From a virus: DNA of 64,000 bases. Below the pieces are notes generated by a model. The model was not told the DNA's origin. It made no database searches and saw only the letters and a list, made by a program, of their open reading frames with translations. Location of the stretch: positions 1 to 64,000 of the IMG/VR virus record IMGVR_UViG_3300049719_000183. One strand, written 5' to 3'. Positions 1 through 64,000 of the stretch are shown here, one piece after another (position 1 is the stretch's first letter; every line of letters begins with the position of its first letter). Made by a program: the position numbers and the translations under genes.

Positions 1-497
1 GGGTTTCTGTTGCCGCTGAATTTCGTGGCAGTGCCCGTGTCACCGGCCCGCAGTGTATCGGGCGTCACCTTGCTGTCCCTCATAGCTGCGTAGGAGTCCC
101 CGAGATTGAGCCAGCAGGTGCCATCATCCCTGAGCACTCGCTTCACCTCGTGAAAGACATCTACGAGACGAGCAACATAGGCTTCTGGCGATGACTCCTG
201 TCCAAGTTGTTCATCGATGCGTCGAGCCCCGCACTTGGCACATGTCTGGCGGGTGAGTGCAGCAACCCCGTCACGGTTTCTTTGGCCCCGATCATCGACC
301 ACGCCATCAGCCCTGCCAGCTCCGTTGCGGCCTTGCTTGTGGTCGCAAGCAGGGTCACCACCTTCCCATTTGGCTGTGCCGTAGTCCCTCAGGCCCCAGT
401 AGGGAGGACTGGTGACTGCCATGTGCACACTGTTATCGGGCAGCGTGCGAAGCTTCGCCAACGCGTCACCCTGCAATATCTGCAGTGTCGGCGTCAT
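1..497 (-). CDS. N4-C/N6-A DNA methyltransferase (beta class); 5' part only, runs off the window edge
   Basis: Manual translation from ATG 497: MTPTLQILQGDALAKLRTLPDNSVHMAVTSPPYWGLRDYG...RLVDVFHEVKRVLRDDGTCWLNLGDSY. SPPY catalytic motif; paralog of 56636..57727. Confidence 0.9.
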   Translation of the reverse strand, partial: MTPTLQILQGDALAKLRTLPDNSVHMAVTSPPYWGLRDYGTAKWEGGDPACDHKQGRNGAGRADGVVDDRGQRNRDGVAALTRQTCAKCGARRIDEQLGQESSPEAYVARLVDVFHEVKRVLRDDGTCWLNLGDSYAAMRDSKVTPDTLRAGDTGTATKFSGNRN

Positions 498-514
498 GTG
501 GCTAGCCTGATCGG

Positions 515-1525
515 TTAGCGGGTCTTGTACGGAGCCAGAAGCTCGTCAGCCCGGTCAGGATAGGTCTTGAGCACGTACTTCTTCAGATTGTCAAATCGAG
601 TGTACGACTTGCCATCTGCCGCACAGACAAACTTCTTCTGCGCTTCTGGGAGTGCTGCGGGAGCGGGTGCATCCGGCACCGTAGGATCGGGAAGGTCGGC
701 CCCCTCGTATACGTCGCTTTCGGGGATCTTCACCGTGGCATCCGTGAGGACGACAGGGGCGGGCTCCTTTGGGGGCGCTCCAACGGGGGTGGTGATCGTG
801 ACCCTGGGACCTCCTGCAGGCGGCTTCGGCGCAGCTTCCTGCTGGCGGCGAAGGGCTCCCGGTGTGACGATCTCGTCAACATACGGGGCGTTCTTGGCGC
901 TCAGGCCATCCTCTGCATCGGGGCCTTCAATCGGAGGCCTTGCACGACGAATGACATTCCGGGCCTCAGCCTCAGCTACGCCTTCCCTCCCGGGGAACGC
1001 TCGCACAGCTGGATTGATGCCTGTGGGGGTGAACCCGGGCAGTTCGGGTTTCTTTGCCATCGGGCCGCCGGTGAATCCGGCGCTGCCCTTATCTGAGGGA
1101 GCATGGGGCTTCGGAGGCATTATGCCGCCTGGCTGCTTGCGGTCGGAAACCAGCACGTTTGTTGGAGCCCGTTGCACCTGTTGGACAGGATTGATGGCCC
1201 TCTGCTGTGGCATGGGCTGGGGCTTCCAGGGGGCCGCAGACACGCCGATGCCTTTGCCTCCCGTTGTGTTGAGTAACACCAGTGCTGTGGGGTCACCCAG
1301 CTGCTTGGTGAGGCCGCCGGGCTGAAGGAAGCCGTCGAGACGGGGGTCATTGATCCTTTGACCGTCCATCTTGCCATCCGGTCCCCGCTCACAGATGTAA
1401 CCACCCGGTTGCAGGGTGATGTTCAAGGCCAGAGCGTTCGAGTTGATCGTCAGCGGATACTTATTGCCGTTGAAGTAACCCGTTGTGGTGGTCAGCTCCG
1501 CAGGTGTTGGGGCTCTCTTTGACAT
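515..1525 (-). CDS. Pro-rich hypothetical protein with a degenerate Zn-finger-like C-terminus
   Basis: 336-aa ORF ending FVCAADGKSYTRFDNLKKYVLKTYP; GTTCT-N8-ATG motif upstream. Confidence 0.65.
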   Translation of the reverse strand: MSKRAPTPAELTTTTGYFNGNKYPLTINSNALALNITLQPGGYICERGPDGKMDGQRINDPRLDGFLQPGGLTKQLGDPTALVLLNTTGGKGIGVSAAPWKPQPMPQQRAINPVQQVQRAPTNVLVSDRKQPGGIMPPKPHAPSDKGSAGFTGGPMAKKPELPGFTPTGINPAVRAFPGREGVAEAEARNVIRRARPPIEGPDAEDGLSAKNAPYVDEIVTPGALRRQQEAAPKPPAGGPRVTITTPVGAPPKEPAPVVLTDATVKIPESDVYEGADLPDPTVPDAPAPAALPEAQKKFVCAADGKSYTRFDNLKKYVLKTYPDRADELLAPYKTR

Positions 1526-1539
1526 GGTGCTATAGAACG

Positions 1540-1737
1540 TTACAATGTTAGGTAGAAGTAGGTTTTCCCGTCGTTGGTTAGGGTGTAACGGGTTCCTGTA
1601 TCTGTAACCTCTGTTGATAGAACAGTTAACTCACTGGGCTGTGGGGCGCCCCTCAACTGCCGAAAAATCAACAGAAGCACCACGAAATTGGCAGCTCCTA
1701 CTAGGAGAACAGCCCCCGCTATGATTGCATCGCCCAT
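1540..1737 (-). CDS. small membrane protein
   Basis: N-terminal hydrophobic helix; packed in a minus-strand operon. Confidence 0.55.
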   Translation of the reverse strand: MGDAIIAGAVLLVGAANFVVLLLIFRQLRGAPQPSELTVLSTEVTDTGTRYTLTNDGKTYFYLTL

Positions 1738-2081
1738 CGGTTGATCAAATCCCTACAGCCATAGAGAGTATCGGCCACAGTTCGGGTTTTCGGAACAGCG
1801 TTTACAATCGCTACAGTCAACGGAGGCTTCCCCCCATCAGCTTGAAGTTCAGGACGAGAGGGATCGCGCCATATTCCCAGGTGTACCTCGTCGTTTACGC
1901 GCAGACGCAGATAACCAGCGAGAGATACCATCTGGAAGGGTTTGAATCGCTTGAAATCGGAACAGGTGAGCGCCTGAGCCTTGATTCGTCGCCCTGATGC
2001 CATGACGCTCTCACGGTTGTCCTCGTCGCGGATGACACAATAAGTGGCCGTGTCCACCAAGTGTTCGAGTTCGAGGATCAT
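1719..2081 (-). CDS. hypothetical protein
   Basis: Likely start MILELEHL at 2081, overlapping the upstream stop as ATGA. Confidence 0.6.
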   Translation of the reverse strand: MILELEHLVDTATYCVIRDEDNRESVMASGRRIKAQALTCSDFKRFKPFQMVSLAGYLRLRVNDEVHLGIWRDPSRPELQADGGKPPLTVAIVNAVPKTRTVADTLYGCRDLINRWAMQS

Positions 2082-2284
2082 TTTTGACCGTATTCTCGAT
2101 TCAAGATGTGCAAGAAAACGCGGCCTTCCTCTCGCGTGCAACTGACCTCCAAATAATCCTGACCGCTCGCCGTTTGATAGCCCGGCTTGAAACTGAAGGG
2201 GGTTCCCGCCCGTATTAGGATGGAGCAGGCGTGGGTGGTTTTCTGCCAATTTTCACCACTGGAGAGGTTGAGTGATATTTTCAT
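2078..2284 (-). CDS. hypothetical protein
   Basis: 68-aa ORF coupled by ATGA overlaps on both sides. Confidence 0.55.
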   Translation of the reverse strand: MKISLNLSSGENWQKTTHACSILIRAGTPFSFKPGYQTASGQDYLEVSCTREEGRVFLHILNREYGQK

Positions 2285-4998
2285 CGGTCGTCTATGGCCT
2301 CTAAGAACCAGCTAGGAAGGTCTCTCTTCGTGCTGTGAATGAGGCGGCTGATGTCTGAATCGATGGCGTAGGTGACGCAGGTGTCGTCTTTGGCTCGCAT
2401 GCCCCTACCGCACGTCTGGACGAAGCACTTCACGGCCTCCATGTGATACCACTCAGGATCCCGAGCCATACGGGCCTTCACTACCTGATCGCCCAGGCTG
2501 GGATATTGGCACTTCAGAACGATTTGCCAACGGCACAGATCGTAGGCGAAATCAAAGCCCTCGAACAGGCTTGGGCTGATGAGGATGCTTCCAGGTGTCT
2601 CGGCGTGGCGCTTCATCGCTTCATCCCGAGCGTCTACATTTTCTGGGTAGGCGATTCGGCCTGCAAATCCAGCCTGAATGAGACCGTGCACAACCTCGTC
2701 GGCGAAGGCGTACGAGTGGGTGTGTATGACGCCTCGATCCGTGTGATTCTGGACAATCTTGGTGATGAGGCCCATCATGCGAGGTAGCATCACGTCCCTG
2801 CTCTGCTTGGCCAGGCTGCCAGCGTTGAGAAGGTGAATGGGGCGTCTTTCCTTGGCGAAATCGCTGGGAGCCTTGTAGTGCGCCACAGAGTCGGGATGCA
2901 GGCCCATCTCATGGCAAAACACTGACTTTCTCCCGATGAAGGCACTCATGTAGATGCGTCGGGGAAAGGCGTCGAAATAGTCGTGGAAAAAGGGGCCTAC
3001 ATCGATGGGTTTGCAGAGGATGGTGAGATTCTTCGTGCGCTCGTTCACGTCGTGCCAGTACACCCAGCCGCCAGGATCCGCTTGAAGCCGCTTGTAGGCG
3101 ATGGACACCCGCTCGTACTCCTGTTTGGCCTCGAATATCTCCCGGGCGTCAGCATCCGATGAGCCGACATCCTCGGCCATCTCGATCAGCACCTTTAGAC
3201 GTTCGTAGCTCTCAGGCAGGAACGTGGCCCCGAGCCAGAAGATGAAATCATGGATGCTCGTGTTGAGCGACATCATCTCATCTGCCAGCGAGCGGTCCCT
3301 CTTGTATAACTTCTCGTAGCTCAACTCGATGCCGACAAGGGAAGTCAGGGTTTTTTCCAAATTGTGACAATTGTGAACTAGGACGCCGTTGGCGAAGTAA
3401 TTGTGGTTTCCCTCAACTTCGATATTGTAGACAAAACCGTCTGGGCACAGTCCTCCAAATGTTCCGTCACCTGACTGTTCCAAAATCTCAACACGATCCA
3501 CCCTAATTCTTTCAAACGTCGAGTCTTCCAAGAGTCCCTCGTCTTCTGTTGAAGGGTTCTGTGGCTGTTCCCGTCCACCTCTATCGCTAACTTGTACTCC
3601 ACAAGTCCAATGTCCATACGATAGCATTTCACTCGGGGCATTATTTCGGAGGGAGGGGTTTGAGCGTTCATTGGCTGCTCTTCTGGCTGAAAACCTCCCA
3701 TGCCAACCGCGAGTTCCATCTTCGGATTCAGTCCAAGGGTCTTTAACTTCTCGTACAGTTCCGTTTGCCATTTCGTTGGACCCCACCCATTGCCCCGACG
3801 CAGGGCCAATTTCTTTCCTTTCATTGAAATTTTTATCTTCTCTATGACGCCGGGTCGATGTACCGGGTTGTTCTGCCGCATGCGTTTTGAGATTTTCTTG
3901 GAATCCCGTAACTGGGTGCGCGTCATGGTTTCCGACCACACTGAAAGCGACCTGGCTCGGCAGCATTTCTCTGAACAATAAGCGTAACCGTGAGACTTGA
4001 AGCGTCCGAGCGACGACCAGGGTGGATTTCCGTACTCGCAAATAACTGGCCTTGAACAGTGCTTGCAGTTTGTTAGTGCCTGCTCTCGGTTCAATCTCCT
4101 GTGAATTTTGTAGCATTCTTCCGAGCAGCAGAAATAACCCAACCTTATGGCGTGTCTGTTTTGATAGCCCGGCTTGTGAACCGCACGGTAAGCGTATCTC
4201 CGACAAACCACGCAGCGGTAAACGATGGGTTCTGCGGTGCACATACCTACCTTCTGTGTTTTTGGCTGGGATGTAAGTATCATCTGAGAAAAATGGGTGG
4301 TTGGGTGTGCAAATTATGCAGCTTTTGTCAGAAAACACCAACCTACACAGGGCCTTAGGCTGTGACCTAAATACCTTAGTAATAGTACTTAACTCAACAT
4401 TTTTAGTGATGTGATTGAAACTATGCAGGGCGTCTCCAACGTGTAATAGATTTATAGGGGTTGTGTCTATAACTACAGTGGATGGAAAACATTCATCCAG
4501 CACCAGCACAGCCCTTGGATACATGCTCTTCACGTACGCCGCATCGGTTAGGAAATAGGCGTAGTTGGTGACACCCAAAATGCTGTTCAGGAACAGGTCC
4601 TTCTGTATTTTGTAGGCGCACTCACCCGCTTTTTTCATCGGGCACGGTTTCACAGCGAGGCCACAGAATTTGAACCTTGGGCACGGGTATTCGATGGCGC
4701 TCTTGATGAGCTGAGCGCTGAAACCTCCCACCCCGAAGCGACCCAGGTCTGTGGCAATCTGATCCTGCAGGGCCTTCTGGACCACGAGCATGTAGCCCCC
4801 GGGTTGCAGTAGCGGATCGTTTGTGGGTCCACTCAGCCACCGGCACAGCGTGGCGCCCACTGCTGTTTTGCCGAATCCTGTAGGCGCTTCGATGATGATG
4901 TCCTGGTATCCCTTCGCAAGTGCATCCTCCGTGAAGGCCAGAGCCTCCACTTGTGGCTCCCGAGGGACAGGCAGTGGGAAATAATCGAGGGCAGGCAT
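2281..4998 (-). CDS. DinG/XPD(Rad3)-family SF2 helicase precursor containing an intein
   Basis: Q motif REPQVEA, Walker A APTGFGKT, 4-Cys cluster CPRFKFC..C..C, spliced Walker B VLDECHN, EGFDF and QTCGRGMR motifs. Alternative start at 5040. Confidence 0.9.
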   Translation of the reverse strand: MPALDYFPLPVPREPQVEALAFTEDALAKGYQDIIIEAPTGFGKTAVGATLCRWLSGPTNDPLLQPGGYMLVVQKALQDQIATDLGRFGVGGFSAQLIKSAIEYPCPRFKFCGLAVKPCPMKKAGECAYKIQKDLFLNSILGVTNYAYFLTDAAYVKSMYPRAVLVLDECFPSTVVIDTTPINLLHVGDALHSFNHITKNVELSTITKVFRSQPKALCRLVFSDKSCIICTPNHPFFSDDTYIPAKNTEGRYVHRRTHRLPLRGLSEIRLPCGSQAGLSKQTRHKVGLFLLLGRMLQNSQEIEPRAGTNKLQALFKASYLRVRKSTLVVARTLQVSRLRLLFREMLPSQVAFSVVGNHDAHPVTGFQENLKTHAAEQPGTSTRRHREDKNFNERKEIGPASGQWVGSNEMANGTVREVKDPWTESEDGTRGWHGRFSARRAANERSNPSLRNNAPSEMLSYGHWTCGVQVSDRGGREQPQNPSTEDEGLLEDSTFERIRVDRVEILEQSGDGTFGGLCPDGFVYNIEVEGNHNYFANGVLVHNCHNLEKTLTSLVGIELSYEKLYKRDRSLADEMMSLNTSIHDFIFWLGATFLPESYERLKVLIEMAEDVGSSDADAREIFEAKQEYERVSIAYKRLQADPGGWVYWHDVNERTKNLTILCKPIDVGPFFHDYFDAFPRRIYMSAFIGRKSVFCHEMGLHPDSVAHYKAPSDFAKERRPIHLLNAGSLAKQSRDVMLPRMMGLITKIVQNHTDRGVIHTHSYAFADEVVHGLIQAGFAGRIAYPENVDARDEAMKRHAETPGSILISPSLFEGFDFAYDLCRWQIVLKCQYPSLGDQVVKARMARDPEWYHMEAVKCFVQTCGRGMRAKDDTCVTYAIDSDISRLIHSTKRDLPSWFLEAIDDR
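3374..3589 (-). repeat. copy 1 of a near-identical tract shared with 13956..14171 (inverted orientation)
   Basis: 3468-3589 is the reverse complement of 13956-14077 (122 bp); 3374-3444 is the reverse complement of 14101-14171 (71 bp); a 23-bp divergent patch lies between. Confidence 0.95.
3378..4244 (-). CDS. nested +1-frame endonuclease inside the intein (Cys Zn-finger repeats, NUMOD3-like segment, DUF559/Vsr-like nuclease)
   Basis: CVVC..CCSEEC and CKHC..CSEKC; RMRQNNPVHRPGVIEKI; YRMDIG..KLAIEVDGNSH..RD..LKELGWIVLRFWN. ATG 4244 follows an AAGGTAGGT RBS (alternative start 4283). Confidence 0.85.
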   Translation of the reverse strand: MCTAEPIVYRCVVCRRYAYRAVHKPGYQNRHAIRLGYFCCSEECYKIHRRLNREQALTNCKHCSRPVICEYGNPPWSSLGRFKSHGYAYCSEKCCRARSLSVWSETMTRTQLRDSKKISKRMRQNNPVHRPGVIEKIKISMKGKKLALRRGNGWGPTKWQTELYEKLKTLGLNPKMELAVGMGGFQPEEQPMNAQTPPSEIMPRVKCYRMDIGLVEYKLAIEVDGNSHRTLQQKTRDSWKTRRLKELGWIVLRFWNSQVTEHLEDCAQTVLSTISKLRETTITSPTAS

Positions 4999-5044
4999 AA
5001 AGATGTTTACAGGCTGAGTTCTTTGAAGAACTGTGCGCACCTCG

Positions 5045-5050
5045 TAGTTA
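5045..5050 (+). promoter_or_regulatory. TAGTTA start-proximal motif (representative of about 15 copies; putative late promoter)
   Basis: TAGTTA/CAGTTA lies 3-5 nt before the start codons at 5056, 6489, 7006, 20194(-), 20225, 20362, 21270, 24220, 33493, 33803, 56604(-), 59094 and 62927. Confidence 0.7.
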
Positions 5051-5055
5051 GAAAT

Positions 5056-5565
5056 ATGAACGACCTGTTCAAGTTGCTGTTTGAAGACCTTCCAGAACCG
5101 GATGACGAGGTCATGCGGCTACTTGAGGCTGCCGAAAGGGTGGAAAAGTTGGAGGTGAAGAAGAAGCCCTTGGCAGACGCCCTGAAGGACCTCCACATCG
5201 AGGACGTGGAGCTTACAGCAACACCTGACGGTGTGCTAGCCACATGGAACAGTGATGTGAGCTTCCACACAGACACGGAAAGGCTCGGATTACCCGATGT
5301 TATCACTCAGCTAGCCGGTCACGGATGGGTTCCCGTGTGCGGTGGAGACACTCGCCCGGGCGATGAGTCGCCCAACTACACCTGGAAGTTTCTTGAGGTG
5401 GACGAGGTTCCCTATTCCAGCGATGATGAGGCCCCATCCTCGGAGGAACAGGCAGCCACGGCCATGAAGTTCAACGGTTTTGCCAAGCAGGACCAGACGA
5501 CTACTGAGCCCCCCATGCAGGGAGATGCCCGAGCCCTGAAGGCTCTCAAGAAGGGAAAGAAGTGA
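5056..5565 (+). CDS. acidic hypothetical protein, putative head-associated
   Basis: Start MNDLFKLLFED follows a TAGTTA motif. Confidence 0.65.
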   Translation: MNDLFKLLFEDLPEPDDEVMRLLEAAERVEKLEVKKKPLADALKDLHIEDVELTATPDGVLATWNSDVSFHTDTERLGLPDVITQLAGHGWVPVCGGDTRPGDESPNYTWKFLEVDEVPYSSDDEAPSSEEQAATAMKFNGFAKQDQTTTEPPMQGDARALKALKKGKK

Positions 5566-5825
5566 GCCCTGCTCGTGAACGGATAGATGCCCTGTTCGAG
5601 CGTGCGCGGGGGCCGCACCAGGAGGAACCCTTTGACACGGTGGGATTCATCATGGCCTTCGAGAATGGTGAGTTGGACGAGCAAGAGGTCGCTGAAGGAT
5701 TTCAACATCTGATCGACAGTGGCGTGGTCTGGCAGCTTCAGGGAATGTACGGCAGGACCGCCGCTGACCTCATCAGGAACGGTCTGTGTCAAGACACGCA
5801 TGGCGTACTCGCCAAAAACCAATGA
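5562..5825 (+). CDS. small phage protein with N-terminal RERIDALFE tag
   Basis: FQHLIDSGVVWQLQGMYGRTAADLI resembles a common small phage protein; translationally coupled to the upstream gene. Confidence 0.7.
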   Translation: MSPARERIDALFERARGPHQEEPFDTVGFIMAFENGELDEQEVAEGFQHLIDSGVVWQLQGMYGRTAADLIRNGLCQDTHGVLAKNQ

Positions 5826-6481
5826 GTGACGCATTCTGGGAGACCATTGCATGGCACGAGGCCCACACGCCCCCTTTTCCGCCCATCCTGGAGGCCTATA
5901 GAGGCACCGAGGTGGTGGAGTGGTGGGGACGCATCGAGCGTCAGCTTGTGGACATGGTTAACCGCTTCGAGACCAGCCGGGACTTCGAGAGCAAATCCAA
6001 GGCTCAGGAAGCGCTCGACATCTGGAGGCAGAACCAGATCTCTGGCAGCATCAACATCGAGACAATCAAGGCGCTTGAGTCTGGAATGCGCATCCTGGCC
6101 GTCGATACGTGGAATCAGAGCAATTATTTTGCGGCTCTCCGTGACAGCCTGCGCAAGCTGGTGGCGGGCCAGGAGGAACTGCCCCCGATGCCTGATGAGA
6201 CAGGTGGCATGGGTGGAGGCGGCGGTGGCGGCGGTGGTGGTGGAGGCGGCGGTGGCCCCAATAAGCCCATTGTGGGTGGACCGGAGGAGAACCCTGAGGA
6301 GGGCGGCCCCGAGCCGAGCCAGGACTTTGGCCCCGAGAAGGAACCCGGAGAGACACCTGATCAAGAGGGCAAGGCCGTACCGCCCGAAGGGGAGGAACCA
6401 GCGGGTGCCCCAGGTGGTGGCGCAAGAAATCCGAGATCCAAGCCCAATCCCCTCGACAGACTTCTGAGAGGCAAACAGTAG
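5822..6481 (+). CDS. hypothetical protein with poly-Gly and acidic/Pro tail (possible head-assembly protein)
   Basis: (GGY)n run at about 6203-6256; low-complexity C-terminus. Confidence 0.65.
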   Translation: MSDAFWETIAWHEAHTPPFPPILEAYRGTEVVEWWGRIERQLVDMVNRFETSRDFESKSKAQEALDIWRQNQISGSINIETIKALESGMRILAVDTWNQSNYFAALRDSLRKLVAGQEELPPMPDETGGMGGGGGGGGGGGGGGGPNKPIVGGPEENPEEGGPEPSQDFGPEKEPGETPDQEGKAVPPEGEEPAGAPGGGARNPRSKPNPLDRLLRGKQ

Positions 6482-6488
6482 TTACACC

Positions 6489-6938
6489 ATGACCAAGATT
6501 TCCCCAAGCGTCGTTTCACTCATCGGTGAGTCCAATTTGTCTGAGGTGTCGCATGCCACCATCGAGCTGAAGGTGACGGGCACTTCGGCTGAGGTCCAGA
6601 GGGCCGTCAAGCACATCGCTGGCTCCAAGGGCAAGAAGACGCTAGCCAAGATGGCCAAGAAAGAGGTCAAGGACGAGCCGGAAGACGCCGGTGACGATCT
6701 TCCCGCTACCCATGCCGACCCAGGCCCTGACGGGCGTGGCGTGCTCGCTCGCGACGAGAGCATCTCGCCCGAGGACTTGGCCAACGCCCGCCTGATCGCA
6801 GCCGCGCCGGAGCTGCTGGACGCTCTTAGGCGCTTGATGGACTGCCCAGACCTATGCCTTGACACGCTGGAGCCTGAAAGCGATTCCGCAATCGAAGCGG
6901 CCCGCGCCGCAATCGCCAAGGCGGAGGGCCGCGCATGA
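6489..6938 (+). CDS. hypothetical protein with ANARLIAAAPELL motif
   Basis: Common phage motif in the C-terminal half; TAGTTA upstream. Confidence 0.65.
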   Translation: MTKISPSVVSLIGESNLSEVSHATIELKVTGTSAEVQRAVKHIAGSKGKKTLAKMAKKEVKDEPEDAGDDLPATHADPGPDGRGVLARDESISPEDLANARLIAAAPELLDALRRLMDCPDLCLDTLEPESDSAIEAARAAIAKAEGRA

Positions 6939-7005
6939 CCGCCCAACTCGACATGTTCGCGGCTTCGACTTGCCACACGCCTTCTCGACGGGGCCTAGTT
7001 AGGGC

Positions 7006-7347
7006 ATGATCACCCCGCGTCAGTTTGTTGCCGGTCTTCTCGAAGACTGGAACAACCCCAGTGCAGCTCCACGACCAGGTGAGCAGCAGGATGACCAGAT
7101 TGGGGACGATGTGACGGTAGTATCAGATGGTGAAGCTTTTCAGGGCAAGATTGCCAAGAAAGACCCGAGAGACTCCAAGGGGCGTGTCCAGGTGAGCTTC
7201 AAAGGTCCTCGCCCTCCCAAGGACGAGTTCGAGCCTGATCAGTTGAGGCACGATGATCCGAAGAACGGGCCGAAGCCCGCAACGTCACCCAGGCCCGTTC
7301 CCCCTGTTTCAAGCAGGGAGGGCAGAGGCCCTGGCAGCTTTCTTTAG
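7006..7347 (+). CDS. hypothetical protein (SH3/KOW-like core possible)
   Basis: IGDDVTVV..GKI..VQVSF pattern; TAGTTA-N4-ATG. Confidence 0.6.
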   Translation: MITPRQFVAGLLEDWNNPSAAPRPGEQQDDQIGDDVTVVSDGEAFQGKIAKKDPRDSKGRVQVSFKGPRPPKDEFEPDQLRHDDPKNGPKPATSPRPVPPVSSREGRGPGSFL

Positions 7348-7763
7348 CCGACAATCTTGACGGTGTCGTGAGTCGTGTCACCCGTTCCGATAACGACGCA
7401 CTCACGGGGAGCGTCCTCAGGAGTCTCAGGCTGTGGTATTGCTGGCTGAGGTATAGGAACTGTGGGCTGGGGCGCAACCGACTTCACCGTAGGCATTACC
7501 GGCACTTTTTCCTCCCTGAAGTATCTCGCACGTATCAATGCCCGCTTGTGGTAGCTGAACAGCCACGGAATGGGTTGGCAGGTTTCCAGCTTGATCTGCA
7601 ACTCCTTGAGCAGAGCTGACCGTTCAATGGTTCCGTGTGCCCTGATGATGTCCACGATCATCCTCGGCTGTGGAGGAAGCGTTTCGGCCACATAGTAAGT
7701 CAACTTGCGGACGTACCGCCTCGGTTTCTTTCCTATGGTTTTTGTCTTGGTGGTTTTCTTCAT
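7344..7763 (-). CDS. basic hypothetical protein (possible winged-helix DNA binder)
   Basis: 139-aa ORF transcribed divergently from a shared promoter region at 7770-7875. Confidence 0.55.
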   Translation of the reverse strand: MKKTTKTKTIGKKPRRYVRKLTYYVAETLPPQPRMIVDIIRAHGTIERSALLKELQIKLETCQPIPWLFSYHKRALIRARYFREEKVPVMPTVKSVAPQPTVPIPQPAIPQPETPEDAPRECVVIGTGDTTHDTVKIVG

Positions 7764-7878
7764 GTGTTAGGGCATGGGTTTCTTTCGTAGGCGGAGTAGT
7801 TACCACAATGATGCACGTTTGTAAACAGCATTCTAACTTTTGTGTTTACATCACTCCCTGTATGTATACGGTACGCCC

Positions 7879-8136
7879 ATGAACTACAAGAACACCATCA
7901 TCGTAGTCTCCGGTCCCTCTGGTCGTGAGTATGTTGTGAAAATGGGCAGTACCACGATCATCAGCACGAGGCTGGATGACGCATCAACACTGTCCCCACA
8001 GGAAGCCGCCGATTTTATCAACAAAATGGACCGTCCTGCCGTTGCCAAGGATCTTGACTGGTATAGGGTTGAGGTAGGTCGCAGCCGTGAAATTGAGGTG
8101 CGATTGGAACGGGAACTTCAGGAGATCCTGGAGTAA
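7879..8136 (+). CDS. hypothetical protein
   Basis: ATG 6 nt after TTTACA-N16-TACGGT. Confidence 0.55.
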   Translation: MNYKNTIIVVSGPSGREYVVKMGSTTIISTRLDDASTLSPQEAADFINKMDRPAVAKDLDWYRVEVGRSREIEVRLERELQEILE

Positions 8137-8138
8137 CG

Positions 8139-9722
8139 TCAGTTCGAGTCGAGTTCGAGGACTGCGTCTGCGCCTGTCGTCTGTGAGGCGGGCGCATAGC
8201 CATCGAGAGCCAAGCTGCTGCCAACCGAGATTCCGTTGGACGGGTTCGGAGCGCCTGCCGTGCTTGTAGCCCCGTTGAAGGACCAAGCATAGGGTCCCGA
8301 GTACGGAGAGTTCCTAGCGGAAGCGGGATAAAACACCATGTTCACCACAGGGTTTGCCTGCGTGAAGCTGGAGCAGAAGAGAGCCGAGGAGTACCCGGCC
8401 CCGAGGTTTTGCGAGTACTGCGTGCCGTAGATGAGCGCACGGATCGCACTGTTGACGAAGAAGGCCGGTGTGGGTGAGGAACCTCCACCAGATGCTGTGA
8501 TGGTTCCCGTGATGACTATGGCCGAGGTGGTCGTGCAGACAACGGTGTAGGAGGCGTTAGCGTTCGAGACCGGCACCGTCCATGAAATCGAGGGAGGATA
8601 CGCCGTGTTTGTGCCAGTAGTCAGACTGGCTACGGCTGCGCCAGTAGAGCTGAAAACAGTGAAAGTGGATCCAATCGGCATCGAGCCCGAGGAGCTGCTT
8701 GCGGAGAACGTAACTGAGGGTGCCACAGAGCAGGTGGCAGTGTTAATGTAGAAGCCGTAGATGACATCACCCTGCAGTGTCGTATTGCTGACTCCCGTGA
8801 GAGTGCTGGGCTGGAGCACCGCCACGCCCGTGAACGAGGTCCAAGTCGCCTTATAGGCGTAGGGTGTGACCGTCAATGTGGCTGAGGCTGAGTTGACGTT
8901 TCCAGAGCCATTGGACACGTTGCAGAAGTAGGATGAGCCGTTGAGGGAATACGGCACATTGGTCAATGTCAGTGAGGCTCCACCATTGCTTGTACCGCTG
9001 TTGATCGCGACGTTGTTTTGGTACCACTGGTAACTCAGGGGAGCTGTGCCGGAAGCCAACACGCTGAATGTGACCGAATTTCCAGTAGAGATAGTCTGGT
9101 TGGAGGGATTCGAGGTGACGACGGGAGTTCCCGTGACGACCAGTACAGCGGGCAGTGAGGCGGTTGACCCGCCGGATCCCGTCACAACCACGGTGTAGGT
9201 GCCCGCATTGGCCGATGCCGCGCTGGCAATGTTGTAGCTCGATGCGGTGGCACCTCCGATGTTCACACCATTCAAGAGCCACTGGTAGGTCAGCACTCCT
9301 GCGCCCGTGGCTGCCACCGTGAAGGTGTAGCTGTTGGTGGGATTGACGGTCGCTCCCACGGGCTGCGTTGTGATCTGAGGGGCTGCAACTGGCGTAGGCG
9401 TGTAGGCAACGGGGCCGATGATCACCCAGGTGCTGCCGTTCCAACAGCTCAACTGTTGCGTCGTGCTATTCCAGTACAGGTAGGGGTAGGATGGGCTGGT
9501 CGGGTAGCCCGTCGAAGTGCCTGCGGCGAAGGGGAAGACAACGCTTCCCACTGTCAACCAGGTGGAACTGTTCCAGACGACGACGATGTTGAGCGACGTG
9601 TCTGAGTAGACGAACCCATCAATGGGGTTCGAGGGTCGTTGCGCAGTCGGGCCTACACCGAACGCAATGTTGGTAGCGCCCGGACTCTGTGTCTGTAGGA
9701 ACGAACTCTGGGGGTTGGGCAT
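8139..9722 (-). CDS. immunoglobulin-domain virion protein
   Basis: Two I-set-like repeats (PQITTQP..TFTVAATG..LTYQW..NAGTYTVVVT and PSNQT..LSYQWY..YFCNVSN); Ser/Thr-rich. Confidence 0.85.
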   Translation of the reverse strand: MPNPQSSFLQTQSPGATNIAFGVGPTAQRPSNPIDGFVYSDTSLNIVVVWNSSTWLTVGSVVFPFAAGTSTGYPTSPSYPYLYWNSTTQQLSCWNGSTWVIIGPVAYTPTPVAAPQITTQPVGATVNPTNSYTFTVAATGAGVLTYQWLLNGVNIGGATASSYNIASAASANAGTYTVVVTGSGGSTASLPAVLVVTGTPVVTSNPSNQTISTGNSVTFSVLASGTAPLSYQWYQNNVAINSGTSNGGASLTLTNVPYSLNGSSYFCNVSNGSGNVNSASATLTVTPYAYKATWTSFTGVAVLQPSTLTGVSNTTLQGDVIYGFYINTATCSVAPSVTFSASSSSGSMPIGSTFTVFSSTGAAVASLTTGTNTAYPPSISWTVPVSNANASYTVVCTTTSAIVITGTITASGGGSSPTPAFFVNSAIRALIYGTQYSQNLGAGYSSALFCSSFTQANPVVNMVFYPASARNSPYSGPYAWSFNGATSTAGAPNPSNGISVGSSLALDGYAPASQTTGADAVLELDSN

Positions 9723-10177
9723 TAGGGTACCGGAAGCTCATCCTCGCGCTCTAGGGCGTCTTCCCCTTGATCCGCCGCTTCCTCGTTGCCCCCAAGGTCA
9801 TACCTCTGGTGGAGGTTCTCGCCATCGCCCCCGCGTGTTTCCGTGTCTGCAGAAGGTTCTGCAGGGGCCTCATCGGGGATCACTTCCTCTTCCTCGCCAG
9901 GTCCCGGCTGCTCACCCGGCCCCTCGCCATCGAGACCATCACCGCCCTGTTCCACGGAAGCAATCGTGGGGCCGCCCTCGCCGCCACCCTCTCCACCCTC
10001 AGGCTCATCGGCCCCTGGCGGTGGGATTCGCTTGAAATACCACTCCAAATTGGCGGCTATCTCGTCCACCATGGCTCCGCTGCCGCGGCATGCGAGGTCA
10101 TAGATGGCTTTCAGCTCTCCAAAGGACAGCTCGACGGTGTAGTTGTTGAACGTCTCTGACTTCTTTTTGACAATCAC
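9722..10177 (-). CDS. highly acidic hypothetical protein
   Basis: E/G-rich tail; TAGTTA and GGAG upstream. Confidence 0.6.
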   Translation of the reverse strand: MIVKKKSETFNNYTVELSFGELKAIYDLACRGSGAMVDEIAANLEWYFKRIPPPGADEPEGGEGGGEGGPTIASVEQGGDGLDGEGPGEQPGPGEEEEVIPDEAPAEPSADTETRGGDGENLHQRYDLGGNEEAADQGEDALEREDELPVP

Positions 10178-10221
10178 GGTGGGGAAGTTGTTCTCCTAAC
10201 TACCCTAGGTTCTCAACATAG

Positions 10222-11355
10222 GTGCACCTCATCACATTCGCTCAATCGGTAAGTTTCCGCTACGTCAAATCAGCGGGCACTTACATGTTTACGGCCATGC
10301 CGAGGGTGCCCTACGTTTTCTCCTTCTCCCAGTTCGAGGCCATCAACAACACGGAGAAGATCAGGGACCTGCTGGTATCTGACAGCCTATTCTGGCCCCG
10401 TCTGCCCGCCTTCACGGTGCGCCCCACAGGTGGCCGGGGTGAGACAGTGCTGTTTTTCACGGGCGCAGGCGGGTATGGGGACCAGATCATGGCGTGGCCT
10501 GTGGCCAAGTTTCTGCATGACATGGGCTATCGTGTTCACGTCCTGTGTGACCCGGGCAATGACCACTTATGGGGATGGTTCCCCTGGGTGGCAGGTGTGA
10601 AAGTGATGCCCCTGTCACTTGCCGAAATGGAGGAGTTCGATCATCTGGCCCTCTATGCCTATGTCACAAATGTGGACGAACATGAGGGGCAGCCACACCC
10701 CACGGACCACCTGTTCCGAATGGTGGGCATTGATCCATCCACCATCCCACCAGAGAAAAAAAGGGTGCCTCCACCGTTGAGTTTTGGACAGCTGAGTGTG
10801 CGTGCCGGTGCACCCGAGAACCTGGGCCTCATCCAGCTGAGCGGCTCTAATTTTGTCCGCAGGCCCATGCCAGACAGATTGGCAAGGATGCTCACGAAAC
10901 TCATCACCGAGGTGCCGATGAACTGGCTGGGATTGCACGATGTGGACGATGAGCACATGGCTGCGGCGAGGAAAGTGGCCGAGGAACATCCCAAGCTATT
11001 GCAGGTACGGTTGAACGTTTCCTTTGATGAGTTCGTAGGCCTCACCGCTGCCGCCAAGATAACGGTAGGTCCTGACAGCTTCCTGACACACTTGCGGGGC
11101 TCCATGGGGCTGCCAGGTGTGAGCGTCTTTGGCACTCACCATCCAGGTATTCGCACCCGCTACTACCCCGAAATGGTGTCAGTGTGGGAGCGACAAGTGT
11201 GCCCAAGTTCTCCCTGTCTCGTTTTTCGCCGAGCTTTTCCAAGATACTTGTGCCCTCCCTCAGCTGGACCACGACAGGAGTGTGCCGTGGTGGCTGCTGG
11301 GTACGATGTTGTTACAGATACAGTTAAGAAGGTTCTTTCAGGGGTGAAAGGTTGA
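10222..11355 (+). CDS. glycosyltransferase family 9 (heptosyltransferase-like)
   Basis: GGYGDQIM, GPDSFLTHL..G.PGVSVFG and a C-terminal CPSSPC..C..C cluster. Confidence 0.85.
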   Translation: MHLITFAQSVSFRYVKSAGTYMFTAMPRVPYVFSFSQFEAINNTEKIRDLLVSDSLFWPRLPAFTVRPTGGRGETVLFFTGAGGYGDQIMAWPVAKFLHDMGYRVHVLCDPGNDHLWGWFPWVAGVKVMPLSLAEMEEFDHLALYAYVTNVDEHEGQPHPTDHLFRMVGIDPSTIPPEKKRVPPPLSFGQLSVRAGAPENLGLIQLSGSNFVRRPMPDRLARMLTKLITEVPMNWLGLHDVDDEHMAAARKVAEEHPKLLQVRLNVSFDEFVGLTAAAKITVGPDSFLTHLRGSMGLPGVSVFGTHHPGIRTRYYPEMVSVWERQVCPSSPCLVFRRAFPRYLCPPSAGPRQECAVVAAGYDVVTDTVKKVLSGVKG

Positions 11356-11361
11356 TTGTTG

Positions 11362-11389
11362 TTTACAACATGTGTAAATCCTGTATTGT
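11362..11389 (+). promoter_or_regulatory. sigma70-like promoter TTTACA-N16-TATTGT
   Basis: Same architecture at 7845, 37590, 48937, 50192 and 57733. Confidence 0.65.
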
Positions 11390-11398
11390 AGGTAAGGT

Positions 11399-12019
11399 AT
11401 GAATCTAACGCAGTATGCTCATGACCACCTGGTGAAGGGGGTTACGAGCCTGTCCAAAGGACCTGAGGACAAATGGCTGCCCCCTGCGTTCAGTTTCGTG
11501 AGCGGCGTTAACGACGGCTACATGACTGACTTGCTCATCTACAAGTTCACGTCGCTCGATAATAGGGACATGTCTCTGGTGCCCACACTATTGAGGCTGT
11601 TGGTTGTGAAAGCGTCCCTCTCACTCCACAAGGAGCAGGCACACGATGTCAGGGCTTGCTGTTTCTTCCCCTTCGCCTTTTCCCCGAAGGAGCAGGTGGT
11701 GGGCGCTGAGATACTGTTCACGCCTGAGAGCGTTCGCTACCGCCACTACACCCTGAGCCAAAAACCCGAGGGGATCAATCTGACTATCAGCCTCAAAGAT
11801 CAGGCCCTCGGGGACAGTCCAGAAGCTCTCCAAACGGTTATCAATCGCATGAACCCGTTCATGTTCCTGAAGCTGAGTGATGAGGGGATGATGGCCGCTT
11901 TCAGCCCTGTCCTTTTGCCCGATGGACCCTATCTGACGGGAGCGTCTGGTAACGTCGATGATGACATCTACAAGATCGCCGGGGGTATCGGCCATAGTGT
12001 GGTGGAGGTCACCCCATGA
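11399..12019 (+). CDS. hypothetical protein
   Basis: 206-aa ORF downstream of the promoter with an AAGGT RBS. Confidence 0.6.
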   Translation: MNLTQYAHDHLVKGVTSLSKGPEDKWLPPAFSFVSGVNDGYMTDLLIYKFTSLDNRDMSLVPTLLRLLVVKASLSLHKEQAHDVRACCFFPFAFSPKEQVVGAEILFTPESVRYRHYTLSQKPEGINLTISLKDQALGDSPEALQTVINRMNPFMFLKLSDEGMMAAFSPVLLPDGPYLTGASGNVDDDIYKIAGGIGHSVVEVTP

Positions 12020-12297
12020 GCAGAAAAGAAGCAGCCGCATTAGCCGCAATCAGGAGATCAGAGTTAAGGATCAAGTGGATAGAGATCATCAAGTCGGAGA
12101 TGGCCTCAGGTGAGTCCTCCAAAGATGCTCTTGTGGCAGCAGCCCGTGACATGCTCGATCTCCAGAAAAAGAACCCCTCAGGGGCATCCGAAGTTGGTCG
12201 TGCATGGACCGAATTTCGCATACAGATAAAGAGTTCCGTGGCACGAGGTCCTTCCGAGATGGGCACCAATTCTGACTTGGGGTCAGCGGTATCGTGA
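12016..12297 (+). CDS. hypothetical protein
   Basis: ATGA-coupled 93-aa ORF. Confidence 0.55.
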   Translation: MSRKEAAALAAIRRSELRIKWIEIIKSEMASGESSKDALVAAARDMLDLQKKNPSGASEVGRAWTEFRIQIKSSVARGPSEMGTNSDLGSAVS

Positions 12298-12309
12298 TTC
12301 TCAGGGGGT

Positions 12310-15162
12310 GTGATCACCCTCAAGGAGACTGCCACCCGTCTGATAGCTGCAGGACCGAAGGCCGAGACAAGCCTCATCATAGATCACTTTCGTTTTCAGC
12401 CTCCCGATTACTGGAGGAGCCCTCGTTATCAACTTTACAGGGAGACTGGCGGCGAACGGGGCTGGAACGGCTACGTCTACCCGGCGCAGCGCCAGAAGGA
12501 TGGTTCAGTGGTTCTCGGTCGCGGTCACAAGGACGAACTTCTGAGTTTGCTGGAGGTGGAGGGCGTTCAAGTTGATGGCGAGCGCCTCCTGGAGAGTCCA
12601 TTTCAGTCACTCACTCCAGATGACATTCCAGACGATCTCCTGCCCGGGTTCGAGCACGAGCTAACGCATGATCAGAGGGCCTGTGTCCTGACGTTGCTGA
12701 GGTACAGCTTCGGATGTGTGCGTGTGTCAGTGTCTGGAGGCAAGACGGCCATCTTTTTCGCACTGGCAGCCATGATCAAGAGCCGACACCCGAAGGCCCG
12801 TTGCCTGTATCTGGTGCCCACGGAGCGCCTGGTGAAGCAGGTGACCAAGGAGGGCCGGAAGTTTCTCCCCGACTGGCACATCACCCAATTCGGTGGTGAT
12901 GAGAAGGACAGCACGGGTGCCGATGTGGTGGTTGCCACGGTGGCGACACTCAACAAGCGCTACAAGTACCTGCTCCTCGACAACTGGTTCAAGACGTTCA
13001 TGGTGCTGCTGGTGGATGAATGTTTTCCCTGCAACACTCAGGTAAATGGACGGTGCATTTCTGACATTTTACCCGGCGATAGGGTTCCCTCCTGCAACCA
13101 CCAGACAGGTTGCATTGAATTACGCAAAGTAACGCGCATTTTTAGGTCAAAACCCTCTGCAATGTGTCGTCTTACACTATCAAATGGTAAAACCCTACTC
13201 TGCACCCCGGGACATCCCCTGTGGACGGGAACCAGGTACACACCAGCTATACTATGTTTAGGAGAGAAGATGGTGTACTTAATAAATGATAAAGAAGATA
13301 ATAGAGGGTCACTCGGAGTGTGTAGTTTGCCACGCTATGGCAGAGGTGAGATACGACAAGAAACCCTATTATCGGAGCCCCCAAGCAGTGTACGGGGGTC
13401 AGTTTGTGTGCTCCGGCGCCTGCAAACAGAAACGACGCAGAAATCTTGTGCGGAAGGCCCGGAACACATCCAGCTATGTGATAAAAAAATTGGTTGTTAT
13501 CTGCAACAACTGTGGGAAGCCTGTAAATTGTCGTGGAGGACGGTCAAAACTTCCCTACTATCAACGGTTGGGGGCTGCTCGGAAGGGGCGTGCCTATTGT
13601 TCAGAAGAATGCAAGAAAGCTTGGTCCACCTCCCGTTGGTCTTCTACTATGAGACGAACAAATATACGGGATCGTGCCATTATTTCGGCTCGAATGAAGA
13701 CAAACAACCCCTCCTCAGACCCAGAAATCTCAGCCAGAATAGGGCAAAAATTGAAGGGGCGTGCAATGGCTCTTCGTGCTGGAAATGGCTGGGGGTTCAC
13801 AAAGTGGCAACTTATTTTGAACGAAGCTCTAAAGTTGGAGAACTTATCCACAGAATTGGAGTTTCCGGTCCCATTCCATCACCACATACCTGCGGAGGGC
13901 GAGCCTCCTCCCCCAAAATGCCACATGATAGACATTGCGCTACCTCTGTTAAAGATAGCGATAGAGGTGGACGGGAACAGCCACAGAACCCTTCAACAGA
14001 AGACGAGGGACTCTTGGAAGACTCGACGTTTGAAAGAATTAGGGTGGATCGTGTTGAGATTTTGGAACAGTCAGGTGGAGCGACACACATCGCTGTGTGT
14101 CCAGACGGTTTTGTCTACAATATCGAAGTTGAGGGAAACCACAATTACTTCGCCAACGGCGTCCTAGTTCATAATTGCCACCACCTGTCATCGGGCAAGA
14201 CGTGGCAGACCATCGTTACCAGCGTACCTGCCTTTTATAGATTTGGGGCCAGTGACGGGTTGAAGAACGAGCGCAAGGACGATCTTCAATTGGGCATCAC
14301 CCTGCGTGGCTTCCTGGGTCCTGAGCGACATGAAGTGAGTCTGCTGCCACTCATCAACAACTCGCTTGTGGCGAAGCCCTACATCTATCTCGTGGATGTG
14401 CCCGAATGGAACAAGCGATTTGACGACTTACCTCACACAGCCGAGGCAGGATCCATCGCCTGGGCTGTCATCGACGGAGATTGGAAGCAGGGAACGTACA
14501 TTTGCCCTGCCTCTGACGAGGATGAGGATGGTGATGACATCCGTCGTCTAGGCTGGCAGCGTGTCATGATCGATGGCGAGGAGGTGGAGGTGGAGAGTCG
14601 TTGGTGCCTCCTCAGAAGGGCCTATGATGAAGGCATAGTTCGCTTCAAGGAGCGCAACACTTTCGTCGTGAATTGGGCGAAACACTTCTCGGACCAGGGC
14701 AAGCCCACGCTCGTGGTGGCTACCAGGACGGCTCACGTCTACATCCTGCAGACGATGATGGAGGCGGCAGGGCTGCAGCCGAAAGTGCTGACAGGCATGT
14801 CCACCTCGAAGGAGCGGGATGAGACGTTCGAGTGGCTGGTCAACACAACCGGCTCCATACTCATCAGTCCCATCGTGAAAGAAGGCGTGTCACTGCCCGA
14901 GCTGCGGGCGGGCATTGTGGCTGATCCTGTGGCCTCACCAGATCTGGCCCGTCAGATCATAGGCCGCTTCATCCGCACGAAGAAGACAGGATCCAACGAG
15001 GCCGAAGTGGTGATGTTCATCGACCGCCAGTACAAGTCGGCCAGGTATAACAGCATGGCCCTGATCAAGCAGTTGGAGAAAATACGGGGCTATAGCTTCT
15101 ACTACCCCTGCCAGGGTCCTGACAAAATCGGCCCACTTTTCGAGGCCGTGTCGATGTTCTAG
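12310..15162 (+). CDS. UvsW-like SF2 DNA helicase precursor containing an intein
   Basis: SVSGGKT, YLVPTERLVKQ, spliced LVDECHH, EGVSLP and QIIGRFIR motifs. Confidence 0.88.
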   Translation: MITLKETATRLIAAGPKAETSLIIDHFRFQPPDYWRSPRYQLYRETGGERGWNGYVYPAQRQKDGSVVLGRGHKDELLSLLEVEGVQVDGERLLESPFQSLTPDDIPDDLLPGFEHELTHDQRACVLTLLRYSFGCVRVSVSGGKTAIFFALAAMIKSRHPKARCLYLVPTERLVKQVTKEGRKFLPDWHITQFGGDEKDSTGADVVVATVATLNKRYKYLLLDNWFKTFMVLLVDECFPCNTQVNGRCISDILPGDRVPSCNHQTGCIELRKVTRIFRSKPSAMCRLTLSNGKTLLCTPGHPLWTGTRYTPAILCLGEKMVYLINDKEDNRGSLGVCSLPRYGRGEIRQETLLSEPPSSVRGSVCVLRRLQTETTQKSCAEGPEHIQLCDKKIGCYLQQLWEACKLSWRTVKTSLLSTVGGCSEGACLLFRRMQESLVHLPLVFYYETNKYTGSCHYFGSNEDKQPLLRPRNLSQNRAKIEGACNGSSCWKWLGVHKVATYFERSSKVGELIHRIGVSGPIPSPHTCGGRASSPKMPHDRHCATSVKDSDRGGREQPQNPSTEDEGLLEDSTFERIRVDRVEILEQSGGATHIAVCPDGFVYNIEVEGNHNYFANGVLVHNCHHLSSGKTWQTIVTSVPAFYRFGASDGLKNERKDDLQLGITLRGFLGPERHEVSLLPLINNSLVAKPYIYLVDVPEWNKRFDDLPHTAEAGSIAWAVIDGDWKQGTYICPASDEDEDGDDIRRLGWQRVMIDGEEVEVESRWCLLRRAYDEGIVRFKERNTFVVNWAKHFSDQGKPTLVVATRTAHVYILQTMMEAAGLQPKVLTGMSTSKERDETFEWLVNTTGSILISPIVKEGVSLPELRAGIVADPVASPDLARQIIGRFIRTKKTGSNEAEVVMFIDRQYKSARYNSMALIKQLEKIRGYSFYYPCQGPDKIGPLFEAVSMF
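13286..14167 (+). CDS. nested +1-frame endonuclease inside the intein (Zn-finger repeats, NUMOD3-like segment, DUF559/Vsr-like nuclease)
   Basis: CVVC..CSGAC and CNNC..CSEEC; RMKTNNPSSDPEISARI; MIDIA..KIAIEVDGNSH..LKELGWIVLRFWN. TATACT at 13248 and an AT-rich leader upstream. Confidence 0.85.
   Translation: MIKKIIEGHSECVVCHAMAEVRYDKKPYYRSPQAVYGGQFVCSGACKQKRRRNLVRKARNTSSYVIKKLVVICNNCGKPVNCRGGRSKLPYYQRLGAARKGRAYCSEECKKAWSTSRWSSTMRRTNIRDRAIISARMKTNNPSSDPEISARIGQKLKGRAMALRAGNGWGFTKWQLILNEALKLENLSTELEFPVPFHHHIPAEGEPPPPKCHMIDIALPLLKIAIEVDGNSHRTLQQKTRDSWKTRRLKELGWIVLRFWNSQVERHTSLCVQTVLSTISKLRETTITSPTAS
13956..14171 (+). repeat. copy 2 of the shared intein 3' tract
   Basis: See 3374..3589. Confidence 0.95.
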
Positions 15163-15250
15163 TTAGACTGCGCCACACCCATAGGACAATAGGGATAGCC
15201 CCATGAGCACCCGTCCACACGTCAGTAGCGAACCGGCGCACCTAGTAACG

Positions 15251-15320
15251 GCCCGGCAGGAGGCGGGACTGGTGGACAGCCACATCAGCTCGAAAGTCAC
15301 AATCCTCCTGCCGGGTTTCT
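15251..15320 (+). other. long-loop hairpin (possible leader RNA or attenuator)
   Basis: CCCGGCAGGAGG (15252-63) pairs with CCTCCTGCCGGG (15304-15), followed by TTTCTT. Confidence 0.5.
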
Positions 15321-15359
15321 TGCTGTTCTGGGAGTGGCAATGCCAAAACGTAAGACACT

Positions 15360-16184
<825 letters not shown>

Positions 16185-16228
16185 TGTTTACACCGTCCGA
16201 AACAGGCTTTTCCTAGTTCTCTGACGCC

Positions 16229-17050
16229 ATGAGACCCGACATGCCTCGCATCGTGCATCAGACGTACTCCAAGAAGTACGCGAGCAGCAAGGAGAACCCC
16301 CTGCGGAAGATCCACGACATTGAGGAGATGCCTGCCAAGGAGAGCATGGGCCTCAAGTTCCGCAAGGACAAGAAGCAGAAAGGCCTAAAGACCAGCCCGT
16401 TCTACCGCTGGCTGCACAAGCAGGTGGGCCGACCGTGGGACAAGGTGTGGCACGAGGTGTGTGCTGTTGAGGCTGTTGAGCACAAGAAGATTCCATCCGT
16501 CGATTCACACTGGCACTTTGGTGAGGGCCTGCGTGACATGGTCGATTGGTGGGTGGAACGCCACGTCCTGAGGATGGAGGGCAACGTCCCCTACGACTAT
16601 CGGTTCGGCAGGTATGGCCCCATCATCAGCAAGCTCTATGTTCATCCGGTGAGCGGCCTGCTTTGTGAGTACATCCCCGACAAGATTCAGCCGAAGGTGG
16701 AACCCCTTACATTCAAGGTGATCACGGAGAGCATCCTCAAACCCGTGCCCCTGGAGGAGAAGCACAAGTCCGAAGACAACAAGGTTACCATCCAGCGTGG
16801 AGTGGTGAAAATTAGTGAGAAGGCCGTGTACGCCAACCCTGTGGACCGGGTGGCCTATCGCATCGCCCTGCGCAAGATCAAGGGCCTCTGGTACGAGACC
16901 GATGAGTACGAGGTGATTCCCTCGCAATGGCTGAGGAGAGACCACAAGGGCAATACCTACCATGTGCCTTTCTGGGCCAAGAACGCTGCCGTCATCCTCA
17001 AAAAGAGGCAACTCAACACAAAGGAACTGAAGAAGTTCGGATTCAAATGA
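16229..17050 (+). CDS. conserved-type hypothetical protein
   Basis: WLHKQVGRPWDKVWHEVC and LYVHPVSGLL motifs; GTTCT-N8-ATG. Confidence 0.7.
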   Translation: MRPDMPRIVHQTYSKKYASSKENPLRKIHDIEEMPAKESMGLKFRKDKKQKGLKTSPFYRWLHKQVGRPWDKVWHEVCAVEAVEHKKIPSVDSHWHFGEGLRDMVDWWVERHVLRMEGNVPYDYRFGRYGPIISKLYVHPVSGLLCEYIPDKIQPKVEPLTFKVITESILKPVPLEEKHKSEDNKVTIQRGVVKISEKAVYANPVDRVAYRIALRKIKGLWYETDEYEVIPSQWLRRDHKGNTYHVPFWAKNAAVILKKRQLNTKELKKFGFK

Positions 17051-17259
17051 ACCTCGACAGAGAAAAGAGCCCCCACCAGGGAGAGCACAGCAAGAAAAAG
17101 GGCTGTTGCTGCGGAGGCCACAACGCCTCCAACGCCAAGAAGTCACTCACCCACCACTCCACTCGCAGCCGCTTGCAGGTTCGACGCGAGAGGAAGTTTG
17201 TGAGTGAGCCTCCCTCAGAGTATGACCAGTATGTTCACGCTTGGGAAACCCGTAGCTAA
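17047..17259 (+). CDS. small basic hypothetical protein
   Basis: ATGA-coupled start. Confidence 0.5.
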   Translation: MNLDREKSPHQGEHSKKKGCCCGGHNASNAKKSLTHHSTRSRLQVRRERKFVSEPPSEYDQYVHAWETRS

Positions 17260-17261
17260 GT

Positions 17262-17480
17262 GTGCGAGATGACATCACAAAGATACCGGGTACGACCCTT
17301 GGACGCAAGTACGCCCGCATGAAGGGTGGTGGAGGCAAGAAGCAGGCTGACCTGTTTGGATCGCTGCAGGCTGACACTGTGGGCAAGACTCTGAACTCAC
17401 CTATGCGGTCGGACAACGTGGGCGAGTACACGGACGGCAAGAAACTTCCCGAGTCAATTCGCCGCATTCTTGGCAGATAA
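17262..17480 (+). CDS. small hypothetical protein containing QADLF
   Basis: In operon context. Confidence 0.5.
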   Translation: MRDDITKIPGTTLGRKYARMKGGGGKKQADLFGSLQADTVGKTLNSPMRSDNVGEYTDGKKLPESIRRILGR

Positions 17481-17901
17481 CATGGTCAAGGCCTACCTGC
17501 GCAGACCCACCCGTCGTCAGAGACGTGTGGCTGAGAAATCGAAGGTGGCTGAGAGTCGCCGGAAGTACATGAATCAGTTGATTCCAAAGGTGGGTCCTGA
17601 GGACACGGTGGACTGGAAGGAGTACGAATATGGTGTGCTACACGGGCTATGGAGTCAGCCTGATGAACGCTCTCGCTACTGGCCTCTGGTGAACAGCCTT
17701 GCACGGAGGCAGGGGACCCACTTCAGGACCCTACGTCCAGAGACACGGAAGTACATGGCGGTTGTCCAGCGTTTGCTCAACGAAGGGCTGGTATATCGCT
17801 CCTGCAGGCCCATGAACGAACTGGTGCTCACCTTGCAAGGCAGCGAGCGCCTGCGAGAACTGGCAGGCATCCGACCTAAGGCTAGTTCGTCAGACCGTTG
17901 A
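17470..17901 (+). CDS. hypothetical protein (winged-helix-like C-terminus)
   Basis: VQRLLNEGLV..LVLTLQGSERL. Confidence 0.55.
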   Translation: MADNMVKAYLRRPTRRQRRVAEKSKVAESRRKYMNQLIPKVGPEDTVDWKEYEYGVLHGLWSQPDERSRYWPLVNSLARRQGTHFRTLRPETRKYMAVVQRLLNEGLVYRSCRPMNELVLTLQGSERLRELAGIRPKASSSDR

Positions 17902-20194
17902 CGTAGATGTTGCGAATGGTGACCAGCTCCGTGGGATTCACATCCAGACGGGAGGAAGGGTTCGAGGGTGAGTTTAGGCTCACCTGAATGTTGCTCAGGC
18001 CATTCAGATTGTTCACCACGTCGTAGGCGCTGACCGGGGGCGTCGTGCTGACGGTGGGTGGCGGCACGGCATACAGGGGCGCTCCGACAGCCAGTCCGAG
18101 ACTCCAGGCACGCAGGGCAGATCGCACCTGCTGACGCTGGGCTTGGGAGTTGTCACCCGTGTACGCCACATAGATGTCCGTGGGCCTCTGCACTGTGTAA
18201 GCCTGTACGGGTGTCAGGTAGAGGTTGAGGGTCTGCAGAGGTCCAATGATGAACAGCTGCACCTCGCCTGTGGCGAGATTGATCGTGCTGTCCTGCGTCG
18301 GATCGAGGCCGGTGCCAGAGATGGTGGCATAGCCAGCAGTGACATCGGGTCCAATGTAGACGGGCAGACTGCCGTAGGTGCCACTCAACGCCCAAGCGAA
18401 GCCCGGGGCGAAGGGAAGCTGGCCACTTGCATAGCCTGCCGAGTTGCTCAGCAGTTCGGGCGTGTAGGCGATATTGGCCGCAGGGGCGATGAACACCGTG
18501 TCCAGGTCCGCAGGATAGACATCCGACTGTGGAGTGGCCACCACGGCATTTGTGACACCTGTGACGTTGAGCACCGTCTGGATGAGCTGTGCGAAATTGG
18601 CGGGAACGCCCGGGACGAGATCGTCCACATACAAATCAACAGCCACCTCGACTGCCTCGGCCACGTTTGCGACATTGTTGCCTGCGGCGACGGCCACCTG
18701 ACAGGCAAACGGCAACGGTTGCGAGCTGCCCTGTGCAATGAGCACGTAATCCGTGGCCATCGCTACGGCCTGCAGGTAATTTGAGAGATCGGTCTGCAGG
18801 GCTCCTGAAACGGGCACCAGGCCACCCGAAGAGGATGTGGTCCATGCGTAGATGAGCACCAGGTTTCCTTCCAGGAAATTGTTCCCACCCCGTGTTACTG
18901 CCCGTGCGAACGTCACTTGACCATTTGGCCCTGAGTACTGCCCAGCCAATGTCTGATAGTCCAACAGTGTCACTGCCCTGTTGCCGGTCAGCGTGCTTGC
19001 AGGAATGCTCTGGCGGGCCGACTCAAGGGTTTCGGCATCTGCACCTCCTGTGGCAGGCTGCTGATTGAGGAGGGCCAACGTGTACTGAGCGCCTGTGTTG
19101 TTGCCGGTCACCGACACTGTGGTGTCAATGGCACCCGATGACACATTCCCCGACACACCACCACCGATGCGATAGCTGATTGTGATGCTGGCTTGCGAGG
19201 GTACCAGGGCTCCTCTGGTGCCATCCCCGAAGAGCAGCACGGTGTTGCCCGTTGAGGGTATCTGGAGCACCTGAAACACGGTGTCAGTGGCTCCGTTGAG
19301 ACCGAGAGCAGTGGTTTGTGTCCAGAGGGTTGAGCCTACTTGCACTGTGACGGAACCATCGATGACAGGGGAGCCCGTCAAAGGTATGGTCATGCTTGAC
19401 GTGTTCGTCGGGGCAATCTGGGACACGGAATAGGTCTGTCCCTGCACCAGTGTCACACGGGTCTCATAGATGTTCGCTGTCCAGTTTCCTGTGTTTCCTG
19501 TCCAGGGGCTGAAAAGCTGGATGGTGTCGAAGTTTCCGTTGTTGTCTGTGATAATGGCCTGAATGACGGCGATACTTCCACTTCCATCGTTCGGAACTAT
19601 GACCTGGCCTATGCTGATGTAGGTCTGGAGGTTCACCGTCGTGTCCAAGCAATCCACCATGTTGCTGCCATTCGTGAACTGGAGCACTGAGGAAATGGTG
19701 CGACTGGTCCCACTGGTGGTATTGGGATTGAAGCTCGCTACGAGTGTTTGTGGGTAGAGAGAGCCTGACGGGATGACGTAGTTTTGAAGCACCTCGAACG
19801 TCTGTGAGGGTGCACCCGTTTTGATAGGCGTAAGGGTCGCCAGGGTCACGGCCTCCGAGAGAGGGGCCGTGAGTTGCACTGTGCACAGCACTGTTGAGGG
19901 TGACGGCTGGGCCATGTGATAGCCCACTAGGTTTCCTAGACGCACGGCACTCTCCCTAAGCTGCATCGTGCTCACGAAATTCTCAGCCACGAGGCGGTTG
20001 ATGGTGTAGGCCTGGAGAGCCGTGCACCATGCCATCACATCCAGGAAGATGGTGCCGAAGTTTCCGCTTGAGAAGTCGTTCCAGCCTGTGGGGTACCGTG
20101 CCTGGACCCTTTGGACCAGGGCATCATAGTGCGACTGATAGTCCAACTGCAGGTACTGCAGGGCATTGGCGCTGGATTGAGAGTTGGTGGCCAC
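17882..20194 (-). CDS. baseplate wedge protein (T4 gp6 / baseplate J-like)
   Basis: DY...WNDFSSGNFGTIFLDVMAW..ENFVSTMQLRESAVRLGNLVGY; FGDGTRG; GGADAETLESAR..NRAVTLLDY. Confidence 0.9.
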   Translation of the reverse strand: MATNSQSSANALQYLQLDYQSHYDALVQRVQARYPTGWNDFSSGNFGTIFLDVMAWCTALQAYTINRLVAENFVSTMQLRESAVRLGNLVGYHMAQPSPSTVLCTVQLTAPLSEAVTLATLTPIKTGAPSQTFEVLQNYVIPSGSLYPQTLVASFNPNTTSGTSRTISSVLQFTNGSNMVDCLDTTVNLQTYISIGQVIVPNDGSGSIAVIQAIITDNNGNFDTIQLFSPWTGNTGNWTANIYETRVTLVQGQTYSVSQIAPTNTSSMTIPLTGSPVIDGSVTVQVGSTLWTQTTALGLNGATDTVFQVLQIPSTGNTVLLFGDGTRGALVPSQASITISYRIGGGVSGNVSSGAIDTTVSVTGNNTGAQYTLALLNQQPATGGADAETLESARQSIPASTLTGNRAVTLLDYQTLAGQYSGPNGQVTFARAVTRGGNNFLEGNLVLIYAWTTSSSGGLVPVSGALQTDLSNYLQAVAMATDYVLIAQGSSQPLPFACQVAVAAGNNVANVAEAVEVAVDLYVDDLVPGVPANFAQLIQTVLNVTGVTNAVVATPQSDVYPADLDTVFIAPAANIAYTPELLSNSAGYASGQLPFAPGFAWALSGTYGSLPVYIGPDVTAGYATISGTGLDPTQDSTINLATGEVQLFIIGPLQTLNLYLTPVQAYTVQRPTDIYVAYTGDNSQAQRQQVRSALRAWSLGLAVGAPLYAVPPPTVSTTPPVSAYDVVNNLNGLSNIQVSLNSPSNPSSRLDVNPTELVTIRNIYVNGLTN

Positions 20195-20361
20195 GCTTAA
20201 CTGTCGTCGGATTCTAGTTAACCAGTGAGAGTCGCCTACAGCCTATTCCTCAATGATTGCCTCATCTGCCAAGTGAGGTGCGTTGACGCTGCGCCACTGC
20301 CTCCAGCACGCTTGGGATATTCGTGGCTGCGCAGTCTTATCACAGCCGCATTAGTTAGAGG

Positions 20362-20808
20362 GTGATCCACGAATTTCACGAACCCGTCCGTAACTTCAAG
20401 AAAGGCAAGGGCGACCTGGGGGCACCTGGATTGCCCAGCCGACAGGAGGCCTTTCTTTCGGGTGTGACGCTGTCACTTTGTAAACAGAGTCCCGCCATGT
20501 ACGCCTATCTGAGGGACGCCGAGGTGGACAAGGGTGGGAAGTGCTGGCTCGTGTTCTTCAAACTTCCTCCTGACGTGGTGAAAAACCTGGGTCAGGTGAT
20601 CAATGTGGAGAAAAAGGAGGCGTTCGAGTTCCAGCAGCACGGTGTATTTTTCACGGCCATCTCATTGGAGCCCTCGGATGACGAGATGAAGACCCTTGAG
20701 CGTTACTACCATGACAAGGGTGACGAGGCCAAATCGAAGGTAGTGGGACCGGACGACGATGAACAGACAGATAGCGCGGCTGATAGGCTGGCAACCGTCA
20801 AAAACTGA
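20362..20808 (+). CDS. hypothetical protein
   Basis: TAGTTA-N4-GTG start. Confidence 0.6.
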   Translation: MIHEFHEPVRNFKKGKGDLGAPGLPSRQEAFLSGVTLSLCKQSPAMYAYLRDAEVDKGGKCWLVFFKLPPDVVKNLGQVINVEKKEAFEFQQHGVFFTAISLEPSDDEMKTLERYYHDKGDEAKSKVVGPDDDEQTDSAADRLATVKN

Positions 20809-21040
20809 GGCAGCTCCCAGCTGGCTCGGCACCCGACTCGTGCCTCTAGCCGAGGGCTTCATCCGTCAACAGCCCGAGCGGTTGGACGTAAACACTCTTC
20901 GAGTCGAATCCTCATCAGGATCGAAGGTAAACTTTGCCATTGATGGTTATGCAGCCGATCACGAGTCCACCCGTGTGTTCAACACAACGGTGCGTGGGTC
21001 GTACGACGTGACGACAGGCGAACTCAACCGTCTGGAGTAA
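20759..21040 (+). CDS. hypothetical protein
   Basis: 93-aa ORF filling the gap between neighbours. Confidence 0.5.
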   Translation: MNRQIARLIGWQPSKTEAAPSWLGTRLVPLAEGFIRQQPERLDVNTLRVESSSGSKVNFAIDGYAADHESTRVFNTTVRGSYDVTTGELNRLE

Positions 21041-21227
21041 GAGTCCTGTCGTCGGGCTTCGTGTAAACGAGTCTTCCACTGACGAAATCTATCACGAGCT
21101 TCCGCACGAACTGGTTCTCAGTGTTTACGTTACGCAGTTTGATGCTGCGGTGTTCCTTGACCAGGGAGTCGAAGTGAGACTTGCGCAGGCGGAAGATGAT
21201 GACTTCGGATCGGGCTTCTTTGGACAT
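21024..21227 (-). CDS. small putative DNA-binding (ribbon-helix-helix-like) protein
   Basis: SEVIIFRLRKSHFDSL..NQFVRKLV; GTTCT-N8-ATG. Confidence 0.55.
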   Translation of the reverse strand: MSKEARSEVIIFRLRKSHFDSLVKEHRSIKLRNVNTENQFVRKLVIDFVSGRLVYTKPDDRTLTPDG

Positions 21228-21269
21228 AGGGGATAAGAACAAGGGTGTCCGTTCTTAGATAGTTAACAA

Positions 21270-23174
21270 ATGGCCGCCATCAATCAATTGCTGAAAGTCC
21301 TTGGAATCGTGGGTAGTGGCGTGTCTCGCGACACGCTTTCCCCCATGTTGAGGGGACCCACGGCGGGCGAAGAGCAACAACGCGAGTGGGAAAAGGCTGG
21401 AGTGGTTCAGAACCCCGAGGTGTGGGGCATCTATGGGAACTACATGCAGCAGCCCGAGACGCTGGACCAGCAGATGTTGCTCTGGCACGAGATGCTGAGT
21501 TGGGACCTTGTGGGGGCGGCCTTGAAGGAACTCTCCGAGGAGGCTACGCAGCCTGATTTTGTCACAGGTCATACGCTGTGGTTCGAGTGCACGGACAAGA
21601 ACTTCGAGAAGAAGCTCATGAAGCTGCGGGATGCCCTAGGCGTGGAGGAACATCTGCAGTCTCAGACCTGGCACGTAGCGGGTTACGGAAACAACTTCGA
21701 GAAACTTCACTACGAGGCGGGGCAAGGCGTCACGGGGATCAGTTTTGCCCACCCCATCGATGTGCGCCGGTATTGGCTCGCCAAGAATCGCCAGTGCGTG
21801 GGCTTCATGTGGAAGCAGGAAAATCCTCCTGAGACAGAGAATTTCCAGGTGAATGGAGCTACGTTCGTCAGGGGCACCATCCAAGGTGGTGGGGCAGCCA
21901 ATGTGCCGAAGAACCTGTGGTTCCCCTGGGACTTCCTGCACATGCGCCGGATGCAGCGCAGCCGTATCAACGAGCACGGCGAGCCCATCTTCAAGGAGGC
22001 ACAGGGCATCTACAAGAAGCTGAGGCTAGCCCTCGACCAGATGGTGGTCCATCGCCTCCAGATCCAGCCAGATCGTTACGTGGTCAACATCGACACGAAG
22101 GACCAGCCCCCGGCAGAGCAGATGCGCACGGTGCAGCGTTGGCAGCAGATGATGCGCAAGAAGATGGCTTTCGGAGCCGGGCAGAGCCAAGCCAATCTCA
22201 CTGTGACGGATTTCAGGAGCCAGTATGACCCGATGGCTCTCGACACGGTGCTCTACATGCCCATTCCCAGGGACACGCAACACGCGATCAACAAGCTGGC
22301 GGGCACGCCACAGGTGCCTGATGTGTTCGACATCGAGCTGTTGATGAATCTGTTTTTCAGCATCATGGGCATGCCCTTGTCGTGGCTTGGTGTGAAGTCA
22401 GGTGGCGGTGGGGGAGACAGTCAGCAACCCGCCTCAGGCAAGGCTCTCCTAGCCCAGGACATGCGGTTCCTCAGGCAGACCCGTTCCGTTCGCAAGGGCG
22501 TCATTGACGGCTATACGTGGCTGGCCTATTTCCACGCCCTGCTCACGAACGAGAAGATAGATGATCTGAACATCTCGGCTAAGATGAGCGACATCAGCGG
22601 GTTGGAGGATCAGATAAAGCTGGAACTCTTGCAGATGCAGATCGATCTGCTGGACAAGCTTGGATCGGCGCTGGGCAACATTGGCGTGCCTACTCATGTC
22701 ATGGTGGACCTCGTTTTCAGACGCTACATGAGGCTGCCGGACGACGTGGTGAACGCTGTTATCACCGCCCTCCCGAGTGAGACGCCCCCGCCTGGCCAGC
22801 AGGAGAACGTGAACACTGTAGAGCACAAGATCAGGCAGTTGATGCTCACAGAGTCGAAGACCACACAGAAGATCATGGAGATTGTGAAGGTGCTCCGGAG
22901 CAATGATGCCGAGATGAGGCGCTTCCTGAACGAAACCTCACGGGCCGAGGCGATAGACAGGCTTCCCAAGAAGGGTGAAATGGCGAGCCTCATGGAGTCT
23001 ATACGGAGGAACGACAACACACAGCAGATACTGATGGAGACTAAGCTAGACCTCACGGGCAGCATGCCTCCCGCTCCGACACCTGCTGTTGGCCGCGGGG
23101 ATGGCAGAGTGGAGGGCTCTGTGGGCTGGCAGCTTCCCCAGTCTGTACGGGGCTTTTATGGGAGGCAGTCATGA
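21270..23174 (+). CDS. portal protein (T4 gp20-like)
   Basis: YKKLRLALDQMVVHRLQIQPDRYVVNIDT resembles the gp20 core; also YMPIPRD..INKLAG..DIE. Confidence 0.85.
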   Translation: MAAINQLLKVLGIVGSGVSRDTLSPMLRGPTAGEEQQREWEKAGVVQNPEVWGIYGNYMQQPETLDQQMLLWHEMLSWDLVGAALKELSEEATQPDFVTGHTLWFECTDKNFEKKLMKLRDALGVEEHLQSQTWHVAGYGNNFEKLHYEAGQGVTGISFAHPIDVRRYWLAKNRQCVGFMWKQENPPETENFQVNGATFVRGTIQGGGAANVPKNLWFPWDFLHMRRMQRSRINEHGEPIFKEAQGIYKKLRLALDQMVVHRLQIQPDRYVVNIDTKDQPPAEQMRTVQRWQQMMRKKMAFGAGQSQANLTVTDFRSQYDPMALDTVLYMPIPRDTQHAINKLAGTPQVPDVFDIELLMNLFFSIMGMPLSWLGVKSGGGGGDSQQPASGKALLAQDMRFLRQTRSVRKGVIDGYTWLAYFHALLTNEKIDDLNISAKMSDISGLEDQIKLELLQMQIDLLDKLGSALGNIGVPTHVMVDLVFRRYMRLPDDVVNAVITALPSETPPPGQQENVNTVEHKIRQLMLTESKTTQKIMEIVKVLRSNDAEMRRFLNETSRAEAIDRLPKKGEMASLMESIRRNDNTQQILMETKLDLTGSMPPAPTPAVGRGDGRVEGSVGWQLPQSVRGFYGRQS

Positions 23175-23881
23175 TCTCGTTTTCTGGCACTCCTACGGTT
23201 GTTGCCAGCGCAACGAGCAACAACCAGCCTCTAGCCACACTTTCGGCTACCATCACGGATTCCGTGCTCACCTATGTGGGTGCCACGGTGAATTGGGGTG
23301 ATGGGACGACCACGAGATACTCCCAGGTCAAGAAGCCGTTGATCATTTCCGGCGTCATCCACACCTACAGTACGCTGGGCACCTACAACGTCACGGTCAC
23401 AGCCTTCAACTATGCGAGCCCAACGCCGCAGACGATCACCTGGACAGGCGTGCCCATTTACGCCAATTCGAGCGACATCACGTTGCCCGGCACGTTCCCC
23501 AATTACGCGTACATCGGCCCCATCATAGCCAACGCATTGGGCTACCCGAATCCGAATCAGTGGGCCTGGCAGTTTGGAACCGACAACGCCACCCTTATCA
23601 GCTCACTGACCCTCCTGCTGAGCACCTCCCGGGGCGACCGCCTGATGGATCCAAATTTTGGAACCAATCTAGCTCAGCTGGTGTTCAGTTTGAACGGCCC
23701 CATCGTGAACGACGCCATCTACAGTGACGTGCAGCAGGCCGTAGCCAGCTATGAACCCCGGGCGCAGCTCGTTGACATTAAGACCACGGTGAATGGCCGT
23801 GTAATCTTTGTGAATGCTGCTTTCCAGTCACTCATCAATGGGCAACAATTTAGTGTCCAAAATGTTCCTGTAGTCCCCTAA
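23171..23881 (+). CDS. PKD domain fused to gp25/gpW-like baseplate protein
   Basis: NWGDG..HTYSTLGTYNVTV; LLSTSRGDRLMDPNFGTNL..YEPR. Confidence 0.85.
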   Translation: MISFSGTPTVVASATSNNQPLATLSATITDSVLTYVGATVNWGDGTTTRYSQVKKPLIISGVIHTYSTLGTYNVTVTAFNYASPTPQTITWTGVPIYANSSDITLPGTFPNYAYIGPIIANALGYPNPNQWAWQFGTDNATLISSLTLLLSTSRGDRLMDPNFGTNLAQLVFSLNGPIVNDAIYSDVQQAVASYEPRAQLVDIKTTVNGRVIFVNAAFQSLINGQQFSVQNVPVVP

Positions 23882-24201
23882 TGCAGAGAGACAAGTTCAA
23901 GCAGGTTGATTTCATCCGATTTTTCAACGAGCAGGGCCTTCCCTATTCGCAGGCCCGCCGAGCCTACACGGCCATGATCGAGGCGTTCGAGTCGGCCATG
24001 GTGAACCAGCAGGTGATACGACTGAGCCACCTCGGTACCATTTTTCCACGGGAAATCCCGTCACGGGAAATTACGATGGGATGCCGCAAGGTGAAGGGGG
24101 GCCTGCGTGACCCGAACATCTACAAGTACACGATAGGCAAGCGGGTCAAGTTCGTGCTCAAACTCAATGAGACCTTCAGCAAGCGTTACGGTTTCAGGTG
24201 A
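23881..24201 (+). CDS. HU/IHF-like DNA-binding protein
   Basis: Helical N-terminus, VIRLSHLGTIF..REIT..KRVKF beta arm. Confidence 0.65.
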   Translation: MQRDKFKQVDFIRFFNEQGLPYSQARRAYTAMIEAFESAMVNQQVIRLSHLGTIFPREIPSREITMGCRKVKGGLRDPNIYKYTIGKRVKFVLKLNETFSKRYGFR

Positions 24202-24219
24202 GACGACACCAGTTAAGCT

Positions 24220-25488
24220 ATGACAGTCTCTGCCGGAACACTGACTACCATCACACCCCTGAACCTGCCGGATGCGGCAGGCTACAATTTCATGGGCGGG
24301 GACGTGATGCACCAGGCTCCCACAGCCCCCATCGATTGGGCCAATCTTTCCTACTGTTCCCGCACTCTGGCCGCCCGTGACAACATCATTGCAGCCAAGG
24401 TGGAGCAGCTTATCTCCCAGGTAAACAACCAGGAACAGCTTGTCCCCATAAATGTCCCCTCCACCTATTTGGCCCCGGGTGACGTGGAGACGTGCATCGC
24501 CGTTCGCATTCCCGCTGGTTTCCAAGGCCGTGTGTTGAACTCGGCGGTGAACGCTAGCCCCCTGGTGGGTACAACATTGCTGCAAGTCCTCTACAATCCG
24601 GCATTTGGAGCGACAACGGGACAGGTGGCCTCCTCGACCTACAGCGAGAACGCGACAGCCACCAGTTTCTACTCTACAGGCGAGTTCGCTATCGTCCTGA
24701 GCAACGCAGGCACGGTGCCCGTCACAGCATTCGCCAGCGTGCTCATCACGATGGAGCCGGTGGTGGACCAGCCGGGCAGTTTAATTGGCCCGGGAGTCCC
24801 GGGTCCTCAGGGCCTCCCAGGTCCGTCAGGTGCGAACGGAACCAACGGCGGCCCCGGACCCATGGGACCGACAGGTGCTCCAGGCATGGTGTGGCTGGGT
24901 CAGTGGAGCAACGTGGCCACCTACATCCCGACAAACGTGGTCTGGTACAACTGGGGTGTCCTTGGGGTGGCGGCCTACTACTGCATCGTTGCAAACAGCA
25001 ACCAGGTACCTCCCGTGCCTGCATCGGCTCCAAGTGCTTTTTGGGATCTGCTGGCCTACACGCCCCCGAGCGCACAACCAATACAGATTTCACCCACTTT
25101 CACCTGGGTAGGAGCAGGATCCGTGGGCACCACATTTGGTTACTATCAGGCACCCTTTGCAGGCTTCATCACAGGAGCTTCGGCCTCTGTGCAGTCACCC
25201 GCTGTGGGTAACATAGGGTCTGGCTGCCAGATCGACCTGCTTTACTCCAACATACCCTTCTCTGGCAGCGCAATTCGCACCTTCAATACGGTGTACCTTG
25301 AGCGCGGAAGTTTCTTTTCTGGCACAACTTTTCCGACGCCTTATCCGGTCCTGTCAGGGCAGTACATTCGTTCTCAGGTGGTACTGCCGCCAGGTAGCGT
25401 CGTGCTTACTCCTCCCTTCTTTATCCCCGGTGGCAGCAGCACTACGGTAGCCCAGAATCTCAACGTCATCTACACGTTCATCGCGTAG
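24220..25488 (+). CDS. collagen-repeat tail or fibre protein
   Basis: About 14 G-X-Y triplets followed by WLGQWSNVATY. Confidence 0.75.
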   Translation: MTVSAGTLTTITPLNLPDAAGYNFMGGDVMHQAPTAPIDWANLSYCSRTLAARDNIIAAKVEQLISQVNNQEQLVPINVPSTYLAPGDVETCIAVRIPAGFQGRVLNSAVNASPLVGTTLLQVLYNPAFGATTGQVASSTYSENATATSFYSTGEFAIVLSNAGTVPVTAFASVLITMEPVVDQPGSLIGPGVPGPQGLPGPSGANGTNGGPGPMGPTGAPGMVWLGQWSNVATYIPTNVVWYNWGVLGVAAYYCIVANSNQVPPVPASAPSAFWDLLAYTPPSAQPIQISPTFTWVGAGSVGTTFGYYQAPFAGFITGASASVQSPAVGNIGSGCQIDLLYSNIPFSGSAIRTFNTVYLERGSFFSGTTFPTPYPVLSGQYIRSQVVLPPGSVVLTPPFFIPGGSSTTVAQNLNVIYTFIA

Positions 25489-25503
25489 TTCTAATTGGGC
25501 CTC

Positions 25504-25980
25504 ATGGCCCGTGAACTACCCACACTGAAGCGTCTGAAGCTTGGACGTGACGCCATCGATCTCGATTACTACCTGACATCGAACTACGACAATATCAGCG
25601 ATGCCAGCGCTGAGTTGCCCGCAGTGATCGAGTGGGTGAATGAGCAGAACCAAGGCTACGTCGAGAGGATGCACATCCTCAAGGGCGAGCTGAAGGAGGC
25701 CGAGGCTTCGGCTTTCCTACGACTGGCTGAACCGGGCACTGATGAGAGCTTTGAGAACAAGTTCCCTGGTGTCAAACGCACGTCCGAGGCTTTGAACCAT
25801 GCCATGGAGCTTGACCCCGAGGTGAGGCAGAAGCGGAGCGACCTGGCCCATCACATTTCTTGGGTGGAAAGACTGCGCCAACTCCAGGTGAGTCTCACTG
25901 CAAAACTCGACATGGTGAGGAGCAGCGAGGCCACGCGGAGACGCGTGTTCTTAGACCCTCACGACGATCCGTCAGTTTGA
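25504..25980 (+). CDS. UvsY-like recombination mediator (putative)
   Basis: Helical protein with ..AMELDPEVRQK..; adjacent to the SSB and RecA-like genes. Confidence 0.5.
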   Translation: MARELPTLKRLKLGRDAIDLDYYLTSNYDNISDASAELPAVIEWVNEQNQGYVERMHILKGELKEAEASAFLRLAEPGTDESFENKFPGVKRTSEALNHAMELDPEVRQKRSDLAHHISWVERLRQLQVSLTAKLDMVRSSEATRRRVFLDPHDDPSV

Positions 25981-25997
25981 TTCAATCCCCCAACACT

Positions 25998-27245
25998 ATG
26001 TCCAATACTGATCCCTCCTTCATGGCCGAACTCGATGCGGAGGCCGAGTACGCCCGCAAGGGCAGCCTCATCAGCCGTCTGACAATCGAGCGTGGCGAAG
26101 GCGCTGTGGTGCGCTTCCTGCCCGTCCAGATGGGCACGGCCCACACTTGGTTCGGCCGGGTAGGCCGTCACTGGTTCAACAAGAAAATGATCGGCTGCCC
26201 CCGCACCACGAGCCCCCACATGGGCGGCGACATGGAGGCCGATTGCCCCGTCTGTGCGCTTGCTGAGGCGCTGATGGCTGAGGGCGACAAAGCCCTCCAC
26301 GATCAAGGCAAGAAGCTGGCCGTCTGGCCCCAGTACCTCACCTACGTGCTCGAACTGGAGCGCATCGACAAGCGGGGAGACTCCGAGCCCGTCAAGGCAA
26401 GGGACGCCTACACACCCCAGATCTTCTGGCTCACCAAGATCGCTTTCATCGAGTTGGAGCGGCTGGTGAAGAAGTCGCTGGCCGCATCGCCTCAGCTTGG
26501 CCTTCTTGACCCCATCCTTGGCAACGATGTCGAGGTGCGCCGGGATGCAAAGGGCACTTGGAGGCTCGATCTCATGGCTCCACAGCCCATTCGCAACGAT
26601 CTGTCCGATGACGATCTTGTTGCATGGGTGAACGACCTCTGTTCCTCGATCAAGCAGGAGAACACACGGCCTGCCGGATACGAGGAGCTGGAGAAATACG
26701 CTCAGCACGTCGAGAAGCAGCTGGAGAACGTCGAGGAGGCTCCCCGGGGTCGTGGTCGATTCGAGGAGGAGGAGAGTGAACAACCCGCTCCTCGTCGCCG
26801 CCTTGCTGCCGCTGCACCTGCCGCTGCCATCGCTCCTCGGGGCGCACTTCGCTCCCTCAGGGCACCTGCCGCTGCGGCCCCTGCCCCGTCACAGGTGGAG
26901 CGGGAACTCGATGCAGTGCCAGAAGGGGAAGCACCTGCCGCAGAAGTTCGCAGGGCACCTACGCCAGCACCGCAACCGGCACCCCGTCCGGCACCACGCC
27001 CGGCAGTACGTCAGAGCGGCGTCATCAGCGAGCCTCCTGCAGGACGCAGGCCCACACCGGCTACGCCTCCCCCCGAGGCCAGCATGAACGAGGACCCCTC
27101 CGATGAGGTACCCCCCGAGACAAGAGATCCGGCCCCTCCGATTGCGCAGGAGCCACCTCCCACACCGCCCGCTTCAGCACCCAGGCCGCAGACACCCCGT
27201 CGCCTGAGTGCTGCGCTCACTCGAACCCTTAGCAGAGGAGTCTGA
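25998..27245 (+). CDS. single-stranded DNA-binding protein (T4 gp32-like) with long Pro/Ala tail
   Basis: VRFLP..HW..CP..DCPVC..LDPILGND. Confidence 0.75.
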   Translation: MSNTDPSFMAELDAEAEYARKGSLISRLTIERGEGAVVRFLPVQMGTAHTWFGRVGRHWFNKKMIGCPRTTSPHMGGDMEADCPVCALAEALMAEGDKALHDQGKKLAVWPQYLTYVLELERIDKRGDSEPVKARDAYTPQIFWLTKIAFIELERLVKKSLAASPQLGLLDPILGNDVEVRRDAKGTWRLDLMAPQPIRNDLSDDDLVAWVNDLCSSIKQENTRPAGYEELEKYAQHVEKQLENVEEAPRGRGRFEEEESEQPAPRRRLAAAAPAAAIAPRGALRSLRAPAAAAPAPSQVERELDAVPEGEAPAAEVRRAPTPAPQPAPRPAPRPAVRQSGVISEPPAGRRPTPATPPPEASMNEDPSDEVPPETRDPAPPIAQEPPPTPPASAPRPQTPRRLSAALTRTLSRGV

Positions 27246-27246
27246 C

Positions 27247-27522
27247 ATGGGCAGGCACTTTATACGATTCAAGCTGCTATACATCACCCTGATCATCTCG
27301 ATTGCTTCGGCAATCGTGGGTGCTCTAGGACCCCTTAAGGATCTCACGAAGGAGCAACTACACGCCTTCTCCTGGGTGTACTGGGCGGTGGTGTTCTTCA
27401 ATATCGTTGTCTCCGCAGGCAACAACATTGTCGCCGCTCTGAGCACACCTCCTGCCGATACAGAGCCCGCTGAGCCCGTCACCGAACCAAAGCCTACACC
27501 TTCACCGGCACCTGCCGTTTAA
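27247..27522 (+). CDS. two-TM membrane protein (holin-like possible)
   Basis: Two hydrophobic helices; GAGGAG RBS. Confidence 0.5.
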   Translation: MGRHFIRFKLLYITLIISIASAIVGALGPLKDLTKEQLHAFSWVYWAVVFFNIVVSAGNNIVAALSTPPADTEPAEPVTEPKPTPSPAPAV

Positions 27523-27526
27523 CACC

Positions 27527-27826
27527 ATGATCAGAAAATCCACACTCTCTGACGAGGCGTGCCCCGTCAAACAGAAGCACACTCCCGTAGAGGAGGCACT
27601 TGCCTGTCAGCATTCGGCCTGCAACGAGCTTATAGCCTCACTGGATTCCCTCAGAAAGAGGTTGAACCCTATTCTGGAGCCTACCCCGTGTAGTGATGGC
27701 GGTGACGATGCGTGCGAAAAGGAATGCCCGGACATTCTTCTCACTCACCGGATAGACGAGAACACGAACGGCGTGCGTACGGCACGGTCCATTGTTAGCG
27801 ACATCAATGAGAGGCTGATGCTCTGA
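27527..27826 (+). CDS. hypothetical coiled-coil protein
   Basis: 99-aa ORF in operon. Confidence 0.55.
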   Translation: MIRKSTLSDEACPVKQKHTPVEEALACQHSACNELIASLDSLRKRLNPILEPTPCSDGGDDACEKECPDILLTHRIDENTNGVRTARSIVSDINERLML

Positions 27827-29139
27827 TGCCAACCCTCCGAGCAAAGGGTCCCAAGGACGTGATGACTCGCGTCCTGACGAAGCTCCAGCCCCCTCAGGGC
27901 CGTGGCACAAAGCGTCCCTACGAGGTGACACGGTCTTCTCAGTCGCCCCTTCTGTCGGGCATCAAGTACATTCTCCAGACGGGTATCGAGCCCATTGACG
28001 AGTATACCGGCGGCTTCCCCTTCGGCAGGTTGGTGGAAGTGTACGGCGTGGAGGCCTGTGGCAAGACCGCCCTATGCCTACGTTGCTGCGTTCGTGCTCA
28101 GCAGCATTACATCTACCAGCGCATCATCAACCCTGACACCAAGGACATCACCTATGAGCGTGTTGATGAAAAGTGCGAGGTGGTGCTTCTCTACATCGAC
28201 AATGAGCAGTCGTTAGACGAGGGGGCCAAGGTGATCGTGGACGGCACGGAGATCGACGCCCTGGTGGCTCGCTGTGACACCATCGATCAGATTTTCAAGA
28301 TGGTGGATGACACTATCACCACCGTGGAGACCATCAGGGAAGAGGATGAGGCTGCGGCTAGGAAGAAGGCCAAGGACAGCAAGGAGCCGTATGTTGAGCC
28401 TCTGGCTTCTTTCATTGTGGTGGTCGTGGACACCATAGCGGGCACCTCCACTCAGTCGGACATGGACGCCGAGTGGGGCACGCAGGATTACCCCAGGCTT
28501 CCCCAGCAGTTGAAACGGGCCTTCTCACAGATGACGAGGAAGATCAACCGCAACAATGTCCTTTTCATCGCCACGAACCAGGTGGGTGACACTTTCAAGG
28601 CCAAGAAAAAGACCTTTGTGAACCCTTATGCCCTGGATCTGCCCCGTCCGGAGGACTTCAAGTCGCCGGGCGGCAGGGCTATCAAGTTCTTCGCCACGCT
28701 CCGCATCTTCATGTTCCCCGTGAACCTGGCGTTCAAGCTCTCGAAGCATCACGCCAACCCTGACGGTTTCACGGCAGGATTCATCACGGTGAAGAACCGC
28801 ACGGTGAAACCCTATCGAGAGGGCAGGTTCACTCTGCTGTACGACGGCGGTCTGAGCAATGTGTTCAGCGTCCTCGAAACGATGCTCAAATGCAAGGTGG
28901 CTGCCCGGGGAGAGAAGGGCATCATTGAGTTCCGCTTCCATGCCCATGGGCTAAAGCCGACCAGCTTCCCAGGTCTGAAGGAAAACGAAAATCCCGAGCT
29001 GGAAGACGGGAATGGGGCGTGGCCAGCATTCTATCAGGATCACTTCGATGACATGCGCCTTCTATGGAACAGGGCCATCGAACTCACCTTCAACGAGGCC
29101 AATGCAGTGGCCGCTGACGACGACGAACTTCAATCATGA
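27826..29139 (+). CDS. RecA/UvsX-like recombinase
   Basis: GGFPFGRLVEVYGVEACGKT, YIDNEQS, VVDTIAG, ATNQV, PGGRAIKFFATLR and KNR motifs. Confidence 0.92.
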   Translation: MPTLRAKGPKDVMTRVLTKLQPPQGRGTKRPYEVTRSSQSPLLSGIKYILQTGIEPIDEYTGGFPFGRLVEVYGVEACGKTALCLRCCVRAQQHYIYQRIINPDTKDITYERVDEKCEVVLLYIDNEQSLDEGAKVIVDGTEIDALVARCDTIDQIFKMVDDTITTVETIREEDEAAARKKAKDSKEPYVEPLASFIVVVVDTIAGTSTQSDMDAEWGTQDYPRLPQQLKRAFSQMTRKINRNNVLFIATNQVGDTFKAKKKTFVNPYALDLPRPEDFKSPGGRAIKFFATLRIFMFPVNLAFKLSKHHANPDGFTAGFITVKNRTVKPYREGRFTLLYDGGLSNVFSVLETMLKCKVAARGEKGIIEFRFHAHGLKPTSFPGLKENENPELEDGNGAWPAFYQDHFDDMRLLWNRAIELTFNEANAVAADDDELQS

Positions 29140-29837
29140 GCAACCCACCCAATGTGAATTACATCAAGGCGAGCATGGTGCTCAACTATCTCGCCCGAGA
29201 TGAACAAATCAACGCCCTCCTCGGTCCCGATGAGGTGACTGTCACCAAGAAAGGTGGAGAGGCCTTCCTTTTCCCGCAAGCGGTGATCGACGTGCTGGAG
29301 GCCATCGGAGCCGCTGGCAAGGACCCGACCACGATGACAAAGGACGCCATCCTGTCCTATGCCCGGGCCGTCATGATCGGTGAGGCGGCTGCAGAAACGC
29401 CCGTAGAACCCCCAGCAGAGGCAGCCGCTGTCGAAGTTGAGACCGAAGCGCCACCGCCTCCCCCGCCTGCTCCGAAGCCTGCTCCACGTCCTGCGGTGCG
29501 CACGCGCACACCCCCACCGAGGCCCCCTGCACCGGCGGTGGCTGCACCGCCCGTCACCGTGGCCCCTGCAACGCCCCCGGTTCCCGAGGTCGTGCGTCTT
29601 AGCCCTGTTGCGGTAACGCCGCCTGTCGCCGCTGTGCCTGTACCTGTCGCTGTTCCCGTGGCAGCGCCTGCAGAGCCCACAGCACAGCATCTCAAGCAGA
29701 GTGCTGGTTACGTCATCTTCCATCTCGTGGCTGGAGCCCACAAGTTTGCCGTCGAGCACGATACGGCCCCGGGTTTCGAGGCCCGCCGCCAGAGGCTCAA
29801 GCAACTGTTCGAGGACTACATCGTATTCGTCAATTAG
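29136..29837 (+). CDS. Pro/Ala-rich hypothetical protein
   Basis: ATGA-coupled to the RecA-like gene. Confidence 0.6.
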   Translation: MSNPPNVNYIKASMVLNYLARDEQINALLGPDEVTVTKKGGEAFLFPQAVIDVLEAIGAAGKDPTTMTKDAILSYARAVMIGEAAAETPVEPPAEAAAVEVETEAPPPPPPAPKPAPRPAVRTRTPPPRPPAPAVAAPPVTVAPATPPVPEVVRLSPVAVTPPVAAVPVPVAVPVAAPAEPTAQHLKQSAGYVIFHLVAGAHKFAVEHDTAPGFEARRQRLKQLFEDYIVFVN

Positions 29838-29877
29838 TGTAAACAGTTCTGGCGTGGTTCTTAAGGGGTGGTCGTCT

Positions 29878-30984
29878 GTGAGCGACCACCCCTTTCCCAT
29901 GGATGACACAGACCCCCTAGCACCCGAGAAGCCGAAGCCAACCGGCCAACATATCTTTGACAACACCCACCTGGAGGAGGTGGCCAAGGAGTGGAAGAAG
30001 ATGGTGGCACAGAATCGTCGCAACGAGGCGATGCCCCTGCTGGAGGAGCTGATCAAGGGTTGCCAGGACATGCTCCCGAGACTGGCTCAGCATGAGGGCT
30101 TCCATCTGACGACGGACGTGGACACCCTGAACGCTGCTGCCAACTCCAAGATAGAGGGCTGGCTGATGGCCTGGAAGCCTGACTACAAAAACGCCACTAC
30201 ACAGAAGGCGGCGGCCCATGGGCTATTTTCCTTCTTGTCCAAATGCGCCAAGAACGCTTTCCGGAGCGAAGTGTCGAAGGTGAACCAGTACCGCAAGCAC
30301 TTTTATGCCACGGGAGAGAACCTGGAGAAGTTTTACGGTGAGTCCGACTACCACAAGTTCAAGGACGAGGCTACTCAGGAGGTGCGGAGTCACCTCAAGG
30401 ATCTGGTCGTGCGGTGGGGCATTGAACAGGAGATCGGGTGTGTGCGCTTCATCCTGGAGAGCATCACAGAAGAGAAGCCGCCAGGTGTAAACGAGGACGA
30501 GAGCGCCACGGAAACTCGCGAGCGCATCATTCGCAGTGCAGCCTATGCCTGGTGCGTGAGCCCTGATATGGCCAAGTTTTTCTACAGCTGGGCGGTGTAC
30601 GCTCTCAGGGACGCTCTGTACAAGAAAGCCTACCCGCCCTTCAGCGAGGAGGATATACTGAGGCACGCGGAAACGTACACCCATCTGCCTGATCTGATGG
30701 ACATCATCGGGTGGGAGAAATTCAAGCACGTCATCGCCACGCTGGGTGGAACTCGCATCAAGTTGCCCACGATGCAGCAGCTTGGCAGGCTGCATGAAAA
30801 CTACAGACTGTCACAGGCTATCAAGGACGAGGGGGAAGATCCAGACACTGTGGAGCGTGTAGGAAAAAGGTCTGGACGCAGTCAGAAGACAGCGCAACAG
30901 GTTTATTTGGAGATGAGCGAAGTTCTTGACCATAAGAGGTGTGGAGAACATCCCGTATTCGCAGACGACGACTCAATGGAATAA
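29878..30984 (+). CDS. phage sigma factor (gp55/region-2-like) with Mor-like C-terminal segment
   Basis: WKPDY..GLFSFLSKCAKNAFRSEV resembles sigma region 2; HVIATLGGTRIKLP resembles the Mor GG..IY.P motif, followed by an HTH-like segment. Confidence 0.55.
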   Translation: MSDHPFPMDDTDPLAPEKPKPTGQHIFDNTHLEEVAKEWKKMVAQNRRNEAMPLLEELIKGCQDMLPRLAQHEGFHLTTDVDTLNAAANSKIEGWLMAWKPDYKNATTQKAAAHGLFSFLSKCAKNAFRSEVSKVNQYRKHFYATGENLEKFYGESDYHKFKDEATQEVRSHLKDLVVRWGIEQEIGCVRFILESITEEKPPGVNEDESATETRERIIRSAAYAWCVSPDMAKFFYSWAVYALRDALYKKAYPPFSEEDILRHAETYTHLPDLMDIIGWEKFKHVIATLGGTRIKLPTMQQLGRLHENYRLSQAIKDEGEDPDTVERVGKRSGRSQKTAQQVYLEMSEVLDHKRCGEHPVFADDDSME

Positions 30985-30998
30985 CCCTTCAGTCCGAC

Positions 30999-31516
30999 TT
31001 GACGGGGGCAAAGTCATCCGAGTTGGAGCAACGTGTGTCGAACTTGGAGGTGAATCAGGCACGGTTCGCCGAGGGCTTGGCCCACCTTGAGGAAGAGATG
31101 GTCAACACCAGCGAGTTCGACACGTTGATCACCGAGGAGATAGATGAGCTACGCAAGGCCCTGGTCAAGGTGAACGCATCACGGACACCCCTGGACCAAC
31201 TGCTGGCCACACCTCCGAGAAAGGCATCGGAGCACCAAGGCAACGGAGTCGTCACCGTGGCCATCATCGGCATGCGCGATCGCGACTCGGCGGTTGTGAA
31301 CGCGCGGCTGAAGAACCTGCCAGGCACCGACAACCTCGACCTGCGTTTCATCCCGTCCACACGGTCCCCATTCGAGCTGAGCGTTGACTACACTCTTGTC
31401 AGGCCAAGAAGGCGGTGAAGGACAGGGCCAACTGCATCTTCCTTGGTCATACGGGCATCTCCCGGCTGACAGAGGAACTGCAGAAGATCTCCGCAGTGGA
31501 AAGCAACGCCCCCTAG
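30999..31516 (+). pseudogene. coiled-coil + DUF2325-like protein broken by a frameshift near 31398
   Basis: VAIIG..VDYTLV continues in another frame as QAKKAVKDRANCIFLGHTGISRLTEELQK*; start position uncertain. Confidence 0.45.
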
Positions 31517-31533
31517 TTAGAGCGGGGGTACGA

Positions 31534-31578
31534 AAGCAAGCGAACGGGCGTCCTCTTAGTGGGGCGCCCGTTTTGCTT
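31534..31578. terminator. hairpin between convergent genes
   Basis: AACGGGCGTCCT/GGGGCGCCCGTT stem extended by AAGCAA/TTGCTT. Confidence 0.55.
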
Positions 31579-31663
31579 CCGAGCGGCTATCGCCCACGCT
31601 GACGCTACGATACACTTGAAGAAGAAATCGGCTGAACCGTATTCAGGCTCAGGCTCAACCACT

Positions 31664-32092
31664 TCAATCGGAGCCAGTTTCTTCGACCGGCTCATCAAAG
31701 CGTAGTCCGAATTGGCGTTGTTTGCCTGCCCTGTGGCGTTCCATGTCTCGCTGAGCCTCGATGGAACACCGTGCGAACGGGAGAGCCCTTAGACGGGCCA
31801 CGGGGATGAGCTTGCCTGTCACCTCACAGATGCCGTAGGTCTCGCTCTTTATCCTGGATATGGCCTCGTCTATGTCACGCAGAGTTTCGTACGTCATCTC
31901 GTTGACGTTCATGTCGAGGTTGCTCTGCTCGTCGGCGAGAGCCAGGTCCCCGAAGTCGCGGCCCGCCGTCTTGTCGAACGGGGTGATTATGCGCAACTGT
32001 TCAGACACCTGTTGCCGAAGCACCAGGAGGGCGCGTCTCTGATCAGCAAGGAACTTATACGAGTGAGTGCGACTCAAGAGGGTTTGTTTCAT
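31664..32092 (-). CDS. dksA: DksA/TraR-family transcription factor
   Basis: DFGDLA (DxxDxA tip); IDEAISRI..YGICEVTGKLIPVARLRALPFARCSIEAQ. Confidence 0.9.
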   Translation of the reverse strand: MKQTLLSRTHSYKFLADQRRALLVLRQQVSEQLRIITPFDKTAGRDFGDLALADEQSNLDMNVNEMTYETLRDIDEAISRIKSETYGICEVTGKLIPVARLRALPFARCSIEAQRDMERHRAGKQRQFGLRFDEPVEETGSD

Positions 32093-32285
32093 CGTGGAAT
32101 GAGACCCGTGAGGATCCAATGGCAAGTTTCACAGTGCCCAGTTCCACAGTCATCCACGTCACACCGAACTCTCCGAGGTCATCTGAGATGGCCTGGAAGT
32201 CCAGTTGGCATGTCCTTTCAATTTTCTCTAGGTGGGCGGCAACCCGCTCGCGTACGTTTGATGGCAATACAGATGAAGGAGTCAC
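32055..32285 (-). CDS. hypothetical protein
   Basis: 76-aa ORF upstream of dksA. Confidence 0.45.
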   Translation of the reverse strand: MTPSSVLPSNVRERVAAHLEKIERTCQLDFQAISDDLGEFGVTWMTVELGTVKLAIGSSRVSFHDETNPLESHSLV

Positions 32286-32351
32286 TGGGTAGATACCGAG
32301 CTTCGGTTCGTGTTGAAGAACACGACCGATTTTCTATCAGTTTACACCAGG

Positions 32352-32786
32352 CTATCTGGTATCTTCAACCATCATGGCCTGCTGCCGAGTCTCAACCGTC
32401 GTCAGGCGGTGCTCAAATCCGACAAGGGTACCCATCAACTTATCCTGCCTGTGCTCGGCGGCGGCGTCGAGCTTGGCAACTGCTTTCTCCAGGTTACCCA
32501 GGGCTACCGTGAGCTGTCCCATTGGGCCAGTGGTGAACAGGTCAAATTTCTGACCTTGCTCGTTTATTTTCATCGTGATCTCCTGCCGTTTCTCCTCGTG
32601 GTCCGCTGCGACACGGTCCCGCTCGTCCTTGTCTCTTGTCCGCATTTCGTGAAAGGCCTTTTTGCGAAGATAGGTGGTATCCAGCACCCATATCGCAGCC
32701 CCCGCAAGGATGATGAGGATGCTGATCGCAGCAAAGATCTCCGTGGGGGGAAAGGTGAGCGGTTGTTCTGTGACTGCGAGGATCAT
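32352..32786 (-). CDS. single-TM coiled-coil protein (lysis/holin-like possible)
   Basis: One TM helix followed by a coiled coil; TAGTTA upstream. Confidence 0.55.
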   Translation of the reverse strand: MILAVTEQPLTFPPTEIFAAISILIILAGAAIWVLDTTYLRKKAFHEMRTRDKDERDRVAADHEEKRQEITMKINEQGQKFDLFTTGPMGQLTVALGNLEKAVAKLDAAAEHRQDKLMGTLVGFEHRLTTVETRQQAMMVEDTR

Positions 32787-32811
32787 AGTGTTCTAAGGAT
32801 AACTACTAATC

Positions 32812-33459
32812 ATGAGCGAACCTACAACCCATACTCTTGCCATCACCAACGGTGCAGCCAACCTTCTGGCTCTCTTGCTCAACCAGGACGGTTGGGTGAA
32901 AGGCGTTGATGAGCTTATCATTACGGGAGACCTCTTGAAGGACCTCCCTGACGAGCGTCCCATAGAAGACGCTGATACGTGGGATAAGCAGCCGTTTACG
33001 GCTGAGATTTCAGCCAAGCAGTTCAAGGCAGCCAAGCACTGCTTCACGGCCATCGCCGAGAAAGGCAATCTTTCGGCAAATCAGAATGTGCTCCTGCTAG
33101 CCGAAGTGTTGGGGTTCACCATCCCTCAGACGGAGCCTTCTATCTCGATCACGTTGCCCCAGATTTCGGCCAAGTACCTGGCCGATATTTTCACCATGCA
33201 AGGGAAGGTGAAGAAGGTGGAGGACCTCATCGACGCATGCCAGGTGAACTCGAAAATTCCTGTACTGGACGGAGCCTTGATGGAGAAGGGTCGCGAGCGT
33301 GATCTCCGAGCGTGGATGGAAACCTCCTGCGAGTTACTGATAACTGATCGGCAGCGTGACACCTGTCGCCAGGTGCTCAAGGCTGCAGCCGAAGGCGGCG
33401 ACGTGAAGGCGAACAAGTACATTCCCGTCCTCTACACGGAGTTTGGCCTGCGTGAGTGA
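32812..33459 (+). CDS. hypothetical protein with internal two-fold repeat
   Basis: GWVKGVDELI/GKVKKVEDLI and AEKGNLSAN/AEGGDVKAN pairs; both halves end in FG-type motifs. Confidence 0.65.
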   Translation: MSEPTTHTLAITNGAANLLALLLNQDGWVKGVDELIITGDLLKDLPDERPIEDADTWDKQPFTAEISAKQFKAAKHCFTAIAEKGNLSANQNVLLLAEVLGFTIPQTEPSISITLPQISAKYLADIFTMQGKVKKVEDLIDACQVNSKIPVLDGALMEKGRERDLRAWMETSCELLITDRQRDTCRQVLKAAAEGGDVKANKYIPVLYTEFGLRE

Positions 33460-33492
33460 GGGATCTGGGCCTCCCTCTAGGCCTAGTTAGGC

Positions 33493-33783
33493 GTGGCCTT
33501 CAACGTCGTATTCGTAAACAACACTTCGGGGAACCCGGACTCCTATTCCTGGGACTTCGGTGATTTGAGCAGCAGCACGCAGCCCAACCCCACCCATACG
33601 TATGTGGCCAGCGGCCTGTATGTGGTCAGGCTGACGGCTACCAAGAACGGCGTTTCTTCCACGATTGCCAAAGCTGTCCCCATTCAGGCTGGCACAGTTG
33701 GTTTCACGTTGATGACCAACAACGCCGGTGCTGTTCTGACCACCCCTCTCACGTCCAACCAGATTGCAGCCATTGTGGGGTAG
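33493..33783 (+). CDS. PKD-domain virion protein
   Basis: SYSWDFGD..PNPTHTY..GLYVVRLT. Confidence 0.85.
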   Translation: MAFNVVFVNNTSGNPDSYSWDFGDLSSSTQPNPTHTYVASGLYVVRLTATKNGVSSTIAKAVPIQAGTVGFTLMTNNAGAVLTTPLTSNQIAAIVG

Positions 33784-33802
33784 TTGCCTCCCTAGTTAGG
33801 GC

Positions 33803-36223
33803 ATGGCGACGATCCTAACATCCAACCTCACTCCCGTTTCGCTTCTTGCTGCGACGGACAGTGTCGTTGTTCAGCCTCTTGGTGGTGATACGTCGAAGAT
33901 CACTCTCAGTGCGTTGGCGAACTCTGTGTTGACGGTGATAAATGCCGGTGGAGCAACAGGTTTCAACCTGGGCACCGCCAACCTGACAGGCATTCTTGGG
34001 TCGGCATTCATTGGCAGCATCAACGGCAGCATCATCCAGGCGGGTAGCATCACCGCCAACCAGATTGGCAGCATCAACGGTGGCGTCATTCAGGCGGGCA
34101 CCATACAAGCGACTGCCATTGGCAGCATCAACGGTGGCGTCATTCAGGCGGGAACGATTGCGGCGGCTGCCATTGGCAGCATCAACGGTGGCGTCATTCA
34201 GGCGGGCACCATACAAGCGACTGCCATTGGCAGCATCAACGGTGGAATAATCCAAAATGGCACGATACTGTCGGCAGCCATAGCGAGCATCAACGGGGGA
34301 ATTATCCAGGCGGGCACCATTCAGTCAGGGTCCATTGCCAGCATCAACGGGGGAATTATCCAGGCGGGCACCATCACCTCCACGCAGGTCGGCTCGATCA
34401 ACGGCAGCCTCATTACGGCAGGTACCATCACGACGACGCAGCTGGGTTCGATCAACGGCAGCGTCATCCAGGTGGGCACCATCACCTCTGGTCAGATTGC
34501 CAGCATCAACGCCAACACGATCACCAGCGGCACCATTTCGGCAGGTCAGGGAGTGAGCATCAACGCCAACGCCATCAACGTGGGTGTGATCCTCACCAGT
34601 CAGCTTGCAGCGGGCATCATGAACTCGCTTGCCCTGCTTTCCAATAACCTGAACGTGGTGCAGACGGTAACCTCTCTGCCCTCGGTGCCGAACGCCAACT
34701 ACCCGGCGGGCTCCCTGGTGCTGCTGACCACGACCAACACGCTGTACCAGTGCAACGTGGCGGGAACGGGATGGGTGGCAACGACGGCCTCCAGCACGAT
34801 CACGGGTTACATCCAGCAGAGCGACATCACCAGTGTTAACTGCAGCGTGTTGAACGGCGTCATTGCGGCAGCCAGGATAACCAGCGTCAACGCAGCGGCC
34901 ATCAACGGCACCATAATGGTGGGTGGAGGCTGCAACATTCAGGCAGGCGTTCTGACAGGATCCATCTCGGCCAACACCGTAAACATCGATGCCACAAACA
35001 TCCAGGGATCTCTGTCTGCCGCCGTGATCAACAACATCACGATCTCACCCGGACAGATTGGTGCCGGTACGTTGCCCATTAACGTGCAGATTTCTGCGGG
35101 CAACCTCGGCAACTTGACTATTCCTGCCACCAACATCACCTCGGGCACCCTGGCCTCCACGGTGATGATTCAATCGGCCAACATTACCGGATGCACGATT
35201 GCCCTCAGCCAGCTTGGCGCAGGCACGCTGGCCTCCAACATAGCACTCTCTGCCACTGCCATTGGTAACATGACCATCGCGCCCACACAGCTTGGCGCAG
35301 GCACGCTGGCCTCCACGGTGATGATTCAATCGGCCAGCATTACCGGATGCACGATTGCCCTCAGCCAGCTTGGCGCAGGCACGCTGGCCTCCAACATAGC
35401 ACTCTCTGCCACTGCCATTGGTAACATGACCATCGCGCCCACACAGCTTGGCACAGGCACGATGCCCGTAGCGGTGACCGTACAGTCGGCGAGCATCAGT
35501 GGATGTTCCATTGCGCCCAGCCAGCTTGGCGCAGGCACAATGCCCGTAGCAGTGACCGTACAGTCGGCGAGCATCAGCGGATGTTCCATTGCGCCCAGCC
35601 AGATTGGCACAGGCATACTCTCTTCCAACGTTACTATTCAGACGGGTAGCATCAGTGGTCTCACCATTGCGCCTAGCCAGATTGGCTCCGGTTCGCTCAA
35701 CTCAAACGTGTTTATTTCCGCTGGTTCTGTGAACGGCACATTCAACAATTGTAGCTTTATTACAGGTTCAGGCTCAGGCCCAGGTGGACTCCAAACCTCC
35801 ATCACGTCGTCAGGCCTCTCCATGGGTTCCATTGTCATGGCAGGAGGAGGAAACCAGAACACCATCACCGTGGGTACCGGAGGCTCGTACACCGTGACGA
35901 TAGGGGGAGGAATTGCAGCCGGGTACATCAACATCGGCCCCGGGCCAAGCATAGCCCTTAACGCTTACTCACTCAGCACAATGAACTCGGGTCTGTCTGT
36001 GCAGTCGGGGTTGACAGCCACAGGGGGCCTCACCATCGACACATTGAAGTTCACAGGCTCTACGGGTGCTTCTGCACCTGGCACCGCGAATTACAGTTTC
36101 TGGCCAACTAGCGGCGGGGCCTACTATGGCACGGGCCAGTTCCCCTTCCTGGGCAACCCCACCGGCTGGTGCACATTTACAGACTCTGGTGGAGGCACCA
36201 AGCGTTTCCCCTACTACACTTGA
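33803..36223 (+). CDS. tail fibre protein with beta-repeat shaft
   Basis: 20-aa IGSINGGVIQAGTI repeats and 26-aa QLGAGTL repeats. Confidence 0.8.
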   Translation: MATILTSNLTPVSLLAATDSVVVQPLGGDTSKITLSALANSVLTVINAGGATGFNLGTANLTGILGSAFIGSINGSIIQAGSITANQIGSINGGVIQAGTIQATAIGSINGGVIQAGTIAAAAIGSINGGVIQAGTIQATAIGSINGGIIQNGTILSAAIASINGGIIQAGTIQSGSIASINGGIIQAGTITSTQVGSINGSLITAGTITTTQLGSINGSVIQVGTITSGQIASINANTITSGTISAGQGVSINANAINVGVILTSQLAAGIMNSLALLSNNLNVVQTVTSLPSVPNANYPAGSLVLLTTTNTLYQCNVAGTGWVATTASSTITGYIQQSDITSVNCSVLNGVIAAARITSVNAAAINGTIMVGGGCNIQAGVLTGSISANTVNIDATNIQGSLSAAVINNITISPGQIGAGTLPINVQISAGNLGNLTIPATNITSGTLASTVMIQSANITGCTIALSQLGAGTLASNIALSATAIGNMTIAPTQLGAGTLASTVMIQSASITGCTIALSQLGAGTLASNIALSATAIGNMTIAPTQLGTGTMPVAVTVQSASISGCSIAPSQLGAGTMPVAVTVQSASISGCSIAPSQIGTGILSSNVTIQTGSISGLTIAPSQIGSGSLNSNVFISAGSVNGTFNNCSFITGSGSGPGGLQTSITSSGLSMGSIVMAGGGNQNTITVGTGGSYTVTIGGGIAAGYINIGPGPSIALNAYSLSTMNSGLSVQSGLTATGGLTIDTLKFTGSTGASAPGTANYSFWPTSGGAYYGTGQFPFLGNPTGWCTFTDSGGGTKRFPYYT
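34010..34500 (+). repeat. 60-bp coding tandem repeats
   Basis: ATTGGCAGCATCAACGGTGGCGTCATTCAGGCGGG units. Confidence 0.85.
35150..35620 (+). repeat. 156-bp and 78-bp coding tandem repeats
   Basis: The unit starting at 35150 recurs almost exactly at 35306; 78-bp units follow. Confidence 0.85.
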
Positions 36224-36240
36224 CGCTGTTCTAGGAGAGG

Positions 36241-37560
36241 ATGGCAGAACGCAATCCTCCTCTTGTTACTTCCTGGGTGGTCGTCACGTTCAAGAAACCG
36301 CTCCAGTGGAGCCGCTGTGACGATGAGGTGTGGACGTTCAACCCGCACGTCCGCTACATCCTCAACCATCACCAGCTTGAGGGCCTGAAGCCCTTCATCG
36401 CCACAATCAGCGAGCTGAAGACGAGCGGCCAGTATCGTCAGCTTTCCTCCAGCACGCCGCTCCAGGGAGCCCACATCCTTATTGAGCGCTATCGTGACAG
36501 GGGCATCGGCGACTACCTGTTCCTGTCCGGCGTCCTCCAGTACATCTACGAGATGTCGGGTAGCACCTCGCTCATTGACCTGTACGCCCTCACTGACAGG
36601 GCCGGGGTGCTGCGTTTCCATCCTGCCCTGGGGAACACAGCGGGGGGTGAAGCATACGGACCCCTGGCAGGCCCCGTCCTCTACGACAGCCTCCCACATT
36701 ACACGGCCCATTGGTTCGTGGATCAGGTGACCGAGCACGTAGAAGAGCCAGACCAGCTGAATGTCTACGACCAGCTCTACCGCCAACTGAGCATCGATCC
36801 GAAGAATGTCTCACCGAGGTACAAGAGGCCCTACGTATACCTGGAAGTATCGGACTGGAGAGATTTGGACAGCATCTACGCCACCTGCTATGGTGCTCAG
36901 CAGGTGGACCTGCGGATGACTCCGTACATTGTGCTGTGCCCGGCCGCCTATGGTGCCCTCCGCAGCGCTCCCTACAGCCTGTGGTTGAACTTGGCTGCGG
37001 CCCTGGCTGACAAGTTTGTGGTGGTGCTCGTGGGCCGCACGACGGACCAGGGCCAGCTCCCAATGCCTGACATGACGTTCGGGGAATTTTATCAGCAGAT
37101 CGACGCCATGGCGAAGAAGAACCCAAAGCGCATCTTCAACCTCATCGGCCCCACTCCACTCCGTCCGATGATGGCGTTGGTGGCGAGGGCCACGGCTCTC
37201 GTGTCCCTTGACTCGGGGATGCTCTACGTGGCCCAGGCCTCAAGAGTGCCCGCTGTTTCCATGTGGGGCACACACGCACCACACGCACGCCTTCTCTATG
37301 ATGCTCCGTACATGCGCGGGGCGATTTGGAACCGACAGGCGTGCCCGTGTTCGCCGTGTTGGGCCTACGCGGGATTCCCTGAGTCCAAGTGTCCACAGGG
37401 AGCCTCGCAACGGGCCTGCGCCCCCATCGCTTCGGTGACTGTGGATGATGTCATGAAGAAGCTTGACGTGGTGCTCACCGATGTGGATGGAGCCCGTCCT
37501 GCCTTGCCTCTCAGCCCTTCTGACGCCATAAAGGTTGTGCCCGATACTCCTAATCCTTAA
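36241..37560 (+). CDS. glycosyltransferase family 9 (second copy)
   Basis: RGIGDYLF, VSLDSGMLYVAQA..PAVSMWG and CPCSPC..C..C motifs. Confidence 0.85.
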   Translation: MAERNPPLVTSWVVVTFKKPLQWSRCDDEVWTFNPHVRYILNHHQLEGLKPFIATISELKTSGQYRQLSSSTPLQGAHILIERYRDRGIGDYLFLSGVLQYIYEMSGSTSLIDLYALTDRAGVLRFHPALGNTAGGEAYGPLAGPVLYDSLPHYTAHWFVDQVTEHVEEPDQLNVYDQLYRQLSIDPKNVSPRYKRPYVYLEVSDWRDLDSIYATCYGAQQVDLRMTPYIVLCPAAYGALRSAPYSLWLNLAAALADKFVVVLVGRTTDQGQLPMPDMTFGEFYQQIDAMAKKNPKRIFNLIGPTPLRPMMALVARATALVSLDSGMLYVAQASRVPAVSMWGTHAPHARLLYDAPYMRGAIWNRQACPCSPCWAYAGFPESKCPQGASQRACAPIASVTVDDVMKKLDVVLTDVDGARPALPLSPSDAIKVVPDTPNP

Positions 37561-37777
37561 GGATTAAGGAACACTGTAAACAAATACTGTTTACAAAAAC
37601 AGTATTGGCCTTATGATGCGAGTCATGAGGTACGAAGTCGTTGTCGGAAACATCGGAACAGTGTACTCGGGATCCAATGAGCGCCAAGCTCAGAAGGATT
37701 ACGTCGAGTACGTCGAGCAGTCCAAAACCAACTATGGGCGGGCTGCGGGCGAGAGTGTAACCTTCTTCAAGGACGGT
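37120..37777 (+). repeat. source of an exact duplication: 37120-37175 and 37525-37777 are copied to 48818-49124
   Basis: 56-bp and 253-bp identical blocks. Confidence 0.95.
37590..37617 (+). promoter_or_regulatory. promoter TTTACA-N16-TATGAT with an upstream GTAAACA/TGTTTAC inverted repeat
   Basis: Marks the start of the early-type gene array. Confidence 0.7.
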
Positions 37778-37834
37778 GAGCCTACTCACTCGTTCGTCGG
37801 CTCCATCGAACAGGAGGCAGAGCAGTACGCATGA
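37625..37834 (+). CDS. small phage protein (YEVVVGNIGTVY type)
   Basis: Probably leaderless start at 37625. Confidence 0.7.
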   Translation: MRYEVVVGNIGTVYSGSNERQAQKDYVEYVEQSKTNYGRAAGESVTFFKDGEPTHSFVGSIEQEAEQYA

Positions 37835-38108
37835 GCGACAAGAAAATACTACTCCGTAGGATGGTCGCACACGGGCCTGGAGCCCGCTATCGACCAGGAC
37901 AACTGACCAATCCCGCTGACTACGCTACGCCGCTCAGTGTCAGCAATGCTCTTCGGTCGCTCAACCGAGAAGGACTGGTTGAGAACTATACCAGATACAC
38001 GAGGCGGGGAATCCGTAGCCGCGGCGGTGCGGATGTTGTGGTCAACTACTACTGGTTGACCCCCGCGGGCGAGGCGCTCGCTAGAGCAACACAGAGGCCC
38101 GATCACAC

Positions 38109-38402
38109 ATGAGCTTCTATGAGATTCCCCGTACGGTGCTGATGGGCCGCAACAGTCACCTGCGTTCCGAGAACGAGAAACTGCGTGCCGTGCTCAAGGA
38201 GTGGCTTGCGGCCACGGATGCCCGCATGGCTCTCGGAAGCAACGATGATCGTGCTGCAGCCAACGTGCGGGTGTGCGCTGCCTACGATCAGGCCTGTCTT
38301 CTCATTCATTGGGAGGGCGAGAAGCCGCCCAAGAATAGGAGCACTCTCAAACGGCGAGATCATCTGATGGCAAACGGTTCAACCCAACTCTCCCTTTTGT
38401 GA
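38109..38402 (+). CDS. hypothetical protein ending in QLSLL
   Basis: Coupled ORF. Confidence 0.55.
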   Translation: MSFYEIPRTVLMGRNSHLRSENEKLRAVLKEWLAATDARMALGSNDDRAAANVRVCAAYDQACLLIHWEGEKPPKNRSTLKRRDHLMANGSTQLSLL

Positions 38403-38674
38403 CTGAGTGGAAAATTACAGAGGCCACCATTGAGGCGGTCAACAAGGTGATCGAAGCAGCCGTGAAGGCTGACTATGATCGTCTGCGTGCATCAGGCACG
38501 AAGCTCAACCCTCTCACCGTGCCGCTTCTGCACCCGAAGAAAAAGCGCAAGAACTACAGCAAGGCTCACGGCTTCCACGACTTCATGGCCGAGGTGCACG
38601 AGTGCCAGGCGCGTCCTGTAGCTCACGTTCCCAAGCGTAGATTCACTTTCGAGGAAGGTACTCATGACCAATAA
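38399..38674 (+). CDS. hypothetical protein with RRFTF tail
   Basis: Coupled ORF. Confidence 0.6.
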   Translation: MTEWKITEATIEAVNKVIEAAVKADYDRLRASGTKLNPLTVPLLHPKKKRKNYSKAHGFHDFMAEVHECQARPVAHVPKRRFTFEEGTHDQ

Positions 38675-39235
38675 CTTAGGAAATAGTCCATCTTTATTCT
38701 CGACTTTCGTGCCATGTGACCTAAGATGGGTCTCATGTACGGAACACTCCACCTCAAAACACTCGTCGATGTCGCCGAGTTTCTCGCTGAGTTCGCCAAG
38801 ACGGGCAGCACCGCCGTCTTCGAGGTTGCCTTCAAGAACAACAACGTCGGGTACGAGGTCAGGTTCACGGGGGGCATATAATGAGCGCCGTCAACCAGAT
38901 CAAGTTCAACGCTACCGTGGCGGTTCGCCAGTTGGGCAAGCGGCGTTACAGCGCTGCCCTCTTCGCCGTCAGGGGCCTGTTCAGGGGTGTCGGTCAACTC
39001 TTCGCCTGATGAACGTCCCCGCCAACTACACCACCTAACATGACAACCACCGATTCCATGACCACCGCCCTCTACTTCGCCGTCCCCCTGCTTTCCGTCG
39101 CGCTGGTCGCTTCGCCGACCTGAGGGCCGAGGCTCGGGCCAAGGAGGAGAGCGCCCGCGGCGACCGCAGGCTCGCCGTCACGCTCGACGACCGCATCACC
39201 AAAATACTCATCAACGCCCGCAGGAAGATTTCTTA

Positions 39236-39703
39236 ATGTCCCCCCGTCAATCCATCGACCTCGCTGAGCAACTGGCCCACCTTCTTGCGGAGGGCCAGTT
39301 TCGCCGTGACAAGATGGGTGCCTTAATGGTGCCTGCTATCGTGCACTCTGAGCAGGTGGTCGCCCTGCTGGTCGCTGCTGGTGCGGATTGGGTGGAGGTG
39401 TCGGCGGGCTGGCTGCATGATACGCCGGAGGATGCGCTGGACCCTGACGCCATGTTCGAGCACCTGCGCAAGGCGGGTGTTTCGCCGAGCGTTCTGGAGG
39501 TGGTCAGCCTGCTCACCCACAGGAAGGGTGTCTCCAATCTCGACTACATCAACCAGATGATCCACTACCCTGATCGCAAGGCTGCCCAGAGGGCCATGCG
39601 GGTGAAGAGGGCCGATATACAGGCCAACCTCGCGGATGCCCCCACGGCGTATGCCGTGGAGAAGTACGGGCGCGCCCTGAAGTGGATGGAGGCGGTGTCA
39701 TGA
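39236..39703 (+). CDS. HD-domain protein, SpoT/Mesh1-like (p)ppGpp hydrolase family
   Basis: H..G QFRRD..P.IVH..V; AGWLHDTPED; VSLLT; VKRADIQANL. Confidence 0.8.
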   Translation: MSPRQSIDLAEQLAHLLAEGQFRRDKMGALMVPAIVHSEQVVALLVAAGADWVEVSAGWLHDTPEDALDPDAMFEHLRKAGVSPSVLEVVSLLTHRKGVSNLDYINQMIHYPDRKAAQRAMRVKRADIQANLADAPTAYAVEKYGRALKWMEAVS

Positions 39704-39902
39704 GGTGTGAAGGTGAAGTGGCCATGAAGCTGAATTTCTACCGCACCCGCCAGTGCAAGCGTGAGGCGCAGGAGGGAAGTTGCTTCTGCCGTCTCCATGA
39801 CCCTGCGCTTGAGAAAGAGCGTGCCGCTGCAAAGCAGGCCCGCTGGGAGGCGCGCCAGCCGCTCGCCCATGCGATGCGCTTCGAGGCGGTATTGAAAAAG
39901 CC

Positions 39903-40802
39903 ATGAAGCCGAAGTCATTCGATCAGGTGGTGGAGTCACTGGGATACTTGGGGTACAGCCCCACGGAGGATGAACTGGCCACGGCCAAGGCCCTATTTGA
40001 GGGCCGCACCCGCCAGCAGGTGCTCTACGGTCCCGCCAAAGCCTCACTGCGTACGGTGCAGAAGGTGATTGCCCTCATCGGGTGGGACCTGACATGGCGC
40101 ACCATTTCCACGAAGTCGAGGCTGGAGCGGGTGCAGGCTGCTCGGCGGGAGGCTGCAAAGGCCTACGCCAGCAGCAAGCCCGAGGACCTTCGCCTTGTGT
40201 TGGCTAAGCTTGGGGACACTCCGGAGCCGTGGCATCTGAAGGCGGCATCACTCCTGTGGAACGGTGAAAACTCCAGCGTTGTCAGGAGGATGCTTCGTGT
40301 CGGTGACAGTAAGGTACAGGCTGTGGCCACTCGCATTGGGTGGGATCTTAGCTGGCGCACCATCTCGCACATGAAGCGGCCTCCGAACAAGGTCCGCATG
40401 GCGGGCATGTTCACCACGGATCAGGTGGTCGAGCTGTACGACAAGCAGGGACTCACTCTCCAGGCGATTGGTGACAGGGCGGGCGTGAGCAGGGAGCGGG
40501 TGCGCCAGATCCTCGAAGCCACGGGCCATGACTATGTAGCTGACCGCAAGAAGCGGAGGGACGAGCAGAAGGAGAAGGACCGGCTTGATCGCAAGCAGAA
40601 GCGCTTTGATCATTTCAAGGGCACCTATGCTAGCCGATACGCTGAGGCGATTGCATTGTGGGACGCCGGTGTCACGACGAAGGCCATGGCAAAGCTGCTG
40701 AAGACGACAAAGGTCAACGTGGGTGCTATCATTCATCGCGGACGCCACAAGTACGGGCTGTTCCCATATCGTCGTCCCGAGTACGGCAAGGGGGTCTCGT
40801 GA
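39903..40802 (+). CDS. multi-HTH DNA-binding protein with sigma70 region-4-like HTH
   Basis: TLQAIGDRAGVSRERVRQIL; duplicated IGWDL[TS]WRTIS unit. Confidence 0.75.
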   Translation: MKPKSFDQVVESLGYLGYSPTEDELATAKALFEGRTRQQVLYGPAKASLRTVQKVIALIGWDLTWRTISTKSRLERVQAARREAAKAYASSKPEDLRLVLAKLGDTPEPWHLKAASLLWNGENSSVVRRMLRVGDSKVQAVATRIGWDLSWRTISHMKRPPNKVRMAGMFTTDQVVELYDKQGLTLQAIGDRAGVSRERVRQILEATGHDYVADRKKRRDEQKEKDRLDRKQKRFDHFKGTYASRYAEAIALWDAGVTTKAMAKLLKTTKVNVGAIIHRGRHKYGLFPYRRPEYGKGVS

Positions 40803-41260
40803 AGAAAGGAGATTCAGGCTTGGGCGGTTGGGAGTTCAATCGTCCTGTGGTCACTGTCTCCCTGAAGGAGATGGTGAAGATGGCCAAGAAGAAGAGCGTT
40901 ACGCTCGATCTGGCTAGGCTGGTAGCTTCCAAGAAATCCAAACAGGTCATCGCCGCCGATCCCTACACGGGTGGGGATTACGATGGCGGCTACGACACTA
41001 CGTCGTGGAAGTACAAGTATGAGAAGGAGGACGAGGAGCCCGCCGAGTGGCCGAAAAAATCAGATGCGTGGATCGAGATGATGAAGCTGGCAAAGCGGCA
41101 GGCAAAGAAGCACGCCATCAGGAAGCCCAAGAAACGGAAGCCGAGGAAGCCTAAGGAGGTGACGCCCACCCCGCCGCCTGTTGATCCCATCACCCCCGGC
41201 AAACGCAGATTTAACTTCGATCTTAAGTCTGACACTTCCAACTCACAACCAACAAGTTAG
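40799..41260 (+). CDS. basic hypothetical protein with RRFNF tail
   Basis: GTG start overlapping the upstream stop. Confidence 0.6.
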   Translation: MKKGDSGLGGWEFNRPVVTVSLKEMVKMAKKKSVTLDLARLVASKKSKQVIAADPYTGGDYDGGYDTTSWKYKYEKEDEEPAEWPKKSDAWIEMMKLAKRQAKKHAIRKPKKRKPRKPKEVTPTPPPVDPITPGKRRFNFDLKSDTSNSQPTS

Positions 41261-41356
41261 GAACCATTAAATTGGAACCCTGTTTTAGTCTCGACTCCAC
41301 CTTCCCAACCCATAAGATGGTCCCATGAGCGAAACACTGACACATGTCATCCGCGA

Positions 41357-41977
41357 GTGAGCGACCGCATCATCATAGCTCCTGGCGTGGCACTCCCCCA
41401 TTACCCGATGAGGCCAATGATGGGTGTGCGCCTGCGCACGATTGAGCAGGCTATCGAAGCGCTCGACTCCATGAGGAAGACGCATGTGTTTCAGCCGAAG
41501 ATGAACGGCGACCGTGTTGAACTGTCCAAGGACGGGGACGGCAACCTCCACGCCTTCCAACGCCACCTGAAGCGTTACACCTACAGCTTCGACTTGAAGC
41601 CGTGGCAGAAGCTGCCCAAGCTAACGTGCCTCGATGGCGAGGTGAAGGACGGCCACTTCCACCCGTTCGAGGCCGAGGCATGGGACGGTGTGAGCCTGTT
41701 ATCTGCCACTCAGGAAGACCGCATCGCTCAGGCTGAGCGCAGTTGCGCCGAGTGCGGCAGGCCGTTCGAGTTCGATTTGGAGAACCCTGTCGGTGCCTAC
41801 GGCTGCACGCTCGAAACCCTTCTCGAAGTGTACCTCGGCGAAACCGACCAACCCCGCAACACGAGTCCCTATTGGGAGGGCATTGTGGCCAAGAAGAAGA
41901 GCTGCCGTTACAATGTTCTCGGCGTCGTGAAGGACGATCCGAACTGGATCAAGCTGAAGTTCTGGTATGCCCTGTAG
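41357..41977 (+). CDS. minimal ATP-dependent ligase-type nucleotidyltransferase
   Basis: Motif I QPKMNGDR, III LDGEV, IV EGIVAK and V WIKLK at the very C-terminus. Confidence 0.75.
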   Translation: MSDRIIIAPGVALPHYPMRPMMGVRLRTIEQAIEALDSMRKTHVFQPKMNGDRVELSKDGDGNLHAFQRHLKRYTYSFDLKPWQKLPKLTCLDGEVKDGHFHPFEAEAWDGVSLLSATQEDRIAQAERSCAECGRPFEFDLENPVGAYGCTLETLLEVYLGETDQPRNTSPYWEGIVAKKKSCRYNVLGVVKDDPNWIKLKFWYAL

Positions 41978-42714
41978 GTGCGGACTTGTTTTTACCTTCA
42001 ACCCTCAAACAACATGATCGTACGCGAAATCAGGGACAACCCGAATCTCCTCATCGAGGCGTTCGACTGGTTCAATGACTACAAGGACACCCGGTCCTGG
42101 GCCGTGGTGAATTGCCCTGCCCTGGTCGATGCTCTCGACCTTGGCCACGACACATGGCTAAGAGAGCACAACGCATCTATCCTGGCATCTATCAGGGACA
42201 GGTAATTTATGGACGGAAAAATCACATTCGACAAGGCTGACTTTGCCTCCGTGCGGGCCGACACCACGCTGGTGCAGCCCACTTACGAGGAGTGCCCGGA
42301 GCCTCTTGACATGCTTCCCGGTACGTCGGTGAAGACCTACGTTGACAGTAAGCTCGGCGAGCCCCCTCTGTGCGGCAGGCTGTCACGCCTCTCAGAGGAT
42401 GGCGCTGTTGTAGTCGGCTACGGCTGGCTCGATATGCCCAGTGAAACATTCGTCTGGCGGGGCACCCGTGACGAATACGCCCGCACCTGGGTGTGCGACT
42501 AATATCATGAAAAATCCACCCAATCCAAACAGCAAGAACAGCCTCAGGAAGGCCGAGCGCAAGGAGTCCAAGCGACGGGAAAGGCTCTACCCGATAGCCC
42601 ATGTGGTGGCAAATCAACTGGGTCAAGCAGAGGCGGAGAGCCGGTTCATCCACGAGCCGAGAAGAAGCGACTGGACTCCCAGCGCGGAGGGCTGCGCAGA
42701 TTCACTTTCCTACC

Positions 42715-43431
42715 ATGAAACGTACCACCCATCGCACGCCACCCGACAACCTTGTGTTGCCTTCCAACCCCGCTGCACTCATGGCCCTTCTCAACGGAGA
42801 CATTGGCAACTTCGCCATTGCCTCTACGCCCGGCGGTATCGAGGCACAGGAGAAGGCAGGCCAGATGGCCCAGGCCCTCAAGGAAACGCTGCCCATCGAC
42901 GGCACCATTGAGACCAAGTTCGGCCGCGACAACCCGAGGGCAACGTGGGAGAAGCTAGGCTTCAAGTTCGGCAAGAAGACGGAGGACATCTTCGTGGAGT
43001 GCACATTCCCGAAGGGCTGGAAGAAGCAGGAGACCGACCACAGCATGTGGACCGACCTCCTGGACGAGCACGGGCGCAAACGGGCTGCCATCTTCTACAA
43101 GGCGGCGTTCTATGATCGTTCGGCCCACGTATCCCTGTGCCACCGCTTCGGCGTCAGGCGCAAGTACCCCGATAATAGGGGAGACCCCCTTACGGTGTAC
43201 GTTGAGGATCAGAACGGCGAGGTGAGCCGTGAGATCGCCGACCTGCCCCAGCCCGACTGGAAGGACCGCGAGGAGTCGAAGAAGCTCTCCGACAGGATCG
43301 ACGCCGCTGAGGCCGAGCTGAGGGACTGGCTCACTGCCAAGTTCCCGGACTGGGGGAAGGCCTGGGCCTACTGGGACACGCCGCCCGTCCCCGAGGCTCG
43401 TCGCAGGTTCAACATGGGAGCAGGAACATAA
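42715..43431 (+). CDS. conserved-type phage protein with RRFNM tail
   Basis: GGIEAQEKAGQ..TDHSMW..RAAIFYKAAFYDRSA. Confidence 0.75.
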   Translation: MKRTTHRTPPDNLVLPSNPAALMALLNGDIGNFAIASTPGGIEAQEKAGQMAQALKETLPIDGTIETKFGRDNPRATWEKLGFKFGKKTEDIFVECTFPKGWKKQETDHSMWTDLLDEHGRKRAAIFYKAAFYDRSAHVSLCHRFGVRRKYPDNRGDPLTVYVEDQNGEVSREIADLPQPDWKDREESKKLSDRIDAAEAELRDWLTAKFPDWGKAWAYWDTPPVPEARRRFNMGAGT

Positions 43432-43690
43432 TGGCTAAATACATCGTACATACCCGGGGCATCATGCCCGAGAGCATGGTCATTTTCGACCATGCCACAC
43501 CCCATGTGGAAATGGTGGAGATGCTCCACGTTCCGAGAGAGTGCATCGTGTCGGCAGGCAGGGTGAAATTCGTCGGTGACACAGCCTACTGCGACATGGA
43601 GAGCGAATCTCTCGGCATCAGGCGTGATGAGCACCGTGAGGAAAAAGATCGCAGGCTGGCCAACGTCACCTTCGACCCGCTATACAGGGA

Positions 43691-43873
43691 ATGATCTTCA
43701 AGACGCATCGTGAGGCCAAGGAGGCTGTTCGGAGGCGGGGGCTGAGGAGCTGGCAGATCGCGGTCGTGCGAGGCCCCAGGGGTGGCAGACGCCCCATCGC
43801 CTACGACCTTACCGACCTTGAGAGGCCTGATATGCCTGGCCTCACGGCCAGGCGGTTCAACTTCGCACAATAG
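43691..43873 (+). CDS. small protein with RRFNF tail
   Basis: Coupled ORF. Confidence 0.55.
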   Translation: MIFKTHREAKEAVRRRGLRSWQIAVVRGPRGGRRPIAYDLTDLERPDMPGLTARRFNFAQ

Positions 43874-46159
43874 TGTTTACAAACAGACAAAATCCTGTTT
43901 ACGTTTCTTCCGTGAAAGCCGAGCCCGCATTCAAGATTGGCCAGCGTGTTAAGGTGCTTGTGTGCCCGGGCTATTGGTATTGCAGGCACGGGATCATCAC
44001 GAGAAAGGCCAAGAAGAGTGCCTGCGTGATTCCGTGCCCGGCCCACTTGGAGAGACCATACACCTCTCGCGGTTGGAAGGGGGCGGAACGTGATTTTGAG
44101 GCCACATTTTCTCACTGGACGTTTGGAGCCCACGCTACTGCACGACGTAAGGCATTGGGCCTCGCCTCTTGGGGCTTTCGTGTGCCCTACGTGGACATCG
44201 TGCCCGAGTCGGAGGCAAAACTATGAAGGCTACCATCAAAATCAACATGGACAACGCAGCGTTTGAGCCTGACTTCAATGTCGAGCTTGCACGCTTGCTC
44301 GAAGCAGTTGCCGCCCGCATACGGGACGTTGGATGCAGCGGCGCGGGCTCCAAACGTCCGATCAGCGACATCAATGGAAATCTGGTTGGGGGGCTCGCCA
44401 TATCGAAGTGAAGGTGTTCGACTCCATCGTTACTGAGGCCGAGATCGCCTGCGTGCTCCAGCGCATGAGGGCGAAGCCTTTCACTCTGTCCGATCTGAGA
44501 CAGGCGGCTGACGATGCGGGCGTTGTCTACACCTACGAGTTCTGTTGCCGTCTCATCAATAAGCACCGCAGCGAACTTCGCCCAGTCACAGGCCGAAACA
44601 TCCGCCCTCGCACCTGGGAGTGGGTGGGTGAGGCCACAAAGCACGAAAGGGAACTCCCGAGATGGCACGCACCATGAAATTCTACAAGATGACTCCTGTC
44701 ACCATCGACCTTGTCAAGGAGCGTCGATATGTGGCTATGCACGACGCCCACTGGCTCAACATTCCTCGCAGGAAACGCGGGGCTGCATTGAAGCGCAAGA
44801 GCGAGCTTCGCAAGTGGCACACCCCTGCGGACTGCGCCCGCCTCCACCAACTCCTCGATCTTGTGGAGAAGGGCAAACTTATGGACGCTGTGGCTGCCAC
44901 CCGCAAGTGGCCGGGGTCCCTGAGGGAGGCTATCAGCGAGGAGATATGGGACATGCTCTGGAACGTCTCCAGGGACGAAGCCCGTTACCTCATCATGGCC
45001 GAATGAGAAGTAACGGAACCTATGCCTCCCGTGACTAGAAATGCCCACTTCGCCACGATCAAAAACCCCTGGAAAGGCAAGTCCATGCAGAGGTCTTCGC
45101 CCGAAGTGGGAGGAGACGTACAAGTGCGGCTGCGTGGCGGGAGCGCCCCGCAAGAGGGAACTTCTGGGATATTGCGCGAAGCACGGAACCGACCGAGAGG
45201 GAATCCCGTGGAACAACGAGGAGAACCAGGTGGTAGACGGAGTGACGTACGCAGCGCACAACCCGACAATTCGGTCTGCTCGGAAGATTTATCTCGGCCA
45301 CCTGTTTCGCAGGCTGGCCCAGGGACCGGATTGAACCGCACCGAGGATCGATGGGCTTGGAACCTCGTACGCATTGGCATCCGTAAATCTGCCGTTTCCT
45401 ACATCGTGAAGATCACAGGATGCAGTCTCCAGGAAGCCCGTTCTTACGTCCGACAACTTGCCACCAAAAAATTGTAAACTATTTCTGTTTACATTAAACA
45501 GGATTTGTGATCCCACTCAAACACCGTCAATTATGGATACCAACATCACGCCCATCACGCCCGAACAGCGAGCCGCACGCTGGGGGTTGTTCGCCAAGAT
45601 CGCCGTCTTTGCCATAGGCGGTCTTCTGTTCTACAAGATCGCTGTCGCTACCGTTGTCGGGATGATAGGCCTCATCGTCGCCGCCGTCATCGGGGCTCTC
45701 TTCATTGCATTCCTCCCCATCGTGGGACGGCTGGTCTCAATCTATCGGCTCAACGAGGACGCCACCACCGCAGCCAACGAGGCCGTGGATCGTTGCTACC
45801 CCAACCCCACCTGATGCTCACTGCCAAGGCCATCATGAAGGTGCAGAAGATGCGGGACCAGATGCCTGTGGTCCGCCACATTCCACGCAAGAAGAGCAGC
45901 CTGAAACCCTCAGGACGCCGCTATCGCTCGGTGCAGGCACTGATCTCGGAGCAGGCCATTCCCGACTCCTTCAGCTATCACGAGATGATGGACCGTGTGT
46001 CCATCTACAATGGGTTGGTGGACGATCTGGTCACACATCCCGTGGCCGTGAAGCACACAAGTATTCGCCTGCTTGCCATCGAGGCCACACAGGTGCTCAC
46101 GGCCCTCTACGAAGAGGCTGTCAAACTGCATCCTGGCCAACCACAACCATAAACCCAAA

Positions 46160-46675
46160 ATGAAGATCGATACCAGAATCACAATCGCCCGACTCAATCG
46201 TGAGGCCGAGCAGTACGAACGGGACGCCGCCATCTGCAGGAAAGCGGCTGAGGAGCTTGGAGCCACCGAGAAACTGCTGCGGGAGATTGACACCCGCATC
46301 GCCACACCCACGGCGGTGATCGAGCCCCCGAAGCACAAGGTGATCAAGAAGGCCAAGAAGCGGCCAAGCAAGTACACTGTCGCTAGGACCAAGCGGGCGC
46401 TGTATTCCAGTCCCCAGGTGGTCGCCGCTGCCTGCCGTCAGGTGTTCGCCAACAACCCTGACAAGCCCATCTTCAGGACGAAAACGCTGAAGAACGAGGT
46501 GCGCAAGATCGAGGGCGTCACCGTTCGGAGCAATCGCACGCTCGGCCAGATGCTGAAGAAGTTCCAGGAGTTCCGGCGCGGCGAGGACAAGGCGACCTGG
46601 TGCTGCCCGAGCATCACCCCCGTCCCGATCCACACTGAGCCGCAGGCCACCCTGGCCGCTGTCGGAGGTGCCTAG
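46160..46675 (+). CDS. basic hypothetical protein
   Basis: Likely start MKIDTRI. Confidence 0.6.
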   Translation: MKIDTRITIARLNREAEQYERDAAICRKAAEELGATEKLLREIDTRIATPTAVIEPPKHKVIKKAKKRPSKYTVARTKRALYSSPQVVAAACRQVFANNPDKPIFRTKTLKNEVRKIEGVTVRSNRTLGQMLKKFQEFRRGEDKATWCCPSITPVPIHTEPQATLAAVGGA

Positions 46676-46698
46676 GCCCCTACTCGTCCACCAGCGCC

Positions 46699-47172
46699 AT
46701 GACAATCCCAGACGTTCCTGATCATCGCACCAAGCCCCTCAAGACGAGGGGTATGAAGGTGGTCATCAACAATTGCTTCGGGGGCTTCTCACTCTCGGAG
46801 GTGGCTGTCATGCGGCTGGTGGACGAGCAGTTTCCCTTGGAGAGCTGGCCTTGGGATCCAAACGAGAAATTCAACGTATCCATAGGCAGGGCAACGCAGG
46901 CGCACGATCTCGGCAACGGCTGGGTGCGCTATGGCGACAGCAGCATGTTCAGCAGCCTTGTGAAGAACGGCATGGTGTACAGCAGCCATCTCAGTGACGA
47001 CAAGCTGCGGGCCGATCCTCGCCTCGTTAGGCTGGTGGAAGAGATGGGAGATGATGCTTGTGGTCCCTGTGCGGATCTGAAGGTGGTAGTCATTCCCGAG
47101 GGCGTGGACTACGTCATCGAGGAGTACAATGGCTCGGAAACGGTGGCTGAGAAACACAGGACGTGGTCATGA
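46699..47172 (+). CDS. conserved-type phage hypothetical protein
   Basis: KVVINNCFGGFSLS..RADPRLVRLVEE..IEEYNGSE. Confidence 0.75.
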   Translation: MTIPDVPDHRTKPLKTRGMKVVINNCFGGFSLSEVAVMRLVDEQFPLESWPWDPNEKFNVSIGRATQAHDLGNGWVRYGDSSMFSSLVKNGMVYSSHLSDDKLRADPRLVRLVEEMGDDACGPCADLKVVVIPEGVDYVIEEYNGSETVAEKHRTWS

Positions 47173-48817
47173 ACTGCCCCTATTGTGACCGTGTCATCAA
47201 CGCGTGGACAGGCTTGCAGGAGCTTCAGAAGTTCCAGAAGCATCTGGGAAAGTGCCGCAAGAACCCGGCCAACTTTCCCCTTCCCCTGAGGGGCGGCAGG
47301 AGACTCATCTCCCCCTCCTGTCCCACCATGAACGACGCCCTCATCCTGAGGCACGAAAGCGGCCAATGATCACTGACACCACTCTTAGCAACATCGGCAC
47401 TATAATCCGCGATTACCACCAGCGGGGCTACCCCATGGTGTTTGTGCCCGAGCACTGGCCTCAGTTGGTGGCCGAGATAAAACGGCTGCAGGAGTTCGAG
47501 AAGAACGAGTTGGTGGCCCGTGTACAGAGGGCGGAACAGTTGGATGAGATTCTGACCACCCTTCGGCGCATTGAAGCCGCTTTCGACAGGAGGATACGAC
47601 CAGAATGAGCCTCAGCGTCCATCCGAGCCCCCGCCTCAACAGGCAGTTGGCCATGAAGGAGCCTAGCAAGCTCGCTCAGGCCATTACCTGTGAGTTCATT
47701 GCCTGTCCTGCCAGGGATGGCAAGCTGTCCCATCTCGGCACCCGCATGGCCCACATCGTGGACGCCCACTTGGAGAACCTGCTAAAGGTGGCCACGCTGG
47801 GCAGTGACATCGAGCACGCACAGGAGAACATCAAGCACGCCACCCCCACGCCGTGAAGCCCGCCACCAAACCCTGTCCCTTCTGCGCCAACCCTCCCAGG
47901 TGGAGCTTTGAGCCCGTCACCGTGGATCACACGGAAGGCACTGTGGATCGCATTGGCTGCCCGTCCATCCATGTCTCTCTGGCCTGCGGGTGCAGGGCGC
48001 ATCCCCATGTGGAGGCTAACGCTGATTTCTCAGACGGCATTTACAGGAGTGACTACTGGCTCCCCGGCACTCTTGAGTCCACCGTGCAAGACGTGGCCAA
48101 CATCTGGAACACACAGAGACCGTGACCATCCTCGTTTACACGTCGCGAGAGCATCTCTGCACCTATCAGTCGGACATCATGCCTCGACTCGAAGAGAAGT
48201 TGGTGGGCATCCCAGGGCACGAGCACACTCCGTGGGTGGTGGGGGCCGTCGAGCACATCGTACCTATTGCACCAGACAAGCACCAGACGGCGGTGAAGGT
48301 AATTGTTTCCAGCCAGAGATGAAAACTCTCAAATGTGATCAAGCCCTTGTCAGTTTCTTCTCCGTCCTGAGCGGCGGATTCCTCGATCCTACCCATTGGG
48401 AGAAGGCTGAGAAGGTGGCTATATTCAGGCTGCAGGCCGAAAAGCGGGGCTGCATGCAAGGCCCTCCTGCTGTCCCACAAGTTGGTGAAATACATCTCTG
48501 AGGAGGAAAGTACCCACAAAAAGGCGCTGTAGTGACCCTCTACCACCCCGCCCCCAAGTTAAAGCATTTTCCATTTGCAAGTGGAAACCACTTTTACCTG
48601 TTGAGCACCAGGAATGAACGCAGGTAAAAACACCAACTAGACATGTCACTATTCCAGCCCACCGATCCGAAGGACTTGGAGATTGAGCGGCTGACTACCG
48701 AGCGTACCCGGATGGTGCAGTGGGGGAACTTGGAGCGGGTGCCCGAGTTGGACCAGCACATCCACCGGCTGCGGGAGATGAAGCACCGGGAGAGGTTGGC
48801 GAGGGAGAATGCCAGGT

Positions 48818-49124
48818 AACCCAAAGCGCATCTTCAACCTCATCGGCCCCACTCCACTCCGTCCGATGATGGCCATAAAGGTTGTGCCCGATACTCCTAA
48901 TCCTTAAGGATTAAGGAACACTGTAAACAAATACTGTTTACAAAAACAGTATTGGCCTTATGATGCGAGTCATGAGGTACGAAGTCGTTGTCGGAAACAT
49001 CGGAACAGTGTACTCGGGATCCAATGAGCGCCAAGCTCAGAAGGATTACGTCGAGTACGTCGAGCAGTCCAAAACCAACTATGGGCGGGCTGCGGGCGAG
49101 AGTGTAACCTTCTTCAAGGACGGT
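48818..49124 (+). repeat. chimeric duplicate of 37120-37175 + 37525-37777
   Basis: Exact identity; the blocks are joined at a GC microhomology at 48872-73. Confidence 0.95.
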
Positions 49125-49313
49125 TACGCTGTCAAATCAAGTACGTGGTGGGGGGTTCTGGCCGCCGTGAAATTCCCGCCCACGGTGTCAGAGGTGGCCT
49201 CACTGAGGGCTGAGAACGAACGGCTGAAGAAGCAACTGCGTCCGTCGGAACCAGAGGCCCCACCGCCTCCCATCGAGACGCCACCTAGGAGGTTTAGCTT
49301 CCAGCACACATAG
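48972..49313 (+). CDS. chimeric gene: duplicated N-terminus plus a new C-terminus ending RRFSF
   Basis: Identical to the 37625 gene up to FFKDG. Confidence 0.65.
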   Translation: MRYEVVVGNIGTVYSGSNERQAQKDYVEYVEQSKTNYGRAAGESVTFFKDGYAVKSSTWWGVLAAVKFPPTVSEVASLRAENERLKKQLRPSEPEAPPPPIETPPRRFSFQHT

Positions 49314-49353
49314 TTTCCACTACAATTCTCAATTTAACTTTAGATTCCTTATC

Positions 49354-49929
49354 ATGCACCACGATACCATGTACGAACCCACCAACAACAATACGAGGAA
49401 CGTCCTCGGCGTCCTCTTCGCCTTCGTAGCAGCCCTCATCCTCATTGCTGACGGCACCTTCACCGTACTCGGCAACTACGAGTACAGCAAGAGCATCGAG
49501 TCCTATTGGAGCCTGGCCGACAAGGCTTCCACCATCCCGCAGAAGTCCACGTACATTGACAAGTTCGTGGCAGCTCTGGAGGCATCTTCGCTGCAGGGCC
49601 AGCACAACGCTGTGGTGCTCGACACACCCGACAACAGTTTCGACAGCAACCTCGAAGCACTGAAGACGCTGCAAACCCGCCTGCACGAGATAGCGGGCAT
49701 GGATGTCACGTCATTCCAGTACCAGACGGCCATACAGCAGATAACAGGACAGGAGCAGGGTGAGGCTCACCATCTGCTGGGCATATTCGAGGGCTGCTGG
49801 TGGAAGGTGCACCACTTCTTCCTGTGGGGCTGGGTGGGCTGCATCAATGTGCTTGGCTCCATTATTCTCTTCATCGTTGGTCTCTGCATGCGCTTCGCTG
49901 ACGTACTCACAATGGCCAAGGCTTTCTAA
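49354..49929 (+). CDS. two-TM membrane protein
   Basis: N- and C-terminal hydrophobic helices around a soluble domain. Confidence 0.7.
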   Translation: MHHDTMYEPTNNNTRNVLGVLFAFVAALILIADGTFTVLGNYEYSKSIESYWSLADKASTIPQKSTYIDKFVAALEASSLQGQHNAVVLDTPDNSFDSNLEALKTLQTRLHEIAGMDVTSFQYQTAIQQITGQEQGEAHHLLGIFEGCWWKVHHFFLWGWVGCINVLGSIILFIVGLCMRFADVLTMAKAF

Positions 49930-51200
49930 TGAGCTTCGGTGTCAAACGCAACGTGTCCGCTGCCCTCAAGCGTGTGGGCGCTGAGATAGCTGGCATGTCG
50001 CATGGCAGCCTGTACGCAGGCGAACGATTTCCTCAGTCTCTTCGAGGAGCTGAACACCGACCCTGACCTAGGCACTCCGAAGGGCAGCCTGATAGGGCGC
50101 ATGGGTGTGGACGTGTTCCTCATGGCAGCCACGCCTGAGATGATGGCTGACACGATCTCCAAGCTGGGCACCTCGGAGGTGTAGATTGTTGTTTACAAAA
50201 ACAGGAACCGTGATAGGAGTTAGGCAATGAGCCTTCCGTTCATTTTCCGTGTTCAGCCCTGCTCCTACAAGGGGTACAGCCTGCTACAGTGGAAGGAGGC
50301 TGACGATCCCGACTTCGAGCCGATCAAGAACTCCCTGCAAATGCCAACGGAGGTGGCACAACATATCGTGAAGACGAGGTTGCTGTCGAAACTGCTCGAC
50401 CCGGACGGCAAGAGCGACGCGGGGGAGTTGGCGCTAGTCCACAAGTGGATATATTCGGAAGCCAGTGAAGACGACCAGCGGACCATGCTGGCCGAACTTC
50501 GCGCCCACACGGCGGCTGCGGTCGCCAGCAGGGACGCGGAGATTATCCGCAGGCTAGACGATCGTATCGCAGTAGTCCGCGCCGCAATTTCAGGGGGTGC
50601 CCGATGAGCACGCTTACCGAACGGATGAGGGAACCAGCCTTTGAGAATATCAAGTGCCTGTTGCACGAAGCCGCATCCGCAATCGAGGCGCTGCAGCGCG
50701 AGCTTGCTGACCTGCGCAACAGCTCGCCGCAAATCATGGACGACCTTGGCTTGAGCGAAGACAGGGGCATCGCCTTGTCGCCACGCTCACCTACAAGCCC
50801 AACTCCAACATGAAGACCCGGGCCGATAAGTTCGACGCCATCGAACATGGGTTCATCGACAACAACATCCCTGTTCCACGGTTTGAATGATGAAGCCTTA
50901 CCTGATCAATTCCGCTGTTCGTGAGACCACCAGCGACCTGCGTTGGGTGCACCGTGATGCGCCCAACCCAAGCCCCGACAACATCGACATCTACCCACCA
51001 TCCACCATCCCGAACGCCAAGCTTCAACAGCGTCGAGTGATGGTGGACTACTGGCGCGCCGGTCGGAAGAGGGGGCAGTGCCCCAGGCACATTGCCAGTC
51101 AAATCAAGTACGTGGTGGGGGGTTCTGGCGACGACATCGAATACGTGTACATGACCGAGCGGAGCGAGTGGTTCGATGTGGGGTTCATCGATTATCGCAA

Positions 51201-51713
51201 ATGAAGATACTCGACATGTCCGCAGGCCACAGGGCCATCTGGTTCAACAAGAATCAGCCCAACACCACCTATGTGGACATCCGTCCCGAGGTGAAGCCCA
51301 CCGTGTGCGCCGACACCACCAAGGATCTGGCTGCAGCCGTGGGCGTGGGGTATAACCTCATCGTGTTCGATCCACCCCATGTGAACGGCGGCAAGAATAG
51401 CCACATCTCCCGTGACTATGGCCACCACACCACGGCGCAGATTAGGCGCATCGTGCAGGAGAGCGCCCTGCAGGCCTGGTGGGTGAGCGAGAAGGATGCC
51501 GTCATGAGCTTCAAGTGGAACGACCATGACCAGAAGCTGGAGGCCATGTTGAAGCTGATGGACCCGTTCTGGGAACCCCTGGTGGGCTACAAAACCGCCA
51601 GCCGCCTGAAGCACAGGAGCAGCACGCAGTGGGTTCTTCTCAAGCGCCGTCCCGTCTATCCACTGCATCCACTGCACCAAAACTATAGGCGACTATCCCC
51701 TGACGACACGTAA
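51201..51713 (+). CDS. small SAM-dependent (DNA) methyltransferase
   Basis: KILDMSAGHR and LIVFDPPH motifs. Confidence 0.8.
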   Translation: MKILDMSAGHRAIWFNKNQPNTTYVDIRPEVKPTVCADTTKDLAAAVGVGYNLIVFDPPHVNGGKNSHISRDYGHHTTAQIRRIVQESALQAWWVSEKDAVMSFKWNDHDQKLEAMLKLMDPFWEPLVGYKTASRLKHRSSTQWVLLKRRPVYPLHPLHQNYRRLSPDDT

Positions 51714-52786
51714 CCCATGAAAACCTCAATTGACCTAATTGCCCCCGCGAGCGCGGCGACGGCTGGCGACCGAGAGTGCGCATTGCAGGTAATGCGGGCA
51801 GTCCGCAATATGGCGCCAGCAGTAGAAGCCTTCGACGTAGTTCTCGGCTTAGAGTACGCAAAGGCAGCCGGAGACATCATCGCCGCCCACTGTGCCGCCG
51901 CACGGGCAGAAGCGGAGAGGGCTAAGGCTCTAAACACGCGGCTGATTAGGGAACTTGCCGATAAAACGACTCCTCCCACAGACGAACTAACCGGACTACC
52001 ACTATGAACGACGAGCAAGAACAAGCCACAGATTCAGCTCCTATCGAGGATTGGGTGGTATGCCCTAAATGCCTCAAGGAAGTCCCGATGCACAGGGCTC
52101 ACTATTGCGTCAGGGTTACCATCACGACACCCGAATACGAAGTGACGCCGGAGCGTTTAGTTGAGCTATTGCATGACGCTCGCAGCAAGACCAAGGAGGC
52201 CAACCGAAGGGACTTTGAATCGAGCGCCGAGCTCGCCGCCCACGTTGCCGCCGCTACGGCCAAGGAGAGGCAAGCGCGGGAATTGGCGGAGGGGGAGAAC
52301 GCGAGGCTGAAAGCGAAACTGCACTCTGTCACCCTTGCCGTTGATGGGTACGTGGACGGTGCGCCCGACTGCAACGCAGTCTCCAAGCTGGCCAACCAAG
52401 TATCGCTAATCATCAACCCACCTGCGTACCCATGAAACTAAAGATCGCCAACCGTATACGCGAAATATACAATCAGATTGAGGAAGGGGAGCCCGACATA
52501 TCCACCGAAAGGCTGCTCTGTCAAACTGCTGACCAACATAATTTGTGTTATGGAACAGAGTTCGATAACAGCGACGTGGTAGATGCATTAATCACCACGG
52601 GGGAACTCAAGGAATCCCCGCCCGCCGTTAGCGGCGAGTGCCTACCTGTCGCCAAGGGATAATCACCAAACTATATGAGCTACATCGACAAACACGAAGC
52701 TAATGTCCGCGAACAAATCGCGGCTGGAAACATGGACTACCTGCGAGTCGAGCTTGCGGAGGCACGGAAGGAAATAGCGTTCCGAG

Positions 52787-53644
52787 ATGATGCTTGAGGA
52801 CACAGCAGAGACCAGGCTGGCCCAGACGCTCTTCTGCGTGGAGGCCACGAGTTTCGAGAGGTACTCGCTGTGGTGCAACTATGCCCACCATAGCCATAGC
52901 AGGCTACCCGGGGTGACGCCCATCAAGTGGGAGCAAGCGTACAAGCCAGATGGTTGGCTCGTCACTGTGGGCAAGCTGGCCAAGAAGCCCGTGTGCATCG
53001 ACATCAGCTGGGACAGGCTTGACGGCCAGATGATCTGCTTCTACCGTGGCTGCAGTCGGGTGACTGACAGTGTCATGATCGAGAAGTGGATGAGGAAGCA
53101 TTTCAAGGGCGTGTGGGATGGGGGCAGACGGCTGGCCATGGAGGACGCACAGAACTTCCACACTGCATCCATGCTATCCAGGAGGCCAACAAATAAAGTC
53201 CCGCAATCACAACAATCAAGTTCATCCATGAGTTCATCCATGAGTGAGTGCATCAACACTTGGGACCAGCTGAACAAGGCCAAGGCGATGGGCCTGGTGC
53301 CTGTGGCCATTGGCCCGTACAAGACGGGCACACGCAAACTTTACGTGGGCGGTCTATTATTCCGCATAGGTGCTTTGCCATGTCTCCCGATGGCTGCCGG
53401 TGTGAAAGTGTGGCATCTCACCGAGGCCACGGATCCGAAGGAGAACTCCTGGTGTGAACTAGGCACCAAGAAGTTCCGACTGATCGGGGCCGAAGGTGAC
53501 ACCTATCACCAACGCATGAAGTGGCTCATCGAGCAGGCCAAGGCCTGGGTGAAGGACAGGTATGGTGTGGTGGAGTGGGAGCGCAACCGTTCTGGTGATC
53601 TTGTCCCTGCACCTGTAAACACAAAATACCCCCTGGCAAAATGA
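52787..53644 (+). CDS. probably two genes fused by a 1-bp frameshift near 53160
   Basis: NFH continues in a shifted frame as HCIHAIQEANK*; the second gene starts around MSECINTW. Confidence 0.45.
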   Translation: MMLEDTAETRLAQTLFCVEATSFERYSLWCNYAHHSHSRLPGVTPIKWEQAYKPDGWLVTVGKLAKKPVCIDISWDRLDGQMICFYRGCSRVTDSVMIEKWMRKHFKGVWDGGRRLAMEDAQNFHTASMLSRRPTNKVPQSQQSSSSMSSSMSECINTWDQLNKAKAMGLVPVAIGPYKTGTRKLYVGGLLFRIGALPCLPMAAGVKVWHLTEATDPKENSWCELGTKKFRLIGAEGDTYHQRMKWLIEQAKAWVKDRYGVVEWERNRSGDLVPAPVNTKYPLAK

Positions 53645-54552
53645 GACGAAGCCCTATGAACGATGGTGGCGCTCTCGATGACATCCGCACTGAGAAGGAT
53701 GAGATCGTGCAGGTTGAGACCAGCACATCGGCTGGTGGCCTCGACACGGTGTACATCCATGTGAACGGTCGAACCATCGTGCGCGTCATCTCGGCGGAGC
53801 CCATCCAGGCGAACCCACGGACACGGATGATCCAGAGAAGCCTCCGCTGCCATCCTGGCGGACCCACAGATTAACGGTGCCCGCGTTGTACGAGGCGTAG
53901 ATGAATGACAAATGAATAAAGACCTACCCTACCTGACGGAACAGGAAGCCGATACCATCTGCCTGTTCGGAGGCGGTGAACGGTGCTGCAGGTACCTGGT
54001 GATGGGCGCTGGTGGCCTGCAATGCGCCAAGCACGACTTCGGCCTGAGGATGACCCTTGACGCCCGCAAGGATATGGTGGCGAAGGGTGACAACTGTGAG
54101 GGCAAGCATGGCGAGGGCACCCTCACAGGTGGTGGATCGCTACGGGCTGTAATCGCTGTTCTGAGGAAAACATGAACATCATCTCTCGCATCATCTACAT
54201 CATCGTCTGCACGGGCACAGCCATGGTAGGTTACAGCATCCACCACAGTGTGGGCTGGGCCATCATTGACTGGCTGTTCTGGCCCGTTGCCTGGGTCAAG
54301 TGGCTCGTCTGTCACGAGGTGAGCCTGTCGCTCATCAAGTCCACCTTCTCTTTCTTCTTCACATGATGGCAGGCCAGCGCATTCGTGTCCGGATTCCGGG
54401 CACTGACGCTCTGACGAAGTCCAAGGAGGTGCTGCGTCTCTCGCCCAACGGGCTGCCTGTCGTACGCATCTGGTACCCCGATGGGGCGAGGGAGGAAACC
54501 GTAACAGACTTTGTGCTTGCGCCCCACACGACAAATCCTGTAAACACTTCCA

Positions 54553-54801
54553 ATGCCCAAGCCGAAGACAGCCTCAGCGCACAGGGTTGAAACGCGCCAC
54601 TCCAACTTCATGCTGAGCACCCACAAGGCTGTGCTGGTGCCTGCCCTGCATGAGGGCAAAATGGTACAGTTCAGAATGCCTTTCACCATGCAGAAGAGCC
54701 TGTTAGAGGCTTTCACACACAAGTACGAGAAGTGCCCGATGTGTCTGCTTGAGGAAGAGGTTCTTCAACCTGTCCACCGTAGATTCAATTTCGCCACATG
54801 A
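54553..54801 (+). CDS. small protein with CxxC and RRFNF tail
   Basis: ORF track; C-terminal QPVHRRFNFAT. Confidence 0.6.
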   Translation: MPKPKTASAHRVETRHSNFMLSTHKAVLVPALHEGKMVQFRMPFTMQKSLLEAFTHKYEKCPMCLLEEEVLQPVHRRFNFAT

Positions 54802-55281
54802 AAATCTCACTGAGCTGCATCTTTTGCGGGGCAAAGCACACGACCAGCGCTGTTGCTGAAGCGGGTTGGCGGGTGCGCTACGGCTCCATGGACATCCGCA
54901 ATGGTGTGCCTGCCAAGATTGAGGAGATGGTCATCAGTGACCCGGCCTCGCCCGAGTCCGGCCAGGCGCTGCTGGACGCCATTGACGGATACCTGGCCAA
55001 GTACGCCAAGGCTGGAAGCCCCTACGACCGCAGTTCTGTAAACAAATGCCCACCACCGGAACAGGAATGAGCGAACAGCAACCTGTCAGCGAGCGGGAGT
55101 TCCGCATGGGACGCCAGCTGGCTGCCACTCAGGAGGAACTGAAGGTGGTCCGTGAGACCGCCACCAGGCTGCTCGCCGCCATGTATCAGTCCACCAAGAT
55201 AACATCTGAGGACTTCAGGCAGGAGCGGGAACGCCTTCGGCAGTCAATGGAGTCCCCCAACAGGCCGACGCTACAGCCACT

Positions 55282-55719
55282 GTGAAGACGCTCGCCATAC
55301 TTCTCATCCTTGCCCATTTCTCCGGGGACTGGCTGCTGCAGACCCGTGCGATGGCCGAGAACAAGAGCCGTTATTTCACCACGCTGCTGTTCCACCTGGC
55401 CCTGATGCTTTCACCCATTGCGGCGGTGGTGATCATCCTTCACCCGATGCCAGCCAACCCTCTCGTGGGCGCTCTGTTCCTCTACGCCGTTGCCCATGGC
55501 ATACAGGACTGGTACCTGTGGCGTTTCTATGTCCAGATTCGGGGCGGTGACAATGCGTTCGAGGTGCCTACGGGTGGGCAGCCCTTCTGGCGTGGGCTAC
55601 AGGAGACGAAGGTGTATGCCACACCAAAGCTCAACATGCGCCACGACTACGCTTTCTACAGCACCATCGCCATCGACCAGATGCTGCACCTGGTGGTGCT
55701 GTTCTTGATCTTTCTCTGA
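55282..55719 (+). CDS. DUF3307-like membrane protein
   Basis: AHFSGDWLLQT..H..HGIQD..IDQMLHL. Confidence 0.75.
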   Translation: MKTLAILLILAHFSGDWLLQTRAMAENKSRYFTTLLFHLALMLSPIAAVVIILHPMPANPLVGALFLYAVAHGIQDWYLWRFYVQIRGGDNAFEVPTGGQPFWRGLQETKVYATPKLNMRHDYAFYSTIAIDQMLHLVVLFLIFL

Positions 55720-56048
55720 CATGAGAAAGCGTCATCCAAATGTGCACCAACTTGGCGGCAAGAATCTGGTGGACAGTTTGAGGGATGCCACGGGTAGGGA
55801 CGATCCTTACAGGCGGCTCAAGGACTGGGAGGCGCTGGCTGAGATACTTTGCACCCGGCCTCTCACCAAGAAGGAGTACTGGCCCAACGACTGGCACCAG
55901 GACTGCGGCTTCGTGGCGTTTCTCCTCCACAACCTGGAGACGACGCTGGAGGAATTGAACACGGGCAAGCGCATTGTGCTGCCCAAGACCAAGGAGCACG
56001 CTGTGCACATGATCCAGGTTGCTGAGGCCACTATCAAGTCACTGGCCG

Positions 56049-56375
56049 ATGCACCGACCGAGACGCAAGGGCAATAGGGGCAAGAAAAACCTCGTTTGGT
56101 ACGAGAAGTACGGCCCGGTTCCCAGGGCGCCCTGTTGCTGGTGCGGGCGCCTCATGAAGTTCAATGAGGCCACGCTGGAGCACGTCATCCCTCTAGGCAT
56201 GGGTGGCCGGGATCACCCCGACAATTGGGACATCAGCTGCTGGCGATGCAATCAGCGGGAGGGCAAGTGGGTGTCCCACTTCTGCAACAAGAGGAAGCGT
56301 GTCCAGGTGGAGGATCCCAAGTCTCGCTGGAAGACCTGGCTCAAGTCAGCCAGCAAGTGGCTAGGGGTATCGTGA
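56049..56375 (+). CDS. HNH endonuclease
   Basis: CCWCG..TLEHVIPLGMGG..NWDISCWRCN. Confidence 0.85.
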   Translation: MHRPRRKGNRGKKNLVWYEKYGPVPRAPCCWCGRLMKFNEATLEHVIPLGMGGRDHPDNWDISCWRCNQREGKWVSHFCNKRKRVQVEDPKSRWKTWLKSASKWLGVS

Positions 56376-56604
56376 CGGTGACACCGGAGAAACCGCCCTG
56401 TGTCACTGGCAGTGTCACCAGGAGCGTTGAGCCATCCGGGCCGTAGTTGATCTGCTGCACGGCGCTGGCCTGGGACGAATCACCGTAGTAAAACTCCACG
56501 TTGTTCCCCACTGTGGCTGTGAAGGTCTGGAAATTCTTGTCGGACACCATCGTGACACTGGTGATGACGTCCTGGGGATTGGTGGTGATGACAGGATTGG
56601 CCAT
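56341..56604 (-). CDS. small putative virion protein
   Basis: Thr/Val-rich beta-type sequence; TAGTTA-N4-ATG. Confidence 0.6.
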   Translation of the reverse strand: MANPVITTNPQDVITSVTMVSDKNFQTFTATVGNNVEFYYGDSSQASAVQQINYGPDGSTLLVTLPVTQGGFSGVTVTIPLATCWLT

Positions 56605-56635
56605 GCTCTAACTAAGGGGCATTCTAAGAGGGCCT

Positions 56636-57727
56636 ATGGCCTTCTTTCGACTCATTGAGGGTGACGCCATCGATGCCCTTAGGGACTTTCCTGCTGAGAG
56701 CGTTCATTGCGTCGTCACCAGCCCGCCCTATTGGGGCTTGCGTGACTACGGCACGGGCACCTGGGTGGGTGGTGATCCTGCCTGTCAGCACGCTGTGGGA
56801 AACCAGGTGGCCGACAACAAAGCGCCCGGCGCTATCACCACGGGTCAACGGCCAGGTGTCGATGCCAGCCACTGCCGCAAGTGTGGGGCGCTGCGAAAGG
56901 ACAAGCAGATTGGGTTGGAGAGCGAGCCCGAGGATTACATCGCCAGTATGGTGCGCGTCTTCCGTGAAGTGAAGCGAGTGCTCAGGGATGATGGCACGCT
57001 GTGGCTCAACATTGGGGACAGCTACAGTGGCTCAGGAAAGGGGCCTGCGGGCAATCTCGGCAGGAAGCACGATGAGCGTAACCTTTGGAAGGCGGCGGGC
57101 GGTGTGGTGAGCGCCAACGTGCCGAAGGGAACGAAGCCCAAGGATCTCGTGGGCATCCCGTGGATGCTGGCATTCGCCTTGAGAGCTGATGGCTGGTACC
57201 TCCGGTCTGACATCATCTGGTGCAAGCCCAACCCGATGCCCGAGAGCGTGAGGGACCGGCCCACGCGCAGCCATGAGTACATCTTCCTCCTGGCAAAAAG
57301 TCCTAACTATCACTACGACCATACGGCCATCATGGAGCCTGCCGTGGCCACCCACACGATGGGCAACAAGAAGCATCGCTACGTTGACGGCTACGAGGGC
57401 GGCACCGAGACGTTCAGGACCAAGGGCGGATTGATGGCGTACGCCGAGAAGACTCGCAAGAATCCACCCACCGTGCGCAACAGGCGCTCCGTGTGGACCG
57501 TGCAGACGAAGCCGTACGAGGAAGCTCACTTCGCTACGTTTCCACCCGAGCTGATAAAGCCGTGCGTGCTCGCTGGATGCCCCGAGGGCGGTGTGGTGTT
57601 GGACCCGTTCGCGGGCTCAGGCACCACAGGAGAAGTGGCCTTGGAGAATGGAAGGGGCGCTCTCCTGATAGAGCTTAACCCCGACTACTGCAAGCTGATA
57701 GAAAAGCGCACGGCGCACCTGTTGTAA
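56636..57727 (+). CDS. N4-C/N6-A DNA methyltransferase (beta class)
   Basis: VTSPPYWGLRDY, HFATFP and VLDPFAGSGTT motifs. Confidence 0.95.
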   Translation: MAFFRLIEGDAIDALRDFPAESVHCVVTSPPYWGLRDYGTGTWVGGDPACQHAVGNQVADNKAPGAITTGQRPGVDASHCRKCGALRKDKQIGLESEPEDYIASMVRVFREVKRVLRDDGTLWLNIGDSYSGSGKGPAGNLGRKHDERNLWKAAGGVVSANVPKGTKPKDLVGIPWMLAFALRADGWYLRSDIIWCKPNPMPESVRDRPTRSHEYIFLLAKSPNYHYDHTAIMEPAVATHTMGNKKHRYVDGYEGGTETFRTKGGLMAYAEKTRKNPPTVRNRRSVWTVQTKPYEEAHFATFPPELIKPCVLAGCPEGGVVLDPFAGSGTTGEVALENGRGALLIELNPDYCKLIEKRTAHLL

Positions 57728-57732
57728 TCTTG

Positions 57733-57760
57733 TTTACAAAACAGGATTTGTTGTTATACA
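57733..57760 (+). promoter_or_regulatory. promoter TTTACA-N16-TATACA
   Basis: Followed by GGAG and ATG 57767. Confidence 0.65.
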
Positions 57761-57954
57761 GGAGACATGCCCAAGTCACAGCCACAGTGGTATACTCTCC
57801 GCAGGACCACGACCAAAAAGGTGTTCGGCGTGCCGCCCACCGAGGTGCGTGACGCTGAGATTGAACTGGGCACAGCCCTTCAGAGCCTGATAAATCAGGC
57901 CGACAAGCTGTGTGAGTTGAGCCTCACGGCATCGAACAAGCTCCTGCTTACCTG

Positions 57955-58461
57955 ATGGGCTTCCTCGCACACATCTACGTCTACATGGACGCCTACCACG
58001 AGGCTGAGGCTGATCCTGCCGCATTCGGCAAGAGCCTCGTTGACGCCATACGCCGTGTCTCAGGTCTTGGTGGACCTGTCAGCTTGTGCGTGGGCTGCCA
58101 CGGCAATGGGGCCACAGTGATCGGTATCAAACACGCAGACGACGAGACAGTGCTCGTCCACAAGGGCAACTGTGTGGTGGATGTGCTGAGCCGGGACTTC
58201 GAGGCGTTCGTCAAGCGCTCTCCCGAGGTGGCTCAGGAGTTCCTGAAATCGGCTGAGTGGTCCGTCAAGGAGGCTCGCAGGCGCGTCTGGTGCGCTCAGC
58301 AGGAGGCCGCAGGCCTGAAGCCCAAGCCACCGAAGCCGCCCCGCCACTACCACAAGTGGTACCCCATTACGCACCAGCTCGTGGAACGCACCTGCAAAGA
58401 ATGTGGGTCCACCAGGAGGTGGAATGGAAAGAAGTGGGTGGTCAAACCCAAGAAGCCATGA
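57955..58461 (+). CDS. hypothetical protein
   Basis: 168-aa coupled ORF. Confidence 0.6.
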   Translation: MGFLAHIYVYMDAYHEAEADPAAFGKSLVDAIRRVSGLGGPVSLCVGCHGNGATVIGIKHADDETVLVHKGNCVVDVLSRDFEAFVKRSPEVAQEFLKSAEWSVKEARRRVWCAQQEAAGLKPKPPKPPRHYHKWYPITHQLVERTCKECGSTRRWNGKKWVVKPKKP

Positions 58462-58814
58462 GGCACGACGAGAAGCGCTATCTGTCAGCGCACAAGCACG
58501 TTCAGCTCATCACGGGCAACACGCTGGTCACCTTCCCCGTACTGTACGAGGAGGAGTACGACTACGCAGGGAGCGACGAGATGCACCACGCCCACCAGAT
58601 CGTGCTGGCCATGAACGTGAAGCCAGCCCGTATTGAAGGCGAGATGACCGAGGAGGCCAAAGCCGAGGCGTGGGACGACATTGCATTCCCGAAGTGGGTG
58701 CCAATGACGGAGGCCATCGAGCACCATCTGTTCGCCTTCACACTCGATGAGCGGGTGAACTACCAGGGTCCCAAGATATTTGCCAACTATGACTCCACGT
58801 TGCCCGTTGACTGA
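58458..58814 (+). CDS. hypothetical protein
   Basis: ATGA-coupled start MRHDEK. Confidence 0.6.
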   Translation: MRHDEKRYLSAHKHVQLITGNTLVTFPVLYEEEYDYAGSDEMHHAHQIVLAMNVKPARIEGEMTEEAKAEAWDDIAFPKWVPMTEAIEHHLFAFTLDERVNYQGPKIFANYDSTLPVD

Positions 58815-59093
58815 CATGACTGTCACTGATTTTCATAACAGGGAGCACGCCCACGCCATCCGTCGTTCCCTTCGGGACGCCAGCCTGTGGATTCACCAGA
58901 TAAAGGGCAACACACTGTCGCGGAAGACGCCCCTGGAGGTGATGGTGAACGACAAGGCGCTGGCTGCCATTGCCTCCCTTGAACAGGCTCTCCACCTCAT
59001 CGACACGCCTCCCGTTACGCCTGAGGGCGTGGTCTTCCTGAAGAAGGTGGTCGAGAGCGCGAGAAGCGCTGTTGACTGATCTGTAGTTAACGG

Positions 59094-61217
59094 GTGAGCG
59101 ACACCTATAAGACTTTCGTCCGTTCGGCCAGTAACTGGTCAGAGTTTTCCAGTGCCAAGAAGCATGTGCAAGATACGGGCCTGACGTATGATGAGGCCAA
59201 ACGTGCCTGTGCCGCCTACAACGCCAACCTGACTCCCTCCGAGAAGGGTACAAAGATGGAGTTCACGGCTGAGAGCGCCACCCGCAAGGCAATTGACCAG
59301 GTGCCACTCCACGAGTTTTTCGGCAAGGACTCCTCTGGCGGCGAGCCCGACGACTACGGGGTTGCTGCGGGAGAGCGCAGGAAGCTGCCCTATGGAAGCC
59401 AGGGAGGCAACATGCTCCTGACGAAGAAGAGCTACGAGCGTGTGAAGCGAGAGCGGGCCGAGGAGGGCCAGGACACGCCTGCATGGGAAACCCTGGCGGT
59501 GTACAAGACTGAATCAGCCAAGCCTCGCCGCCTCCGCATAGAAGAGATGATGTCTGCTGGAGAGGTGACCCGCTTGGCCAACGAGCAAGCTGAAAAAGCC
59601 GCCCGTAGGAAGCAGTCGCCTCGGGTGTTTTTCGATGCTGCTGACATCGAGAAGAATTTTGGCAAGATACCAAACATCGGCAGCTACCGTCCCACGGGTT
59701 GGGAGCTGGTGGAACATCACATGGTGGACAAGAGCGGCATGGGAGCCGAGGATGAGCCTGCCCTCACTGTTAAAGGCTACAAGGCGTGGCTATCAAAGTA
59801 CTTGGAAACCCCAGAGACGTGCGGATGGGCGATCATCGAGGAGGGCCAATTCCAGGTGGTCGTGGGTCGGTTCGTCAAGCAGGTGCAGAGAAACGCGGGT
59901 CCGTCACCGACCCGGGAGAGCATCGACAGGATGTTCGAGGACAGTCAACTGGGCATTCCCGGGTTTGACTGGACGTACGGCGACATCGGTCCATCGGATC
60001 CGGACGCTGGCAAACCCGCCAATGGTGGCAATTTCGACACCATCGAGTACACGTTGCCCGAGTACTGGGCCAGCTATCTGATCAATGGCGATGCCTCAGG
60101 CCTGGAGGACGGCGAGCAGGAGGAGATTGACGCCTGGCTGGCGAAGGAGGGCAATCCCAACATCGTGGATTGCAGCGAGGAGGGCTACTTCTCCCGCTAC
60201 TGTGACGCCCCGGGCCAGCTTGCAGGGAACATGCTCACGTACACGGCGCTTGTGCCGAAGGACAAGAATTACCCGGGAGAAACTGAGGAATCCCCGCCTG
60301 GCGCGTTGGAATCCACCGATCGCGCCCCGGGTGATCACGGCTATGTGGCCTTCTACAAGGGCAAGAAGATGGACGTGTACGCTACTTCCTCCTATGCTGC
60401 ACAGAAGAAGGCGGCAGCGGCCTTCGGGGCGAAGAAGAGCTACGAGGTGAACGTAGTGCTCGCAGAGAAGCCTGATGGATCACAGGTGACGCACGTACCC
60501 GAGGGCACTGAGCCTGATTGGCACGAGCCAGAGAGGACAGGAAAGCCACCGGCTTCAATGCGTCTGGCAACTGCGGCAGCCATGCTGCAGGGCATGCCAG
60601 ACGGTCCTGAGAGGCATCGCAGAAAGTCTGCCGATATTCGTGGCCGAGCCGATGACGTGGCCAATGCTCGTGACAAGGAGGCGGCCAGGCCGATGAACAA
60701 GCTCAAGAGATTCTTGGGCTTCGGGGAGTCCATTCAGGAGGCAGGCATCGCCTCAGGCATGAAGGCAGGCCCCGAGCCCCGGGGTGAGGAGCAGGAGGAA
60801 GAGGGCACTGCCAGGGAGCAGGGCTACGAAGGCGACGGCACGCCGCAGGACGGCGCTGATGGCAGCCGGGCGCACACGGACAAGGGAATTGAGGACATGC
60901 AGTTTCAGCCCTCTGACCCGAAGCTGCTTGAACCTGAGCCGGGACAGCACAGCTACCGTGCGGGGTGGGACAACGAGATCGCCTACTATCTGTCTCATCC
61001 ACAGATGGACAAGCTTGAGGAACTGAAGGCCACGCCTGAGCAGATGAAGGCGTTCGTGAGGGTGGTACGGCGCTGGCACAAGGTGAGCCTCCCGAATACG
61101 CTGATGGGAGATCCCAGCTGTCTCATGGTGCAGGTGTGGGGCGAGCCGAGCGGCGACAACATGGAGGGCTATTCCATGTGGCTCGGCATTGAGAAGGACG
61201 GCTACACCCACTCATGA
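59094..61217 (+). CDS. 707-aa mosaic protein, putative cleaved internal-head polyprotein
   Basis: Small compact modules separated by ES- or xxE-containing linkers; TAGTTA-N4-GTG. Confidence 0.7.
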   Translation: MSDTYKTFVRSASNWSEFSSAKKHVQDTGLTYDEAKRACAAYNANLTPSEKGTKMEFTAESATRKAIDQVPLHEFFGKDSSGGEPDDYGVAAGERRKLPYGSQGGNMLLTKKSYERVKRERAEEGQDTPAWETLAVYKTESAKPRRLRIEEMMSAGEVTRLANEQAEKAARRKQSPRVFFDAADIEKNFGKIPNIGSYRPTGWELVEHHMVDKSGMGAEDEPALTVKGYKAWLSKYLETPETCGWAIIEEGQFQVVVGRFVKQVQRNAGPSPTRESIDRMFEDSQLGIPGFDWTYGDIGPSDPDAGKPANGGNFDTIEYTLPEYWASYLINGDASGLEDGEQEEIDAWLAKEGNPNIVDCSEEGYFSRYCDAPGQLAGNMLTYTALVPKDKNYPGETEESPPGALESTDRAPGDHGYVAFYKGKKMDVYATSSYAAQKKAAAAFGAKKSYEVNVVLAEKPDGSQVTHVPEGTEPDWHEPERTGKPPASMRLATAAAMLQGMPDGPERHRRKSADIRGRADDVANARDKEAARPMNKLKRFLGFGESIQEAGIASGMKAGPEPRGEEQEEEGTAREQGYEGDGTPQDGADGSRAHTDKGIEDMQFQPSDPKLLEPEPGQHSYRAGWDNEIAYYLSHPQMDKLEELKATPEQMKAFVRVVRRWHKVSLPNTLMGDPSCLMVQVWGEPSGDNMEGYSMWLGIEKDGYTHS

Positions 61218-61459
61218 ACACCACGGTAAGAAAGCTCCTTGGTGAAGAGGCTGCCGTATGGACTGACAGCGAAATCCTGGACTGGATTGAGGCCAACTGT
61301 GACGTGAATGTGTATACGGGCACGGGCGCTAACACACGGAAGCTCAATTACAGCGGGCCGCTGCGCAATCGTGTCTCTATTGAGATGAACAGACAGCGGC
61401 ACACGGAGGCAGGCACGGATCCAGCCCCGAGTGTTCATCATGTAGGAGCACATCCATGA
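61214..61459 (+). CDS. small protein with tag-like N-terminus (TVRKLLGE)
   Basis: Coupled ORF. Confidence 0.55.
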   Translation: MNTTVRKLLGEEAAVWTDSEILDWIEANCDVNVYTGTGANTRKLNYSGPLRNRVSIEMNRQRHTEAGTDPAPSVHHVGAHP

Positions 61460-62223
61460 ACGAAGCCTACGCACGTCAGAATCCCGAGGAGTACCGCCGC
61501 AAGGAGAACGAGTGGAAGCCAGCCACTCGCAGGAGGAGCGGGGAGGCCATGCCACGCACTGCCCATGATTGTCTGCCGGGTGAGCCGTGCGACAATGGTG
61601 TGCTCAGGCCCGGCCGCCTGAAGAAGGGCTGGTCCACGCAGGACGAGGTGGACGCCGAGATACTGGCCAAGGCCGAGCAGCGTGCACGCGAGGTGGGGGT
61701 TGAGCAGTACGCCCGATCCAAGGAGGCCTCCATGGACTCGCCCGATGTGCTGCCAGAGTCAGCCACGCGCAGGCGCATAGACCGGATATTTGAGATTGCG
61801 GAGGAGCCCGATAATCTGAAGGCCGAACTGCGTGCTAATCAGGCTGAAATCTCTGACCAAGCGACGGGCATAGCGGAGAATCCCTCAGGTTTGGGTCAGT
61901 ACTACTTGGACGGTGGGCGCGAAGTAAATACGGAGGAGGCTCAAGATGCCTTGCTTGCTGGTGAACAAGTGGAAGTACCCAATGCAGGTGCTGGAAGCTT
62001 TCGCTCTTTCTTTAAGTCCGTAGGCTGTGACAAGGTGGAGGTGTGGGACTGGACAAGCAGTGCGGGTGATTGGGTTTTTGGTGTACGAGATGGTCCTGAG
62101 GGAATGTGGTACCCTGCTTTCCAATCAAACCGGTACCCTGGTCATGGTATGAGCTATTCAATTGACCGAGGACACGGCTTCCCTTCTTGGGAGGACTTGA
62201 TGGAATATATGGGTCAGCAATGA
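61456..62223 (+). CDS. two-module protein with internal ESATRRRIDRIFE linker
   Basis: ORF track. Confidence 0.7.
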   Translation: MNEAYARQNPEEYRRKENEWKPATRRRSGEAMPRTAHDCLPGEPCDNGVLRPGRLKKGWSTQDEVDAEILAKAEQRAREVGVEQYARSKEASMDSPDVLPESATRRRIDRIFEIAEEPDNLKAELRANQAEISDQATGIAENPSGLGQYYLDGGREVNTEEAQDALLAGEQVEVPNAGAGSFRSFFKSVGCDKVEVWDWTSSAGDWVFGVRDGPEGMWYPAFQSNRYPGHGMSYSIDRGHGFPSWEDLMEYMGQQ

Positions 62224-62912
62224 GTACCCGTGCCCGCATAGACAGGTTGTTTGAGCGGGGTGCCCCGTACAAGACGGCTAAGACGTCCAGGTGATGGGTT
62301 TCACCGTACGCAGCGACTCCTTCCACGACCTCTCCATCACCCATGAACACCACTGAAGCCTTCCTACGCCAGCATCCCAGCATAGACCTGAAGAAGGCGC
62401 ACCGCTTGCGCGACGAGCCCATCCGTTGCCGCCACTGTGGTGGCGAGGGAGGCAGTCATGAGGCCAATTGCCCGACAGGACCGTCCCCGTCTGACAGAGA
62501 CGTGGAGGTGGGTTCCGAGGACCCACTCCACACACGTCGCGATCGCGGGTGGGTGAAGGACTTGAATCTAGAGCCCAGGGGCTACACGGACGAACCCGAA
62601 ACTTATGCGTGGGAGTCCGAGACGCGCAGGCGCATAGACCGTTTGTTTGAAGCGCCGTGGGTGTCAGGATCGGACCTGAGCCCTGAAGAGCGGGAGCACG
62701 TCAAAAGAGCTTACGTTCACCGCTTCACCGGCCAACACAAGCCGGACTGGGTCAGTCGGCCCCGTCCAAACGGCAAACCCTACCCGTTGCATTTCAAGGA
62801 CGACGATGACTGGCTGAGGAACACGAAATTCGACGTGACAAAGGGTGGGCGTCTCAGCCGTAGGACCAAGCACTCTCAGAGCAACCCCACATTCCCGAAC
62901 GGGATAGAGTGA
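62220..62912 (+). CDS. MSTRARIDRLFE-tagged protein interrupted by an in-frame TGA at 62292 (intact ORF 62343..62912)
   Basis: ATG 62220 is in frame with 62343; internal ESETRRRIDRLFE. Confidence 0.55.
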
Positions 62913-62926
62913 TCCTTAGTTAGTGG

Positions 62927-63220
62927 GTGAACACCCGCCAACGCATTGACCGTCTGTTTGAGATAGCCACCCCACTAGCGCCTGGGGAGCTTTCTCCTGA
63001 GGAGCAGGAGGCTCTCATTGGCAACAACGCCACGCCGGAACAGGTTCAGGCCTATTTGGACCTGAAGGAGCAGTACGCCCAGGTGAGCGTTCCCTATCGC
63101 TATTCAAGTGCGATTGCCACGGCCAAGGGGGCGCCCGCTGTGCTGGCCTGCTGGTGTCACTATAAGGACGGCGGCAAGATTTTCATCGCGATCACCAAGG
63201 ATGGCGAGACCCACTCGTGA
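62927..63220 (+). CDS. MNTRQRIDRLFE-tagged small protein
   Basis: TAGTTA-N4-GTG; its C-terminus AITKDGETHS resembles GIEKDGYTHS of the 59094 protein. Confidence 0.75.
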   Translation: MNTRQRIDRLFEIATPLAPGELSPEEQEALIGNNATPEQVQAYLDLKEQYAQVSVPYRYSSAIATAKGAPAVLACWCHYKDGGKIFIAITKDGETHS

Positions 63221-64000
63221 CCACTCGTCAGCACATCGACACCCTGTTTGAAATAGGGCCTCCTGACGAAATGAACGTCAGCAGGGACCAGGCGGTGCGC
63301 GACTGGCAGGCAGCACTGCACAGTGGAAAGTCGAGCAAGGAACTTCAGAAGGATTTCGAGTTGTACGGCAAGAGGCTGGCTGCCAACTATGCCCGGGGGA
63401 AGGGTTCTGATTACAGTTCGGCACGGAAGCTGGCTGCCATGGGCAAGCTGAAGGAGACACTGACTGGCGGTGGTTCCTCTGCGTTGCCACATATCCGCAT
63501 CATCAAGAAGGCTCCAGGGAGGCAGTTTTACAGGGGCGTTGGAACTCTGGAGAACCATACTCTGTGTGGGGCAGAGATGACCGACAGAGATATGCGTCTC
63601 CATGATGCTCGAAAGTCTGCCGCTGCTGGGTGGAAGATTTGTCCTGAGTGCCTTAGGCGGGCGGGCATTACGGAAACTCTCACCGGCTATGGTTCTGGTG
63701 GCAATGTGGGTGGTTCCACCTCTGGCACGGGCGGCATGGAGGCCGATGCGGGCAGTGAGATAGCTCATCAGGAGACGGCGAGGAAGCTGGCGAAGAAAAG
63801 GCGTCGTACCTTCGAGACTGTGTTTGGCGAGCCCAGTGGGCTTTACGGAGAGCCTAAAGAGGGGACGGAGCACATCGTATCTGCTGCCGTACGCAATACA
63901 GAGACGGGAGACATTTACCTGGGCGACGATCACGAATACTGTTACCAAAACGTGGATCGTAACACAGGCAAGAGAGACTACGATCACTACGAAGACGGTT
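63217..64000 (+). CDS. MTTRQHIDTLFE-tagged mosaic protein, runs off the window edge
   Basis: Manual translation stays open to the end; internal LKE-TLTG and ITE-TLTG repeats. Confidence 0.7.
   Translation, partial: MTTRQHIDTLFEIGPPDEMNVSRDQAVRDWQAALHSGKSSKELQKDFELYGKRLAANYARGKGSDYSSARKLAAMGKLKETLTGGGSSALPHIRIIKKAPGRQFYRGVGTLENHTLCGAEMTDRDMRLHDARKSAAAGWKICPECLRRAGITETLTGYGSGGNVGGSTSGTGGMEADAGSEIAHQETARKLAKKRRRTFETVFGEPSGLYGEPKEGTEHIVSAAVRNTETGDIYLGDDHEYCYQNVDRNTGKRDYDHYEDG

Follow-up and report, generated by a model that had tools for sequence, protein, structure and literature searches.

A DUF559/Vsr-like endonuclease gene nested in the +1 frame of inteins in phage helicase genes

The helicase gene described here raises the question of where the endonuclease of its intein is encoded, since the intein carries splicing blocks at both ends and, in the intein frame, a long middle without a recognizable domain. 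The gene belongs to a viral record (IMG/VR IMGVR_UViG_3300049719_000183), of which positions 1 to 64,000 were analyzed and are referred to below as the window. A preliminary description of the window had proposed that the endonuclease is a separate gene on the same strand, shifted by +1 relative to the intein. We examined this proposal in the two intein copies of the window and in a large set of relatives.

The interrupted helicase genes and their nested endonucleases

The first helicase gene of the window and the gene nested in its intein comprise the following features.

2281..5040, minus strand: host gene 1, a 919-aa SF2 helicase ORF with a DinG/Rad3-like C-terminal domain, interrupted by an intein
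4492..5040, minus strand: N-extein of host gene 1
2281..3369, minus strand: C-extein of host gene 1
3370..4491, minus strand: intein copy 1, class 1, 374 aa (residues 184-557 of the host ORF)
4222..4491, minus strand: N-terminal splicing domain of the intein (aa 1-90), with the host frame as the sole coding frame
3532..4221, minus strand: host-frame linker (intein aa ~91-320, ~230 aa), stop-free, predicted to be disordered and not conserved as a protein
3381..3531, minus strand: dual-coding stretch, with the intein's C-terminal splicing domain (blocks F/G) in the host frame and the final strand and helix of the nuclease in the +1 frame
4245..4253, minus strand: Shine-Dalgarno-like AAGGTAGGT, directly 5' of ATG 4244
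3378..4244, minus strand: nested endonuclease gene in the +1 frame, 288 aa plus TAG
about 3963..4244, minus strand: zinc ribbons of the nested protein (CxxC...CxxxC repeats)
about 3633..3962, minus strand: helical middle of the nested protein
about 3381..3632, minus strand: DUF559/Vsr-like nuclease of the nested protein

Profile searches identified Helicase_C_2 (E 3.6e-17) and ResIII (E 6e-5) in host gene 1. The intein starts with CFPSTVV, ends with VLVHN followed by Cys+1, and separates the DE from the CH of helicase motif II (DE|CH); Cys1, the TxxH of block B, the terminal HN and Cys+1 are its class 1 features. The splicing blocks previously noticed at both ends were borne out by the Pfam Intein_splicing model, which scored 37.0 bits on the excised intein (cut-off 35.8) and matched at its two ends alone, and no Pfam match was obtained in the middle of the intein in the intein frame. 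AlphaFold2 modeled the beta-rich ends with pLDDT of 81-98 (91-98 for the beta strands of the N-terminal domain), and in the model both ends together form a HINT fold. Residues 91-320 of the host-frame product have pLDDT of 41-54 and lack secondary structure; this middle is thus not a conserved folded domain, in line with the earlier observation that no domain can be recognized there.

The nested ORF was found on the same strand in the +1 frame, as proposed, running from ATG 4244 to a TAG that ends 8 nt short of the intein end; the open frame extends over 3378..4283, which makes ATG 4283 an alternative upstream start. Its product matches Pfam DUF559 with an E-value of 1.6e-11 (44.5 bits, cut-off 20.6) as well as MTES_1575, and DUF559 was detected in all 78 relatives scanned, which confirms the initial assignment to DUF559/Vsr-like nucleases. 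The AlphaFold model of this product is a confident fold (pLDDT 87.7). Foldseek aligned its nuclease domain with PDB entries 3hrl (TMt 0.80), 3r3p, the catalytic domain of I-Bth0305I (TMt 0.76), and 1vsr (TMt 0.45), with E-values for the Vsr-like fold matches ranging from 1.8e-3 to 5.4e-2, none of them at or below 1e-3; in profile comparisons, 3hrl was matched with an E-value of 1.8e-13 and 3r3p with 0.024 over 57 residues. Among 78 aligned +1 proteins, residues C60, C63, D211, D224, G225, H228, D237, W249, R253, F254, and N256 are invariant, and E222 is conserved in at least 90%. By analogy with Vsr and I-Bth0305I, D211, E222, D224, H228, and D237 are putatively the catalytic acidic/His set. 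The Zn-finger repeats reported earlier correspond to the CxxC...CxxxC zinc ribbons. A NUMOD3-like helix had also been suggested for this product; however, it has no Pfam match to NUMOD3 at E<=0.1, and only 2 of the 78 relatives have one (zf-FCS was found in 9 of 78).

A second intein of the same kind interrupts another helicase gene of the window, with exteins that bear no relation to those of host gene 1.

12310..15162, plus strand: host gene 2, a 950-aa SF2 helicase (ResIII/DEAD/Helicase_C)
13021..14175, plus strand: intein copy 2, 385 aa, at the same DE|CH position as copy 1
13286..14167, plus strand: nested +1-frame endonuclease gene of copy 2, 293 aa
3370..3589, minus strand: 3' block nearly identical to 13956..14175 of copy 2, ending exactly at the intein end

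Both inteins have Cys1 and the VHN|C junction. Their common 3' block, which covers the catalytic core of the nuclease and the C-terminal domain of the intein, consists of 121/121 identical nucleotides, a divergent patch of 23 nt, and a further 72/73 identical nucleotides; ordinary gene conversion instead of endonuclease activity could account for this near-identity.

Comparison of the helicase gene with four runs of peat metagenomes, including one RNA library, yielded short contigs of low depth, none of which joins across the intein. The loose contig ends at 3364 and 3593 are those of copy 2, which shares the 3' block. The RNA library provided two error-free contigs on the C-extein and the N-domain of the intein, possibly representing DNA carry-over.

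Occurrence of the nested gene and selection in the two frames

The reading phase was tallied for the best 160 of ~730 matches in DNA collections. In this tally, 148 of 167 loci have the nuclease enclosed by a longer ORF and shifted to its +1 frame, and it was never found in the +2 frame or in frame within an intein. Intein N- and C-blocks flank 143 of the 148 nested nucleases, and the host ORF is single and uninterrupted in all 148 as well as in both window copies. Copies nested in the +1 frame occur in genomes of isolate phages, namely CP-T1, MR14, phi673, and Vibrio lentus phages, where the entire region is annotated as plain "helicase"; the four annotated isolate phages examined all have the same +1 phase. 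Cys1 is present in each of the 130 unique relatives among the tallied loci, the C-terminal pair is HN in 113, SN in 16, and AN in one, and residue +1 is Cys in 127 and Ser in three. T62 and H65 of block B, both found in window copy 1, are nearly invariant in 78 aligned inteins. In 53 of 130 loci, 8 nt separate the endonuclease stop from the intein end; other distances are 44, 23, 50, and 11 nt.

A search of 5.8 billion predicted proteins returned 30 matches to the family, and two DNA collections contain more than 700 relatives. No in-frame fusions were identified among longer proteins at E<=1e-5, a result of little weight as evidence. Six loci that appeared as long in-frame proteins and several weak standalone loci (58-64 bits) turned out to be generic DUF559-domain proteins without intein blocks and were left out of the family. 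Gene callers and domain scans have largely missed this family, so surveys that consider only in-frame domains would class its members as inteins with an unknown or degenerate middle.

Substitutions were analyzed in 15 independent close pairs, with the differences counted by host codon position. Differences at host codon positions 1/2/3 amount to 707/503/1626 in the exteins and 352/201/540 in the intein N-domain, where they peak at position 3, and to 751/277/228 in the intein middle. The per-frame comparison suggested in the preliminary description gave, for the intein middle, a pooled pN/pS of 0.22 in the +1 frame vs. 1.50 in the host frame, and the +1 ORF stays open in the relatives. Over the C-terminal overlap, pooled pN/pS values are 0.44 and 0.50 in the two frames at low divergence; both products of 3381..3531 are confidently folded in the models, and the proposed dual coding at blocks F/G therefore stands. 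Thus, in the intein middle, purifying selection acts on the +1 frame alone, and over the last ~150 nt it acts on both frames; the absence of stop codons is the sole thing selected for in the host frame of the middle. When codons of the copy 1 +1 ORF were shuffled synonymously, none of 5000 shuffles left the host frame stop-free (mean of 12.1 stops), and the same outcome (0/5000) was obtained for copy 2; the open host frame is therefore not due to chance. Over the 130 unique loci, ~8 host-frame stops would be expected on average and none is observed. The earlier view that the intein frame is merely kept free of stops agrees with these results.

The same data bear on the alternative that the +1 ORF in the window is a relic, i.e., that a mini-intein persists with a junk linker and a dead endonuclease. 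Homing endonucleases often decay once they are fixed, as the homing-cycle model holds; decayed relatives do exist in the family, such as L163, whose 139-aa intein retains just the last ~49 codons of the +1 ORF, and the short, low-depth contigs of the four peat runs gave no intein-less allele. However, both window copies have full-length +1 ORFs with every family-invariant residue, comparison of the same DNA between the two copies gives 42.6% identity in the +1 frame vs. 23.9% in the host frame, and the family-wide pN/pS of the +1 frame is the low value given above. We consider a relic improbable.

Expression, proposed mechanism, and origin

In 109 of 130 loci, an ATG occurs within 25 codons 5' of the first CxxC (median position, intein aa 88). 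Shine-Dalgarno-like motifs precede 43 of these 109 starts (39%) vs. 11% in the background, a 3.5-fold enrichment (p 2e-14), and in 17 of the 109 loci, including copy 2, a stop codon is located at most one codon upstream of the nested ATG; in copy 2, TAA TAA in the frame of the endonuclease directly precedes its start. The own ATGs and the enriched Shine-Dalgarno-like motifs upstream make independent initiation the likeliest expression route of the +1 nuclease, and together with the stops just upstream they favor the independent translation suggested previously. Neither window copy has a textbook start signal: the purine-rich motif of copy 1 abuts ATG 4244 and therefore leaves a short spacer, and the nearest GGAG of copy 2 is ~20 nt 5' of its ATG. 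Scanning of 2200-5400 for sigma-70 promoters and terminators gave counts at or below shuffle expectation, with no internal promoter candidate on the minus strand.

Programmed ribosomal frameshifting from the helicase/intein frame would instead yield a fusion of the N-extein, the N-terminal intein part, and the endonuclease. Such a route would suit a nested ORF that lies on the same strand, always in the +1 phase, and that in copy 1 is preceded by 23 open codons upstream of ATG 4244. It is nevertheless very unlikely, given the two +1-frame stops in front of the copy 2 start, the stops next to the start in the 17 relatives, the conserved position of the ATG, and the enrichment of Shine-Dalgarno-like motifs.

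We are highly confident that the locus represents a composite selfish element, in which a class-1 intein occupies the DExH box of a phage helicase and the endonuclease has a gene of its own, located in the +1 frame of the intein's middle and 3' portion. Ribosomes in the helicase frame would produce a precursor whose HINT halves are joined by the disordered linker of ~230 aa, and the intein would then splice out and restore the DExH helicase, assuming that splicing is efficient with an insert of this kind. Other ribosomes would initiate at the internal ATG (4244, or 13286 in copy 2) and release free endonuclease, which may cut helicase alleles that lack the intein, in or close to the conserved motif-II sequence, so that repair would copy both the intein and the endonuclease gene.

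The family probably originated when a free-standing, helicase-adjacent and helicase-targeting endonuclease was inserted into a mini-intein, and the overlap with splicing blocks F/G may then have locked the +1 phase. Five free-standing relatives (L018, L079, L086, L089, and L091) are located directly upstream of intein-less SF2 helicase genes, and the C-terminal helix of the nuclease does not vary among nested copies, whereas that of free-standing relatives does. The family may keep every stage in the gain and loss of an endonuclease by an intein, from a free-standing gene beside a helicase through a gene nested in a contiguous intein to mini-intein remnants. We tentatively propose, at somewhat less than even odds, that this is an ancient, phase-locked pair of genes, that selection favors translating the endonuclease separately, which would then be no transient accident, and that the pair ranks among the most widespread intein-endonuclease partnerships.

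The adjacency of free-standing relatives to intein-less helicase genes, a placement familiar from the marker-exclusion endonucleases of T-even phages, and the retention of two copies with the same catalytic block by one phage would also fit a nuclease recruited for another role, either exclusion of competing phages by cutting their helicase genes or defense, and no longer mainly engaged in homing. However, intact splicing blocks frame 143 of the 148 nested copies at one conserved insertion site, which is the signature of homing, and we regard this reading as very unlikely; exclusion and homing are compatible roles. An artifact in which two compensating indels disrupt an ordinary in-frame endonuclease domain, conceivable for a metagenome-derived record, is extremely unlikely because the same phase recurs in 148 loci from independent assemblies, including the isolate phages named above, the nested ORF has its own start and stop, and the codon-position pattern of substitutions changes phase as expected of a real second gene.

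A composite element of an intein and a nested endonuclease gene in so many loci provides a large natural data set on two proteins that share DNA, since the last helix of the nuclease and blocks F/G are both under selection, on free-standing endonucleases that become intein partners, and on why separate production of the endonuclease and the host protein might be better. The pairing of zinc-ribbon DNA-binding modules, which vary, with a Vsr-like cutter that is conserved and putatively aimed at motif II could interest nuclease engineers.

Comparison with known systems

The best match of the nuclease domain in both sequence and fold is PDB 3hrl, the DUF559 "endonuclease-like protein" NGO0050 of Neisseria gonorrhoeae, a single-domain cellular protein of ~100 aa without zinc ribbons or an intein context. 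The EDxHD homing endonuclease I-Bth0305I, which a group I intron in the recA gene of Bacillus phage 0305phi8-36 encodes (Taylor et al., 2011, PMC3239194; PDB 3r3p), shares with the nested nucleases the Vsr-like catalytic fold, the conserved Glu/Asp/His/Asp set, and a modular organization with an N-terminal DNA-binding region followed by a C-terminal nuclease. The sequence relation is weak, as the profile match noted above indicates, and, in the published description, the N-terminal modules of I-Bth0305I are NUMOD2/HTH, whereas the helicase-intein nucleases have zinc ribbons instead; moreover, I-Bth0305I is intron-encoded and homodimeric, and the nested nucleases are intein-borne.

In fractured genes, a free-standing Vsr-like or GIY-YIG endonuclease gene is situated between the halves of a split intein (Dassa et al., 2009, PMC2677866). 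The helicase family resembles the cases reported there in the position of a Vsr-like gene between N- and C-terminal intein parts, in the occurrence in phage genes of DNA metabolism, in the existence of free-standing relatives, and in the overlap of the endonuclease 3' end with the C-terminal intein part (6-69 bp in those cases). However, the host of a fractured gene is broken into two ORFs and splices in trans, whereas the host frame of the helicase inteins is one uninterrupted ORF, so that the intein forms a single piece and would splice in cis. ShiLan-type hidden HNH endonuclease insertions in phage methylase genes (Arsenault et al., 2025, PMC11855218) likewise have an out-of-frame endonuclease ORF nested in an insertion that leaves the host frame stop-free; according to that account they contain an HNH nuclease and their splicing domains are undetectable, whereas a complete intein frames the ORF in the helicase family.

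The preliminary description had left the novelty of the architecture undecided, and the architecture turns out to be published already. Non-canonical inteins with out-of-frame or antisense endonucleases were reported by Gosselin, Arsenault and Gogarten (bioRxiv 10.1101/2025.01.02.630785), by Phillips, DeSimone and Gogarten (bioRxiv 10.64898/2026.09.14.751524), and by Gorbalenya (1998), the last as cited by these Gogarten-lab preprints of 2025-26. The types described there comprise LAGLIDADG and VSR-like enzymes encoded antisense, a same-strand "frame 3" endonuclease VII-like enzyme, and a "+2ORF" LAGLIDADG in dnaX, and they occur in DNA polymerase, minor capsid, terminase, thymidylate synthase, and DnaX. 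The helicase inteins agree with them in an endonuclease ORF that is inside the intein but not in its frame, in the open host frame, and in the proposed origin from a free-standing endonuclease that invades an intein; the low dN/dS of the endonuclease frame and raised dN/dS of the host frame in the dnaX case match the pN/pS pattern of the helicase inteins. Unlike the cases described in these preprints, the helicase family combines a same-strand +1 DUF559/Vsr-like nuclease with zinc ribbons and insertion in motif II. We found no report of a same-strand +1, Vsr-like family in helicase motif II in the literature searched, which was mostly open-access, and a helicase case may be listed among the VSR-like clusters in the supplement of the 2025 preprint. 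The helicase family is thus a new, large, and under-annotated set within a published architecture. It comprises hundreds of loci, whereas the authors of the preprints stress the rarity of their cases; if true, a widespread phase-locked partnership would contradict the picture, conveyed by the publications, of out-of-frame intein endonucleases as rare curiosities.

Inteins with a nested gene in two window helicases

Both elements interrupt a helicase gene within motif II (the DExH box), and each carries an ORF on the same strand in the +1 phase relative to the helicase/intein (host) frame:

2281..5040, minus strand: helicase ORF, 919 aa, matching Helicase_C_2 (E 3.6e-17) and ResIII
3370..4491, minus strand: intein copy 1, 374 residues (ORF aa 184-557), with a Cys start (CFPSTVV), a VLVHN end and Cys next
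3378..4283, minus strand: nested ORF of copy 1, +1 phase, same strand as the helicase
12310..15162, plus strand: host of copy 2, a 950-aa ResIII/DEAD/Helicase_C protein
13021..14175, plus strand: intein copy 2, the second element, located by tblastn, again between DE and CH
13286..14167, plus strand: +1 ORF of copy 2, 293 aa

Excision of the copy 1 intein joins DE to CH and restores DExH. Pfam confines the intein splicing sequence to both ends of its 374 residues and matches nothing between them. The +1 ORF has an internal ATG at 4244 with AAGGTAGGT immediately 5' and a TAG that ends 8 nt short of the intein end; it matches DUF559 (Pfam, 44.5 bits against a cut-off of 20.6) and MTES_1575, and carries two zinc-ribbon units of the form CxxC...CxxxC. 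The nested-gene feature is real: the intein with a separate +1-frame endonuclease of the preliminary description was recovered with its ORFs, splicing ends and DUF559 match, except for the NUMOD3-like helix, which is absent from copy 1 by Pfam (NUMOD3 occurs in only 2 of 78 relatives). Immediately upstream of the copy 1 helicase gene, on the opposite strand and divergently transcribed, lies a 231-aa ORF (5786-6481, plus strand) with an unbroken run of ~15 glycines and a Pro/Glu/Gly-rich tail. Another ORF (3-497, minus strand), running off the window start, contains SPPYW, a motif typical of N4/N6 DNA methyltransferases.

AlphaFold2 models were built with 78-sequence alignments. The +1 product (mean pLDDT 87.7) is modeled as zinc-ribbon-type beta hairpins, a helical region and an alpha/beta C-terminal domain, whose top Foldseek matches were the DUF559 protein 3hrl (TMt 0.80), 3r3p (TMt 0.76) and Vsr (TMt 0.45), at modest E-values of 1.8e-3 to 5.4e-2. 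A sequence profile matched 3hrl at 1.8e-13 and 3r3p at 0.024, the latter being the catalytic domain of homing endonuclease I-Bth0305I (characterised by Taylor et al., 2011, PMC3239194). Residues C60, C63, D211, D224, G225, H228, D237, W249, R253, F254, and N256 of the +1 protein are invariant. In the host-frame intein model, residues 1-90 reach pLDDT 91-98 and residues ~325-374 reach 81-98, and the stretch 91-320 has pLDDT 41-54 and lacks secondary structure.

The exteins of the two window helicases have nothing in common except a 27-residue motif. Between the endonuclease ATG and the catalytic core, the two copies share 42.6% identity (87/204) when read in the +1 frame, against 23.9% (48/201) when read in the host frame. 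Their 3' ends form a near-identical 220-nt block (3370-3589, minus strand, and 13956-14175, plus strand), composed of 121/121 identical nt, a 23-nt divergent patch and 72/73 nt, and the similarity ceases exactly at the intein boundary; outside this block the elements are only ~45% identical. Both endonucleases therefore share a catalytic module but differ in the zinc-ribbon modules joined to it, and the pattern suggests a recent exchange between two inteins of one genome, by gene conversion or partial ectopic homing. The whole virus record (72,485 bp, estimated ~32% complete) contains exactly two copies.

Phase, insertion site and selection across the family

The +1 protein matched 40 phage records (37 Vibrio, 2 Corynebacterium, and 1 Pseudomonas); among the matches listed, all lie under a CDS annotated as helicase or "coil containing protein", and the match is +1 relative to the CDS in all four records examined individually (CP-T1, MR14, phi673, and one Vibrio lentus phage). 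Pattern scans built from an alignment of seven such +1 ORFs revealed relatives both in viral contigs (424) and in contigs of prokaryotic genomes (at least 306), of which the best 80 from each set were taken forward. Since the search patterns were in the endonuclease frame, the host phase is unbiased. Of 167 classified loci (165 relatives and both window copies, with a few duplicate records among them), the endonuclease is nested in phase +1 within a much longer same-strand ORF in 148, in phase +2 in none, and stand-alone in 13; the remaining six are weak matches to long proteins merely containing a DUF559 domain. Iterated HMM searches placed intein N- and C-terminal blocks on either side of the endonuclease in 143 of 148 nested loci and, one marginal match excepted, in none of the 19 others.

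The insertion site is conserved among the 130 unique nested loci: 118 have DE at the end of the N-extein, and the C-extein opens with CH in 97 of them and with CK in 16. Every one of the 130 inteins has Cys as its first residue, and the intein terminates in HN (113), SN (16) or AN (1). Host proteins include ResIII/Helicase_C, SNF2-related, ERCC3-like, and methyltransferase-fused helicases. Family members are also present on contigs binned to a Woesearchaeota (archaeal) MAG (L120) and a Paceibacterota (candidate-phyla-radiation) MAG (L144).

Codon alignments of 15 independent close pairs were used to count differences by host codon position.

Table. Differences at host codon positions 1/2/3 and pooled pN/pS in the host and +1 frames
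Exteins: 707/503/1626; host 0.28, +1 1.46
Intein N-domain: 352/201/540; host 0.36, +1 0.77
Intein middle: 751/277/228; host 1.50, +1 0.22
Last ~45 intein codons to endonuclease stop: 55/32/54; host 0.44, +1 0.50

In the exteins and the intein N-domain the host third position is the most variable; in the intein middle the maximum shifts to host position 1, equivalent to third position in the +1 frame, and thus the middle is maintained as a +1 protein. Divergence in the final stretch is low and evenly spread, hence both frames are constrained there. The sole visible constraint on the host frame of the intein middle is the avoidance of stops. When +1 ORF codons were shuffled synonymously, the host frame stayed open in 0 of 5000 shuffles for either window copy (mean stops 12.1 in copy 1 and 15.0 in copy 2). 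Across the 130 unique loci, ~8 host-frame stops are expected and 0 observed; the third frame has about 13.5.

Expression, origin and decay of the endonuclease gene

Of the 130 unique loci, 109 have an ATG no more than 25 codons upstream of their first CxxC (median distance 5 codons), at a median position of intein residue 88, directly past the N-terminal splicing domain. GGAG, GAGG or AGGA occurs 5-17 nt upstream of this ATG in 43/109, against an 11% background at control sites taken from these host ORFs (binomial p 2e-14). In 17/109 a +1-frame stop codon is no more than one codon away from the ATG, and in copy 2 TAA TAA immediately precedes it; the SD contexts of both window copies are imperfect. 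We infer that internal initiation is favored over frameshifting from the host frame. The nested family mostly escapes gene prediction, with only 30 matches in a library of 5.8 billion proteins, many of which come from 1-3 kb contigs, compared with over 700 relatives at the DNA level; gene calling in the window's own record gives only a 167-aa piece of the nested gene. A search for longer in-frame fusion proteins, a weak line of evidence, found none.

The stronger stand-alone relatives adjoin intein-less SF2 helicases (coordinates within each locus):

L091:2995-3600, stand-alone endonuclease
L086:3004-3645, stand-alone endonuclease
L079:2911-3597, stand-alone endonuclease
L089:1564-2205, stand-alone endonuclease
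L018:2953-3591, stand-alone endonuclease

These have the same domain order as the nested proteins and lie directly upstream of the helicase, whose 5' end they usually overlap by a few tens of bases, an arrangement reminiscent of the free-standing homing endonucleases of phages that neighbour the gene they target. The helicases of L079, L086, L089, and L091 retain an intact DExH box. The L018 helicase (L018:3560-5084) consists of two overlapping ORFs in different frames, with the break close to motif II (a 123-aa ORF carrying GxGKT, followed by one of 396 aa), and DExH was found in neither ORF; the split may reflect a frameshift error, a scar or a fractured gene.

The last helix is sequence-variable in the stand-alone proteins and fixed as CVQTVLSTISKL in the nested copies, because the same bases encode intein block F. 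This pattern fits a history in which a free-standing helicase-targeting endonuclease would have inserted into a mini-intein at motif II, with its tail then overprinted on the C-terminal splicing blocks F/G, which would have locked the +1 phase. Two inteins at the same DE|CH site, of 139 aa (locus L163) and 206 aa (locus L147), have kept nothing of the +1 ORF but its 3' tail, in L163 the overlapped part, and look like endonuclease-loss (mini-intein) stages of the family. The mechanism proposed in the preliminary description, an independently translated endonuclease within an intein frame kept open for splicing of the helicase, is well supported by these comparisons, with translation, cleavage and splicing as predicted steps.

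Relation to known nested endonucleases

In the full-text literature searched (main texts, partial journal coverage), no helicase-motif-II intein was found described with a DUF559/Vsr-like endonuclease on the same strand in the +1 phase. The architecture class is already described, and the novelty lies in this large family. Actinophage inteins in DNA polymerase, minor capsid, terminase, and thymidylate synthase carry antisense LAGLIDADG, antisense VSR-like and same-strand "frame 3" endonuclease VII-like genes (Gosselin, Arsenault, Gogarten, bioRxiv 10.1101/2025.01.02.630785, which credits earlier cases to Gorbalenya 1998), and Vsr-like endonuclease genes lie between split-intein halves, overlapping the downstream half by 6-69 bp (Dassa et al., 2009, PMC2677866). 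Cyanobacterial dnaX inteins contain a "+2ORF" LAGLIDADG, and show the same frame-dependent dN/dS pattern as that of the helicase inteins described here (Phillips et al., bioRxiv 10.64898/2026.09.14.751524).

Follow-up and report, generated by a model that had tools for sequence, protein, structure and literature searches.

Intein endonucleases outside the host reading frame

The textbook intein is a single in-frame protein that bears its own homing endonuclease domain. A non-canonical intein, with its endonuclease in another frame or strand, was reportedly described by Gorbalenya in 1998. Out-of-frame or antisense intein endonucleases are now in print (Gosselin, Arsenault and Gogarten, bioRxiv 10.1101/2025.01.02.630785; Phillips, DeSimone and Gogarten, bioRxiv 10.64898/2026.09.14.751524). 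The published enzymes are of the LAGLIDADG type, either antisense or, in cyanobacterial dnaX, in the +2 frame, of an antisense VSR-like type, and of an endonuclease VII-like type in frame 3. Besides dnaX, the hosts are DNA polymerase, minor capsid, terminase and thymidylate synthase genes.

In the "fractured genes" of Dassa et al. (2009, PMC2677866) the N-intein ORF stops, a spacer of 27-51 nt follows, and the broken host gene must trans-splice. I-Bth0305I (Taylor et al. 2011, PMC3239194; PDB 3r3p), the prototype of the EDxHD homing endonucleases, is encoded in a recA group I intron. The ShiLan "hidden HNH" of phage methylases (Arsenault et al. 2025, PMC11855218) lies in an insertion devoid of splicing domains, which is believed to be retained as a loop of the host protein.

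The DNA studied here is a 64,000-nt window, positions 1-64,000 of IMG/VR record IMGVR_UViG_3300049719_000183. It holds two helicase inteins, copy 1 and copy 2, each overlapped by an endonuclease ORF in the +1 frame. The main subject is copy 2.

Anatomy of the helicase intein

The features of the copy 2 locus are as follows.

12310..15162, + strand: SF2 helicase gene, intein-interrupted; frame 0 is continuous end to end
12310..13020, + strand: N-extein, ResIII/DEAD (PF04851, E 1.5e-13; PF00270, E 5.7e-9), the last residues being LLVDE of motif II
13021..14175, + strand: class-1 intein, 1155 nt, 385 aa, in the helicase frame (frame 0) (PF14890, E 5.9e-11)
13021..13290, + strand: N-terminal Hint splicing domain, intein residues 1-90, modelled as beta strands (pLDDT 86-98)
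13280..13285, + strand: TAA TAA in the +1 frame, abutting the endonuclease ATG; in the sequence the +1 frame opens only here
13286..14167, + strand: putative homing-endonuclease ORF, +1 frame, 293 aa (PF04480, E 5.3e-10; pLDDT 82.8)
13291..14025, + strand: frame-0 linker, residues 91-335 (245 aa), open and unconserved (pLDDT 40-60; 20% identity between copies)
14026..14164, + strand: dual-coding stretch of ~46 codons, both products confidently modelled
14026..14175, + strand: C-terminal Hint splicing domain, residues 336-385, blocks F/G, ending VHN (pLDDT 72-98)
14176..15162, + strand: C-extein, starting CHHLSS, Helicase_C (Pfam)

The intein is inserted into helicase motif II, at DE^CH. Its position and 385-aa length, and the frame and limits of the nested ORF, agree with the original prediction; the name "UvsW-like" given there to the helicase is a mere label, the Pfam assignment being ResIII/DEAD plus Helicase_C. 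The first residue of the intein is a Cys (13021..13023) directly after LLVDE, and this C1, the Cys nucleophile of class-1 inteins, is invariant across 53 aligned inteins. In the same alignment H65 is invariant and T62 nearly so within T62-P-G-H65, the TxxH motif of intein Block B. The intein ends in VLVHN, followed by the extein Cys of CHHLSS, with N385 invariant and H384 nearly invariant. The Pfam score for PF14890 in the intein frame is 42.8 bits against a cut-off of 35.8. AlphaFold2 modelling of the intein frame is confident only at residues 1-90 and 336-385, both beta-rich. The GC content is ~0.49 in the intein and 0.56-0.60 in the exteins. Judged by its conserved residues and predicted Hint fold, 13021..14175 is a class-1 intein that would be expected to splice.

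Pfam and PHROGs detect no endonuclease family in frame 0; DUF559 is present solely in the +1 frame. Copy 2 is thus distinct from a canonical bifunctional intein with an in-frame endonuclease. It also lacks the N-intein stop, spacer and separate C-intein start of a fractured gene: frame 0 is unbroken from 12310 to 15162, as it is in 77 of 80 IMG/VR loci.

The +1 ORF is predicted to encode a Cys-rich N-terminal DNA-binding region and then a C-terminal Vsr-like/DUF559 nuclease. The DUF559 (PF04480) scores are 39.6 bits for copy 2 and 44.5 bits for copy 1 (gathering cut-off, 20.6), and a profile of six sequences matches PDB 3hrl with an E-value of 4.3e-11. Residues of catalytic type are conserved among 60 sequences: D216, D229, H233 and D242 are invariant, and E227 nearly so. 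The AlphaFold2 model of the product has a pLDDT of 82.8. The best PDB folds found by Foldseek are 3hrl (TM 0.73 on the target), 3r3p (0.68-0.71) and Vsr (1cw0), with modest E-values of 7.5e-3 to 8e-2 for the nuclease domain. The Cys-rich region has a weak match to 2das, an FCS/MYM-like zinc finger (E 0.012). These profiles and models identify the product as a Vsr-like/DUF559 endonuclease with putative cleavage activity.

The TAG of the +1 ORF ends 8 nt short of the intein end, and the stop of the copy 1 ORF lies at the same distance, as had been noticed. In the dual-coding stretch the +1 frame reads as the endonuclease motif L..GW.VLRF.N and a C-terminal helix, and frame 0 as the C-terminal splicing strands. 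Copy 2 fits a non-canonical intein, with a predicted folded endonuclease out of frame between the splicing domains and both frames open.

Stop-free frames and selection

Over the endonuclease ORF there are 0 stops in frames 0 and +1 in both copies, and the third frame contains 24 stops in copy 2 and 21 in copy 1. As a null, the synonymous codons of each endonuclease were resampled with the codon usage of the window (5000 resamplings). The expected number of intein-frame stops was 12.4 and 11.5 for the two endonucleases, against 0 observed, and 0 of the 5000 resamplings gave a stop-free intein frame. The openness, called unusual in the original prediction, is far beyond chance. With a +1 offset, stops can be avoided by synonymous choice alone, by placing no T-ending codon before a codon that starts with AA, AG or GA. 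T occurs before such codons in 0/72 and 0/74 cases and at other third positions in 63/220 and 51/226. The stop-free frame 0 is itself kept by selection.

Selection on the encoded proteins was examined in pairs of related loci. Differences at endonuclease codon positions 1/2/3 number 5/4/32 in the IMG/VR pair L041-L052, 11/16/43 in L018-L019 and 33/31/96 in L022-L052. The corresponding amino-acid changes are 7, 27 and 44 in the endonuclease frame against 35, 54 and 113 in the intein frame. The close pairs change as much in frame 0 as in the third frame (35 vs 37, 54 vs 54). The counts point to purifying selection on the +1 frame and none on the overlapped linker frame of the intein.

The second copy in the window

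Copy 1 lies on the opposite strand. Its features, and those that it shares with copy 2, are as follows.

2281..5040, - strand: host gene of copy 1, DinG/XPD-type helicase (Helicase_C_2, Pfam)
3370..4491, - strand: copy 1 intein, 374 aa, inserted VLVLDE^...VHN^CHN
3378..4283, - strand: putative copy 1 endonuclease ORF, +1 frame, 301 aa from the first ATG (Pfam)
13956..14175, + strand: 3' module near-identical in both copies, 205/220 nt by nucleotide comparison
14078..14100, + strand: divergent 23-nt patch within the otherwise identical 3' module

A second ATG in copy 1, at 4244 and closely preceded by an AAGGT-like motif, would give a product of 288 aa. Upstream of the 3' module the nucleotide identity of the copies is ~50%. 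Over 209 aligned codons of this region the identity is 43% in the +1 frame (BLOSUM sum 426), 20% in the intein frame (43) and 20.5% in the third frame (-66), and by endonuclease codon position 1/2/3 the nucleotide identity is 52/58/34%. Equal conservation of the two frames, which would have spoken against the original prediction, is clearly not what the alignments show. The idea that the 5' part had diverged with both frames still open, and that the likeness in the middle belongs to the +1 frame, was borne out; the motifs quoted for it are found in the BLASTP alignment. All family-invariant endonuclease residues are intact in both copies.

The near-identity of the 3' modules indicates that they were homogenised recently. 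A contig of run X3 has the copy 1 version of the patch 14078..14100 in a copy 2 context; the flanks common to both copies may have led to a chimeric assembly, so this contig is not taken as evidence of ongoing gene conversion.

Distribution of the overlapped layout

The IMG/VR survey covered the best 80 of 124 relatives and the GTDB survey 80 of 85. The endonuclease is in the +1 frame of a long open host ORF in 77/80 IMG/VR loci, 20/23 GTDB loci and 4/4 of the cultured phage records examined. By this sequence survey the overlapped layout appears near-universal in the family (about 97 of 103 surveyed loci). An endonuclease in frame at both ends was found at 0 of the surveyed IMG/VR, GTDB and cultured-phage loci. 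In one IMG/VR locus, L025, the N-extein and N-intein are in the endonuclease frame, and L014, L024 and L039 are free-standing homologues with their own starts. A search among longer proteins, weak evidence by itself, found no fused in-frame protein of 514-2000 aa at E <= 1e-5. The Pfam scan of host ORFs (62) was run on 54 together and on five proteins separately, with L068 in both sets; it did not include L019, L029, L052, L054 and L069, which nearly duplicate rows of the scan.

The ~100 loci of the family come from uncultured viruses, from assemblies of bacteria and archaea, and from cultured phages of Vibrio, Pseudomonas and Corynebacterium, among them Corynebacterium glutamicum phage phi673, which has an intein-containing helicase gene. 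None of the four cultured phage records examined annotates the endonuclease gene, and the protein is sparse in databases (96 matches in 5.8 billion clusters, mostly on ~1 kb contigs). Surveys that call such inteins "decaying" or "mini" would thus miss putatively active endonuclease genes. Independent assemblies of peat metagenomes contain indel-free identical pieces over 13327..13477, 13493..14060 and 13876..14077. A metatranscriptome contig (X23) covers 14048..14219 with 3 differences, which is no proof of endonuclease transcription or translation.

Possible signals for separate expression

Across the family the median distance from the opening of the +1 frame to the first CxxC is 15 codons. 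In 23/64 loci a candidate start has a 5-nt Shine-Dalgarno core ahead of it, against a fraction of 0.19 at matched random positions, an enrichment of only about twofold. In copy 2 the Shine-Dalgarno evidence is weak: the AGGAG is 20 nt away from the ATG, on its 5' side, and at a usable distance there is just GGTG. The hexamer TATACT, earlier proposed as an internal promoter, is present at 13248..13253; the promoter itself gained no support from a consensus scan, which found no sigma-70-like promoter on the + strand of 12200..15400, with a consensus that may not be that of the host. RNA structure at the starts is not significant (z -0.98 in copy 2, -0.27 in copy 1), and on reading the sequence no slippery or stop-stimulated shift site was seen in 13286..13320.

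Mobility

In Vibrio phage helicases that are ~80% identical, one and the same site is found empty (DEAHH, for example in L087), with a 149-aa mini-intein, or with the full element; Vibrio lentus phages hold all of these alleles, phage 1.088.O having the full element and phage 1.285.O the empty DEAHH site. Their presence in related phages indicates that the element is mobile. This evidence is confined to the Vibrio phage clade because the window helicase has no confirmed intein-less relatives: among close relatives in IMG/VR, single-sequence patterns gave 160 hits, of which 0 were confirmed.

A probable composite element of two overlapping genes

The best explanation, to which we give a probability of about 85%, is that two genes overlapping on the same strand, an intein and a separately made +1 homing endonuclease, together form a composite selfish element. 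The first gene, the class-1 intein, would be translated as part of the helicase. Its Hint halves (~90 aa N-terminal and ~50 aa C-terminal), linked by a probably unstructured stretch of ~245 aa, would excise the intein, a protein of ~43 kDa, after translation and rejoin the helicase at motif II (DE-C-HH). The second gene would encode a Vsr-like (EDxHD/DUF559) homing endonuclease of the free-standing type with a Cys-rich N-terminal DNA-binding region. It overprints the linker in the +1 frame and extends ~46 codons into the C-terminal splicing domain, and its product, of ~33 kDa, would be made by internal initiation at its own ATG, 13286. The endonuclease would then cut intein-less helicase alleles near motif II, with repair copying the whole element in. 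Selection acts on the endonuclease sequence, and the linker needs only to be stop-free in the intein frame. The shared 3' stretch, in which both proteins have folded parts, is probably what fixes the layout: no simple indel could put the endonuclease in frame and leave both products intact.

In a single contig, one indel could in principle produce such a picture from a canonical intein with an in-frame endonuclease, and L025, with its N-terminal parts in the endonuclease frame, has something of this appearance. A sequencing or assembly frameshift is nevertheless of negligible probability. The same +1 offset recurs in the loci of all three surveys and in both window copies, assemblies from other peat runs match most of the ORF without indels, and the stop-free frame 0 is maintained by selection. 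The endonuclease also runs out of frame into the C-terminal splicing blocks, so that every case would need a pair of compensating errors. The original view of a conserved element family was therefore upheld. It is very improbable, too, that the frame-0 linker is functional, for example as a regulatory or binding domain, with both frames selected over the whole ORF. The helices that AlphaFold2 draws at intein residues 128-201 have a pLDDT of only 47-60, Pfam and PHROGs find nothing there, and frame 0 stands at the level of the third frame both in the identity of the two copies and in the changes between close pairs.

Programmed +1 ribosomal frameshifting could instead yield a fusion of N-extein and N-intein to the endonuclease, with no independent translation. 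The absence of a well-placed Shine-Dalgarno sequence in copy 2 would fit this, L025 proves that a fused N-intein-endonuclease ORF is possible, and an internal start would otherwise compete with ribosomes translating the helicase. However, the TAA TAA in the +1 frame is immediately 5' of the ATG, no shift site was seen beyond it, an ATG is usually found where the +1 frame opens ahead of the CxxC, Shine-Dalgarno cores are enriched in the family, and homologues with their own starts exist, all of which makes frameshifting distinctly unlikely. A slightly better, still low, chance is given to the +1 ORF being an inactive relic here, or domesticated (e.g. for recombination or for the exclusion of competitor phages) and no longer homing. 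Homing endonucleases are expected to decay after fixation, the copies are old (41% mid-region identity, long branches), and no intein-less close relative of the window helicase was found in IMG/VR. Against this stand the intact family-invariant residues of both copies, strong purifying selection on the +1 frame in related pairs, the coexistence of all three alleles (empty, mini, full) within a related clade of phages and the recent homogenisation of the 3' modules.

Within the composite-element reading, it is a tentative suggestion, given slightly less than even odds, that the +1 overprint is an evolutionarily locked architecture of single origin rather than a transient accident, and that the composite then hopped between hosts. 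It would have spread among helicase types, terminase, SNF2 and helicase-methylase genes via shared motif II DNA, and also between the two helicases of this genome. If so, the family would supply the contiguous form absent from the published model, in which mini-inteins, fractured genes and free-standing Vsr-like endonucleases next to helicase genes are connected. An intein could then hold its endonuclease under separate translational control.

The family illustrates natural overprinting in a clean form, governed by one simple rule, the avoidance of T before AA, AG or GA codons, and it contains, according to the models, a stretch coding for two folded proteins simultaneously. The cultivable Vibrio lentus phages are test systems for the translation of an internal out-of-frame gene and for homing.

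Comparison with known systems

The element is real and of a kind already known; the same-strand, +1, Vsr-like form in a helicase intein was not found reported in the literature searched, though further VSR-like cases may be listed in Supplemental Table 1 of the 2025 preprint. With the published non-canonical inteins copy 2 shares splicing domains in the extein frame on either side of a stretch without recognisable fold, a folded endonuclease from an overlapping frame for which independent translation is proposed, and purifying selection on the endonuclease frame with relaxed selection on the intein frame. It differs from the published examples in its Vsr-like endonuclease, encoded in the +1 frame of the same strand, and in its site, motif II of an SF2 helicase.

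ShiLan and copy 2 both have an out-of-frame endonuclease in an insertion that leaves the host frame open, but copy 2 has a complete intein that would take the insert out. I-Bth0305I has like copy 2 a C-terminal Vsr-like nuclease with conserved E/D/H/D residues and a modular N-terminal DNA-binding region, which is a NUMOD-2 pair in I-Bth0305I and Cys-rich in copy 2; the copy 2 endonuclease is encoded inside an intein instead of an intron. Residues E227, D229, H233 and D242 fit the composite EDxHD motif and are candidates for its catalytic residues. The I-Bth0305I catalytic domain (3r3p) is the second-best fold match, and the link is one of fold, 3r3p being absent from the profile and sequence search matches.

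The fractured genes share with copy 2 a Vsr-like endonuclease, one strand and phage DNA-metabolism hosts. In both, the 3' end of the endonuclease overlaps the start of the C-intein out of frame, by 6-69 bp there and ~140 nt here. Copy 2, unlike the fractured genes, has an unbroken frame 0 and an intein in one piece, an out-of-frame contiguous state that does not figure in the fractured-gene model. Overlapping-frame inteins have so far been reported as rarities, whereas the layout is common within the present family, found almost without exception at about a hundred loci. The family connects inteins of the contiguous kind with the fractured genes and their split inteins, the source of widely used protein-engineering tools.

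Host helicases and anatomy of the element

The window belongs to an IMG/VR virus record of 72.5 kb and is contained in peat metagenomes. It carries two copies of a helicase intein with an endonuclease ORF nested in the +1 frame relative to the helicase/intein frame (frame 0); the 72.5-kb record has no third copy. Every coordinate in the original prediction was correct on re-check.

Features of the two copies
12310..15162, plus strand: SF2 helicase ORF, 950 aa, with ResIII/DEAD and Helicase_C domains
13021..14175, plus strand: copy-2 intein, 385 aa, Cys first (CFPCNT...) and VLVHN last, with a Pfam intein splicing domain
13286..14167, plus strand: copy-2 endonuclease ORF, 293 aa, +1 frame, with a DUF559/Vsr-like nuclease (PF04480, E 5.3e-10) as its C-terminal third
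2281..5040, minus strand: copy-1 host, a DinG/XPD-type helicase, on the opposite strand to copy 2
3370..4491, minus strand: copy-1 intein, in motif II as in copy 2 (VLVLDE^...VHN^CHN)
3378..4283, minus strand: copy-1 endonuclease ORF, +1 frame, nested in the copy-1 intein

The copy-2 insertion point lies exactly within helicase motif II, with LLVDE before the insert and CHHLSS after it. The endonuclease TAG ends 8 nt short of the intein end, and two +1-frame TAA codons stand directly 5' of its ATG. The sole entry from this contig in the protein collection is a 167-aa fragment (P0003), 59% identical to copy 2 across 54% of the query and likely an incomplete gene call for copy 1; the copy-2 endonuclease has no gene call there at all.

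A family with an overlapped layout

The claim that the element represents a conserved family is borne out by the +1 layout in 77 of the best 80 IMG/VR loci, 20 of 23 family-level GTDB matches and all four GenBank phages examined. Of 186 pattern hits in the IMG/VR scan, 124 were confirmed, and the best 80 of these were classified. In the 77, the endonuclease lies +1 to a frame that is stop-free across the match and part of a long ORF; two of these loci (L016 and L080) are interrupted by a contig end, and in a third, L025, the N-extein and N-intein share the endonuclease frame and the other frame holds only the C-part. At L025:2314-4577 a single ORF comprises N-extein, N-intein and endonuclease, with C-intein and C-extein alone in the other frame, a layout explained either by an indel or by an intermediate resembling a split intein. 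The remaining three (L014, L024, L039) have a free-standing homologue directly 5' of an intein-less SF2 helicase gene, overlapping its start. None of the best 80 has the endonuclease in +2, or in frame on both sides. A frameshift breaks the intein-less helicase gene at L014:3554-5084 precisely at motif II, where the first ORF ends ...IIIDERTP... and the next frame resumes ...NGHHAAAP... Possible origins are a sequencing error, a scar from repair at the cleavage site and a genuine shift.

The endonuclease matched 40 GenBank phage records by tblastn. In the four examined (Vibrio CP-T1, Corynebacterium phi673, Pseudomonas MR14 and Vibrio 1.088.O) the match is +1 to the annotated helicase CDS, two frames are open, the third has 15-24 stops, and no endonuclease gene is annotated at the element. 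From GTDB genomes 80 of 85 confirmed loci were kept; three of the 23 family-level matches lack the +1 layout, and the other 57 match the nuclease core alone and are ordinary DUF559 genes, never nested. A search of 5.8 billion protein clusters found only 96 endonuclease homologues of similar length, mostly on ~1-kb contigs, and none of 514-2000 aa, which fits a gene usually overlooked by gene callers.

Domain scans of 54 host ORFs found Helicase_C in 48, Intein_splicing in 48 and ResIII in 44. Further host types include SNF2 helicases, a terminase large subunit and a helicase-methylase. The insertion point is DE^C(H) almost without exception. Two loci, L089:301-3432 and L086:780-5639, carry a second, canonical LAGLIDADG intein elsewhere in the host helicase (in L089 at the P-loop, GGGK^C). 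Thus phage helicases can house several inteins of differing architecture.

Sequencing error as the origin of the overlap was excluded: contigs of three other peat runs agree with the window, free of indels (12900..13212, 13327..13477, 13430..13580, 13493..14060, 13780..13977 and 13876..14077), and the family data render the question moot.

Two open frames, one under selection

Across the nested ORF neither frame 0 nor +1 has a stop in either copy; the third frame has 24 in copy 2 and 21 in copy 1. When the synonymous codons of each endonuclease were resampled 5000 times using window codon usage, 12.4 (copy 2) and 11.5 (copy 1) intein-frame stops were expected and 0/5000 resamplings were stop-free (Poisson P0 ~4e-6 and ~1e-5, respectively). 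A frame-0 stop is possible only where a T-ending endonuclease codon precedes a codon starting AA, AG or GA. T-ending codons occupy 0/72 (copy 2) and 0/74 (copy 1) such positions, and 63/220 and 51/226 codons elsewhere. Stop avoidance works by third-base choice alone, and the open helicase frame therefore carries no amino-acid cost to the endonuclease.

The two copies were compared over 209 aligned codons 5' of the near-identical 3' end. As the original prediction held, conservation in this middle region differs between frames. Nucleotide identity at endonuclease codon positions 1/2/3 is 52/58/34%. Closer IMG/VR pairs repeat the pattern.

Copy 1 versus copy 2, by frame
Endonuclease frame (+1): identity 43%, BLOSUM sum 426
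Intein frame (0): identity 20%, BLOSUM sum 43
Third frame: identity 20.5%, BLOSUM sum -66

IMG/VR locus pairs: differences per endonuclease codon position 1/2/3, and amino-acid changes
L041/L052: 5/4/32; endonuclease 7/169, intein frame 35/168
L018/L019: 11/16/43; endonuclease 27, intein frame 54
L022/L052: 33/31/96; endonuclease 44, intein frame 113

Judged from these substitutions, the intein-frame linker between the two Hint halves evolves like a non-coding frame with stop avoidance as its sole demand.

Predicted structures and dual coding

The AlphaFold2 model of the +1 product (60-sequence alignment) has a mean pLDDT of 82.8. Its top PDB matches by Foldseek are 3hrl (DUF559 endonuclease-like), 3r3p (the catalytic domain of homing endonuclease I-Bth0305I) and Vsr 1cw0, with modest E-values because only ~100 residues are matched. 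Invariance is complete for D216, D229, H233 and D242 and nearly so for E227. The Cys-rich N-terminal half has a weak MYM/FCS zinc-finger match and aligns with part of a phage HNH endonuclease PHROG, as expected if a DNA-binding module were shared.

Confident modelling of the intein frame (53-sequence alignment) is confined to the two Hint halves, residues 1-90 and 336-385; pLDDT falls to 40-60 over residues 91-335. C1, H65 and N385 are invariant. The final ~46 endonuclease codons (14026..14164) overlie the confidently modelled C-terminal splicing domain, and this segment is predicted to encode folded parts of both proteins. Its first half appears to be set by the GW.VLRF.N endonuclease motif and its second by intein blocks F/G.

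Expression of the endonuclease

The endonuclease is probably made from an internal start. The median distance from the opening of the +1 frame to the first conserved CxxC is 15 codons, and a candidate start with a 5-nt Shine-Dalgarno core upstream is present at 23/64 unique loci, versus 0.19 at matched random positions. Ribosome-binding sites are clear in the free-standing homologues. The copy-2 signal is weak (AGGAG 20 nt 5' of the ATG); this ATG lies in an AT-rich stretch left unpaired in the minimum-energy fold. Programmed frameshifting is a less likely route, disfavoured by the stops immediately 5' of its ATG. A TATACT hexamer had been proposed as an internal promoter and found no support in a promoter scan. 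At 13261..13273, AGGAG is followed 5 nt on by an intein-frame ATG at 13271; a frame-0 start there would yield linker, C-intein and C-extein, resembling a split-intein C-half.

Mobility and probable exchange between copies

Alleles were compared among Vibrio phages with helicase genes ~80% identical to that of 1.088.O. At the same site L087 is empty (FQDEAHH), L088 and L089 have a 149-aa mini-intein without a long alternative ORF, and L006 has the full overprinted element; 24 other records cover at least 80% of the L006 gene. The empty allele reads DEAHH and the intein-bearing L006 and L088 read DE-[intein]-CHH; Ala is therefore swapped for the Cys required in splicing, a change that would imply flank co-conversion during invasion. 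In the window, intein GC is ~0.49 versus 0.56-0.60 for the exteins.

Copies 1 and 2 are sisters in the endonuclease mid-region tree (support 100/88; 60 rows), and their next relative, L007, has a copy-2 helicase homologue as host. The 15 nt preceding the insertion point are identical at 13/15 positions between the copies. An old jump between the two window helicase genes via similar motif II DNA is suggested. Over the last 220 nt the copies agree at 205/220 positions: 122 nt match perfectly, a 23-nt patch diverges, and the final 75 nt have one mismatch, indicating that the nuclease-core/C-intein module was probably gene-converted recently. In a contig from another peat run (X3) the 23-nt patch (14078..14100) is of copy-1 type and leads into the copy-2 C-extein; the explanation is either gene conversion, seen as a polymorphism, or an assembly chimera formed across identical flanks.

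The copy-2 insertion flanks (13006..13020 and 14176..14184) read ...GTGGATGAA on the left and TGCCAC... on the right, so that GTGG and CCAC would be opposed as an imperfect palindrome in an intein-less allele. Speculatively, this brings to mind the pseudopalindromic site of I-Bth0305I.

Comparison with known systems

The finding of the original prediction is real and its interpretation essentially right. Full-text searches turned up neither a Vsr-like endonuclease lying same-strand and +1 in a contiguous helicase intein nor a family with the overlapped layout as a rule, a provisional result with supplements and subscription journals outside coverage. The overprinted helicase intein is no new category, out-of-frame intein endonucleases having already been published. 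The element is of clear specialist interest for its scale, its dual-coding 3' module, its simple codon rule and the cultivable phages offering full, mini and empty alleles.

According to citing papers, Gorbalenya 1998 described an intein endonuclease encoded out of frame or antisense. Vsr-like endonucleases between split-intein halves, with a 3' overlap of 6-69 bp, were described by Dassa et al. 2009 (PMC2677866). The cases reported for actinobacteriophage inteins in a 2025 preprint (bioRxiv 10.1101/2025.01.02.630785) are antisense LAGLIDADG, antisense VSR-like and frame-3 endonuclease VII-like, none of them in a helicase. A +2 LAGLIDADG in cyanobacterial dnaX, reported in a 2026 preprint (bioRxiv 10.64898/2026.09.14.751524), has the same selection signature as the element here.
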